DNA from: Octopus vulgaris
Taxonomy: Eukaryota
Assembly: GCA_951406725.2 (NCBI GenBank)
Contig: OX597818.1
Coordinates: forward strand, 9,548,001 to 9,612,000
DNA length: 64,000 nucleotides
Direction of reading: 5' to 3'
The translations under genes were made by a program, and so were the position numbers. Below are positions 1 to 64,000 of this stretch, piece after piece. Numbering within the stretch: position 1 is the stretch's first letter; the number at the start of each line of letters is the position of its first letter. The notes under the pieces were generated by a model. The model did not search any database. It saw nothing but the letters and a program-made list of their open reading frames with translations, and had not been told where the DNA came from.

Positions 1-844
1 ATAAAAGAAAAACTAGTAACGTCCAAAAATAAAAAAATATTTCACGGCGCTGACCAAGATGTCTACAACAAACGCGAATTCAGAAGTCTGATAGTTGCCT
101 ACAAGGACAGACATACTTGGGTAGCTCAGTCGTCTATGAAGGTGAGGTCAAATCTGTTTCGCCAAATAAGGGAACGGAAAACCAGAGGATGTTAGAAAAT
201 GTGAAAATGACTTCAAAACAGTTACGTAAACTAGTATTATATTTCAAGCACGTAGACAAAAATAAAATCATAACCAACCATATATAAAAACTGAAGGAGG
301 GCAGTATACTACAAGTTTTAAAATGGAGAATCAATCATAGACTGATCCAAATCATACATTAACGGTTCAAAACATTGCTGACTATATGCAGCTGAATCTA
401 CATATATCCTTTTAAATGTGAATCAGAAATTTTTACATGGTGCATTTATCTTGACAATTTTTTGCTATCGATATGGAAGATATCTTTCACGCGATCAGAC
501 ACAGTTTAATGCCCATTAGCCATTTGACTACTCTCACTTATCTTAGTTCGCATTAGAAATAAGCACAATATAGACAAAAAGTATTCTGCATTCAAGTTGT
601 TAGAAAACTATAACGAAGTTTTAATAAACATATTTATTCCCCTTCAGATGTTTCTTAATGTTTTTTGGGGTTTTTTTTTGTTTCCTTCTTGTAATTTTTC
701 TCGCTATTTTCGCATTTTCTTGGCGTGACTACGTTATTTGATCCTGAACCATTGCCGATTCGTGCACGATACACTATACAATCCCGTCCAATTATTGTAC
801 TGTCAAAGTATGACAACTGAAATGGTACACGTATACGTTTGTAC

Positions 845-896
<52 letters not shown>

Positions 897-1322
897 GTAT
901 TATTTATATTATTATTTATTTGAACACGACGCATCCATTTCCAAGTATGTTTATATATATCAAAGAAGTTTGTGAGTGGGGCGTATGTCCCTTATTCATT
1001 CGAAAACTGAGTTGCTGATTCTACCGTATAGATATCAGAAGATTCAATAATTTTCCGGCTACCAAATAAAATTAATTTTCATTTAGATATTTTCTACGTT
1101 ATCTCAACAACCAGCATTAGTTATCTGGGAAAAAAAATGACTGCTCTACAACGACCGTGTTTCATCAGAAATTGAAAATAGCTTCACACTTTCAATTTGA
1201 ACCAAAATTACAAAGTGTTGCATTACGAGAGTGACGGTGTGTGAAGAATAAAAGTAATGTTTCTCCGAATTAGTCACATCAGTACTATAATAAAGAAAGC
1301 TGCTTGTCATCTATCTATATAT

Positions 1323-1730
1323 ATTAGATCGTCCCATAAGTAACGCGATATTTTCAATTGCATGAACTAAAAGCCGGAAGAGGATGGGATAAACTACCTG
1401 TATCAACTTGTAATAAAAGCAGGTAGTAATTATACCTTGTACTTATTCTTACTGCAAGTCTTGAAGAGTGCAGTTCGGTTTTAACAATTATTTTTTCAAA
1501 GCTATAATGGAAGTGACAAAGGAGCATATTCGGCATATTTTGCTTTATGAGTTCACGAAAGGCAACAAAGCAACGGAAAGTACGAAACATATTAATACTG
1601 AATATTGGGAACGGACAAAAAGAGTAGGTCAGTCTCAACTGTGGTTCTAGAAATTCCGAGCCGGAAATTACAGCCTAGAATATCTGTAGAGCTAGACGAG
1701 GACGTCCTACAAAATCCTGGTTGAATGAAA
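1323..1730 (+). mobile_element. Mariner-like DNA transposon, 5' fragment (left TIR plus transposase HTH), truncated
   Basis: ORF segment MEVTKEHIRHILLYEFTKGNKATESTKHINTEYW...QLWF followed by KFRAGNYSLE resembles the mariner transposase N-terminal HTH. TIR-like TATTAGATCGTCCCATAAG lies at ~1322. Confidence 0.75.
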
Positions 1731-1880
1731 TTTACTTGTTGTTTCTAGCATATCGAGTTTTTTGGTGGTAGTCTGGCAGTCAAGTATGATTTTAATATAT
1801 TAGGCCTCCAGGCTTCTTCTCTAGGCCATGTTTTCTTTCCTATTCCCTTTTCCTTTTGTTTATTTTTTGGACGCTTTTGT

Positions 1881-1999
1881 ATTCACTCTGATGAAGCTGC
1901 ATGTTCTAGTCTGAATATCCTATGGGGATGAAGAATATTATTTTCGAAATTCTTTCGTAGGCACTGACTGATATCGGAAGCGGAAACGGTCGCAAGAAT
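1881..1999 (+). ncRNA. Degenerate type-I hammerhead-like motif with long extended stem II (Penelope/retrozyme-type)
   Basis: CTGATGA 1888-1894 and GAAACGGTC 1983-1991. The spacer folds as a long hairpin (AGTC/GACT, CCTATGGG/TTTCGTAGG, GAAGA/TTTTC). Stem I is imperfect (ATTC/GAAT). Confidence 0.5.
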
Positions 2000-2029
2000 T
2001 GTTATGTCACATAAATGTTATGTTATGTC

Positions 2030-4770
2030 TGTAGAGCTTATCCCGAACGGGTAATGCTTCTCGGTTGCACTGCCAGGGCAGGGATCTCTGGAAGTTGTCC
2101 ATGGGCCCTGGCCCGAAAGCCGTCCCGAACAGGCGGGTCAGGTACTCCTCGTCGACGTCTAGGTTCGCCCCGAGCTCGTAGTCGTACCTCCCCTCCACTA
2201 ATCCCCTATAGAATGCTTTGGTTGTGATGAAGTCACTCAAGGTCGACCCAGGACGGCAGAGTTGCTTGAGAGCAATGCGACACTCGCAGTGCCATTCGCC
2301 CTTCCTCGGCCTCTTTTTGATCCACGACTGCAGTTCGGTCGTGGAGACGAACTGCCGTAAAGTGTGCCTCACAAACGGCGAGCACACCTGTTCACCGTCG
2401 TCTACGAAGAGCCTGAGATGTCGCAGTCTCAGCGCGTGTCTGCGCATCATCAACCACGGCATGCCCAGTCCTCCTTTTAAAGGGTGTTGACAGCAAATGG
2501 ATCGCCTGACCATCGGGACGCATCCTTTCCACAAGAAGCGAAAGAGAATGCGTTCTAGTTTGGTGATGGTAGGGTCGGGACAAGGCACGACGGTCAGGCG
2601 GTAGTAAATGACTGACGCGATGTACGTGTTCGTACCTCCGCCCGACCTTTTAGGGACAGTTTCCTCTCGACCCATTGCCGGGCGAGAGTGACCACCCTAC
2701 TCGTTATCTCGTTCCAGTTCTTCTCCACTTGGAGGTCCGGACCAAACCAGACCCCAAGCAACTCAACCGGGCCGTCGGTCCAGCGTCCCACGACGGAGGC
2801 GCTGGTGGACGGCATGGGTTTGCTTCTCCAGGTGCCTAGTCGCAAGCCCACTGACTTTTCCCGGTTGATTTTCGCTCCTGTCACCGCTTCGTAGTTTTTC
2901 AGTGTCTCACCGACCTGCTCGATGTGCTCGTGGCTAGACATTATGACGGTGACGTCGTCCGCGTATGCAGACACGCTCGTTCCGCATCCCAGTTCTCGCG
3001 GGATGCCCCTCAAAGTTGCCAGCTTCCGCAATAATGGCTCGAGAGTCAATACGTATAGAAGCGACGAGAGGGGCCATCCCTGACGGACCGAACGTGCGAT
3101 GTCGAAAGGCCTCGATAGATGTCCATTTACACGAATTACCGAACGGATGCTTCTGACAAAGCGGCTATCCAGCCCCGGAAGACGGGACCGAAGCCAGCCG
3201 CTCTGAGGACTGCCTCCAAGTATCGATGGTCCACCCTATCGAAAGATTTCGATTGATCCAATTGATCAGCGCCCCACCCATGCCAGGTTCGTTAACTAAC
3301 CTGTCTATGATGTAGCGCATCGGGTGGAGGTTGTCATGGATGGCCCGGCCCGGCACGGCGCATGTTTGCGCCTTGTCGACCAGTTTCTCGATGACAAGCG
3401 CCAACCTCTTGGCTAGCACCTTGGCCAAAATTTTCAAGTCTGCATTAAGCAGAGTGATGGGCCTAAAGTTATCTATTACATTTCCCTTGTTTAGATCTTT
3501 CTTCAGCAGTGTTACGGCTCCTCGGCTCACAAAACCAGGAATGCTCCCGTTTTGCTGCCAGTTGCAGTACACCGCTGCCAAGACATCTCCAAACAAGTCT
3601 GGCATACAATTGTAAAGCTCGTAGGGCAGACCATCCAAACCCGGTGATTTGTACCTCGGACATTCTGCCATCGCGTCCTGCACTTCCGCCGCCGTGATGG
3701 CACCTTCGCAGCACCCTGCCTCTCTTGTCGAGAGTTGTGGTAGGCTGTGTAGGTAGGCACTGAAGTCCACCCTACGTTCTTGCCCGCCGCTCGTCCCGAA
3801 CAGTCGGGCAAAATGTTGTTGAAAGGCCTCACACATTTTACTTGGCTCCAGCAATTCGCACCCCTGTTCATCTACCAGAGACCGAATGGTGGCTTTGTTG
3901 CCCTGTAGCGCCTCTACCACCCGGGCCTCTCTCGCGGTTCCAACACCTTCGTTCCTTAGAGCACGCATCCTAGCTCTGACAGCACACCCTTCGGATGCGA
4001 TGCCGCTTCTAATTGCCTCTTCTAGCTTCTTAACTAGCTCACCCTCTACTCTATTTCTATCTATGGCTAGTGTTTCGCTGTACCTAATCGCTTCTGTTTT
4101 TACTGCTCTCTTGAGGGCAAACCACCATTTGCTATTGATGATGGCTCCCGTCAAAGCCCTCTTTACTAGTGTGCTAATCCGGTTTCTGAAAACCTGTCTC
4201 GATGGGAAAGACGTGTTTAGTTTCCAGTATCTGGGACCCTGCCTAGGTGTCTTACCTAAGTCTAGCGTACATGTCACAAGTTTGTGATCCGTGTAGCTGA
4301 CTATGTGGAATTGTGGACATCCTATGCTATCTCTATCTACTGTCCTACACAGTATTCTATCTAGATACGATCTCGACGACCCGATGCGGTTGCTCCATGT
4401 CCACGTTGGCGCATTCGTGGTCTAGTCGGAACCTGTCAGACAGTTGAAAGCGTCTGAGCAGGTCTCTGAGGCATTTGCATCCCCGTCTATTTCTATCTCT
4501 ACCTACGTAGTCTACATGCGTGTCCAAGGTAACATTCCAATCCCCCACTAAGATTAAAGGACGAGACGTTCCAAAGAATACTTCTAGACGTTGAAAGAAA
4601 TCCGCCCGACCTGTTAAGGGCGGTGCGTAGACTGATACGAGTCGAAAAGCGCACCCATTGCTGCCGTCGACATCCAGGACGACCAGTCTACCCTCCGGGT
4701 CTACGAATATTGTCTTTACTTTGAGATCCAGACTCTTGCGAAAAAGTACCGCGGTGCCACTACCGCCCAT
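2030..4770 (-). mobile_element. Tx1/L1-clade non-LTR retrotransposon ORF2 (APE endonuclease + RT), frameshifted, truncated at both ends
   Basis: Consecutive ORFs carry APE motifs (GRLVVLD, SVYAP, LVGDWN, YWKLN) and RT motifs (KSPGLDGLP, NFRPITLLNADLKILAK, SAYADDVT, KINREKS). They end in the L1-type C-terminus (FLWKG, KGGLGMP, ALPVRDKL). Confidence 0.95.
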
Positions 4771-4836
4771 TTACACAACCAATCTTGATCATAATCCTAA
4801 TGAATTAGAATACAAGTGAAAGGAACAGAGGGTTAA

Positions 4837-6381
<1,545 letters not shown>

Positions 6382-7680
6382 TTGTGTGGATATGTGTTTA
6401 TGCATTTATGTATGTGAATTAAAAGGCATTAATAGATAGAAATAGAGATCTCACAGACAGGTTTAAATATCAGAAACAGGCACATTCGAACATGCACACG
6501 CATGCACACTCCTGCAAACATCAAACATCTCTTTTGTTTTTATCAAAATATATATTGTTGCTGTCAATGCTTGAGTGCTAGCTCTGCTGCTGCTAATTTC
6601 ACTCTAGAATATTCTATCTATGATGTGTAATGAAATCATTTGCTACAAAGACATTTTTTGATGCACCAAATCACAGCCCTTGTTATAGACAGACCACCAA
6701 AGGAGAATACTCTATGCACTTGCTCGACAAGCTAAAACATAGGAAGCAATCTCTCTCAAAAGCACTGACATACTTGATCATGAGTTTCCTTGTTCATATT
6801 TCACTTGTATCTATAAAAAAGAAAAATTAAATTAAAGAAACAAACAAGCAGCGAGGATTTGCTACATCAGCCAAATTTGTTTCAAAACTTACCCGACGCT
6901 TTTAACAATGAAGCTATATTATGGTGAAAGTGATTCAAGTTTTTACTGAAATAACACAAGAAAAAACAAGCAAGATGTTCACATCTGCAATATTTAGAGG
7001 TATAAAGTTGGTATACTGAGCTAAACATTTACTAAAACTGCCTATTCCATATAAGGCATAATCAAGTTGGTCCGTAGCCAAAGATCTTCTAGCTGCGACT
7101 ATTTAAATTTTACACAACATATTACATATAAAAATACATACTGAGTGAAGGCTTACAGATACATTGGTTTTCTCAAAGTCCCTTGTTCACATTCTAGCTA
7201 AATTTAACTATCCATCGGATAATTTGTTTTTCCATTCACTCACAGACAAAATTGCACTAAATACACTTTCTTCTCTAAGTGAATAGTGAATTCAGAGAGA
7301 TTTAGTTCCTGTTTTCAGGAATTCAGAGAGATTTAGTTCCTGTTTCAAGCGACAGTGTTTAATGCTAATGAGAGTAATGGCAAAAAGCTGAGGTGTCCAG
7401 GAATGAAATATTACATTGCATGTTTAATCTTGATGGTGAAATTCCTTTGACTTCTTTGCCGTCGGCTAGACAATTTTTGAGTATCATATATTTTGCTTTA
7501 TTTTTATCTTCTACATCGAAACTATGTGTTTCCTGATAAACATATCTGAATACACGTATTAGTATAATTATGTACACAGGCACACTCGCACACACATACG
7601 TACATATATGACAGCGCGTTTGTGTGTGCTTCTATGCAGGTATATACAAATGCATATGTGTGTATATATATATATATATA

Positions 7681-7876
7681 CCGGAGTAAACACATAAATG
7701 TGAAACAAGGTGGAAAAAAGAGTACTCAAATACCAGTGGTAGAGTAATATGCTTTATTTAAAGCAGCAGAAAATTCAACAAAACCTGTTACTCTGAGTTT
7801 CCCGTTGCCGTTCATGAAGGGTAACGGGAAACTCAGAGTAACAGGTTTTGTTGAATTTTCTGCTGCTTTAAATAAA

Positions 7877-7877
<1 letters not shown>
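7681..7877. mobile_element. Inverted Penelope-type terminal-repeat remnant forming a near-perfect palindrome, inserted in (AT)n
   Basis: Arms 7752-7814 and 7815-7877 are reverse complements with 2 mismatches. Partial HHR motif ATGA..GAAACTCAGAGTA at the centre. Confidence 0.7.
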
Positions 7878-7929
<52 letters not shown>

Positions 7930-8034
7930 TATATAGAGAAAAAGATACATATATACATATAGATATACATACTTGCCACCGTGTACGCAAACATACATAT
8001 ACACATGCACCACACACACACGTACACATATACA

Positions 8035-8068
<34 letters not shown>

Positions 8069-8939
8069 ACACACAAACAAACACACACATATATAGACAC
8101 ATCTATATTATTTACCACCACATATTTCATTTAGCAACCACTCAAATTCAAAGACCAGTTTCTTCATCAGATTAGTACACTATGCTTGACATCATTATAC
8201 AACGAAATTCTTTCAGAGTATTCAGCGCTGTTTAACAAGCAATGTAATCTGAAACTGCATTGGAATGGCAACGAGAACGTGTCTTGTCTTAGTGAGTCTG
8301 AAACAAAGTTTAAAGTGTGTACTGTATTAGTCACTTAGAAATACCCGAGAAGTCCGGCTGTCGGTGGTATTTAGAGTGGAACAGAGAACGTGTGAGAAAT
8401 AAGTGCTGACGGTAAGGGACCTACACTGTCGAAGCCAATTTAAAATGTTACCGGAATGTAGTAGACATTGTCAGACGTTATAGACTTCAAAGATTTTATT
8501 GTAGGCCATTGAAGATGTGGTTTGTGTTATTTAATTTAGCGGAGAATACTTAAAGGAATCTTAAGAAATAAAGACAGCCAGAGAGAAAGAGAAACACGCA
8601 CAGCTACAAACTCCTGCTGTTACGTTATATCAATATGAATTTCATTTAAGTTTAAATTGTTCCGGCAATGATTGTGGCTCTCGCATGTGAGAGTAGCATA
8701 CGTGCAAGTTATGTGTGCGTCTGTAAGAGTCTTTGTGTGTGTGTGAATGTGTTCATGCGCGCACGCGTATATATATATATACATATATATATATATGTGT
8801 GTGTGTGTGCGTGTGTAACGTGTACATACGTATAGGGGAAGAGAGTGAGAGAGAGAACAGAATTGTATTTTCAAGGAGAGCATTATATGTGAGCAAATTT
8901 AATTTGATATTTATACCTTGTATGAATACTCTCACACGC

Positions 8940-8940
8940 A

Positions 8941-8981
<41 letters not shown>

Positions 8982-9247
8982 TGTATATATATATATGTAT
9001 ATATATATGTATCTATATATGTATTTATATATGTGTGTATGTATATATATATATATATGTGTATGTATATATATATGTATGTATATATATGTATATACAT
9101 ACATATATATATATACATGTATATATATATATATATACATGCACATATATATATATAAGTATGTATATATATGTATATAGATACACACATATACACATAC
9201 AGATATATATATATATATATATACATATGTATATGTATGCATATATA

Positions 9248-9296
<49 letters not shown>

Positions 9297-9300
9297 CTAC
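8940..9300. repeat. Compound (AT)n/(ATGT)/(AC) microsatellite
   Basis: Direct inspection. Representative of many similar tracts (e.g. 24430-24560, 34860-35260, 47160-47490, 48480-48850). Confidence 0.95.
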
Positions 9301-9683
9301 ATATAGAAATATATATGTAGTATATGGATTGATGGAAGGGTGGACAGATGGATGTAGTGAGCAAAGAAAAGTGAAAGAAAATTATATGGAGAGAAAGAAA
9401 TAGAAAGGAGGAGATAAATAGATATTGAGCAACTGAGAGAGATAACAAGAAAGAGCGAACGATATACTAAAAGTGAAAATTATATATAAAAGTGTGAAAT
9501 GAAATGATAAAATGCAATGATGTATTTAGTGGTGGTGTTTTGAGGATAATACGTGGCAATTATCTACAGAAATGAACGTATGAAGTAAAATGTTTGAAGT
9601 AGATTGGCAAGGAATAATGACAAAAACATGAACAAATAGGCATCTATAAACAACAACAACAGAATAATACCAAAATCGAAATA

Positions 9684-10092
9684 ACTCTTTTACTCTTTTA
9701 TTTGTGTCAGTCATTTGACTGCGGCCATGCTGGAGCACCGCCTTTAGTCGAGCAAATCGACCCCATGACTTATTCTTTGTAAGCTTAGTACTTATTCTAT
9801 CAGTCACTTTTGCCGAACCGCTAAGTTACGGGGACGTAAACATACCAGCATCGATTGTCAAGCGATGTTGGGGAAACAGACACAGACACACCAACATATA
9901 CACACACATACACACATATATATACATATATACGAAGGGACTCTTTCAGTTTCCGTCTACCAAATCCACCCACAAGGCTTTGGTCGTCCCGAGACTATAG
10001 TAGAAGACACTTGACCAAGGTGCTACGCAGTGGGACTGAACCCGGAACCATGTGGTTGGTAAGCAAGCTATGTACCACACAGCCACTCCTGC
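9684..10092 (-). mobile_element. tRNA-derived SINE (major family of this genome), full length
   Basis: Minus-strand A box TGGCTGTGTGG and B box GGTTCAGTCCC, internal (TA/CA)n, CR1-like tail and AAAGAGT terminal repeats. Near-identical copy at 20912. Confidence 0.92.
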
Positions 10093-10419
10093 AACTATGA
10101 AACTTTCATATTGGCCAAATCACTTGCTAGTCATAGCAGCCAAACTTGTTCTACTACCTAGATAGGAAAGGACAATTGAGGTTACGTGCTCTGCAATGCC
10201 TTCTGTTGTATATAACTAACTAAATAAAAAATATATATATATGGTGATTTTATCACAGCTTCAGTGCTATGATCATTTGCCTCTGCATCGTGACTGACCT
10301 GGAGATCAACAATAAAATCAACAGGAACAATGGAATGTTGAATTGAATCAATATTACAAACTTTTAGAGCAATAATAACACCAATATACACTGCCAGTGA
10401 ATGTGAAAAGCTTCCATAT

Positions 10420-11700
10420 TGTCACTAACCTGCTAGGAATAAAAACTAAATGTTTCCTCATATCATACAATTACCGTAATTAAAAGCGTACATTGCATAA
10501 AGTAACAGAATGAAATATAAATAGGATGGACACAGCTACAAGGATTTTTATCAATAATGTGCTCGATTGATTTTATCGGGACACAAACAGCACAAAGTGT
10601 TGTTACGTGATTCCTCTAAACTACCAGGAATAGCAGCCAAATATCCCCTTAAAATTAGAAGAATACATTGGACAATCCAATTCTGGGTATATTACAGTAA
10701 GTTAAATGGTAGCTATAGATGGACTTGGAATTCACATCAGCACGAACAACAATGATGATTTGTCAATGACAAAAGCAATACAAGCAACAACAATAACAAG
10801 AATAATTAACCAAAAGTAGTAACTGGAATCTGTCACCAAATCTATCCAAAATCAAGTTACTCTGACTAAGATTAACAAACGTTAGATAATGTTTCTGGTT
10901 TCCTGCACGAAAGTAAAAAACAAAAGAGGGCATTTAAGGCAGGGATGTCTTTGGTCACAAGTCTACTTGATCAGGGTGGACTTGGGACTGATGAACAGCA
11001 ATAACTACTAGAGTAAGAACAGTGTTCAATGGAGGATCCGTGATTGATAGACTTGCTAGAAATAGTAGCTAAATATTCCTTAATGTCTTAATAGTAAAAA
11101 TATGAAAACACAGGTCAGATAGTATAATTCTAAATATATGGTATCTGAACAAAACGAAAATGATGCGAAACTCACGGCTAGAAGGCATTTGTAATAGAAC
11201 TTAGAGACCAGGACATAACTTGGTATTAGTCAGGGAAACCTAACAACTTCAACGAGAACAGTAGCTACAACAACAAAAATAAGTAGAAAATATTTTACAG
11301 CAGTAAGCACAACCAATCAAAACAAAAATCCTGCAAACTCTGCATTTGAAAAGAGGTATATATTTAGTCATTTGGTCTGCTGAAAACAACAGATAAATCT
11401 CCCTTAAACTTTTAAATAAATAAATTTTATATTTGACAATAAAGTTCTACGTACTTTTTATAACGACAGCTGTTGTAATGCCTTCCAGCATTTCTGCCAA
11501 AACACAGCTTGCCTGAGACTAAAAACACTATCGAGGAATATAAAAGCTACTAATATTCAGTCTAATCATTGCGTGCGTAAAAAAAAGGAAAAAATACTAC
11601 TTCGAAAATAAATCTAGGTCTTAAGAAAGATACTTCCATTTGACCACTGAATCTCCTAGAAATATAATCTATTTCTCCATCCATTTTTACCCGCGTACTT
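10420..11700 (+). repeat. Cluster of ~5 degenerate copies of an old interspersed repeat (YTGCTAGAAATAGCAGCCAAAT-like core)
   Basis: Core variants at 10430, 10621, 11053, 11377 and 11653. Further copies at ~26283, ~31200 and on the minus strand at ~59972. Confidence 0.6.
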
Positions 11701-11774
11701 ATAAAGCAGAATGTGGAATGTGGAGGACTGCTTTAAGTGGAAAATAAAGAACAAAATCAGAAATCATCCATAAA

Positions 11775-11880
11775 TGCGGCCGAGGTCGACTTAACCGTTT
11801 ACCCCTCGGGGTTTGATAAAGTAAGCACCAGTTGACTACTGAGCTCGATGTAATCGACTTGGCTGGCCGTCTGCCAAAGT
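11775..11880 (+). mobile_element. Fragment of the second SINE family (Nin/Deu-like domain)
   Basis: CCGAGGTCGACTT..CCCCTCGGGGTTTGATAAAGTAAGCACCAG matches the reverse complement of the 19774-20170 element. Confidence 0.65.
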
Positions 11881-13131
11881 TTTAAATCAATATGAATATC
11901 ATCAATAACATATTGAATAACACAACCGACAAGAGCTGCAACACAAACAATAGCAACAGTCTCTATCAACGATAGAGACTGGGCACGAAGACACCATCTT
12001 CAATATATTTCCCTCTATCAGAGCTTAGTATCTTCACGAAGGAAGAACATAACTGTCATTGTAGTCGGGATAGGTTCACTCCACTGGGACTGATCTCGGG
12101 TTAGCCAATAACAGAAGCATCACAACTGATATTAAAAAACATTACTAAAAAGACACATCAGATGTGTGAAATCAGAGAAACTGACTGAAATCAAATTTTC
12201 ATTTTTGATCTTTCGGACAACTACGGGAGGCAACTCTAGGTGACTTCAATAGCAAAGCAAGGAACCGTCACATGAAACAGAAATTTTCTGGAGTTGGCTC
12301 TCATAATTATTAGAAAAAGTTAATCGGTATTAACTTTATCTTCAGTATTTCCAATTACCTATTTTGTGCTCTCTGCGTTACTATGTGAGAAGTAACTAAC
12401 ACAGTTTCTCTTTTTATGGGAATTTTAAAACTTATTTGTTTTTCAAGCATAAAATAATCGATAAAATAGACCACTAGTTAAGGACTATGGTCGATATAAG
12501 TGGATATTCCTCAGCAGTCACATCTTAGACCTTCTCTCTATGTTATAAAAAAAAAATTGACTCGCCATAAAATCTCCCCACTCAGTCTTTTTCCAAAACC
12601 ATCACTCTCAAATTTCTTCAAAACTCTCGTCCTTCTCTCTTTCTTCCAACTTCTCTCTCTCCATCTGGTGCAATCCTTTCTAATTCCACCCGTCACAATC
12701 ACTATACTCCAGTGTACCAAGGGGTAAAAAGGGCTGAAAGTGTGTCAGTCTACTTTCGATTACATAGATACCTAAAACAATTCACGAAATGATAGGAAAT
12801 ACTGCCAGGTCATATTCGCTTGCTAGTGGTGAATGTGCCTTTATGAATGAGTGCGTGGGGTGACGGTGAGGTATTTAGTTACAGCTCTTTCACTTTTTTG
12901 AGTTTACGTCCTAGTGAGCTCAAATTTTCCATCCATCTTTTCTGGGTCGATAAAATAAACCAAATCATCATCATCATCATCGTCCTCGTTCTTGTTCTTC
13001 TTCTTCTTCTTACTTTATTTTTATCATTTCACTATTATATGTAAACCCCCACACTTTATGTCTGTCTTTCCATTGCCCCCCTCATCCTTTGCCCTTCTAG
13101 CAAATAAACGAAATCATTATTATTGTTGTTG

Positions 13132-13198
<67 letters not shown>

Positions 13199-13208
13199 CA
13201 AGTCAATG

Positions 13209-13255
<47 letters not shown>

Positions 13256-13859
13256 AAGCCTCGATGTGAGGGATAGAGTAAACTATCCATAATAAAAAAA
13301 AGTAGACAGTAATTATAAGTTTTGCGAAAGCCTGATATTTCCAAACAGAACACTGACAGGTGGTACTCTTATAGAAGTTTAAATGAATTGGAGATGTAAA
13401 GAGGTGGAAGATGAAGCGTGAATTGCAAATAGAATAGGTTGGAATATAGCAGTAATTAATCAACTGGTCAGAAATACAATATAAAAAATAAAATAAACGG
13501 TTGGAATACTATAATAAATGTAAATAAAATTATTTTGATTTGTTTTTTAAAATATAACAGTGTCTACTGGAAAGGTTAAAATTAAACGGAGTGAAAAGTA
13601 GAAATAATTAACGACTAAGAAAATAGAATATGAATGTTATTTAGTTTTTTTTTAAATCATTTTATTTAAATTAATAAATGCAGAGTTTCATTTGTGAAAC
13701 ATGAATGATTTATTAAGAATGATTGAAATACTTTTTGCAGTTGTGCTAAATAAAAAAACACCTGAGCAATTTTAATCTAAAGTTTACAATATTTCGTATT
13801 GTGACGTCGGATTTAATTTGAATAAGATTTACGTGACTTAACAGTATATTTGATCTTTT

Positions 13860-14068
13860 TTACCAGTTAGGTACAAAGCCTGGAAGTTGGGGAAAGGAGG
13901 CTCGCCTATCTTAACAACCCCAAAAATTGAGTGCTACTCATCTTGTCGACCCCAAAGGATGACAAACAATGTCGACCTCAGTGAAATTCGAACTCAAGAC
14001 GTAACACTGGAAGAAATACTACTAAACTTTATCTCCGGTGTGCTAACGATTCTGCCAGTTCTCCCTCA
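13860..14068 (-). mobile_element. Degenerate copy of the second SINE family
   Basis: TCGACCCCAAAGGATGA..GTCGACCTCAGTGAAATTCGAACTC..TTCTGCCAG is colinear with 20048-20170. Confidence 0.65.
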
Positions 14069-14718
14069 TTTTAATAGGTTGTTTAATGATTGCATTGATG
14101 ATAATAAAATTCTGAAACGTTGAGGAACAATATTTATAAAGCATTTCAGTTTGTATGATCAGTAACTAAACCTGCAAAAGCCACCCTGCTAGTCAGTGAG
14201 TGATGAGTATATCAGTATATCATTTATTACTCATCAGTAAGTGATGAGTAATAAATGAGTCCCGACTGGTAGGAATTGGTTGTTCAGCGACCCCAAAGAA
14301 TGATGATAATGATGAATAAATGAAAAAAATTACTTCAAATGAATAAATAAGTTGTAGGAAGTAAAAGGGCGATATAACTATAAAATTAAGTACAAATCTC
14401 ATGTAAAATGAGTGGTATGGTTTTAAAATGTATTGAAATACATTAAGCATTGTAACCAATCCATTAGATTACTAGTTACAAATATCGTATATCGGATTGC
14501 AAACCAGGAATACTTAGAACACGATAATATTAGAGGCAAGGATTGTACTGGATATACGAAATAGCAAAGCTACTGGTCATTAGCAGAAGAAAGGACAACA
14601 AAATAATATAAAAGAAATTCAAAGATCAGCTTCACTGTACTTGAAACAGAAGTATTATGTAACGGAATGAAAGAGACACGAGTCTCTTGAAGTAATGGCA
14701 AGTGGTTACAAAAAAAAA

Positions 14719-14764
<46 letters not shown>

Positions 14765-14767
<3 letters not shown>

Positions 14768-15013
14768 AAAAAAGGAGATGTCGAACACGAGTGGTGATAT
14801 ATAAAAAAGGAAATGAAGAAAATGCTGACAAATAATTGAAGTAATTTAAGTAATTTAATTAGGTGAAAGTTCTTTTTACCGGTTGCGCATTTGTTATGCT
14901 TATCAAAATATATTTTGATAAGCATAACAAATGCGCAACCGGTAAAAAGAACTTTCACCTAATTAAATTACTTAAATTACTTCAATTATTTGTCAGCATT
15001 TTCTTCATTTCCT

Positions 15014-15018
<5 letters not shown>
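14765..15018. mobile_element. Perfect 216-bp palindrome (inverted Penelope-type terminal repeat) inserted in (AT)n
   Basis: Arms 14803-14910 and 14911-15018 are perfectly complementary with no spacer. HHR variant TTGATAA-GCAT-AACAA-ATGC-GCAA-CCGG-TA at 14915-14944. Confidence 0.8.
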
Positions 15019-15054
<36 letters not shown>

Positions 15055-15806
15055 AAACAGACAGTAACAGAGACAGTCAACGAGGGAGAGAAGGAGAGAT
15101 TTATAATATAATATTGACTGTGTTTGTAAATATAGTACAACCGGTGGCTGGAAGTAAAGCCTTCGAAGGCAACCCGGCTTTTAAGGGACATGTGGTGTAT
15201 TACTAAATACATAGATTATTTGATTAATATATTAACATTAAACAATTCAGTACTAAGAACAAGAAGTATAAAGTAACTGGGAATTATATATATATGTATT
15301 TATATATTTACAGAGGGAGTAAATCAGATTAAATATAAGATTCATATGTTTCTTAAATTGCCGTCACTCATTACGCAAATGTTACACATCCTAACTAATC
15401 ACAGTCTGCGATTACCTTAATGAAGTGTACATGCCGCGCATAATTCCTGAGTCAGCCACAACACAGTGTTGAGTCCAAATGAATAGGAAGATCAATAGCA
15501 AAAAATAAAACTATAAACAAAGGAAGTAACTTTTAGAGAACCAAAGAGCGTTGTTGCACAAGGCGAGATCCAAAATATGTATAGAATGGATGTGGTTTAG
15601 AGTCAAAAAGTAATAACAAAAAGAGAAAGAGAAAGAATGATGGAAGAAAAAGATTATTGTCATAATGATGAATAACACTGCAGTGTTAAAAACTTATTCA
15701 AAAGATGTTGACGACAGATTTTGGCAGACTGTTGGTTTGCTGTCGTCGAAATTTAAATAGTTTGGAAGCAAAGGTCTATCCATACAGCCACGCCTACAAA
15801 ATATTA

Positions 15807-15848
<42 letters not shown>

Positions 15849-16319
15849 GTACATTCGTATGTATGTCTATATGTAGATAGGTAGGTAGTTAGGAAGGTAG
15901 GTATATAGGTAGGTCGGTAAGTAGGAAGGTATACTAAAACTAAGGAGGTGTACCATTGTACATATATACAAATGGACAACACACATGCACATAAATACGC
16001 GATTAAATAATATAGAAATAAACAGCTGTACATTTAAATGCATACGGGTTTATGTGTTTATGTGTGTGTGTTTGTGTGTGTGTGTGTATGTGTATTTCTG
16101 TGTGTGTGTGTGTATTGAAAAAATGGTATTGTGATGGTTCAAAATCGGGCTTGGTTGTAGGTTCCACACTACTGCGATGTCCAGCGTACACCGACGTAGG
16201 ACACAAACACAACCATCCCAAACCTGACTGCTATCTTTCTCAATGAACCTCATTAATTACGAAGGGATACATTTTTGCTTGTTTCTACAGTGGTCCTTAT
16301 TGTGACAGTGGCACGAAAA

Positions 16320-17040
16320 ATATGCATGTATTACATCTCCAGGATTAGCTGACACCTCTAGTTTTCAGTTTCAATCTCCTTATATGCATAAAACGAGGAT
16401 GCTGAATTCTCTCTAATCACACAAAAAATCTAATCAGCAATATTCCAATGCCATTCTCATTTTTTTAGGGGAAGGGTTTGTCTTTGTTATTTCTTGCTCC
16501 CATTTTTTTACTGTATAACATCGTGTTTTTGAGATATTTCATTGCTGTGTAACATCCTATTTTAGCATATTTTCAATGCCATATGATACCATACTTCTGA
16601 CAGATTCTATTACATCTGATCTCTAATCTTCTACCAACCACTTCAATACGTTCATTCCTCACCATATCTATATCTATCCGCAATACTGATTATATCACTT
16701 TATGTCACTAACTTATCTAGAATTTCGGGTGGGAAATCACAACAGTTCATAACCTTTAAACTAGAACTACTCACACTGTCAGCTGCACCAGTGCATTTTA
16801 TGTATTTAAAGTACAGATTTTCTGACAGTTTTCTTGAAATGATTCAGTTTACTTGAATATAATAATTCTCGTGAGTTTATTGGTTGTATTACATGTATAG
16901 TAATACTTCCTTCCTGTTTTCTTTCCACACACTTATCATCGCTACTTCAGAGATTCTGTTGGCCTGCAGTAATCTCTGTTGGTTAACAGAAATCCTGGCT
17001 TTTGAAATCTAAGGATCTTCATACATCACTAATCACAACT
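16320..17040 (-). mobile_element. Very old, possibly RTE-like LINE remnant
   Basis: Hand-translated fragments such as RKLSENLYFKYIKCTGA weakly resemble RTE RT C-terminal regions. Many stops. Confidence 0.3.
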
Positions 17041-18230
17041 GAAAACTACAAGCTATAATTTTCATATGTGCGTGCCTGCGCGTGCGTGTGTGTGTGCGCG
17101 CGCACGTTCTGCGTGTATATGTGTCTGTCTGTGTGTCTGTGTGTTGCCATATATTTCCAAATGATACATTCTTTAGTTTACATTAAAATACAGCAGGGTA
17201 ATAAATTGTTCATGCAAATCTGCACACTAGACAATTATTTATATGTCTTCATTTATGATAGCTGTGATAACATCTTGTATATTTCACGGGGATGAAGGAA
17301 AACGAATAGCATCAAAAATAATAAAAACAGCGTTCTTTTTTCACACAAAATAGCAACTGAACACATTCAAAGATATATTTTGTATTATCCTTCATCGTAA
17401 ATATGTACTGAACTGAAAATATCTCATAATGACTCATAATCTTAAAGATTCATAATAACACTAATGAGATTATTGTCTTCGTCGCGTATAATGAAGTGAT
17501 AACCATTACATTCATAGTTATATGGTACACCTGACGAGTGGAGTCTGGTTTTGGCTTGCTTTTATCACTCTGACCCAGGGTATAACCAATCGATCCTTCC
17601 GAAGCAAAAAAAAATTTCTTGATACACAATCTCCTTTATGTGGTGCCTTTGATGGTTAGCAATAATAACGGTCGTGAAAGCCTTTTGATATTAGATTATA
17701 GTGCCTCAAACAACGAGTAGCGCCTCCGGGGGAATTTTATGAAGTACCCCACCTCGATTTGTGTTTGGTGGCCCTTCTCAACAATAGTTATATAATTGAG
17801 ACTGAATCGAAGATGAGTTATTGAAAACTTAAGAGCATTATTTGCCCTTCTTTCAAAAGATTATCAAAATATATTTCAGCATTGCAAGAATATTCAAAAG
17901 TTATAAACAATTCCATAAATGAATTTTACTTCACTAAACCAGGTCTGCTGAAAATTTACTCTCCTACCTCACATAGGGGTGTCCTCTTATGCTTCTCATT
18001 TTTGTCGTTGACGTCAGGAAATGCTTCAGTCAGCTCCACCGTTGGACTCCACGTTGTATCTCAACTTTTGGGTAGGAAGGTACCGATTTCATCGTACCAC
18101 TTCAATATTCACTAACTACTCTCGCTATTCATTCTCTTATTTACTTTACAGCTTAAACAATACTAATGCTCTTGTTTCTTCCTCACTGCCAACCTTATAC
18201 TAAAATACGTACACACACTACATACATATT

Positions 18231-19525
18231 TACGAGGTGCATTCCAGAAGGTCTGTGTTGTTTTTTTCAGGAGAGGTAGTTATAATTGTCCTTGATTATT
18301 GTAATTTCATCATTATTCTACAGCATATCAGTGCTATACAGCACATAAACTGACCTGCCAACTTTATTTTTATTCGAGATTGAACGTGACAGATGTAGGA
18401 TCACTTTGAGCACACTCTACTTTAAAACAGCTAGTCACAGCTGACTAGTTTGCTGACTGAGGTCGGGATGTGAAAATGAGTTTAGCAACTCACTTTGCAA
18501 TGAAATTTTGTTTAAAATGCGGCAAAAATGCTACAGAAACTTATGAAATTCTCTAGATTGCTTATAGATTAGCTAGTATGAGATGAGGTTTTGTTTTGCG
18601 CTGTTACAAGGGATTCATGGACGGTAAAGAGGTGAGAGACGAGACGGTTCGGGATGTCGAAGGGAAGGGGATGCCACTATATAAGATCTGGTTGAGAAAA
18701 TTCGCAGTTTAGAGAATGAAGACGGTTGTGTGTCAATAAAGACAATAAATATACAGTTTGGACTTGCAAAGGCATCTGTACACATAATTATTCATAAAGA
18801 TCTGAGCATGCGCAATGCTTGTGCAAAGTTTGTTTCGAAAGTGCTCAGTGATGAACAGAAGGAAAAACGCCTTGTGGGAAGCTGAGTCCATCACTCGTAA
18901 TCCAAGAGTACTTGAGTTTCTGATGATAAAGCTGGATCTACTGCTATGATCCAGACATCAAAAGACAGAGTACCCAAGAGAAGCATCCTGGCTCCCCTAG
19001 ACCCAAGAAAGCCAGGCAAAGCAAATCTACTAGAAAGCATGATGATCCACATTTTTGGCAGCAACGATATCACTACATACATAGGGTTTCCTCTGAGTAG
19101 AGTACTTTATGGAAGTTTTGGTGGATCTCAGGAAGAGATAGCGCCGGAGAAGACCAGAGTTCTTCCACTTGGGACCGTGGAAACTGTCCCAGGACAATGC
19201 TCTAGTCCACAATTCTATTAAACTTAACAGAGATGAGTATCAAAACTGACACACACACACACGCACACAGCCCACACTAGCCTTCCCGTGTATTTGTTTC
19301 CTGTCCAAGCTGAAGGGCACCCTTCGTAGCATTGTTTGACAAGGATCCTAGACACCATCATTTTAGAGGACTTGCACTAGGCCTTCAAGAAGTGGCTGGA
19401 ACGCTAAAGCAAATACATTCAAATCAGAGTATCTTATTTTTAAGAAGATTAAAGTTTCGTACTGACTTGAAATTAAGAAATTTATCTCCTGAAAATGTCT
19501 TTAAACTTCTGGAATAAAGGATGTG
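18231..19525 (+). mobile_element. Degenerate mariner transposon (~1.3 kb)
   Basis: Remnant peptides MKFCLKCGKNATETYEIL and MRNACAKFVSKVLSDEQK. Termini share ATTCCAGAAG / CTTCTGGAAT. Confidence 0.8.
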
Positions 19526-19773
19526 CATACACACAAAAATACATACTAGTCTTAATGACACGTAAATTAAACACTTCACGTTATATTTTGTATAACTTTA
19601 ATGACTTTCTCGCTGTTCACACTGAATATTTTCCAATAATATTTTGATAAACTTACCAGTTCCAAGTTCTTGTTACTACACACATGAGGGCGTTAGTGTA
19701 ACACTAATCTTCACTTTACATGAATAACACTTAACCGAATCTCTAAAATGTTAAATTTCTCTGATCAGCTATT

Positions 19774-20170
19774 CATTTCTCCCCCAGGTACAACGCCCGA
19801 AACTTTGAGGGATGGGGTCAGTCGATTGGATCGACCCCAGTACGCAACTGGTACTTAATTTATCGATACCGAACGGATGAAAGACAAAGTCGACCTCGGC
19901 GGAATTTGAACTCAGAACGTAAAGACAGACGAAATACATATTTCTTTACTACCCACAAGGGGCTAAACACAGAAGGGACAAACAAGGACAGACAAACGGA
20001 TTAAGTCGATTATATCGACTTCAGTGCGTAACTGGTACTTATTTAATCGACCCCGAAAGGATGAAAGGCAAAGTCAACCTCGGCTGAATTTGAACTCAGA
20101 ATGTAACGGCAGACGAAATACCGCTAAGCATTTCGCCCGGCATGCTATCGTTTCTGCCAGCTCACCGCCT
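19774..20170 (-). mobile_element. Dimeric tRNA-derived SINE with Nin/Deu-like domain, flanked by an 18-bp TSD
   Basis: Two internal copies of CTGGTACTTA..ATCGA..GGATGAAAG..CCTCGGC..ATTTGAACTC. TSD TTTCTCTGATCAGCTATT at 19756-19773 and 20171-20188. Confidence 0.92.
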
Positions 20171-20911
20171 TTTCTCTGATCAGCTATTAACGCAGTAAAC
20201 CTGAAGCCAGTTGCATTGAATTACTTATTCCATATCTAGTAGAATGTTGCACTTACACAATCCGATATCTTACTTGGCATTACGTTTTATTACACTTAAG
20301 CAGATAACGAAAACTAACGTCCATTTCATCACTGGTACCAGCTTACATATTAATTGTTTACTATCAGAGCTTCTTCTACCTCTACTACGACAACCAACTC
20401 TCCTTTAAATCAGTTCGTCGAATACTACAACACTAAATCGCATCTAGCACAACATTCCATCATTTATGTTGTATGTGAACCATAGAAACCACATTTAATT
20501 CGTTTACCATCTATCTCTTGTAGTTTGAGCACCCATATTGAGGTCTCAGCGTTGGCTGTTCTTTGAAAGTATCACCGAAACAAAACCTTGTGCAGTGATT
20601 AAATAATAAAAGTAAAGACGCCAGGCTAAATTTTGAGTTCTGTCGTTTATTGACAACGAAAAGATTTCGCGGAATGTGAAGAATAAAGTAAAACAAAGAT
20701 AGACTGAAATTTCTTAGCTTCCATCTAGTTAAATCTATGTTGCAGTCTATATGAAACTTGCATGGTCGTTATTCTTCTCGCTCTTGTTGCTGTTGTTGTC
20801 GTCGTCGTCGTCGTCGTTATTGTTGTCGGTGATGTTGATGATGATCCCCTAAAAGGAATATACGAATAAACGCTATTATATGTAAACAAAAAATATCCTA
20901 AGATATTACTA

Positions 20912-21326
20912 TTACTCTTTACTCTTTACTCTTTTACTTGTTTCAGTCATTTGACTGCGGCCATGCTGGAGCACCGCCTTTAGTCGAGCAAATCGACCCC
21001 AGGACTTATTCTTTGTAAGCCCAGTACTTATTCTATCGGTCTCTTTTGCCGAACCGCTAAGTTACGGGGACGTAAACACACCAGCATCGGTTGTCAAGCA
21101 ATGCTAGGGGGACAAACACAGACACACAAACATACACGCACATACATATATATACATATATACGACGGGCTTCTTTCAGTTTCCGTCTACCAAATCCACT
21201 CACAAGGCTTTGGTCGGCCCGAGGCTGTAGTAGAAGACACTTGCCCAAGGTGCCACGCAGTGGGACTGAAACCGGAACCATGTGGTTGGTAAACAAGCTA
21301 CTTACCACACAGCCACTCCTGCGCCT
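20912..21326 (-). mobile_element. tRNA-derived SINE (major family), full length
   Basis: High identity to the 9684 copy. A/B boxes and (AAAGAGT)n tail present. Confidence 0.93.
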
Positions 21327-22557
21327 ATGTTTTATATTTTTTATATTTTTTTGTAAAACACCAATGACGTGATCTGTTCTTTGAAACAATTAATAGTAAA
21401 TTCTAATATTTTAATTTTCTTACAAAATAAATTCAATACCACTAGCATATAACGTCTGCTATTTATTTATTTTTTCCTAATATTTAAACAACAGCAGTAC
21501 ATCATTATCCAGCAAAGCGCTTGTTTTCCTACTGACCATTGTGTCGCCCTCAATTCGCCTGCACGCTACATAGTATGCATACATAATATTCCGAGAAGTC
21601 TCGATCTATTAAAACATATTTTCCTGAACTGTATCGCTATAATCCCCCAAAGAGTAACTCTTAAGGCGTTCCATCAGGTGAAGTAAATTTATGCTTCTCA
21701 TCTCTTTCATTCCTGAGAGCTTCTGCAGTTTCTGACTAAAGTCAAACTTCTTTGAATAAAATTGCCAACTAAAATAATAATAAAATAAAATAATCCATCT
21801 GCAAAACTGCTTAATGTAGTTCTAATGTGACAGTAGTGGAACTTCTAAATATGTTAACACGAGAGGAAGCATGATGTAATGAGAATTTGGCAGAATTGAC
21901 AGATGATAGAAACAGAAACATTAACACTAAGAACAGGTTTAACCAGTTCAGTGTCAAGCCTGACAAAAATAAAAAATTAAAATAAAAACACAACAAAAAA
22001 GAAATCTCGTGTAAAATTGAGGTTTATTTGGCAGTTGTGTCCATTATTTTGTGTGCATTTCTAACTGTTGTAGCAGTTCAAATAGGTTAGATTTCAAAAG
22101 TAAATTAACAAGGTGGAAAAACCTCCCACTCCACTACTGTTAAGTGACTGTCATTTTGAATATCAAATCCTGACAGGTAAACAGAGTAGGCCCATCATTA
22201 TTAAAGCTGACAGTAGAAAAATACAATAAAAACACTGCAGCGTTTATTTGTTGACTGAGTGGAGATGGGTGCATTCAAACTATAGCCAGAAGGTTATCAC
22301 TTGAAATCTCTTATTGCAGCTTCGTTCATATGCAGGAAGAAGCTAGAAGTATATTTACAGAATAACTTACATAAAGAGAAATCTACGACTAAATGTTTTC
22401 CAACGATAATTTCATTCTAAATTACTGTAAACAAATGGCACATACAGTTTTCAACAATTGTCTGCACAAATCAACATTAAACAGAATTAGGCAAACACGC
22501 ACGCACACTCACCCATGCACACACAAACACACACACACGTACACACAACACGCGGGT

Positions 22558-22651
<94 letters not shown>

Positions 22652-24428
22652 TCTAGAGAAAATAGGATGGCATAGCAATCATGGTTTCTGTGAAAATCTT
22701 TTCTTATTTTTTAAGACATTGTTTTGTATATTTCCTTCCTTCAGTGCATCTGATCATGCGGGAACAGTAGTATAAGTGCATATTTAATACATTCTAATAT
22801 TCTAATAGTAATCATGTTGTTTTTAATGTGGTTGTCCTGAGGCTAGCCTTGAGTGACCTAACATATCATGTAATACAGAGCAAGTTAGATACTCCAATCT
22901 TGTTTTCAGACAAGATTATTGAACGATCTACACTTTTCAATACAAAAATTTATTCTTGTTTTGAATTCGTCTGTGATATGACAGAATGAACAATCACTGA
23001 CGGCCAGTTGGGAGAGCTACTGTAATGCAGAATGCAGATACTGGAACAAATACAGCAATGCTGTGCTTGTCTCATTTCTGCATCGTTAGGTCGAGGTCAC
23101 CTTTGGTTTCATCCTTACTTGTGTTGCTAAAATAAAATAGCAAACCATGGGAAGGATTGGGAGAATTTTTAGAGTATCAGATAAGATGTCTTCTGGTATT
23201 TACCCCAATTCTTTGAGCATCGAGTTCTTAATGGATTCATACTATCCATCAACCGGTTGAACTCCTCTGCCTTCTACTTGGGTAATTTTAGCGACGTCTG
23301 CTGCTTTGAAAGCATTTGCAACACCTCCGGTTGGAATATAGCATACTCTTTTCTGCTAAAGAACTTCAGCGGCTCTGAATGGCATAAAGATTTATGTACC
23401 TTACTCCACTCCTGCTAAATATTTATTTTCTTTTACATTTTTTCGTCTACAGGCACGTTTTCTCAGTATCAACCATTTAAAACAAAACTGGATACGGTCG
23501 TTTAAAATATGACACTGCGAATACGAGGCACAGGAAAGACAGAACGCACACGCGCACGCACACACACACACACACATACACACACACATACACGCATACA
23601 CTCACACATCCACACACACAAATAGAGTGAGTGAATAGAGATCAATAGTCTGTAGTATCATTACAATTACAAACTAATAAAATATTTCTTCACGATTGCG
23701 GTTGACCTGGGACTAAAACATGATTACGACGACATTTTGTCGTGTAATTATTGCTGTTGTTATATTTACAACAATAAATGAATGGCGTGGCAACAATTGT
23801 TCTTCATAACAGCGTGAAGATATTTCTGTTTGACAAACAATAAACAAACAAGAAATGCAATAGAAACAAAAGCTAACATATCAGCAACATCACCGTCATC
23901 ATCACCAACACCAACAATATTAACTTATAAAATAACTACAACAAAATTAGATAAACAAGTGAGACAAGAATATAATTAACTTACACAATAACAATAACAA
24001 TAAAATATTAGGAGCCACTGTTGTACTAAGTACCAGTAAAATGACGAACTCTTCACGGTTTGAATGTCTTTCATCATAAGTTTGTTTGATCCTATTAATT
24101 TAACCAGTGGCTAAACAATGACAACAAATATATCATCAACTTCATGAAGAAGAAATACCAAAACAAAAGCAACAAAACAATACATACAAAAGCGTCGACC
24201 GCAGAGACAACAACAAAGCATCACATTTCCAGAAGCCACATAATAGTTAGAAACAAAAAGAAAATTCTGAAATTTTCTTTTTAAGAAATATTTTAAGCAG
24301 ACTGTAGCTCAGAGGTGTAATTCTAAGTATTCTGATCAAGTATTACGTACAAAAGCACCATTCGAGATCAACATTATCATTATTTAAATGTGTATGTCTG
24401 TGTATCTAACTTATATGACCATACACAA

Positions 24429-24542
<114 letters not shown>

Positions 24543-24775
24543 TTATATGTATATAAATATATACATAAACGCTTATATATAGATAGATATCAATGTATCT
24601 ATATACGACGAAATGCTTCTCTTCATAACGAAGATAATTGTAATTATACCAACGTACAAACAATGGCGGTTGCGGTACTCGATACCAGAAGTAGGATAAT
24701 GAAGCAAAAGATGACTACACCGCTAGTCACTGCTTACTATAGTATGTACATAAAAACATATACTTACAGAAATAC

Positions 24776-24821
<46 letters not shown>

Positions 24822-24832
24822 AACTATCCCTC

Positions 24833-24877
<45 letters not shown>

Positions 24878-25316
24878 TTCTCTCTCTCACTCTCTTTCTT
24901 TATACATACATATATATATATATGTTTATATATATATATGTCTGTGTGTATAAACATATATATATATACATATACGTCTGTATGCTTGTTTGTCTCTATG
25001 TATGTATGTATATGTGTATGTATGTAAGTGGTGGAATCGATCAATAATTTGTAGTATCATTACCAATGCAAGGTAATAATATCTCATTAACTTGACACAT
25101 GCTGTTCCGAGGATGGCAAATCACTAGAATTAATAATAAACAGCTGAACTGGAGTGGAGTTAATGAAACAAACATTGTTATATACGACATTCATTGTATA
25201 CTTACATCCATTCATAAACACACAGTTGTAGCTGCACCTATACACATACACACGTACTAGCTTACATTATGCATACGTACATATATGCATAAATACAAAT
25301 ATATATACATGTGTGC

Positions 25317-25374
<58 letters not shown>

Positions 25375-25379
25375 GTTAT

Positions 25380-25586
25380 CTCACTTTTACTTGTTTCAGT
25401 CATTTGACTGAGGCCATGCTGGAGCACCGCAAATCGACCCCGGAACTTATTCTTTGTAAGCCTTAGTACTTATTCTATCGCTCTCTTTTACCGAACTTCT
25501 AAGTTACGGGGACGTAAACACATCAGCATCGGTTGTCAAGCGATGTTGGGGGGACAATCACAGACACATAAACATATGCACACACT

Positions 25587-25623
<37 letters not shown>

Positions 25624-25786
25624 GACAGGCTTCTTTCAGTTTCCGTCTACCAAATCCACTCACAAGGCTTTGGTCGGCCCGAGGCTATAGCAGAAGACAC
25701 TTGCCTAAGGTACCACGCAGTGGGAATGAACCCGGAACCATGTGGTTGGTAAGCCGTCTACTTACCACACAGCAACTCCTGCGCCC
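25380..25786 (-). mobile_element. tRNA-derived SINE (major family)
   Basis: Colinear with the 20912 copy, with a small internal deletion. Confidence 0.9.
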
Positions 25787-25806
25787 ATGCAGGAGTGGTT
25801 GTGTGG

Positions 25807-26047
<241 letters not shown>

Positions 26048-26073
26048 ATATATACATATATACATACACACAC

Positions 26074-26125
<52 letters not shown>

Positions 26126-27294
26126 CTGTGTGTATGTGTGTGCGAACGTGTATGTGTGTGCGTGCGTGTCTTTGTGTGTGCGTGTGTATAAGATAACTAA
26201 GGCGGTTGTAAGCAATATAAAACCAAAAAGGAATAATTCAAGTCTCACGAATTGTGACTCACTGTACAGGGTAGCACCTACATTGCTAGAAATAAGAGAT
26301 AAAAACCCTCTTAGCTGCAGAGGAGCACATGTCTTTGTGCTGAAAGGGAAGCTAACAGTCCCAGAGGGTGCAAGATCACCGTACCAGAATTCTAGTTTCG
26401 CTTGAAATTAAGGTTCTTCATTGATGATTACCCCGTCACTGAATGGTTTGGCCAAATCCCAACTCTCAGTTTATAATATTTACCATATAAACCAGTGACT
26501 GGTTCAGCAAAATCGTAATGTGAAAATTATAAAATAGTCAATGGTCAAACTAAATTTGAGACTCGCTCGCTCTGGGGCGGTCAACTCACCTGTTAGTACA
26601 AAGACATGTGCTTCTTTGCGGCTAAGAGTGTTTTACCTCGTATTTCAACTCATGTGCTACCCTGAACCGTCAATCAAAATTAGGATATATAGATATATAT
26701 CTAGTCCATACAGATCATCAATGATTTGTATGGACTGTGATACAAATTGCATATTGTTTCGATACTCAACAATAAGTGCCCCAAACTCATTCTATTTCTT
26801 ACATCTATTGGATAGCGTCTGTACTGAGAAGCTTACAACGTATTGTATAACTAATTTCTCTCCACAATTATTGCAATCTGCACAGCCTTTCCTTATGCTC
26901 CAGATGAGAAACAAATACTGTGATGTTCAGTTTCATACACATTGTCTACGGTATGCAACTATATTGTTTTCATATAAAGAATAATATTTTAAATCCCAGT
27001 CACGCTCTGACTTATAGTCCACTTTACATAAAGACAAATATTACAGTCATATGACTCTATATGTGTATCATATATCTGCAGCAGTTCCTTATACAATGTC
27101 CATTGCCTATTGAGAAGAAACAAGAAACATCACATATTTCAGAATAGGCACAAAGCCAAGCACAGTGTACAATTACTGGTATTTGATTCCTTATTTTTCT
27201 TCTAAAACAGTTTAAATAAAAACATAAATTTATACATCTTGCTTACTACCAATACTCCCTAAAATTCAGGTGTGTGTGCGTGTGTGTGTGAGTG

Positions 27295-27540
27295 TAGGTG
27301 CATAGTGTCTAAGGGTGTCACACTCATGATCACAAATTTTGTGGTTCGTTTCCCGCGCCGGGCAAATACATTGAACTCTCGAGCAAAACACTTCCTTTCA
27401 CGTAGCTTCAGCCTATTCAAATGTTAAAAATGAGTAATCCTGTGACGAAATGACATCCCGCCCAGGGTTAATAATATGCACCACAGATTGCAGGAAAACC
27501 GACCTAATGAGCCAACGGTTTGGGAAGGAACTTACACTCT
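27295..27540 (+). mobile_element. Old tRNA-derived SINE of a third family
   Basis: B-box-like GGTTCGTTTCC followed by GAGCAAAACACTT and CCTGTGACG..CATCCCGCCCAGGG, resembling conserved SINE central domains. Confidence 0.45.
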
Positions 27541-27564
27541 TATATATATGTGTGTGTGTGTGTA

Positions 27565-27679
<115 letters not shown>

Positions 27680-27684
27680 TATTT

Positions 27685-27865
27685 TATTCTTTTACTTGTT
27701 TCAACCATTAGACTGTGATAATGCGAGAGCATCGCTTTGAAGGGTTTTTGTCGACCCCAGGAAAGTTTTTTCAAGCCTACTACTTTTTCTATCGGATCCG
27801 TTTCCGAATAGCTAAACACGCCAATCACGTTTGTCAAGCGGTGGTGGGAGGCAAACACGGGCACA

Positions 27866-27935
<70 letters not shown>

Positions 27936-28006
27936 AACACACACGCACAAACGCACAGACACACACAAAAACACACGCACACACACACACATATAGACAC
28001 ACACAT

Positions 28007-28054
<48 letters not shown>

Positions 28055-28171
28055 GACGAGTTTCTTTCAGTTTCTATATACCAAATCCACTATCAATGCT
28101 ATATTAGAAGACAGTCACCAAAGGTGCCACGCAGTGGGACTGATAATGGCTTCCTACCACACAGCCATGCC

Positions 28172-28172
<1 letters not shown>
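27685..28172 (-). mobile_element. Diverged copy of the major SINE family with expanded internal (CA)n
   Basis: Matches both halves of the 20912 copy (TTTTACTTGTTTCA..; AAGGTGCCACGCAGTGGGACTGA). Confidence 0.75.
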
Positions 28173-28239
<67 letters not shown>

Positions 28240-28250
<11 letters not shown>

Positions 28251-28619
28251 GGCAGTTTGTCTGTGCGTGTTTCTGTGTGTCTGTTTTCTCGTACCCTCAC
28301 TCTGACCACGGCTTTCAACCAATTCTGATGAAACTTGACACACACATAGCCCAATGTCATAATTCAAAACTAACGCAGCGAAAATTTTGAAAAGTTCCCC
28401 CAGTTCTGAAAAAATCGATAAATTCGACATGGGGTCGATAATCAGAAACCCAAACCACAGACCGTCTAGGGGACGCAACTCCACCTTTTTTAACTCTCAA
28501 AAAAAAAATTTACCATCATTTTTTTTCCATTTTTTTGCTATTTTTTGGCTATAACTCTCTAAAAATGCTTTATAGTTATTTCCCTTACAAACCTGAGCAA
28601 CGCCGGGCGATACTGCTAG
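28240..28619 (+). mobile_element. Non-autonomous Helitron
   Basis: 3' end CCTGAGCAACGCCGGG hairpin followed by CTAG|T at 28616-28620. The 5' end emerges from TATATAAA plus GTCTGT-type repeats. Confidence 0.8.
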
Positions 28620-28880
28620 TATATATATATATATATATATATATACATGAATGTGTGTATGTGTGTGTATGAGTGTGTGTGTGTGTGTGTGTTCGAATTC
28701 TAAAAGGTCCACGAACGTTGACTTTAATTAACATCCGTCTGAAATTGATTTAATAAGTATCAGTCCAGTTGCGATTTCTATATAATTATATACAACTGTA
28801 AAGGCTGTGACCCAACGGTAAAATTAATAAAGGACATGTGTGAGGGAATTGCTACGTGTGTATGTGTATTTGCGTGTATG

Positions 28881-28911
<31 letters not shown>

Positions 28912-28980
28912 GTATGTATGTATGCATGTATGTATGTATGTATGTATGTATGTATGTATGTTTGTATGTATGTTTGTATG

Positions 28981-29024
<44 letters not shown>

Positions 29025-29026
<2 letters not shown>

Positions 29027-29558
29027 CATCCAACGAAGCTACACGAAGAAGATAGCCTCTGTTCAACATATAAGCTATTGGGAAAGACTCAAGAGATTGA
29101 AACTCTATTCCTTAGAGCGTAGGCGAGAAAGATATGCCACAATATACGTCTGGAAGATCCTAGAAGGGCTTGTCCCAAACTTTGGCATCGACAGTTACAC
29201 AAATGTCAGAACTGGGCGCCACTGCATAGTGCCAAGGACTCCAAATTTGACATCAAGATGTAGGATGAGATACTGTGATAGCCTGGGCTTCCAAGGCCCA
29301 CAGCTCTTCAATATCCTCCCGAAGAACCTAAGAGACCTGCATGGGGTGGATGCAGATGTCTTTAAAATAAAACTGGATCTCTTCTTGTCAGGTGTCCCAG
29401 ATGAAGCAACTTCACGGCAGGAGGTGCAGATGAGGGCAGCTGCATCGAACTCTCTCATGCACCAAATGGCAATTGCTAAAAAGCATTCGTGAAGTGAAAT
29501 CATGTAGCAACACCAAATGGCGGTGCCCCAGCGTGGCCATAGCTTGTGAGCTGAAACT

Positions 29559-29560
<2 letters not shown>
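29025..29560 (+). mobile_element. CR1-clade LINE, 5'-truncated 3' end
   Basis: [52 protein letters not shown], the typical CR1 ORF2 C-terminus, followed by a short 3' UTR stem-loop. Confidence 0.92.
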
Positions 29561-29611
<51 letters not shown>

Positions 29612-29754
29612 CATGTATATATGTAGAGATAAATAGATATAGATTGAAAGATATACATATATATATACACATACATATGTGTGTGTGAGTGTGTGTGCGT
29701 GTGCATGTACACGTGTGTGTGTGTGTGTGTGCGTATGTATGTGTATAAGTATGT

Positions 29755-29880
29755 ACAGTGGTGAGCACGGTTCCGCTAATCTGCTAACAGCTAACTTTAT
29801 GTTTAGCGGAGTATAGTTTTCGCTAACTTTGGAGACCATTAGCGGGCGAATTAGATTCCGATGAATTAAAGTCCGCAGAC
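29755..29880 (+). mobile_element. Possible hAT-type terminal fragment
   Basis: Starts CAGTGGTGAGCAC with subterminal GCTAA / TTAGCGG repeats. Confidence 0.4.
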
Positions 29881-29889
29881 AAAATTCAT

Positions 29890-30481
29890 ACGTTTGTTCC
29901 TGTCTGGTGTAGGCGTGTCTCGAAGACTACGTCATCCAGATCATTTTGCACTGCACAGACAGCCTCCCTCTTTGAATTTTTTGTGCTATGTCCCAATCTT
30001 CATTGCCTTTGGTGACTTTTTAGAGAACTCTTTTACAAATGCACGCTGCACATTCTCGTTCTACTATTCGAGCATACTCCAACACAAAACGCCTTTTCTC
30101 TTCCAGTGAAAGCCATTTCTATACCTGAAAAGAGAAACATATCAAACATTAAACATAAAATGTTGACCTGTTTAATCTTTTACTCTAAATAATTAATATA
30201 TATATATATACATATACATATATACGACGGGATTCTTTCAGTTCCCGTCTACCAGATCCACTCACAAGGCTTTGGTCGGCCCGAGGCTATAGTAGAAGTC
30301 ACTTGCCCAAGGTTCCATGCAGTGGGACTGAACCCAGAACCATGTGGTTGGTAAGCAAGCTACTTACCACACAGCCACTCCTACGCCTGTTTCTACATAT
30401 GCTGTTAAAATTTGAAGTCATTTGATCAAGAACTGGCAAAGTAATTAGATTGCGAAATTATATGAATTGTTTTGAAGCACC

Positions 30482-30486
<5 letters not shown>
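29890..30486 (-). mobile_element. Tc1/mariner-superfamily 5' fragment (DUF4817-like HTH), interrupted by a SINE head
   Basis: From ATG at 30116: MAFTGREKAFCV/EYARI/NVQRAFVKEFSKKSP..HKKFKEGGCLC. TIR-like CAGGGTGCTTCAAAA ends at ~30486. Confidence 0.7.
30224..30388 (-). mobile_element. SINE head (major family), tRNA-derived half only
   Basis: Near-identical to 21163-21326. Confidence 0.88.
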
Positions 30487-30547
<61 letters not shown>

Positions 30548-31470
30548 ATGTGTGTGTATGTGTATATATATATATACATATATATATATACATATATATA
30601 TATATATGAATGGATGGATGGATGGATGGATGGGTATATGTGTGTGTTTGTGAGTGTGCGTGTGTTTGCGCGTGTGTGTGTTTCTGTGTGTACGCAAGTG
30701 TGAGTGTATGTGTAATGACATAGTTACACTATACATGCACAAACATTAGAGAACACCAAATACACATTGTTTCTATCAACGATTCCTTCTTTCCTTCTCT
30801 CCCTTTTTCACTCCATCTCTCCATCTCTTTCCCTCTCCCTCTTTCTCTGTTTATCCCTCTCTCTCTCTAAATAATTAAACAGTAATTTCAGTTCATACAG
30901 TTAGCGCTATAATTTATTCATATATAGGCATACACAATTAAATGGCTATTTATGTATGAACATGTGTCTGCACGAGGTTCATTTTTTTTTTGTTGTGTGT
31001 TTTATTTATATCTGTTAGTGCATGTGTAAATGCTTGCATGTAAATTTTAGCTATATAGACATACATACACGTTTGCGTACCTTTATATGCATGAGTGATT
31101 TTGTGAGTTGACCCAATATTAATGTTTTATACCTCACCACATGCAATGAGGGTTACTCTTGTCTGCAAAATTTGATCCACATAATCAATATACACAACCT
31201 GATAGAAACAGCAGCCAAGTTCACCGTAAACTATGATCTGCTATCGTGAAAATGACAAACATATTGCCCAGTGTAGTGTTACATTTACAGAAAATAAAAG
31301 GGACCGAACTTGAAACGGCTTTCCTCTTATACACCTAGACTTAAACATACCCATCCAGACACTAACAAACAGACACACAAACGAATACGTACACACACAT
31401 ACACACACGCACACACACACACACACACACACGCACACACACACACATATATATATATAAATAGATATAT

Positions 31471-31516
<46 letters not shown>

Positions 31517-31652
31517 ATGTAGATGTGTGTGTGTATATATATATATGTATGTATACATATATACATATACTCTTAGAAATATATATATATATGTGTTAAT
31601 GTATATGCAAATATGCATATTTATATATATGTAAATATATATATATATATAG

Positions 31653-32658
31653 AATGGTTGTATACTGTCAATCTAACAAGAACGTGACAGTAGGGGGTAC
31701 ACCACCGCTGTATAGCCCTAGGAAGCATCGAACGCCTCCTGATGGCTTTGACACATTTTTCCCTGTGTCCTTATATACATTTACGAAGGGGAGACAAACA
31801 CCCCCGGCTGCCGGAACTGCATCCAGGGAGAACATCTGAAAGATGAAATACCTAGAAAAGGATAATGTGGGACCGGAGCCAGTTTCAGATTTTTCAAGAT
31901 ATGCCTGCACACATATACTTGATCTATCTTCATCAGCCAAACATATACCACGACAACATTTCAGATGTTACCACATTAATGCCAATACACTCGACTGAAA
32001 CGCCGAAACGCTAACAGAACGAGAACGGTGAAGAAGTTTCAATAAATTAGTAATGCAATACTAGAGTATTGCCTTCCAGTAAAGAATAGCCCGTGAGGGA
32101 AAAATATACATAGAAGTAAATATATGGCACAACGAAGTACCGATATTTACTGGAAATAGCGAACGTAATAATATGACGCTAACAGAACGTGACAGTAGGG
32201 GGTACACCACCGCTGTATAGCCCTAGGAAGCATCGAACGCCTCCTGATGGCTTTGACACATTTTTCCCTGTGTCCTTATATACATTTACGAAGGGGAGAC
32301 AAACACCCCCGGCTGCCGGAACTGCATCCAGGGAGAACATCTGAAAGATGAAATACCTAGAAAAGGATAGTGTGGGACCGGAGCCGGTTTCAGATTTTTG
32401 AAGATATGACTGCACACATATACACATATCAGCACACATATCAGCTAAACATATACCACGACAACATTTAAGATGTTACCACATTAATGCCAATACACTC
32501 GACTGAAACGCCGAAACGCTAACAGAATGAGAACGGTGAAGAAGTTTCAATAAATTAGTAATGCAATACTAGAGTATTGCCTTCCAGTAAAGAATAGCCC
32601 GTGAGGGAAAAATATACATAGAAGTAAATATATGGCTCAACGAAGTACCGATATTTAC
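31653..32658 (-). mobile_element. Tandem ~505-bp hammerhead-containing repeat (retrozyme / Penelope pLTR-like), 2 copies
   Basis: Direct repeats 31673-32150 and 32179-32658, flanked by (AT)n. Each unit contains an HHR motif. Related fragment at 58991. Confidence 0.85.
31865..31944 (-). ncRNA. Type-I hammerhead ribozyme with extended stem II
   Basis: TGG-CTGATGA-AGAT..(TCAAG/CTTGA, ATATG/CATAT)..ATCT-GAAA-CTGGCTCCGG-TC-CCA. Predicted cleavage between 31871 and 31870. Confidence 0.8.
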
Positions 32659-32710
32659 AGTAAAGAATATATGCATATTATATGTATACATATATATATG
32701 CAATATATAT

Positions 32711-32768
<58 letters not shown>

Positions 32769-32775
<7 letters not shown>

Positions 32776-33225
32776 TCGCCATACTAATATGGCATTCTTA
32801 TAAAAATAAGAAAAAAGCTGTCCGCTTATTAGCTCCATGAGGCCATCGCCTTAAGTTAGCTATTTGATACACAAACTGTATCCATATAACCTTCGAACTA
32901 GGTAAATAAAACCATCGAACAGAGATTGTCGGAAGCGACACCTACTGGCTGGCTACGCTGCATTGAAAAGGGGCAATACCCCGAAACGCGTCTGTAGCTG
33001 CCGGTCAAGTAGTGTGGAGCGACTGACCTCCCTTGTTCGAAGGTTATATGGATACAGTTTGTGTATCAAATAGCTAACTTAAGGCGATGGCCTCATGGAG
33101 CTAATAAGCGGACAGCTTTTTTCTTATTTTTATAAGAATGCCATATTAGTATGGCGATAACTATTATTTTCCGGGAACGCTGCCGCTGTTCTCTTTTAGA
33201 GAGACTTAGTTATTTTAATATTTCT
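32769..33225 (+). mobile_element. Penelope-type inverted terminal repeat: 130-bp perfect arms enclosing a hammerhead
   Basis: Arms 32769-32898 and 33035-33164 with a 136-nt spacer, inserted in (AT)n. Confidence 0.85.
32957..32998 (+). ncRNA. Minimal type-I hammerhead ribozyme, U3-A8 core variant
   Basis: GCTGCA-TTGAAAA-GGGG-CAATA-CCCC-GAAA-CGCG-TC-TGTAGC. Stem I is extended by TGGCTGGC/GCCGGTCA and CTAC/GTAG. Confidence 0.85.
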
Positions 33226-33374
33226 ATTATATATATATATATATATATGCATATTATATGTTAATGTCCTGTTATTTGTATTTGTGTACCATTTCTTCCT
33301 TTTTTGCGTCCTTGTTTTCGTATACGTTCGCTGCTTTCTTCCAAGGAATCTAGTGCTCTTAGCTTATTTTTTCC

Positions 33375-33464
33375 TTGGAGCTGGCCAGATTGGAGCAATC
33401 TCGGGTATAACCAGTCGAAATTGCAAAGATAATCTGGAACTCGACTGAGGTAAGAAAACTCCAA
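33375..33464 (+). ncRNA. Scrambled-order (pseudoknotted) hammerhead-like motif within a T-rich repeat (33260-33580)
   Basis: GCTGG/CCAGT, CCAGATT/AATCTGG, GCAAT-C/GAAATTGC, TCGGGT/ACTCGA, CTGAGGT core, TTGGAG/CTCCAA. Confidence 0.6.
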
Positions 33465-33575
33465 AAGACCCGTCCTTGTTTTCTTTGTATCGCCTGTCTG
33501 GATGTTTGTTGTCCATTTTTTGCATCACCTAACTGCCTGGATAGTTTGCGTTCTTGTCCAATGTTTTGTATTTTG

Positions 33576-33623
<48 letters not shown>

Positions 33624-33731
33624 TATATGTGTTTGTGTATGTATGTATAACGGGCTGTGCTTATTTGTGTGTATGCATGCAATTGTATTAGTCAATGTAC
33701 ACTCATACAAATACAAACATATAAAATATGT

Positions 33732-33767
<36 letters not shown>

Positions 33768-34997
33768 GTGTATGTTTTCGAGTGTTCTTCCAACCGCGCG
33801 CACATGTGTGTATAATTCACAATTTATGAGACTACGCTCAGAATAAGTATTAATCAATCAAGCCCGATTAATAAAAATTATAGAGAAAATCAGGATGTGA
33901 TGGATTTTGATTGACTCTTTATAAATATACACGTGAGTGTGCGCGCGCGTATGTGTGTCTGCGTGCACGTAAGTGTTGTACGATCGCGTATATGTGTGTG
34001 AGCGCATATGTGTATGTGCGCAGGCGTATGTGTGTGTTTGTGTGTGTATGTGTATCTGTATGTACGCGTACATATGGTCTTTACGCAACTGGATGGCCCT
34101 TAGGTGGTTGATCGATGTACAAAAGATGGCACCCCTTCTTCTTTTTCTCTCATCCTACACCATTAAGGTCACATTGTGTAACATATTACTAGATGAAAGA
34201 AGTCTAAAGAAATGCCGTGGTTACTGTCTTTGAATCTTTCATCCCAGTTCAATGTTTAATGCTAGCGGGGCTGGGTTGGTCTAAAAATATACAACGACAT
34301 TTGAAGGCAGAATAGAATCAGTCGCAGAATTATCTAGCAACCGTAGCTGTGTTTCGACGTAGATATCGCAAGACGGAGAAGAACATGGGGATCCTAAACG
34401 TCAAGGATGAAATATAGGTCAGATGACAATGCGAGAAAATATTTCTCATTTTGAGATTCAGCCCATGAATGTGTTTGCTTTCTGGAAAAAAGGTTTATGT
34501 ACGTCTTCATGCTCAACTTCATATGATAATGCCCATTTGGCAAATTATAATCACCAGAGAATGTACTCTCATTCACATCTTTTGGGAATTGTACTGCTTC
34601 TTCCTCTTCACTCTTTTACCCAGCATCAGAGAACATCTACCATAACAACGACAATAATAAACAATCTAAAGAATAATATTCTAAAAATAAAGAAAAAACA
34701 TATAATAAATAAAAAGATAGGTAAAATAATAAATAAATGTACAAATAATGTAAACTAAACATTATCATGTCAGAATTGTCAGAAGTATAACAATAATAAT
34801 ATTCATTTCTGACATTCCTGTATGGTCACAAATATATAGGAAGCAGTAGGGTAGAGTTAATATATATATATATATACATATATTTGTACGTGTATTCATA
34901 CATATACACACATACATATATATAGATAACTATGTAGATATAGGCGTGTGTATATATGTATATATGTGTATAAATATGTATATGTACATACATATAC

Positions 34998-35046
<49 letters not shown>

Positions 35047-36227
35047 CATATATATATATATGTATATGTACATATATATGTATATATATATATGTATATA
35101 TATATGTATATGTATGTATATATATATATGCTAATGTATATATACATTGTTATACACATATATGCATGTACACATATATATGTACATATATGTGTATATT
35201 TATGCATGTGTATGCATATATATACGTACATATGTATGTATGTGTATATATATATATTACAACTATTTAGCCGTATATGTAGTTTGCATAAATAAAAAAG
35301 ATTGCGACTTGTTTATAATAAAACTGATGGCTTTATTTTCATTATAGCGTCCTTGCTCTGGGTATAAATTAGAATTCTTCTAAGACAAGGCTGTAACGTG
35401 TTTCCCAGTCAAGTTATTAGATACGCCAGAATTGTAAATAATGTTAATGTATTTTTGGAAAGAATTAAAATTTGAATGATGCATATAGAAAAATAATATA
35501 GCGTAAAAAAAATAAGTTAAATGTTTTAACCGTTACTTGGAAAGAAAGTAATGAATTGTTTGAAACTTTTTAGCATTTACTTGTTAAAACTTAGTGTATA
35601 TTTACAGAAATATTGGTTTTTACTCGACATTAATTGTAATGTCAGTTTTCTTCAACTTCAATGTAGATTCTATGTTAATCATTCAGTTCAATTTCGCTTC
35701 GTTACAGTGTAATTCTAGTGATATTGGTACGTATTTTGACTCTAGAAATGAACGATTGCGGAAAGTATTGATATGTAGTGGGGAAGAAGTAACACGTAAT
35801 GATATGTGATCATAATAGTTTAGTCACAATTGATATGCTGTTGCAAATAACTCGAGAATACCAATAGTGTATGGAGAGGTTTATAGAAGTAGTGAGAGAG
35901 AACAGAGGTTAATAGAAATTGTAGCGTGAAGCGGCAACTCCACGGTTTAGTGTTAAGGTAATGAAGCACAGCCACAGCATAGCTGTAACTTCATGACTTA
36001 TTACGATTCGAAGATTTACTCAGTTTAATTTGGGGATCTTAGCAGGTGACCAGGTTACCTTGATTCTAACTAGGTCATGGTTTCTTCCCCCTGCGCACAT
36101 TTCGGGTTCACTTATTACTATTTGGTTTGAGTATCAAACTATTAACGTGCTTTTATGTGTGTATGTGTGTGTGTGTGTACATAAATATACATATATATGT
36201 ATATATGTATACACACAGGCACATATA

Positions 36228-36608
36228 CACGCAGACGTAACTGTGTGATAAGAAGCTTGCTTCCTATCCACATGGTTCCGGGTTCACTCCACTGAGTGCC
36301 AACTTGGGCAAGTGTCTTCTACTATAGCTTCGAGTGAACCCAATTCTTTTGAGTGGATTTGGAAGGCGGAAACTGGGAGAAAAGCGTCGTATGTGTGTGT
36401 GTGTGTTTGTGCTCTGTTTGTCCCCCACCATCGCTTGACAACCGATTGCGTCCCTGTACCTTAGTGGTTTGGCACAAAGGGAGGCGATAGAATAGGTAAC
36501 AAGATTAGCAAAAAACATTTAAGTACTGGGTTTGATTTATTCTACTGAAAAAATCCCCAGGGTGATGCTCTAGCATGGCCGCAGTCTACTGACTAAAACA
36601 ACTAAAAG
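36228..36608 (+). mobile_element. Diverged full-length SINE (major family)
   Basis: CACATGGTTCCGGGTTCA..TTGGGCAAGTGTCTTCTACTATAGC..GCATGGCCGCAGTC..GACT. Confidence 0.85.
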
Positions 36609-36639
36609 ATTATAAATATATATATAAAGGACTAAAAAG

Positions 36640-37001
36640 GTTGTTTATTAGCAATTACAATCCAAAGGCAAAAACTAATAGAGGTCACAAAAGTGACAAC
36701 GAGTACTGACTGAGTTAAAGCAACTCAAATGCCATAAAAGCACTGAACGTAATGACTGACAAAGGGAGGTAAGTCCCCAGCGTACATAGTCGGATCGCTA
36801 TTTCGGATTTTGATGTAGACCATCGTTATCCTCATCAGCGACTCTTAACGCCTAGGGTGAAACGCAGCTACCTCAGTTAGTCTTTTAAGAAAAACCGTTG
36901 AAAACACGTGCTGATTTTTAAAGCGGTAAAAATGTAAACAAGAAATTAAGAACTGTGGCTTATTAGCAATAAGAACCTAAAGGCAAAATTAATGGAGGTC
37001 A
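36640..37001 (-). mobile_element. Retrozyme-like element: ~315-nt unit with ~42-nt terminal direct repeat
   Basis: TTATTAGCAAT..AAAGGCAAAA..GAGGTCA at 36645-36686 and 36960-37001, with a central HHR. Confidence 0.75.
36788..36843 (-). ncRNA. Canonical-core minimal type-I hammerhead ribozyme
   Basis: AGTCG-CTGATGA-GGAT-aac-GATG-gtcta-CATC-aaa-ATCC-GAAA-TAGCGA-TC-CGACT. Predicted cleavage between 36793 and 36792. Confidence 0.88.
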
Positions 37002-37855
37002 TATATATATTAAGATATATATATTAAGATAAAACTTACTTGAAAATGGATGCGTAACGTTTAATCAAATAATAATATAAATAATATACATATACACGCA
37101 CATATGTACATACATGCATATGTATGTATATAAGTATGCATATATAGGTACAGGACGTGACAAAATGTAAACAACGTAAAATGCGAAAATAATGTTGGGT
37201 ACGCAAAGAACGAGAGAAACAAATGGAAAACAAGATAAGTAACATAAAAAACGACCCTTCATCAGTTGTCGGCTGTCTTTCTACTCCTTATTTCGAGCAA
37301 CGAGAAAAGACTTATTTTGCGAACCAAAATAAGAGAAAATATAGGAGAAGAGATAGATAGGAATACATCTGAACTGCATAATAGACTGAAGGAAAAGAAA
37401 AATGATTTCGTGAGGAAAGGATGCACACTGCCAGCGGGCTCTCCAGCGGGCATAGTGTTTGCTGATTTTAACCCACGCTGGTGGAAAGGGGAGAGCAGAA
37501 ATTCTTCGTTTGCATATTTGAATTTGATAACACTGTTAGTTTTGAGCAGATCTTCAGAAGCGATAACAGGCCGAAAGGGTATGCTCCCGCTTTCAGTGTT
37601 TTCAAATCCAAACCAGGGAGTTCTGAGCTGATGATAGAAGTGTCGATTTTGACTAATCTTGAAACGTACGTTCTCAAATAACCTTTGCATTTGATTTTTT
37701 TAATGTCTCTACCCTCATACTTTCGTGAGTTGAGTTGAGCAAACACTATATGAGAGAGATTTTCTTTAAGTATTGGAGATAGTTTTAAAAAAGTTTTTTT
37801 AGCTGCTATTTCTAATGAGTTCAGTATGCGGCAAAGTAATTTATTTTACTAAGCC

Positions 37856-37920
<65 letters not shown>

Positions 37921-37948
37921 CATACATATATATACATGCACACACATA

Positions 37949-39213
37949 CGAAGGGTGTTTATTAAACATTTCCCTTGACCAGTTCCGGATATTGCAGGAA
38001 ACGGAACTTGTATAGGTAAAATTAAACATGTCTTTACATGTCTCATTGTAAATTGCAGTTTTCCACTAGTATTCATTTGCTTTTTACGGCTGTTGAAGTG
38101 CACTATGGTGTTATATAATGGAGGCAGTTCAATGCAGATCAATGATCAGGTTCTTATACTTGAAAGGTTGTACACTAAAAGAGACCTTCGATGAGATGAA
38201 AGAAGTTTATGGTGACGATGCACTTTCATACGACATACTCAAGCTCGCGCAGCGCCAGTTCAAATGTGGTCAGACATCGGTAGAAACTGCTCCTAGTCCT
38301 CGACATCCACTTTCCATCATTGATGACGACACCATCCAGAAAGTAGAATCCGACATTTTGGGGGATAGCCACATAACTATTCGGCAACTAGTCTAAGAAG
38401 TGAAGATAAGTGTAGGGTCCGTGCAAAAAAATCACTCACGACCATTTGCAGATGCGGAAGCTGTCTGCACGATGGATTCTCCACAGGCTCACATCTTTTC
38501 AGAAACAGGAACGAGTCAATTACTCACAAGCTCTTTTCACAATGTGCCAACAAAACAAGGGCATTTTTGGCAAACTAATGAAACATGAGTCTATCATTAT
38601 GACTCTAAGACTACAGACTAGTCGAAGCAATGGAAGCATGATAACTCACCAACTCCAAAGATGGCTCGTGTCCAACTCTCAGCAAGCAAGGTGAGCTCAC
38701 AGTCTTTTGAGACCAGCTCGTAGTAGCTGGTAAAGGGAACCACAATTAACGGGACATATTATGCTTCTCTGCTGCAGAAATTGCGGGACGCCATCAAGAC
38801 AGAGAGGCGTGGCATGCTGACCAAAGGAGACCACCTCCTCTATGACAACGCCCCAGCTCGCAATACGCATGTTGCCCATATGGAAGCACACTCCTGCGGT
38901 TATGAAATCCTTCTTCATACCCCTTACTCTCTCAACCTCGTCCCTATCTCACTGCCACCTTTTTCGGACCATGAATTCTTTTTTCATAAAGAAGCACTTT
39001 TCGGATGGTGAAGAATTTCCGAGGTAAAGTCTTAGCTCCAGACATAACCTACCAACTTTTACAAACGAGATCTTCACAGAAGCATAAAATGATGGGTGAG
39101 GCTTGTTACCATTGGTAGTGGCTTTGTAGAGAAGGACAAATAACTATGCCAAGTTTTGTTTATGTGTGTCCTTGGGAAGTGGATCAGGGGAAACTTTTAA
39201 TGAACACCGCTCG
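37949..39213 (+). mobile_element. Full-length but inactivated mariner transposon
   Basis: TIRs CGAAGGGTGTTTATTAAACATTTCCC / GGGAAACTTTTAATGAACACCGCTCG. Transposase remnants MEAVQCRSMIRFL, SARWILHRLT, YDNAPA and PYSLNLVP, with stops and frameshifts. Confidence 0.93.
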
Positions 39214-39215
39214 TG

Positions 39216-39248
<33 letters not shown>

Positions 39249-39416
39249 ACGACGAGTTTCTTTCAGTTTCCGTCTACCAAATCTACTCACAAGAGTTTGG
39301 TTGATCGGCCCGAGGTTATACTAGAAGACACTTGACCAAGTTACTATGCAGTTGAACCTAATCCGGAACCTTATGGTTGAGAAGCAGGTTTCTTACCACA
39401 CATACATGCCTGCGCC
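39249..39416 (-). mobile_element. SINE head (major family), diverged
   Basis: TTTCAGTTTCCGTCTACCAAATC..GAAGACACTTG..TTACCACAC. Confidence 0.8.
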
Positions 39417-39835
39417 TTGCATACATATTTGCGTACATACACGCTTACATGCATAAATATTTATACGTATGTATATATGTATGTATTTATGTAAAGGTAA
39501 GTTCATAATTTGGTATTCGAAGCAAATTGACATAAATGTCAGTTAAAGTCAAATACGGTTGAGAAGTCATTACATAGTTAGATTCAAGATAACTCGATCA
39601 TACACAGATGCACACATACACACACACATATACATATGCATGTGTTAATACACACACACACACATATCCCTTCGTAACGTACATAGAAATATAGATGGAT
39701 ATATATATATATATATATATATAATTTTAATCCAAACGGGAAAACAAAAAAACAACAACAATGGAACAATTACAGTATTATTATTAATAGGCGCTCAGGA
39801 AATGGAATATATATATACCCACACACATACAAACA

Positions 39836-39976
39836 TGTATACATACATACATACACACATACATACATACATACATACATACATACATACATACATACAT
39901 ACATACATACATACATACATACATACATACATACATACATACATACATACATACATACATACATACATACATACAT
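39836..39976. repeat. (ATAC)n microsatellite
   Basis: Direct inspection. Confidence 0.95.
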
Positions 39977-40392
39977 AGAGTAGCAGTCAATGGCTGAGGT
40001 CGATGGCTTCGGCTACACTCATAAGTCGAAATAAGAGACGATTATTATTGTTTTTGTTTAAACACTAATAATAGTGTGTATTTTTGTTTACATCTTTGCT
40101 TTTCCCTCCTCTGCTTATTTCTGACTATCCTTCCCTCTTCCCCTCTGCTAAATCATTTTCCATCTTTAATTATCTTTCCCCTTCTACTTCTATGGTTCTA
40201 ATTCTTATTCTCTTCCTTCTGTTTCGTTTTATACTCTTTACTGTCACTCACTTTCTTTATATCCTTCCTTTATTTTGTCTTCATTCTACATTTTTCTCGC
40301 TGTTTCACTTCCCCATTCCTCTCTTACAGTCACAATCTCTCTACCTCTCTCTTCTCTCCTCCCTCTAGTCTCTCTCTCTCTCTTCTCTTTCA

Positions 40393-40445
<53 letters not shown>

Positions 40446-41299
40446 ATTCTCTTTCTTTTTATAAATAAATAAATCGGTGATCTCTACTCTGTTAATTCCA
40501 TTATTGTCTGGTTCATGAATTTTCTGTGACAAAACGCTATCTATTTTCGAGACAGTTCTGCCTGGAACTTACTCAATGGCTTTTGAACATTAAGAACAGT
40601 TTTAAAAAAACAGAAAGAAACTAAAACGGCTACAACAACAATATAAACAATATCAACAGCAGAAACATCATTATCAACAATATCAACAGCAAAGATAATA
40701 GTCTGTAAGAATAATAAATGTTTTCATGAAAATTTTGTTCAAATGCTTTTTTTACAAATTTATGGTATTACGATCAATTCATTAAGTTTTCATCGTGACA
40801 ATATTACGTTTGATCTTCATTATCATCAGCAGCAGCACCATTATCGTCGTTATCATCATCATCTTCAGCAACAGCAGCAGATCATCATCATCATCAATAA
40901 CATCGTCTCTCTCGTTATCATCATTGTCATTATCAAAATTATAATGACAATCACAATCGTTTTATTGTTTTCAGCATAAGCAGCAGCATCGCCACTACTA
41001 CCACCAGTAGCAACAGCACCTACAATACTGTCAGTCACCACCACCAACACCAATATCATTGCTATCACAAAACACCACGACCTCAGCACCTCAAAAGCCA
41101 TCAGTGTCAACATCATCTTCATAAAAACTATCATCATGAATACAGTCGATTAATCAAGTACCAGTCATATTCTAAAATTCATTTCAACATTTAATACTCC
41201 AAAACATTTGAGGCATTTGTCACGTAGAAATTATAAAAATTATGGGTACGTAGGGGAGAAATGTACCGAAAATTGTCCAAAATCTACACAGATGTCTTG

Positions 41300-42095
41300 C
41301 AAACAACTTGCACATGCAAGTGCTACCAGTTAAAATCTCCGTATACCGGAAGCTAGCAAGTGTATGGGGTCATCAGGAGAAAATGCGCGCCGTTTCGGGG
41401 CCTACCTCTCGACGGCATCAATGCGCACCGGCCCCCCTCACTGATATGAGGCCCCGCTTGCTAGATCAGCTGGTTATGAAGAACTCAATATACTTCTAGC
41501 CATCGCTCATCGTCTCTTTTTAACCAAATCCAGTGGCTAGCCTTCTCCACTGTAGATTGGATATCAGTCATGGTGGTATTGACTTTACGATGAGTTAAGC
41601 CTATCGATAACAACAGCCGTCTCACGCTGTATCCAACAAACCCTCTACATCCGACTTCGATAGGAAAATGTTCCGCTTTCCAGCCTGCGTCTTCACATTC
41701 CTCGAGGAGATTTTCATAACGGTTCAATTTTCGAGCCCGAGCGGCGTCCGTATTATCTTCATGAGGAACCGTTAGCTCGACTATATTTACAACTTTCTTT
41801 CTTTCACACCACATCAAAATATCTGTTTTTTTCGAAACTGGGATGGGAAAGAAAACCTGGCACCCAGGTAAATCTGCAGTTACCTCCCAATAGCCGTTCC
41901 ACTTTTCATTTTTCTCAGGAAGTTTCTTGATCTTCTTCTTGAAACGGATCCGCTGACCTGGTCGCACGAAGGTAATGAAATCTCTTGATGGTACTTTTAA
42001 CGGTTTTTCTATTAACTGAGTGATATTGTTCAAACTCCACATGTTTGATAAGTCTTCTTCAAACGTCACATGCTGGTTGACTAAGTCATCTATGT
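41300..42095 (-). mobile_element. HERO-like (R2-group, restriction-like endonuclease) LINE, 5'-truncated 3' end
   Basis: ORF 41485-42069: KTDILMW..IVELTVPHE..KLNRYENL..GW..FPIEVGCRGF..EKASHWIWLKR, a PD-(D/E)xK RLE C-terminus. GC-rich structured 3' UTR. Confidence 0.9.
41353..41464 (-). ncRNA. Scrambled-order (pseudoknotted) hammerhead-like motif in the LINE 3' UTR
   Basis: CTAGCAAG/CTTGCTAG, GGGGCCT/AGGCCCC, GTGCGC/GCGCAT, GCCGT-C/GAAACGGC, GAGAG/TTCTC and an intact CTGATGA. Confidence 0.7.
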
Positions 42096-42097
42096 TG

Positions 42098-42222
42098 ATT
42101 CTTCTTCTTCTTCTTCTTCTTCTTCTTCTTCTTCTTCTTCTTCTTCTTCTTCTTCTTCTTCTTCTTCTTCTTCTTCTTCTTCTTCTTCTTCTTCTTCTTC
42201 TTCTTCTTCTTCTTCTTCTTCC
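42098..42222. repeat. (CTT)n microsatellite
   Basis: Pure run adjoining the 5' truncation point of the HERO-like LINE. Confidence 0.97.
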
Positions 42223-42859
42223 TCACTAAAGGCAAATAAAAGGTTCTAATCAGAAGCGAAGTGTTGTCATTGTGTTCGACATCCACAGAAATTTACAGGC
42301 TCTTTATAGAGATGATACCATTCACAAAAGCAATGTGTATTGATAAATGAACTTAAAGATGGTTAAATGAGAACTAGAGAAAACCACGTACTTGGAGACT
42401 GACCTCAGATCAATAGTTTCCTTTGATTTCTTTTGGCACCCCATTGCTTATATAGTAATAGACTCTCCAAATATGAAACCAGTTAATAATTTCCAAGCGT
42501 GTAATAGGCGTATAATTCGCGACTTTCCTCGTTTTTCTTTAACATACTCTGATATTACTGATCTTCGGCACTCATGTTAGCGTTCCATTATATATACACT
42601 TAGTAAGAAACGGTTGTTTATAACTCCGCTTGCTTGTAATAGTTTTAAGCATGAATCCCTAAACATTATTCAGCCCAGGGTCTTTCGAATCAGGATTGTT
42701 ATTAAACACATTTTTGTCTTGCTCGTCAGTAATATTCGTAACTCATTTTAATCTATTTTTGAATTCCACTTTTTAATGTGTAAGACCAGTCCGCCTGCCT
42801 GTTACATTAATATGCTTTACTTCATATACCTATCCAAAAGTTCCTTGCTTCTTCCGTAT

Positions 42860-44200
42860 TTTCATTGCTTAGCTCCGAGATGCTAGTAATGTGTACTTCT
42901 ATTGTTTCTAAACACCCTGTTCCGTTGTTAAATGTTTATGGTTAGCATCAGAGTGCCGGATGCCAGGCACACCGAAGTGGTTCTCACCGCCCTAAGGGAC
43001 GAAAATGTGTTGACATGAAAAATTCGGTCACAACATACAGCAGCGATCTGACTGTCCCTGCAGCTAGTTACATGGAAGGCTGATTCATGCCATGAAATAG
43101 TATTTTGTGGTGCTGGACGGACCGACTAAATAGCTCGACTTTCACCAACAGAAGAAAAGCTAGGAGGAGGTGATGAACGTGGATAGGGGCAATCTCACAG
43201 AGAAATCCGCCGAAGGAAAGAGATTCCTGAAAGATTGAGTAGATGTGGCGAACTTCTTCAGGTGTTGTGCTGCATGAACACTTCTTTGTTAGGTTTTGCA
43301 ACTGTTATAACTCTACCAGCATGGTCACGTCTACATCGTATGCCGACACGCTTCTCTTACATCTTAGTACGCGCGGCAGTTTCCGCAGTAGAGGCTCTGC
43401 ACAAGAAATGAGAGGAGACAATTTTGACAGAGCGCTTGAAACTGGATGGCTACTATAATGACTATTTACTCGAACCACCGAACAAATGTTGTTACACATT
43501 ACTGCCATCCAAGGCGGGACTGGAATCGAAGACAGCCGCTAAGTATCTATGGTCGGCCTTATCGAAAGTTTTTGAGTGATATAAATTATCAGGGCCACTA
43601 CCCTACCAGTTTATTTACCTAAAATCTCTGCAATACTGCATGAGGTGGAGGCTATAGAGAGGTCTGTTCGGAATGGCGCATTAACTTGGATCTCACATCA
43701 GATTAGTGACGGCAAGCCTCAAACTTTTGGCTAATACATTGTCCGAAATTTTGAAGTCTGCAATTAAGAGAAGACCTAAATTTCTTTTTATGTGATACCT
43801 TTTGTATGGGTCCTTTCTTAGCAGTGCCAGAGCTCCTCGACTCCAAATAAAATATTTTAATCCGGCGCAGCGAACCATTGCATGTCGTATTTTCGCGACT
43901 GTTATCCGTTTTCATAAACTTCATTCCATTACAAAAAATTGAGGCAGGCCGTCGAGGTGGGCACTGAAGCCCATACTCTGTTTGGTCAGCTATTCATCTC
44001 GAACAGACGATGAGGTGTTGCTATGAATCCGTGCATTTTTTCTAGGAATTGAGTAGCATGCATCCATTATGGTTAACCAAAGACTGAACTGCGGCTTGTT
44101 TTCGCATTGCACCTTGCTAATAGGGCAAAAGTGATGAATGCTTGCGTCCCCACTTTCATATATTACCCCAGATCGTCGTGCTTTTCTCCAGTTCCTATCT
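42860..44200 (-). mobile_element. Old degenerate Tx1/L1-like RT fragment
   Basis: ALLRKDP..LLIADFKISDNVLAKSL and EPLLRKL..SVSAYDVDVT align by eye with TLLKKDL..LLNADLKILAKVLAKRL and EPLLRKL..SVSAYADDVT of the 2030-4770 element. Confidence 0.75.
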
Positions 44201-45099
44201 GAACCCCATCATACCATCTTTCCTGAAGGCTATTGACCAGTATAACTGAGCGCAGATTAGGTTCTATATTGGATTCTTCAAATATGTACATGCGTTTTGG
44301 CAACATCGTATTCTTTTCGTGCCATTTGAAAAGTAATTACTGCACAAAATGGGACTGTGTATATTATTCGATAGCAGAATCACGTTTAAACACACTTGGA
44401 TCCAGCTCAGAGAACTGTGTGAGGAGTCCCTCTGGATATATCAAATGTGCATGGACATTGAGCAATCACATTGGATTACTCAGACTGGGGAATGGATCTA
44501 CATAGAGTGAGCGGAAATAGTTCAGAGTATCAACAATTTCAACCTGTCAGCTCCAACACTAAAAATCTACATCTGGCTTCATGGAGCAATCAAACAGCAG
44601 CTAATTAGGCCTACCTAATTAAAAGGTATAGAGTGGGATCCCATTACCGGAAGTTGAACACAGAAGGTTAGCCAATTTAATTAGGCGGCGATGATCGTCA
44701 TCGGAAATGTGTAGCTAGAGCAAAATCAATAGTGTTAAATAAAGCAGCAGTGCTGGAAATGTATTAGCTAATGAGCAAATTAACAGAATCCATTTGGAAA
44801 AGTATAGTGAAAGTCGTCACGACCATGTCTCCAACGCGCATCATAAATTTTGCGTTATTAGATGGAACATTATTTTCGACTTATATCTCTGTTAGATGGG
44901 GAGTGAAATATTGTTACCAAAATGCAAAGATGTTGCTGTTAATCGTCAGTAGTGTGTCCAAAAAAACTTGCAGAAATTCGCAATCCAGACAAGATCAATA
45001 TAAGACAGCTTCGGCTTTCAATGTAAAAAGCAAATCTAAATAGCAACCTATACATCGCTTATGAAGAATATTTTCCCCTCTTCATTTTTTTTTTCAAAA

Positions 45100-46050
45100 C
45101 AGAACATGGGAAAACCGAATAGGCATATACTGATATCATTATCGTAATGATTTCGAATACGACGGATATTGAGGTGGTTAGTAAAGTTCTAAATGAATAT
45201 GAAGTTGTTATATTAGCAAAGATTAAATCGGAGAAGGCGGTGAGCTCACAGTTCTGCCAGTTGACAAGCAAGTTCATGCTGTCGGATCGGGTCATGGCAT
45301 GCTGGACCGACGGTTAAGTTGTTTCGAATCTGGTTATGCTCGGGCCGTCGGGTGGACAGAAACATATGTGAAATTAAGTGTAGATAACCAGTTTTCTAAG
45401 AAAATGGAACGAAAGAAAACCATCACTCAAAGATCGGCCAAAGGATGAGAGCGCATAGTACACTCCCATTATTTATGGCCGTTTGTGTTTTGCTCCACCC
45501 AATACGTGGCCAGGTTACAGTGTCTCTTTCGCCTCTTGGGGAAAGGATGTGTTTCACTTGTGATGTGATCTATCTGCTTCCAGCTTTGTATATACGGCGC
45601 GAGCGATAAGCCGTGGATGAACAAATAAAAGAAGGTGCTACACCTTTTCTGCTTCATTCTCACATAATAGCTCTATTTGACGGAGCTGAATAATGCAAAA
45701 CTACGATTAGAGATCTAGCATCTTGTCTGTTCTGAAATTCTCACAGTCCTCTATCATATAAAGGAGAGAACTCGCTTTCCATCGTGTCCAAACTGAAGGT
45801 CGCATTGCATGAAACGTACGCATTTTTTCTCTTTTTTGTGGCTATGGCGTACACGTTTGTGTGGTAGACAAGACTGAACTGAAAAAGACAGTTCTTCGTT
45901 AGTAGCCTAGCTGCCATCAACTTTTTATTTGGAAATGACTGAGAGATTAGAGAGGAATGTACTCTTTCATAATAAATTAGTTGAAAAATGGATTGTGAAA
46001 ACAGCCCGTGAAAGCCGTGAAAGTTGATTTATTCTCAACGTACTCCTTAC
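45100..46050 (+). mobile_element. Old degenerate Tx1/L1-like RT C-terminal fragment, opposite strand
   Basis: AYTDIIIVMISNTTDIEVVSKVLNEYEVVILAKIKSEKAV..CWTDG and FRLLGKGCVSLV align with AYADDVTVIMSSHEHIEQVGETLKNYEAVTGAKINREKSV..RWTDG and FRFLWKGCVPMV. Confidence 0.75.
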
Positions 46051-46324
46051 GCCAACGAGAGATCGTTGAGGAAAAGCAAATATTCTTAACAGTAAGCGGA
46101 AGAATACAGAATAACAGGGATGCCTTGAATATCCTTCAGACAAACTTTCATTTTCCATTTTCTATTTTCAATTTACTTCGTAAACCGGCACGCTATATTC
46201 TAAGTAACGGTCAGCTTCATCTGATACTTCAGAGGGAAATATCATCATCATCATCGTCGTCGTCGTCAACGCCATCGTCGTACTTGTCGTGGTCTTCATC
46301 TATACTGTTGCTGCTGCTTTCCTG

Positions 46325-46434
<110 letters not shown>

Positions 46435-46764
46435 TGTGACAGGATCTGCAGATGCCGAGCAAATTACAAATTTTCTTGCAGCTTTAATTTAAGTCTCTTC
46501 ACGTCGTTATATTGTGAGAAAACGTGTGGACAAAGAAGGTTTAGATAATCTAGAAACATCGACAGAATTGTGAAAACTAATTCTCAAGCTTGCTATAACT
46601 ACAAAGAGAGAAAGAAAATAAACGTAAATTTATAGGAGTAAATGATAAAAAATAAAATAGACAGAAATACAAGAACGTCACGTTCTTAATAAGATGACTT
46701 CGAAATAACAATTGCTTCCCGTGTGCCATAGTTTTTATACATATATGGTTTACTGTATGTGCCA

Positions 46765-46828
<64 letters not shown>

Positions 46829-47162
46829 GTATATATATATACTGGTAGGTGGATAGAGATATGCATATGCATACACTTGTAGATTTATGTAAGTATGTAT
46901 GCATACATGTATGTAAGTTTGTATGCAAGTAAATACGCATGTGTGTGCGTGTGTGCATGTTTGTAATGATATGCAAACCAAAAGAAATATATGTCAGTAT
47001 ATCATGGATACATGAGAGGGGGAAAAACAAAAATATGCAGAGAAAGAGACAGAGAAGCGGGGACAAAGAAAAAAAGAAAGGACGAAATTCCAATTTCCAT
47101 TTGCAGGTCTGAACGCTGTGAACAGCAATTTTCCAGTTGCTATTTGTATACGTAAATATTTA

Positions 47163-47214
<52 letters not shown>

Positions 47215-47449
47215 TAAATATATATACATATATACATATATATATACATATATAAGTATATATACATATATACATATATATATATGTGTATATGTATATA
47301 TATATACATATATATATACATATATACATATATACATATATATATATACACATATATATATATACATATACATATATATATATATATATATACATACATA
47401 CATACATATATACATATATACATATATATGTATATATGCATATATATAC

Positions 47450-47494
<45 letters not shown>

Positions 47495-48549
47495 GATTAA
47501 GAGAGTAAGATATATAGAGAAACAGAAATATAGGGTAAGATTACGAATACATGGTAGTAATATATGCTTCTGTCTTTATTTCACACCTATATTTATCTAA
47601 ACTCCTGGTAGTATCTCGATTAATCAACGTAAGTGTATGTATGTGTCACTATATTAGTAGATAGATTCTAGTGGATATAGGCCATACGAGTGTGCGTGTG
47701 TGGTGTGTGTCCTTATTTCTGCATGCACATGTGTGTGTATGTGTGTGTGTATGAGTGTGCATGTGTGTTCTGTACGTGGTGTGTGCGTGCGAGCGTGCGT
47801 GTGTGTGTGTGTTCGTGTGAGCGTGAATGTCAGTGTATTTATTATGTAAGTGATTGAAGAAAACATCAACCGTGATTACTTATTTAAACTATAATACATT
47901 CAAATTCTGAAAAATTATAAGGCGACCAAGAAAGTACGATCAACGATAAATATGTAGAGAAAAATCCCTATCAGATTTATACAAAAAAAAAAAAAAAGTT
48001 AGTGTCCTGACCATATTGGAGAAGCACATTGTAATATTACTAATCATATATACATACATAAATCAGCAGTTTGAAAACAGTGCAAAACCTTGAAGCCATA
48101 AGCCTGCCTGTCTAGGGAAATTTATAATATAAGTAGCAATCAATAAGCGAGAAACGACTGTAATAAATTCTATTGCAACTTGTGCAATCACCTTACATAT
48201 TGTATTGAAGATTTCTTTAAAACATTTCACCGAATTCCATACTATGAGAAAAGATTATCACCATTCTTATCTTGAGTTTTCTAGTCAAGTATTGAATATT
48301 GATTTATAAGGAAGCAACATCTATCTATCTATCTTTCTATATATCTATCTATCTATGGACGAGCATATATATAAATATACACGCACACTACCCCTCCCCC
48401 CACATACACCACACTCATGCATACTCATACACACACATACACATATATGTGCACACAGAAATAAGGACACGTGCCACACACACACACACTCGTATATAAA
48501 TATATATATATATATATATACATACATATATATATATACACATACATAT

Positions 48550-48580
<31 letters not shown>

Positions 48581-48816
48581 CATATATATGTATATGTATG
48601 TATATATATATATGCATATGTATATATATATATGCATACATACAAACAGATATGTGGTGACATGTGTATGTGTATGTGTCTGTACGTCTTTTTGTGTATC
48701 TGTATGCCTACGTTTCTACTTTTTCTATCACTCTGATTCAACATAAAACACACGCACTCATACATACATACATACATACATACATACATACATACATACA
48801 TACATACATACATACA

Positions 48817-48847
<31 letters not shown>

Positions 48848-49629
48848 GTATTAGACGCACGGACCTATACACAATCAGATTTACACAAGCGCACGTAAAT
48901 ATACATTCCAGTCCACTTTAATTAAGAATCTTGAGTATGCCATAGCGATTGTTTTTGTTGTATGCAGCAAAATGATTGTAATGTCTACTGTTGCTGCTGC
49001 TGTTTGTGTGGAGATTTATGTTTTTGTTTCTCGCTGCTATTTCATTAGGATGTTCTAAATTGTTTTTCTCTTTTCAAGTAGAAATAAACGAAATTTATAT
49101 ATATGAGCGCGTGTATGAATACAAATATACATACATATATACATACGTACATATCTGTGTGTTTGTGTGTGGGTGTATATATAAATATATAAATATATAT
49201 GTATATAGATATAGACATATATATTTGCATGTATGAATGTATATTCATATATACATATATATATATATATAAATGTATGTATGTGTATATATACATATAT
49301 AAATAGATATATATACATGTATGTATAATTACATATACACACACACATAAATATATGTATGTGTGTGTATGTATGCATGTGTATGTCTCTGTATGTATTG
49401 TCGTGTTTGCGTCCTTCCGGTTTGTGTATGAGTACGTGTGATTATACGCGTGAATCTTTGTTTGCATGTATTGTTGTGCGTGTTTGCATATACGAGGCTC
49501 TCTGTTAGTGAGTGTGTGTGTGTGTGTTTGTGTACGTGTGAGTGCGTGTATGTGCGTGTGTCCAATAATGTTAGTGAAACTAAACACATAAATTATAAAA
49601 GTAAATATCAAGAATAACATCTACCGCGA

Positions 49630-50214
49630 AGATGACGACGCAACTACTGCTGCTACAGATGATGATGATGATGGCGGTGATGATGATGGTGGTGGTGATC
49701 GTGGTGGTGTTGATGGTGGTGGTGGTGGTGGTGGTGGTGGTGGTGATGATGATGATGATGATGATGATGATGAGGAGGAGGAGGAGGAGGAGGAGGAGGA
49801 TGGTGATCATGGCGATCATGGTGATCGTGGTGATGATGATGATGATGGCGACGACGGCTACGACCGTGGTCATAATCGTAATCCTGGTCCTCATCACGAT
49901 CATGATGATACTAAATATAAATCATGTGAGAATGAGTGCTCTGAACACAACAACCAGAATATATGAAATTAAAATGGCGAAAATAATAAATAATGATAAT
50001 GATAATAGTGATGAATTTTTCTTTTTTATTTCAGATATATTTATTTTTTTTTTAATAATAAAACGTATAAAAACGTAATATTCTTAATAATTTGAATAAT
50101 AGTGGAGAATAAAAGGAACAATAAGAAGAAGAATAACAATGACAATAATACAAAGGAGAAAACCCAGAAAAATCACAACAGCAACAAGGATGATGATGAT
50201 GATGATGATGATGT

Positions 50215-50294
<80 letters not shown>

Positions 50295-50330
50295 GTGTTG
50301 GTGGTGGTGACCAGGAGGAGGAGGATATGA
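49630..50330. repeat. Compound trinucleotide tracts (GAT/GGT/GAG; long (GAT)n at 50189-50293)
   Basis: Direct inspection. Confidence 0.93.
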
Positions 50331-51585
50331 AAAATATGAAATGTTATAATTAATAAAAAAAATATCCAAAAATATCATAAATGGGATTATAAAAAACGTT
50401 TCTGAAAAATATTCAATTAAAACGCACAACTTACATAAGCGAATCTGTATTGAGGAAGGAAAAGTATAAAAATATATCTTATTCATAATATTTTACACCT
50501 AACACACACGCGCACACAGACACACATACATAAATATATGTATCTATATCTATCTATTTATCTATATCTATATCTATCTATATATGTATATATAAATTTG
50601 CATACATACATATATGAGTATGTGTGTGTGTCTGTGTGTGTGTGCGTGTGTGTGTGTGTGCATATAAGTGTATATATATGAACGTATAAAATGATTATTT
50701 TTGATAAGGAAAAAAGAAACATTTTACATCTTGTGAATACTAATCATATAGAAAACAGTGAACGTTTCTTGAACGAAATGCAAACATCTACATAATGTCT
50801 GTATCTATTCACTCTTACAGTCTTACACAAAGATGCTCATACACACATTTATATCCAAAAGTATATGTACGTGTACGACACATATATGCATATTACACAT
50901 ACATATTTTAAAGAGATACAGGTATATACGCAGATTGATGGATGGATACATGGATGGATGGACGGATGGACGGATGGACGGATGAAAGGATGGATGGATA
51001 CAGCAATAGAGCACCTCTGAAAATCGTATCAAGCGAGAGCATCAAAGATATGTACAAAGTAGATGGAATGACCGACTGAGCATTTCTCTGAACGTCATTC
51101 AACAGTGAACGCCAGCTCGGATTGTATGCTAGACACCGTTGACAGTCCGGTAGTGATGGAGGAATTATGTACATTTCCGACAACTGGAAAGCTTTTTAAA
51201 ACCATTAACTATCTTCTCTCTGGCAAGTAAGCGGGACTTGGTGTCATTCTATCAGAAGCAATCAAGAGTGCAAAGTACATCATATTATACTTCTCCTTAC
51301 TCAGACATGCCTGTTGTGAAAAAAGAAAAATAAAGGCACAGTGCTTCCAGGCATATGTCGAATACATAAATACGATTTTACTTTGGTTTTATGTATAAAA
51401 ACAATATCAAGTGTGTCATAAAAACCTGAAAATATAAACTCTAAATATCATGTTTGAAAATAATACTTCAAAAATGCTCTACTATTTGAAACTTAACGTT
51501 AGCTTCAGTGCTATACAACGGATGTATATCAGTTATATTTTAGATTGAGAATTTGCACTGGATTGAATAAAGTTAAATTCGAAAC

Positions 51586-51653
<68 letters not shown>

Positions 51654-51712
51654 CTAGCTTCTGCACGCATTTTTTTCTCTCCTTGTTTCTTTCCGTGTTT
51701 CTTTTCTGTATA

Positions 51713-51750
51713 TCTTTCTGTTGAAGAGCGTAGGCTCGAAACGTAAAAGA
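51713..51750 (+). ncRNA. Ultra-minimal hammerhead variant in a ~200-bp element inserted in (AT)n
   Basis: TCTTT-CTGTTGA-A-GAGC-GTAG-GCTC-GAAA-CG-TA-AAAGA. Has an A6U change and a palindromic ACGT stem III. Confidence 0.65.
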
Positions 51751-51862
51751 CTTGTTTTATTTATATTCCTGAGCGATATACTAATACAATTGTTTCTTTG
51801 TATTCCACCTGCCTTCGTCTTTTGTTTATTTTCATAAAGCTTCCCGTTATATATATATATAT

Positions 51863-52429
51863 ATAATGTAAAGTATAGAAGCCATCTTATCATGGCTAAC
51901 CACATTGGGGAGGGGGTGTTACTGTAGCTTTATAGCCCCAAGAGATCTTCGTCTCTAGCTGGCTTTAGACACAATATCAGTGTCCTTGGAGTATTTGCAA
52001 AAGAGGCCATCCCTTCCTCGCAAGCCTGAGTGGTACACTCGAACTAGTTTCGGGATTGTTGTCCCTCGTCAACGGGCGGTAATCACCAGGTCGCGATGAA
52101 AGTGAAGGCTGCTTTGCAAACACATATAAGTTTTTCTAATGTCGAAAAACTAACAGTAAGCATAATTAAATCTCAGAATGAAATTGAAACAGTAATCGCT
52201 CGATAATGTAAAGTATAGAAGCCATCTTATCATGGCTAACCACATTGGGGATGGGGTGTTACTGTAGCTTTATAGCCCCAAGAGATCTTCGTCTCTAGCT
52301 GGCTTTAGACACAATATCAGTGTCCTTGGAGTATTTGCAAAGGGAGGCCATCCCTTCCTCGCAAGCCTGAGTGATACGCTCGAACTAGTTTCGGGATTGT
52401 TGTCCCCCGTCAACGGGCGGTAATCACCA
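51863..52429 (-). mobile_element. Retrozyme-like tandem repeat, 340-nt period, one hammerhead per unit
   Basis: Direct repeats 51863-52088 and 52203-52429. HHR CGCCCG-TTGACGA-GGGA-CAACAA-TCCC-GAAA-CTAG-TT-CGAGTG at ~52036-52078. The second copy has A9G. Confidence 0.8.
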
Positions 52430-53252
52430 TAATACCGATAATCAGGTTTTACACTGATTGCCTGCCATTAAAAGACTGACCTGGATATATGTATAATTTG
52501 TATGCATATGGTTTCTTACCAGAAACAAAGTAATATATACAGGCAAATATATGATATATATGTATATGAACACATGCACACAATCATATGTGTGTATATA
52601 TGTGTGTATGTGTGTGTGTGAGGAGCCTGCGGACGATTGTGAGTGTGCATGTGTGTGTGTGTGTGTGTGCGTGCGTGCGTGTGTGTGTGTGCGTGCGTGT
52701 ATGTGTGTGCGTGCGTGCGTGTGTGTGCGTGCGTGCGTGTGTGTGCGTGTGTGTAAACATGTGCGCGCATTTATATATATATATATATATATAGGAAAAA
52801 TAGAAGTGAAAATGCGCTGAGAATAGTAAAAATATTTTTTAACTATTTTTTTTAACGTAGTGAGAAACGTACAGAAGGTTATAAACTGAATCATGAGTTC
52901 ATTCTCTACAAACACTTGATTGTTTGAACATGTTCAGTCAACCGTATCAACCTTAACTTATGATGCCAAGCATTGTCACTTGATACTAACATACGGACGT
53001 AGCGGGGAACCTACAAAAATTTCTAAGACCAGTCACGGGAAACTCCTCTACCAATCAATTCCTGTTCAAAACATATAATAATTTGAGCCATGAACTCCCT
53101 AATAAAGCGGGACAAACTTCAAACCCTAGTCAGAAGCAAGACAGCTGCGACATAATCCACGTCTTTCTATTCCATCTTTTTGTAAATCAATGTAAACTAT
53201 GAAACCGGTTAAAGCTATTTCAACTTATCATTATGGAATAAAAATTAGTTTG

Positions 53253-53397
<145 letters not shown>

Positions 53398-53760
53398 CAT
53401 ACATACATACATACACACATACATATACATATACATAAACACACACAGATATATATATCGAAACACGCTGGAGTTGTCTTGTAGTTGTCTTGTACTCTGT
53501 TTTTTCGTTGTTAAAGGAATGGTCCGTTCCATGCTGTTTTTACGTTTTCGTTTCTCGTTGAGTTCTACGTCTATTTGTGGTGTCCTGTACACACGTATAT
53601 ATATTTATATATGCATGTATATATATATGTAGATGTAGGTACGTACATATATGTTTGTATGTATGCATATATTTTATTTATTACCCTATTGTATGACTGA
53701 GCGCCTTCGCGTCGATTCGATTCGTTTGGTTTCGTTTCGTTTCTTCTTCATCTCTAAGCT

Positions 53761-53798
<38 letters not shown>

Positions 53799-53860
53799 TA
53801 CATATATATATATATATATATACATACATACATACATACATACATACATACATACATACA

Positions 53861-53892
<32 letters not shown>

Positions 53893-53959
53893 AAAATTCA
53901 AAATATAACGTGCCTTCAATGGCACAACTATACAGAGTGGACTGTAATAACTGTTTATA

Positions 53960-55045
53960 ATTTAATTATCCATAGTCTGATATAATAATAATATTTCGGA
54001 ATACAAACATTCTTTCTTCAGATATCGTTAGGAATTGATCGACTCACTGCTATAATCGGTGTTCCAACGGTTACTGAAGTTATTATGTTTTTTCTTTTCG
54101 GTAGCGTGAGAAGTGCGTGAGGGCGGCCATGTCTCAAGCGTGTTGGCACATCCGCAGCGCTGCTCCTAAGTTATGTATTATACGTGCAGTTTCTTTTTCT
54201 TTTCTTTTTTTTCATAATATATGAGCATGTTATCAAACATGAACCTACACGCATCCAGATGTAGCTAAATGATATATTGATTGCCAACCTCCAGCCTGTT
54301 GATATCTGGGGCCCTAGTCTGCCTATGAGAATAGCTTCCTTAATTCTTAGATTAACCAAGTTTTTTTTATTAACCTCAATTGTGACTGTTATGCTTTTGT
54401 CGGTGTTCCGGCATCTGTCTAGATGTTTTCTGAAAGAGGAGGTTCTTGTGTTCAGATGTTCTTTGGTGCGAATGTGTAACGGTCTTGTTGTGCTACCCAC
54501 ATAGAAATTGTCGCATTTGTTACATTGTATTATATACATAACATTTACTCGTGTGGCATAAATTTGTGTCACGGTTGGGACAGTTTCTTAGTGTGCATTG
54601 ATTTTTGTCCCTTGTTCGTTTCTTTGCGAGATGTCTTCTCAGAGAGGGGCCGGAGTGGGCTAGTTGTATGTTTAATCCTTTTCTTATAGCTCTTCGGATG
54701 GCTGTAGTTACCTTCTCGCTAAAATGGGGTATTTTAAGGAAGCATGTGTTGCTGGGTTTTCTGTGTGTTCGGTGTGTTTGTCGTCTTGGGTACTTAAGCC
54801 GATTTACTATGGATATAGGGTACCCGCTGGTTTTCAATATCTCTAGGAAGCGTGTGGTGTTGGTCACCTTGCCCTCTGTCCTGCTGCACTTGATCTGGAT
54901 GCGTGGAAGTTCATTTCTGGCGTATCCTATTTTGACACCGAGTGGAAGGGCTGAACTGTACTGAACAACCATATCTCTACGGCCTGCTTCCCTGTAGAAC
55001 TCGGTATGCATCTCTCCTTCTTCCATTATTTTCAGTTGGAAAACA
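53960..55045 (-). mobile_element. Penelope-like retroelement, 5'-truncated (RT thumb/linker + GIY-YIG endonuclease)
   Basis: YSSALP..SGYP..LKIPHFSE, then NVMYIIQCNKCDNFYVGSTTRPLHIRTKEH..RIKEAILI..P. Degenerate HHR CTGAAGA..GAAT/ATTC..GAAATAT at ~53990-54022. Confidence 0.92.
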
Positions 55046-55720
55046 TACATACATACATACGTGGTTGACTACTTGAGGAGGGAAGAGAACTGCTTCTAGC
55101 TTTAAGGATGTTCATAAACAGTGATCAACATACATATATTTCTATATAAATTATTTATTTATTTATTATCACTTCCATGAGATGCATTTCTTAAAGTCAC
55201 AGGTGTATACCACTAGTGCGTCCTCCTTTCGGACTCGTCAGCACGATATATCTCGGGACTTGAAATAAATTTAGCTTATTGTATTTCCCTATTCTTTTTT
55301 CCAACAGTAGAGAAAAGATGTAATGAGAGACTTGCAATTAATTAAGCTAGAGAAAGAAATTTCTTAAATGCTAGTAAAGTACTTCCAGTGCAGATTTGCC
55401 TCGCTTAAAATTTCTTTGTGTAGACTGTTAATGTTCTTTCTGTGAACAAATACATTAGCTCGTACTCGTATGTTCTTCTCGAGTGCAAAATGTGCATTTT
55501 CTAGCCGCATTTTCATGTCGTGTTATCTGTCGGGATGATTTAGGATTGGTATCATTTTTTTTATCTCACAGTGGCATCTTGTCACCTGTTTATATGGATG
55601 ATATCAGAAATACAACCAGAGACTTAGAAGCATGTGGTTGACTACTAATGAAGGGGAGAGAATCGTTTACAGCTTTAAGCATTTAGATGAATTTATATTT
55701 ATATTAAACAGTGCAAAACA

Positions 55721-55828
<108 letters not shown>

Positions 55829-56734
55829 ATTTATAAAGACGTTCTTGTGTCTTTTATATTTTAGAGTTTCGGCCAGATGATAAATGCAGAGCAACGTAAA
55901 GCTGGATGATAATGAGTGTTAAAGTAAATTATATTGAAAGATATTCGTTCTGCCTATCTGTTACAAATGTAACATGAAACCCATTTAGTTATGAGCCACA
56001 TGAATGTTGTTTAGAAAAAGGTTTATTACTAAGAATGCTGCTTTTCTGTAACGGTGGAGATTACTACACGATCCACAATGAAATTTCTAAGTGTCCAATC
56101 ACCTGATCGAAGATGAGCAATGAAAATCTAGATTTAATTTCGATTTATACTTGATGTGTACAAGTTTTTGACTTCCGTGCTCATGTCGCTTGAAAGAATG
56201 GCCACAAAGAGAAAGTGTTACTAAAAAAGGAAAAGGAGTGAACCAAGTAAATATGTGCAGGCGTAACCTTGTCTCGGCAAATTGCTAATACTGCGGGTGA
56301 TGAAATGAGACCACAGAAACTTGGCAGAGGGAAAATATTTGCATACTAATCACAAGTTTCTTATACGGATCGGGTTTTCAAAATTTGCATAACCAAGGCT
56401 AAATAATTGGATCGATGACAGAAAAAACGTCTGTACAGTTGAAAGACACCGAAAATACGCTATGTCGTGCCTTGTTTGTAATTAACCTGACACCCAGCCT
56501 ACGATATTCCATTATCGGTGTATCTTCTGATTATAGTGGAATTCTTTTTAAGTCCTATTCCACTGAAGTTTAATGCCTAGAAATAACTTTTTAGTAATGA
56601 GATATAAATAGAGAAGATATATTGCATTATGTGTGTATGTGTATAAATTTAATACAAAGACATACATACATACATACATACATACATACATACATACATA
56701 CATACATACATACATACATACATGCATGCATACA

Positions 56735-57203
56735 GGTGTTGAAATCAGCTGCGCAGCGTATGTTAATATAAAGCTAAATATCAGCAAAAAAGAAGATACC
56801 TACACTGTACTATGGAGGAATTTACAGCTACTCTATCTAGATTAGAAGTTGAGGTTTATACCTGTAATTATTGGGATATTGGGATATGTAACATATTGCC
56901 TAGATACCAATCTTGAGAATTTAAGCTTCCCAAAAAAACAGAAAAGAAAAGCTGATTCAAAGACTACATATCCAAGCCATCAATAGAAACGTAAAAATCT
57001 GTAAAACTTTGAGCATGTCTAGACATGCAGCTATATGCATGAGAATATATACATAAAATAAAACGCACAAATTTAGACATATACATGCATAAAAAAATAC
57101 CCTTTTATCTTGTTGAAACTCTAATGAAGGAGCCTTAGATATTGGTTAGAAACCAGATCTTTCTCTATTAGCAAGAAATCTTGAAATAAAACTGAATAAT
57201 GAC
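56735..57203 (+). mobile_element. R4/Dong-like RLE LINE 3' fragment inserted in (CATA)n
   Basis: VEISCAAYVNIKLNISKKEDTYTVLWRNLQLLYLD*KLRFIPVIIGILGYV resembles the R4/Dong RLE C-terminus. (CATA)n lies on both sides. Confidence 0.75.
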
Positions 57204-58990
57204 ATACATACATACATACATACAGACAGACATACAGACATACATACATACATACAGACATACAGACATACATACATACATACATACAACACATACATAT
57301 AAAGCCGTTTCACTTGGCTCTTTTAGTGTGTATCTTGCTTTTAAGAACTTTTAGGCAATATAGAGAAATGTGACAAGAGAGAGGAAATGCTGTGCTGAAT
57401 ATTGTGACTGTTAATTTTGGAATCAATTGCAATTTAAATTCTATGTATGTATCTATTAAAAACAATTATCCTCATTTGCCTCACTGCTATCAGTATTATT
57501 ATTTTACTACCAACATTGTGTTTCACAAGCATTTATTCTGTAACTTGCTCTAAGTATTTACTACTTATCAGCACATAGTACCTTTTTACCCAGCAGGGTT
57601 AACATATTCATATCATGTATGCACGCTTGTAGGGACATCATATCCTCCCACCCATAAGTTAAACTCATAATACCAGTGGTCTCTTTCTTAGATACCTAAC
57701 AGCTGGTCCTCTATACAGTTGCTATTGCACATCAGGCAGATTATTTTCAATTTATCAAATTATTGCAGATATTTTCAAATATATTTTAAGCAATATTTCC
57801 TTCCGCCAGATTTCAATCTTTAATATTAATAAAGATATTATGATTAAAAAAATTAAATTATGAAAATTCGTTTTGATGCATATCTTGATTTCTGAATTTG
57901 ATGCATTTTGTAGCATATATTTAGTATCATAAATCTAACATTAAATTAATTTCAGTAATTTCTGATAATTATGTCAATGCAAAGCCACCTCAAATTTTTG
58001 TTATTGATTTTTAAAATACTGTTTGCTTCATATCAACAAAAAATTCCACAAATAGTTACATATACCCCTTGAGTTAGCACAACGCGATAGCAAATTCGTT
58101 CCTCAAAACGTTGTTAGATCGTAGCGTTTCATTATTAGATTATTTCCTGATAAGTCATTATTGAATTTCATAATCATAAATATTTTATATTCAATTATGT
58201 TATCTCTTCTGTAGAAGCATCATATATTGATATGTAAGTGTTTGTGATATTTATCTATATTACACATGCTTTCTTCCCGATTTATATGTAAATTGTGGCA
58301 CGCCCATAACTTTATACTCTTCCAGGCGTGTATGTATATATGTGTGCATGTATGCATGCATGCTGTATGTTTGCTTGTAGTTATTTTGTCTGTCTGTATG
58401 CCTATAATGTATGTACGTATGTATGCATGTATGTATGCATGTATGCAAACATTTACATGTTTTACTAGTTATTCAGAAAAGGGAGGGAACTTCTCAAGGT
58501 ATTTAAACGTTCTCTCAAGACTTTGAACTTGTAGACTATATATCAATCTAAACATCTTTAGGTGGATAAATTTAATACTCTATAGCGTTTCGACGATGGA
58601 ACAGAACGTTGTGAAAAGTGCTTGGTGTACGACTTGTTAGACATGGTAGAGTAGGTTGATTAAAGGAAAGTATGAAATCCCTGTGTCATATGTGCTCGGA
58701 TGGTAAGCATTACAACGTTCAGATTCACAAGAGTGAAAATCATTGTACTTTAGAGTGAGTGTATGAGAGTATAGATGCATGAAAGTACTTTTTAATCCAA
58801 TGAATTCTTCCCATAAATAATGGTTTGGTTTTTAACCGAATCAATGCTCTATTCTGGAGTAGCTTTAGCAACAATTGCTAAGTGACACATATTTTGTTCC
58901 GTTTTACGAATCGAATTACCACAATATAAAATATGTATCATTTTTTTTACCTGGTAGCTCCTGTTTTACGAGATTATTTTCTAGATACTG

Positions 58991-59097
58991 TGGTTGTATA
59001 CTGTCAACTTAACGTGACTGTCCTGTAAGGGAATTACACCACCGCTGTTTAGCCCTAGGAAGCATCGACGCTTCCTGTCGGCCTTGACACATTTCCT
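58991..59097 (-). mobile_element. Fragment of the 31653 repeat family (3' structured end only)
   Basis: TGGTTGTATACTGTCAA..ACACCACCGCTG..TAGCCCTAGGAAGCATCGA..TTGACACATTT shared with 31655-31760. Confidence 0.8.
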
Positions 59098-61118
59098 ATA
59101 AAAGTACGTATGCATCTTCCAGTCTCTATATCTTTATATATATTTGTATATTCATCTATTTTAGAGTACATTATCCAATTTTTAGCTACATTCGTTTATA
59201 ATTGGATATATGATGGTAGGCCTTTCAATTGATCCTTCTTATACAGTACTGTCTCAATAAATATCAGAAATTTTCAAACGTTTTCCGACTTCTTAAACTT
59301 TGTTACCATCTGAAATTATTGTTGTATAATTGTCCTGGTTAGACATCGTGGCCTTATCGTTAGGCTGTTGTTTCGAGATTTGATATTTAAAATTCTCTGC
59401 ACACTCATAATGGACGTATGTGGAAGAAATTAACCATCTATATTTTGGTAGGATGTTCTATAAATAGAAACGTAGGTGCCATCGGAAGTGTTTCTGCATC
59501 GTAGTGCTACCTACTAGAATTATCAGCTTTATCTGTCTCAAATCGCGTCATACATGCAGTCTTTAAATAAGGAACGATAAACTAGATGATGCATGTATTA
59601 TATATCTGAAAAGACAGAATATCACTAGTTACAATATCTTTGATTATAAGCCTTTTCAAGCAAGGCTGGAAATGTGCTAAACAACATCTATGGCAACGTC
59701 AATGGTAGCAGCAACAACGATTGCTACTACACGAATAATTACACTCCTTTTGCCTCTTGTTAAACTAAACCAAAACTAGTTTCCTTCCATTTTCTAAGGT
59801 ACTTCTGGTAATTCAGCTCTTACATAAATTATTTTTCCTTGTCTAGTTCAGGTCAAGCAAACATGGAACTAATAGTATTCATCTCTTTTTTCCTTCATAA
59901 TGTATCTTGCACTATGTCATCTACTGTATTCTTCTTCGTTTTTCAAGATAGTATGATTTGCTTGGAAGGAGGATTTGGCTGCTACTTCTAACATATTAAG
60001 TGAAGAGTTAGGATTTCTTTCGCGGACATTTGATATTTTACAGATATAATAGTCGAGTTTCTTAAGTTGGTAAACATCTCCGAGGGATTTCTGTCATTTT
60101 GGACAAAGTCCTTAGGTGAAAAAAATTAATTAAAAAGGGAACGTCTTTTGTGAAAGAAAGACAAGTGGTGAGGCAGAAAATTATTTTATGTTACAAACTC
60201 AGTTTGAAAACAATAAATACAAATTTCTACTAACAAATATACTTTTTGCCGGCAGATATTTCCACAAATCTTCTTGGATACTTTTCATTCTTTGGTTTGT
60301 TTTTAATGTTTATTTTTACTTAACGTTTGAAATAGTTTGTTAGACTGCGGTACGAAAAGTAAAGATTTTGCAACACAGCTTTAACTAAAGTTAGGAGAAG
60401 CTTCAGAGAATTATTATTTCAAGTAAATATATTTTTAGGAATCCAAACACCCAGGTGTCAGTGATGCACAGATGGTAATAGTAATAGTTAATCACAATAT
60501 AAATAAAGGAAAAGGCCAGAAACGAAAACACGAGGCAATTTACTAGCGCATGATGCGCTAACATTACTTAAAAATTCAATCTAATATTTCACTCTTTAAT
60601 CTTAGAAATAAAGGAGATGCCAAACTTAGTTACTCAAATAATCCATGAATAGCAGAGAGGAACGTCCTGGCTGGAATGTCCTGGATGTATCTCAGGACAG
60701 TCTTTAAGAGATCAAATGATCATCATCGATACTTAGCAATACCTGGACTAACAACGTCAGTGAGAGAAGCTAACGAAAAGTTTCCCTATTCACCCTAGGG
60801 TTGCACTAAACAGCAAATAAATTCCCTTGCAATTATCTTTGTCTTTCAATAAGGGAATTCTAAATACGCTCTTCCTTATTAACAGACGAGTTATTTTGGC
60901 GGATGTCTTTGATCATTTGTCGTATCAATTAGAGATGAGGTCGAGTGTAAGAATATATCAGTACAGTGTTAAAACAGCATACATTAATAAAATATTTTCA
61001 AATAACATATGTAAATGTGTGAGTACGTGCATTATATGCTTACAAACCTACATCCATACATACATACATTCACATATGCATACATACAAACATACGATTA
61101 TATATATGTGTGTGTATG

Positions 61119-61211
<93 letters not shown>

Positions 61212-61904
61212 ATGCATGCATTCGCACATACATATACACATACACTCTCGTAAATACATACATACATACATACACACATATACATACTAGTTGAATGGGT
61301 TGGAATGTTTGGGTTAACGGATGACGTTGACCATAACTTCAGGAAGAATTTATTGTGAGTCTTGTCATCTGTGGAGTCTGCTTATACCGAATTTTCCTTC
61401 ATTTATTTACTTTATAAACCAATGATGATGGAAACAAAATACAAAACAAGAATAGTAGCATCTTGTTTCATTCTATATCCTTCAACACGGGAAAGATATA
61501 AATAATTATTTTGCACAATCATGTCTTAGAAACGTCTGAAGAAAACGTCCACATCTGTGCTGCCTCTCAGAAAACTACGTTCGCTGTCTTTCCATTCTCA
61601 AATCACAATGAATAAAAACCATTTTTCTAAAATAGTTTGTGCTTTTATTTTCATTTTCAAGATATTTTGTTCTGTTTATTATATTACATTTTTGTTTGTT
61701 TGCGATTTTTTTTTTTTTTTTGCTTTAGTTTTTCTTCCTTTTTCTTTCTTGCTTGCTAAGTTTTCAATAAAATTGAAATAAAAGAAGACATGAAAATAAA
61801 ATAAAACAAAAGAAATAAATGCTATAATCACGTCTTGAAGGGATGAAATATTATTATCAGATGACTTGAAATAGTCATGAATATTCAATTTCACTGTTTT
61901 TCTT

Positions 61905-61906
61905 TT

Positions 61907-61941
<35 letters not shown>

Positions 61942-62185
61942 ACATTCTATCTATCTCTCTTTCTATTTCTCTGTCTTTCTCTTTCTCTTTCTCTCTCTTT
62001 CACTCTCTTTCTATCTCTCTCCGACTCTCTGTCTCTCTCTGTCTCTCTCTTCCTCTCTCTCTCATATACATTCTATCTATCTCTCTTTCTATTTCTCTGT
62101 CTTTCTCTTTCTCTTTCTCTCTCTTTCACTCTCTTTCTATCTCTCTCTCCGACTCTCTGTCTCTCTCTGTCTCTCTTACTCTCTG

Positions 62186-62260
<75 letters not shown>
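61905..62260. repeat. Polypyrimidine (CT)n-rich tract with an internal ~120-bp duplication
   Basis: ATACATTCTATCTATCTCTCTTTCTATTTC..CCGACTCTCTGTC occurs twice. Confidence 0.85.
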
Positions 62261-62263
<3 letters not shown>

Positions 62264-63053
62264 CCTCTTCTTTATCACGCTATCTATTTCCCCGTCAAAC
62301 ACTTTTTTGTGTTTTACCTCGTAAATTATTCTTTTTATCTTTTAATATTAATCATAACTGTAAAATTTTTCCCTTATACACTCTACATTGTTGGTTCTGT
62401 TCTTTTTTTAAATGCGTGAGTATAGATGTGAATAGATGTATGTGCATGTTTAGATGTCAATGTGTATGTTTATTATGCGTGTGAGCAAAAACACACAGAT
62501 CGTGTAAATTGGGAGTGTTTTCTTTTTATTATAATTTAATGTGTAAAATCTTGTTTGCCTTTACTGTGTATGTGTGAGTATATGAGTATTCTTGTGTTCT
62601 CTGCTAGTGTCTGTATGTGCATGTGTGTGAATATTTTATGCAAAATGTTGAAGATTGCAAAATTTGGCTTTGTGTTTTCACACAAAATTAAATCGAAGCA
62701 AAGAAATAAAAAAAAAATCACTGAAAACAATGTCGCAATAAAATTCCACAAAATTTGGTTGACATTCTTTTCAGTTTCAGCGTTACGTTACATAAGAAGT
62801 GAAAAAAATTTTTCAGCACATCCTATGACCATGTAACTAATTGATCCCTATTTAGTATTTATATTTCGAAAGAGTTTTGTGTGGTTTGCGTTCGTGGGGT
62901 GGCGTTTTTGTGGTTCTTCAAAGAGGAAAATTGTTATGGCATTAAAATATTCAATGATTCTTAACTAGGACACAATTTTACATAAAATTATAACCCACAC
63001 ATTTACGACACATCACACATTGTGTGTGTGTGTTTGTGTGTGTGTGCCTATAA

Positions 63054-63103
<50 letters not shown>

Positions 63104-63326
63104 CTATGTCTATAATTATACGTGCACATATATATGTAAATATATATTTATATTTATAATTATATATCTCTCTCTATATATGGATATATATTTATGATTA
63201 TATTTATGTATATACATAGACACATACATATATATGTGTGTGTAAGTGTTTGTATAAAATTGTATATACGCACAAATATTCATATATATGTATGTTTATA
63301 TATACCTATGTGTGCACGTGTATATA

Positions 63327-63372
<46 letters not shown>

Positions 63373-63420
63373 CAGGTAGGTAGGTAGGTAGGTAGGTAGG
63401 TAGGTAGCTATTTATGTGTG

Positions 63421-64000
63421 TACGTAGTCTGATCAACAAGTATCCGAACTGTTGCCATAGACAGGAAGGTAAAGCACGCAGTGTGAAACTGCCTGGCACA
63501 AATTGAACTCTGCCGTGCATGGGTTCTAAGTTTTAATTTTCTAGCTCACTTCTGCTGTTTATAGAAGTACTTGGAAGGAAGGTGGGTAGCGTATGATCGT
63601 CGCATTGGCCATGACAGAAAAAGTTGAACAGAAAATATGCATCAAATTTTGTTAAAAGCTTGGCGATACCTGATCAAAGGCCTATGCAAAATGTTCAAGA
63701 CATTTTCCTCATTCTCGACACAATCAAGGAGATCTTGTGCAACTGAAGCCCGAGAGTCTTTATGGTTAGCTGAAAGCAGTTTTGGCACAAACATGGTACA
63801 CACACGTCTCATACTCAAATCTTCAGTGATAATGGACTAAACCGAACCGTAACTCATCTTCTAATAACTCACAGATGGCGATTCAACGATATCCTCTTAC
63901 AGCTGCACGCACATCTGCGATGTTTTTCTTCGTTCTGCTGCTTGTGGGTCTCCCAGAACGTTCGTCAATATCGACATATTTTCGGCCATCTTGGAAACGT
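63421..64000. mobile_element. Rearranged mariner: plus-strand 5' end joined to minus-strand transposase segment
   Basis: TACGTAGTCTGATCAA.. TIR-like start and MTEKVEQKICIKFC on + (63611). Then on -, RFQDGRKYVDIDERSGRP..LSMRRVCTMFVPKLLS..QDLLDCVENEE (64000-63700). Confidence 0.8.

What the first reader, a model, noticed from the sequence alone, without database searches (positions are those of the whole stretch)
33375..33464. Second, sequence-unrelated instance of the same scrambled hammerhead architecture
Seen (+): TTGGA GCTGG CCAGATT gga GCAAT C TCGGGT ataa CCAGTC GAAA TTGC aaagat AATCTGG a ACTCGA CTGAGGT aagaaaa CTCCAA. Helix order matches the 41353 motif exactly (tether, stem II, extra helix, stem III, cleavage site, stem I, stem II', GAAA, stem III', extra', stem I', CUGANG, tether'). 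The helix sequences all differ, which amounts to natural covariation between two families. The host is a non-coding T-rich repeat in (AT)n, not an obvious RLE LINE. One core deviation is present (A9 is T). Inference: the fold is a recurring ribozyme variant used by more than one retroelement family.
Basis: partly seen in the sequence, partly recalled or inferred. Interest (0 to 1): 0.88.

Follow-up and report, generated by a model that had tools for sequence, protein, structure and literature searches.

The report
Core-opened hammerhead in Penelope-type repeats
This is a worn copy of a short non-coding jumping repeat whose RNA is predicted to fold into a self-cutting hammerhead wired in an order not found in the papers searched; truncated genomic copies tend to begin at the predicted cut, which suggests it does cut, and the same fold sits in two unrelated groups of animal retrotransposons.

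Summary
The fold is real; this copy is likely dead. 33375-33464 (+) lies in a 5'-truncated copy of a non-coding, ~770-bp, (TA)n-targeted, partly tandem repeat (family A; one pattern finds 11,485 copies vs 28 control). Its relatives restore G10.1-C11.1, stem I and CUGAGGA. Stems I-III covary between subfamilies, and a kink-turn joins stem III to the extra helix. The order is Eckert's type SGC/CSG opened between A9 and 10.1, a link they assumed unbreakable; I did not find it in print. In 95 copies, 29 5' ends lie between the predicted cut and +15, against 4 in the 16 nt before it (p 5e-6); two small replications were weak. The same wiring occurs in HERO-like LINE 3' UTRs (41353 motif; 53 of 79 metagenome loci) and at the 3' end of the Naiad Penelope-like element of this genome. 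By eye, published Naiad consensi, reported to lack canonical hammerheads, carry this form (4 of 19 ends seen) or intact type CSG (4 of 19). Cleavage is untested and the mobilising enzyme unknown. The scan has reported this fold before on other DNA.

The parts
33259..33575 (+). 5'-truncated copy of family A (subfamily A1), a ~770-bp non-coding repeat unit; fixed T-rich 3' end
   Evidence: Matches unit positions 458-768 at 89%; 40 scored copies at 88-91%; 3' ends
33228..33258 (.). (TA)n-type target tract on the 5' side
   Evidence: Sequence
33576..33628 (.). (TA)n target tract on the 3' side
   Evidence: TRF
33379..33384 (+). Stem II 5' strand (10.1-10.6), detached from A9; 10.1 is A here, G in the family
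   Evidence: 4 of 6 pairs with changes on both sides
33385..33391 (+). Extra helix X, 5' strand; equivalent of Eckert's stem I/II interaction helix
   Evidence: 89.5% of cells paired, no two-sided change in alignment A2; two two-sided changes by eye between A1 and copies such as L331 and L432
33392..33394 (+). Predicted kink-turn, non-bulged strand (3n, G2n, A1n)
   Evidence: G and A invariant in 32 of 32 rows; majority letters
33395..33400 (+). Stem III 3' strand with U16.1 (33399) and C17 (33400); predicted cut after 33400
   Evidence: 3 of 5 pairs with two-sided changes; 5'-end pile-up
33401..33406 (+). Stem I strand after the cut (1.1-1.6); one G.U here from A33404G
   Evidence: 2 of 6 pairs with two-sided changes
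33407..33410 (+). 4-nt linker joining the far ends of stems I and II
   Evidence: Sequence; type SGC has typically 3 nt
33411..33424 (+). Block G: stem II 3' strand (33411-33416), G12-A13-A14 (33417-33419), stem III 5' strand (33420-33424)
33425..33437 (+). Predicted kink-turn bulge (33425-33427), G1b-A2b-U3b (33428-33430) and X 3' strand (33431-33437)
33439..33451 (+). Stem I 5' strand (33439-33444) and C3-A9 (33445-33451); A9 is T in this copy only; no stem II strand follows
41353..41470 (-). Same wiring in the 3' UTR of family B, a young restriction-endonuclease LINE (HERO-like; clade name recalled); has a long tether and a hairpin at the A9/10.1 opening; predicted cut between 41411 and 41410
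41485..42099 (-). C-terminal endonuclease part of the family B ORF (5'-truncated copy); full copies encode 1,112-1,175 aa with an RT domain

Best explanation
The stretch is a decayed copy of a predicted self-cleaving hammerhead, non-circularly permuted and opened between A9 and G10.1, carried once per unit by a non-coding repeat that is likely mobilised by Penelope-like enzymes. Shown by sequence comparison: the strands run 10.x, X, III', cut, I, linker, II', GAA, III, X', I', CUGANGA; stems I-III covary; the core is constant while N7 takes all four bases. Inferred: stem III and X form one rod bent at a kink-turn, so that X returns to the far ends of stems I and II and clamps the loose 10.x strand. 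The hairpin loop then supplies the cut strand and the GAAA strand, and the usual hammerhead active site forms in one molecule. Inferred: cutting after C17 trims tandem or read-through transcripts to unit length. Reverse transcription starts at the fixed T-rich end in (TA)n. About a third of cDNAs that reach the motif stop at or just short of the cut 5' end, and the rest run through on uncut or religated (possibly circular) RNA, giving copies longer than one unit. This copy has lost G10.1 and A9 and probably cuts poorly or not at all.
For: Majority letters of five unfiltered BLAST sets (A1 n=29, A2 n=30, A4 n=33, C n=30, N n=26) all fit the descriptor with different helices and a canonical core. 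In a MAFFT alignment of 32 A copies 92.3% of cells pair, with 67 two-sided changes (0 of 500 shuffles; slid controls 15-43% paired). Among 52 distinct HERO-like hits found without asking for stem II, the partner lies just 5' of X in 44 (18% in flank swaps) and after A9 in 4. GA/GA with a 3-nt bulge occurs in 35 of 52, against 0-6 for other bulge lengths. 5' ends: 29 of 95 between the cut and +15, 4 in -16..-1, 4 scored exactly at the cut. In a 3'-anchored set of 30 (overlapping), 6 ends fall in +51..+19, 6 in +13..0 and 2 in the next ~50 nt. Penelope-type footprints: fixed 3' end in (TA)n, tandem periods 768-850, inverted 5' copies, as described for PLEs (PMC8557442). Type SGC and CSG RNAs cut in vitro, one even with A9U (PMC10085705). 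An extra base at the 5' end of stem II is known in natural hammerheads (PMC4209133).
Against: No cleavage assay; no raw RNA reads were available. Eckert et al. knew no insertion over 1-2 nt beside CUGAnGA, so an open backbone there may cost activity. Helix X shows no two-sided change in alignment A2 and an A.C mismatch in A2 copies, and the 'X of 5 bp or more' test is met by 79% of flank swaps. Family C/D/E, family B and, by eye, young subfamily A5 lack the canonical kink-turn. The 5'-end replication is weak: Naiad family 4 vs 0 of 19 (p 0.06), D/E 4 vs 3 of 39 (p 0.5) by script. The TA-rich linker could attract junctions by microhomology. 62 of 95 copies run well past the cut. A script test flagged no inverted copy in 72, so inversions are a minority. 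No family-A copy with an ORF was found, A units do not align with the PLE pseudo-LTRs examined, and young A subfamilies (0.98-0.99 identity, n=4 each) postdate the Naiad remnants (0.69).
Confidence: 0.74

Rival explanations
1. The fold is real but does not cut unaided: it is a protein-assisted or inactive structure kept as a signal for the reverse transcriptase, and the 5' ends come from enzyme stalling in the knot and TA microhomology.
For: A canonical Penelope hammerhead cut only with its protein, and cutting was not needed for insertion in vitro (PMC11167929). Most copies pass the site. Replications are weak.
Against: Every catalytic letter is kept across unrelated families while helices turn over. 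The step in 5' ends falls at the scissile bond, not across the knot. TA-rich stretches further upstream give a low rate (5 ends of 58 in 32 nt).
Confidence: 0.12
2. The core forms in trans: the hairpin loop of one unit docks on the 10.x and I'-CUGANGA strands of a second unit, so only tandem or dimeric RNA cuts, as for minimal Penelope hammerheads.
For: In one molecule X must travel from the foot of stem III to the tops of I and II. Eckert et al. raise the same steric doubt for some SGC RNAs. Family B has a 0-nt link on one strand. Minimal PLE hammerheads are thought to work as dimers.
Against: A conserved kink-turn sits exactly where the bend is needed. Stem III is a full 5-6 bp. HERO elements carry one motif per ~3.7 kb.
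Confidence: 0.08
3. Family A is a SINE-like passenger of the HERO-like LINE (or another LINE), not of a Penelope-like element, and got the motif from it.
For: Both carry the same wiring near their 3' ends; family B is young, intact and also partly tandem.
Against: No blastn similarity between the A unit and the B unit. A lacks HERO's tether and hairpin. B 3' ends mostly abut non-TA sequence while A ends in (TA)n. Inverted 3'-end duplications are a PLE trait and were not seen in 30 B loci.
Confidence: 0.05
4. Chance pairing in a repeat.
For: The window segment alone folds only moderately better than shuffles (z -2.3), and the drawn tether is accidental.
Against: Covariation; 53 of 79 sense-strand hits vs 0,0,0 in shuffles; 11,485 vs 28 pattern hits.
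Confidence: 0.01

Closest known systems
Type-SGC hammerheads (HRIMA-1 and variants), Eckert et al. 2023, PMC10085705 (read: abstract, introduction, sections 7, 13-16, first part of 18, passages; supplements not seen)
   Same: Order S, G, then I'-CUGAnGA; short stem I to stem II linker; fourth helix binding the other sides of I and II; double pseudoknot; same core.
   Different: The 10.x strand and its half of the fourth helix sit 5' of block S, so block C is broken after A9. Stem III and the fourth helix are joined on both strands, often by a kink-turn (term absent from their main text). Host is an animal genome, not metatranscriptomes.
Type-CSG hammerheads (same paper; two sequences, metagenomic DNA)
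   Same: Same cyclic strand order; 10.x followed by X, then S, then G.
   Different: X'-I'-CUGAnGA has moved from the 5' end to the 3' end. Intact CSG can be read by eye at the ends of four published nematode and spider Naiads.
Metazoan non-LTR retrozymes (PMC7229834, passages; bioRxiv 10.64898/2026.07.22.740005, parts 1-2 of 5)
   Same: Non-coding tandem units with one hammerhead each, dispersed monomers, suspected PLE partner.
   Different: Defined with type I hammerheads and found with type I descriptors; units mostly shorter; circular RNA shown there, not here.
Naiad Penelope-like elements (Craig et al. 2021, PMC8557442; passages, supplement table S1 and 3' ends in File S5)
   Same: (TA)n targets, partial tandems, inverted 5' copies; the octopus Naiad 3' end carries the identical wiring and kink-turn and is present in this genome with RT remnants upstream.
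   Different: Family A has no ORF and no detected sequence similarity to the Naiad end. The paper reports no canonical hammerhead, only 'core' or 'half core' words.
Minimal type I hammerheads of PLE pseudo-LTRs (PMC4209133, part 1 of 4)
   Same: Same place in the element and same proposed role; present in this genome's intact ~900-aa PLEs.
   Different: Circularly ordered, weak stem III, thought to need dimers.

Membership tests
Hammerhead ribozyme | Core C3 U4 G5 A6 N7 G8 A9, G12 A13 A14, A15.1-U16.1, H17 | tested here: met
   Family majority in five sets; all 11 letters in 19 of 29 A1 copies. The window copy itself has A9U.
Hammerhead ribozyme | Stems I, II, III abutting the core | tested here: met
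   Two-sided changes in 2, 4 and 3 pairs
Hammerhead ribozyme | A9 linked to 10.1 (at most 1-2 nt inserted) | tested here: not met
   The stem II partner is upstream in all A sets and in 44 of 52 HERO hits, after A9 in 4
Hammerhead ribozyme | Self-cleavage after H17 | not testable with these tools
   Only the indirect 5'-end step
Type SGC | Order S, G, CUGAnGA with short I-II linker and I/II interaction helix | tested here: met
Type SGC | Block C uninterrupted | tested here: not met
   As above. A weaker 4-6-bp pairing after A9 is possible in C/D/E and two HERO loci, not listed for A.
Type CSG | Intact block C first, then S, then G | tested here: not met
   No CSG hit in 2.09 Mb of held sequence
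Non-LTR retrozyme | Non-coding tandem units, one ribozyme per unit | tested here: met
   Periods 768-850 in six loci; no A-linked ORF seen in the part of the ORF list shown
Non-LTR retrozyme | Type I hammerhead | tested here: not met
Non-LTR retrozyme | Expressed as circular RNA | not testable with these tools
   Only assembled contigs were offered
Penelope-like element | RT plus GIY-YIG ORF | tested here: not met
   None linked to family A
Penelope-like element | Partial tandems, (TA)n bias, inverted 5' copy | tested here: met
   inversions in 2 of 30 A1 loci by BLAST and 4 of 30 C loci
Penelope-like element | Optional 30-40-bp tail | tested here: inconclusive
   A few copies extend ~45-50 nt to a second TA site (L021, L020)
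Kink-turn (consensus recalled) | 3-nt bulge then G1b.A1n and A2b.G2n between two helices | tested here: met
   A1, A2, A4, N; 35 of 52 HERO hits; not C. The bend itself is untested.

The most novel reading that the evidence does not exclude
A fourth way of opening the hammerhead, inside the catalytic core, is a widespread natural ribozyme architecture of animal genomes. It arose by circular permutation of type CSG, is braced by a kink-turn, and cuts in vivo. It is the missing ribozyme of Naiad elements and is shared by GIY-YIG and restriction-endonuclease retrotransposons and their non-coding passengers, which are copied from cut and recircularised RNA.
Probability: 0.5. Interest if true: 0.92.

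Novelty: new variant of a known kind. Interest (0 to 1): 0.83.

Why it matters
If it cuts, the six-permutation scheme for hammerheads is incomplete and standard descriptors and Rfam models miss a form present at over ten thousand places in one genome. It would explain why Naiad elements seemed to lack hammerheads and give type CSG a biological home. It would add a retrozyme class built on a non-type-I ribozyme and give a genomic read-out, 5' ends at the scissile bond, of ribozyme activity during retrotransposition. The central claim can be tested with one in vitro transcription.

Tried and rejected
Rfam: no ribozyme hit among the rows shown for the window (150 of 398) or for 32750-33600. MFE folding returns only the X plus III rod, since it cannot draw pseudoknots. 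Tether in family A: rejected; in HERO loci a tether starts at the base after A9 in 31 of 44. Autonomous partner: an A2 copy next to a PLE ORF (L112) proved a separate insertion. The ~900-aa PLEs carry type I hammerheads and A units match their loci only where separate A copies are inserted. Pfam named no family for two of these ORFs at its cut-off; PLE identity rests on recalled motifs. Viral contigs held no relative of the HERO endonuclease. Sequencing runs: no RNA holder listed. Contigs of four runs under four organism labels cover family A, and two show the head-to-tail joint, but contigs cannot show ends or circles. The -128..-190 bin reflects reference mismatch and was not used. Core invariance in alignment A2 is partly built in by my row filter, so core claims rest. 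Literature searches that found no description of this wiring. Subscription papers are not covered, and I did not see Eckert's supplementary alignments, which could hold such cases.

Full report
Observation. The 90 bases are as quoted. In hammerhead numbering the strands run: stem II 5' strand (33379-84), helix X (33385-91), GGA, stem III' with U16.1 and C17 (33395-400), stem I (33401-06), 4-nt linker, stem II' (33411-16), GAA, stem III (33420-24), AAA-GAT, X' (33431-37), stem I' (33439-44), CUGAGGU (33445-51). A descriptor for this order hit 3 places in 264 kb (both window motifs and a third copy) against 1,0,0,0,0 in shuffles. Rfam sees nothing relevant.

The host. The motif lies in a repeat with 3,530 first-look candidates; the 40 scored are 88-91% alike. 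Copies share a T-rich 3' end followed by (TA)n, vary at the 5' end, and occur head to tail with periods of 768-850 bp. Some carry an inverted copy of their own 3' part in front: 2 of 30 A1 loci and 4 of 30 C loci by BLAST, though a crude script flagged 0 of 72. I saw no linked ORF. These are the footprints described for Penelope-like elements (PMC8557442). A pattern for the 3' half of the motif finds 11,485 places against 28 for the reversed control; 16 of the first 30 fit the whole fold and most misses are 5'-truncated. The genome is probably an octopus, since one of its repeats matches the published octopus Naiad end.

This copy. It differs from the majority of 29 relatives at seven places. 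G33379A breaks the 10.1-11.1 pair, C33415T and A33404G leave G.U pairs, and A33451T is A9U (A in 29 of 29 others). Stem II drops from -10.1 to -6.1 kcal/mol as a duplex. The copy is probably dead, although Eckert et al. found an A9U type-SGC RNA that still cut.

Covariation. Subfamilies replace helix letters in pairs. Stem I reads TCGAGT/ACTCGA, TCAAGA/TCTTGA or TCAAGT/ACTTGA. Stem II reads GGCTGG/CCAGCC or GGGCA/TGCCC. Stem III reads GCAAT/ATTGC, ACAGT/ACTGT or ACTGT/ACAGT. On a MAFFT alignment of 32 copies, 92.3% of cells pair and 67 change on both sides (0 of 500 shuffles; slid partners 15-43%). Two-sided changes occur in 4 pairs of II, 3 of III, 2 of I and none of X, and two whole-structure measures do not beat shuffles; relatedness inflates such counts. 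By eye X does change on both sides between A1 and copies such as L331. In five BLAST sets not filtered for the core, the majority letters are canonical and N7 varies.

What is known. Eckert et al. (PMC10085705) split the hammerhead into blocks C, G and S, assumed block C cannot be interrupted, and validated types SGC and CSG in vitro. The present order is SGC with the 10.x strand and its half of the I/II helix moved to the front, or equally CSG with X'-I'-CUGAnGA moved to the back. A9 and 10.1 are then the open ends. Eight searches found no description.

Other carriers. (1) The 41353 motif lies in the 3' UTR of a young LINE with a 1,112-1,175-aa RT and endonuclease ORF; full copies are preceded by a partial repeat of their own 3' end. 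Of 79 related metagenome loci (best 80 of 308 kept; some redundant), 53 carry the fold, all on the sense strand, against 0,0,0 in shuffles. Without asking for stem II, 52 distinct hits have the partner just 5' of X in 44 (18% in swaps) and after A9 in 4; a tether begins at the base after A9 in 31 of 44. The kink-turn pattern occurs in 35 of 52 and is specific to a 3-nt bulge. (2) Families C, D and E are a second non-coding (TA)n group with other helices. (3) Family N is the Naiad 3' end, with RT remnants upstream in three loci. Craig et al. say Naiads lack canonical hammerheads but flag core or half-core words. Reading by eye the last ~600 nt of 19 of their consensi (names from file order), 4 fit the opened form (two octopus, one hydrozoan, one cubozoan), 4 fit intact type CSG (three nematode, one spider), and 11 showed neither. 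Seven of the eight fits are entries they flagged. The intact ~900-aa PLEs of this genome carry ordinary type I motifs.

Sign of cutting. For 95 A copies drawn from the first 100 hits and their fetched neighbourhoods (20 regions were chosen for rarer subfamilies or tandems, none for truncation), 29 5' ends lie between the predicted cut and +15 and 4 in the 16 nt before it (p 5e-6). Four score exactly at the cut, six by eye. A 3'-anchored set of 30, overlapping the first, shows a lower rate downstream (6 in ~46 nt), 6 in +13..0, and 2 in the next ~50 nt. Replication is weak: Naiad 4 vs 0 of 19, D/E 4 vs 3 of 39 by script. By eye the three D/E cases are a CT-repeat flank, an inverted junction at the cut and a full copy. 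TA microhomology in the linker may contribute. Since 62 of 95 copies run past the site and some exceed one unit, many templates were uncut or religated; the data cannot tell which. A canonical PLE hammerhead needed its protein to cut and was dispensable for insertion in vitro (PMC11167929).

Mechanism. Most likely one molecule folds: III and X form a kinked rod, X clamps the free 10.x strand and the I' strand at the far ends of stems II and I, the 4-nt linker replaces the loop-loop contact, and the standard active site cuts after C17. The cut yields unit-length RNA, which may be circularised as in non-LTR retrozymes (PMC7229834) and is copied into (TA)n by a PLE enzyme. Which PLE is open: the Naiad remnants (0.69 pairwise identity) are older than A3 and A5 (0.98-0.99, four copies each), so a still-active element is needed. 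Shown: order, pairing, core conservation, distribution, 5'-end step in family A. Inferred: kink, monomer, cutting, circles, partner.

Verdict. A new variant of a known ribozyme class, in a retrozyme-like element. The scan has reported the fold before in HERO and Naiad contexts; I reached the HERO and Naiad links from my own calls before seeing those notes. Interest 0.83.

Noticed in passing
window 32769-33230: A separate Penelope-like end: 134-nt inverted arms (32769-32902, 33031-33164; 99%) around a decayed canonical minimal type I hammerhead at about 32957-32998 (read by eye).
   Followed up: partly
PMC8557442 File S5, entries before Naiad-1_Nbra, Naiad_Hcon, Naiad_Asuum and Naiad_Lpol: By eye these nematode and spider Naiad ends are intact type-CSG hammerheads with an I/II helix, a type known from two metagenomic sequences.
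   Followed up: partly
L274 (-) near 1282; L290-L319; L391; L392: Families C, D, E: a second ~800-930-bp non-coding (TA)n repeat group with the same wiring, no canonical kink-turn, and a weaker alternative stem II after A9 that would give true SGC; possible intermediate.
   Followed up: partly
window 41353-41470 (-): In family B the hairpin at the A9/10.1 opening holds a sequence complementary to CUGAUGA, which could act as an off switch (and sequence); read by eye only.
   Followed up: no
L081, L082, L084, L085: Full HERO-like copies are preceded by 96-1,677 nt of their own 3' end; L085 starts about 26 nt after the predicted cut.
   Followed up: partly
G000, one search hits (e.g. L272, L273, L281, L283): Many intact ~900-aa Penelope-like ORFs ending in (TA)n, with type I minimal hammerheads; not recognised by Pfam at its cut-off; candidate partners for family A.
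   Followed up: partly
L367 (-) upstream of 1500: A second, diverged restriction-endonuclease LINE remnant with a decayed motif of kink-turn type.
   Followed up: no
L431, L485, L503, L534: Palindromic insertions in which the forward arm starts at or within ~10 nt of the predicted cut.
   Followed up: partly
family A unit, first ~130 nt (L087:4432-4560): A GTAAGT-like donor followed by a pyrimidine tract and CAG, resembling the 5' intron of Penelope elements (recalled); not tested.
   Followed up: no
window 31668-31967 and 32179-32475 (-): Two similar ~99-aa open frames, a local duplication of a repeat fragment; no Pfam hit for the first.
   Followed up: no
L082:3-1382: Another restriction-endonuclease LINE (460-aa C-terminal part) directly upstream of a tandem family B insertion; no descriptor hit in its 3' UTR.
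   Followed up: no
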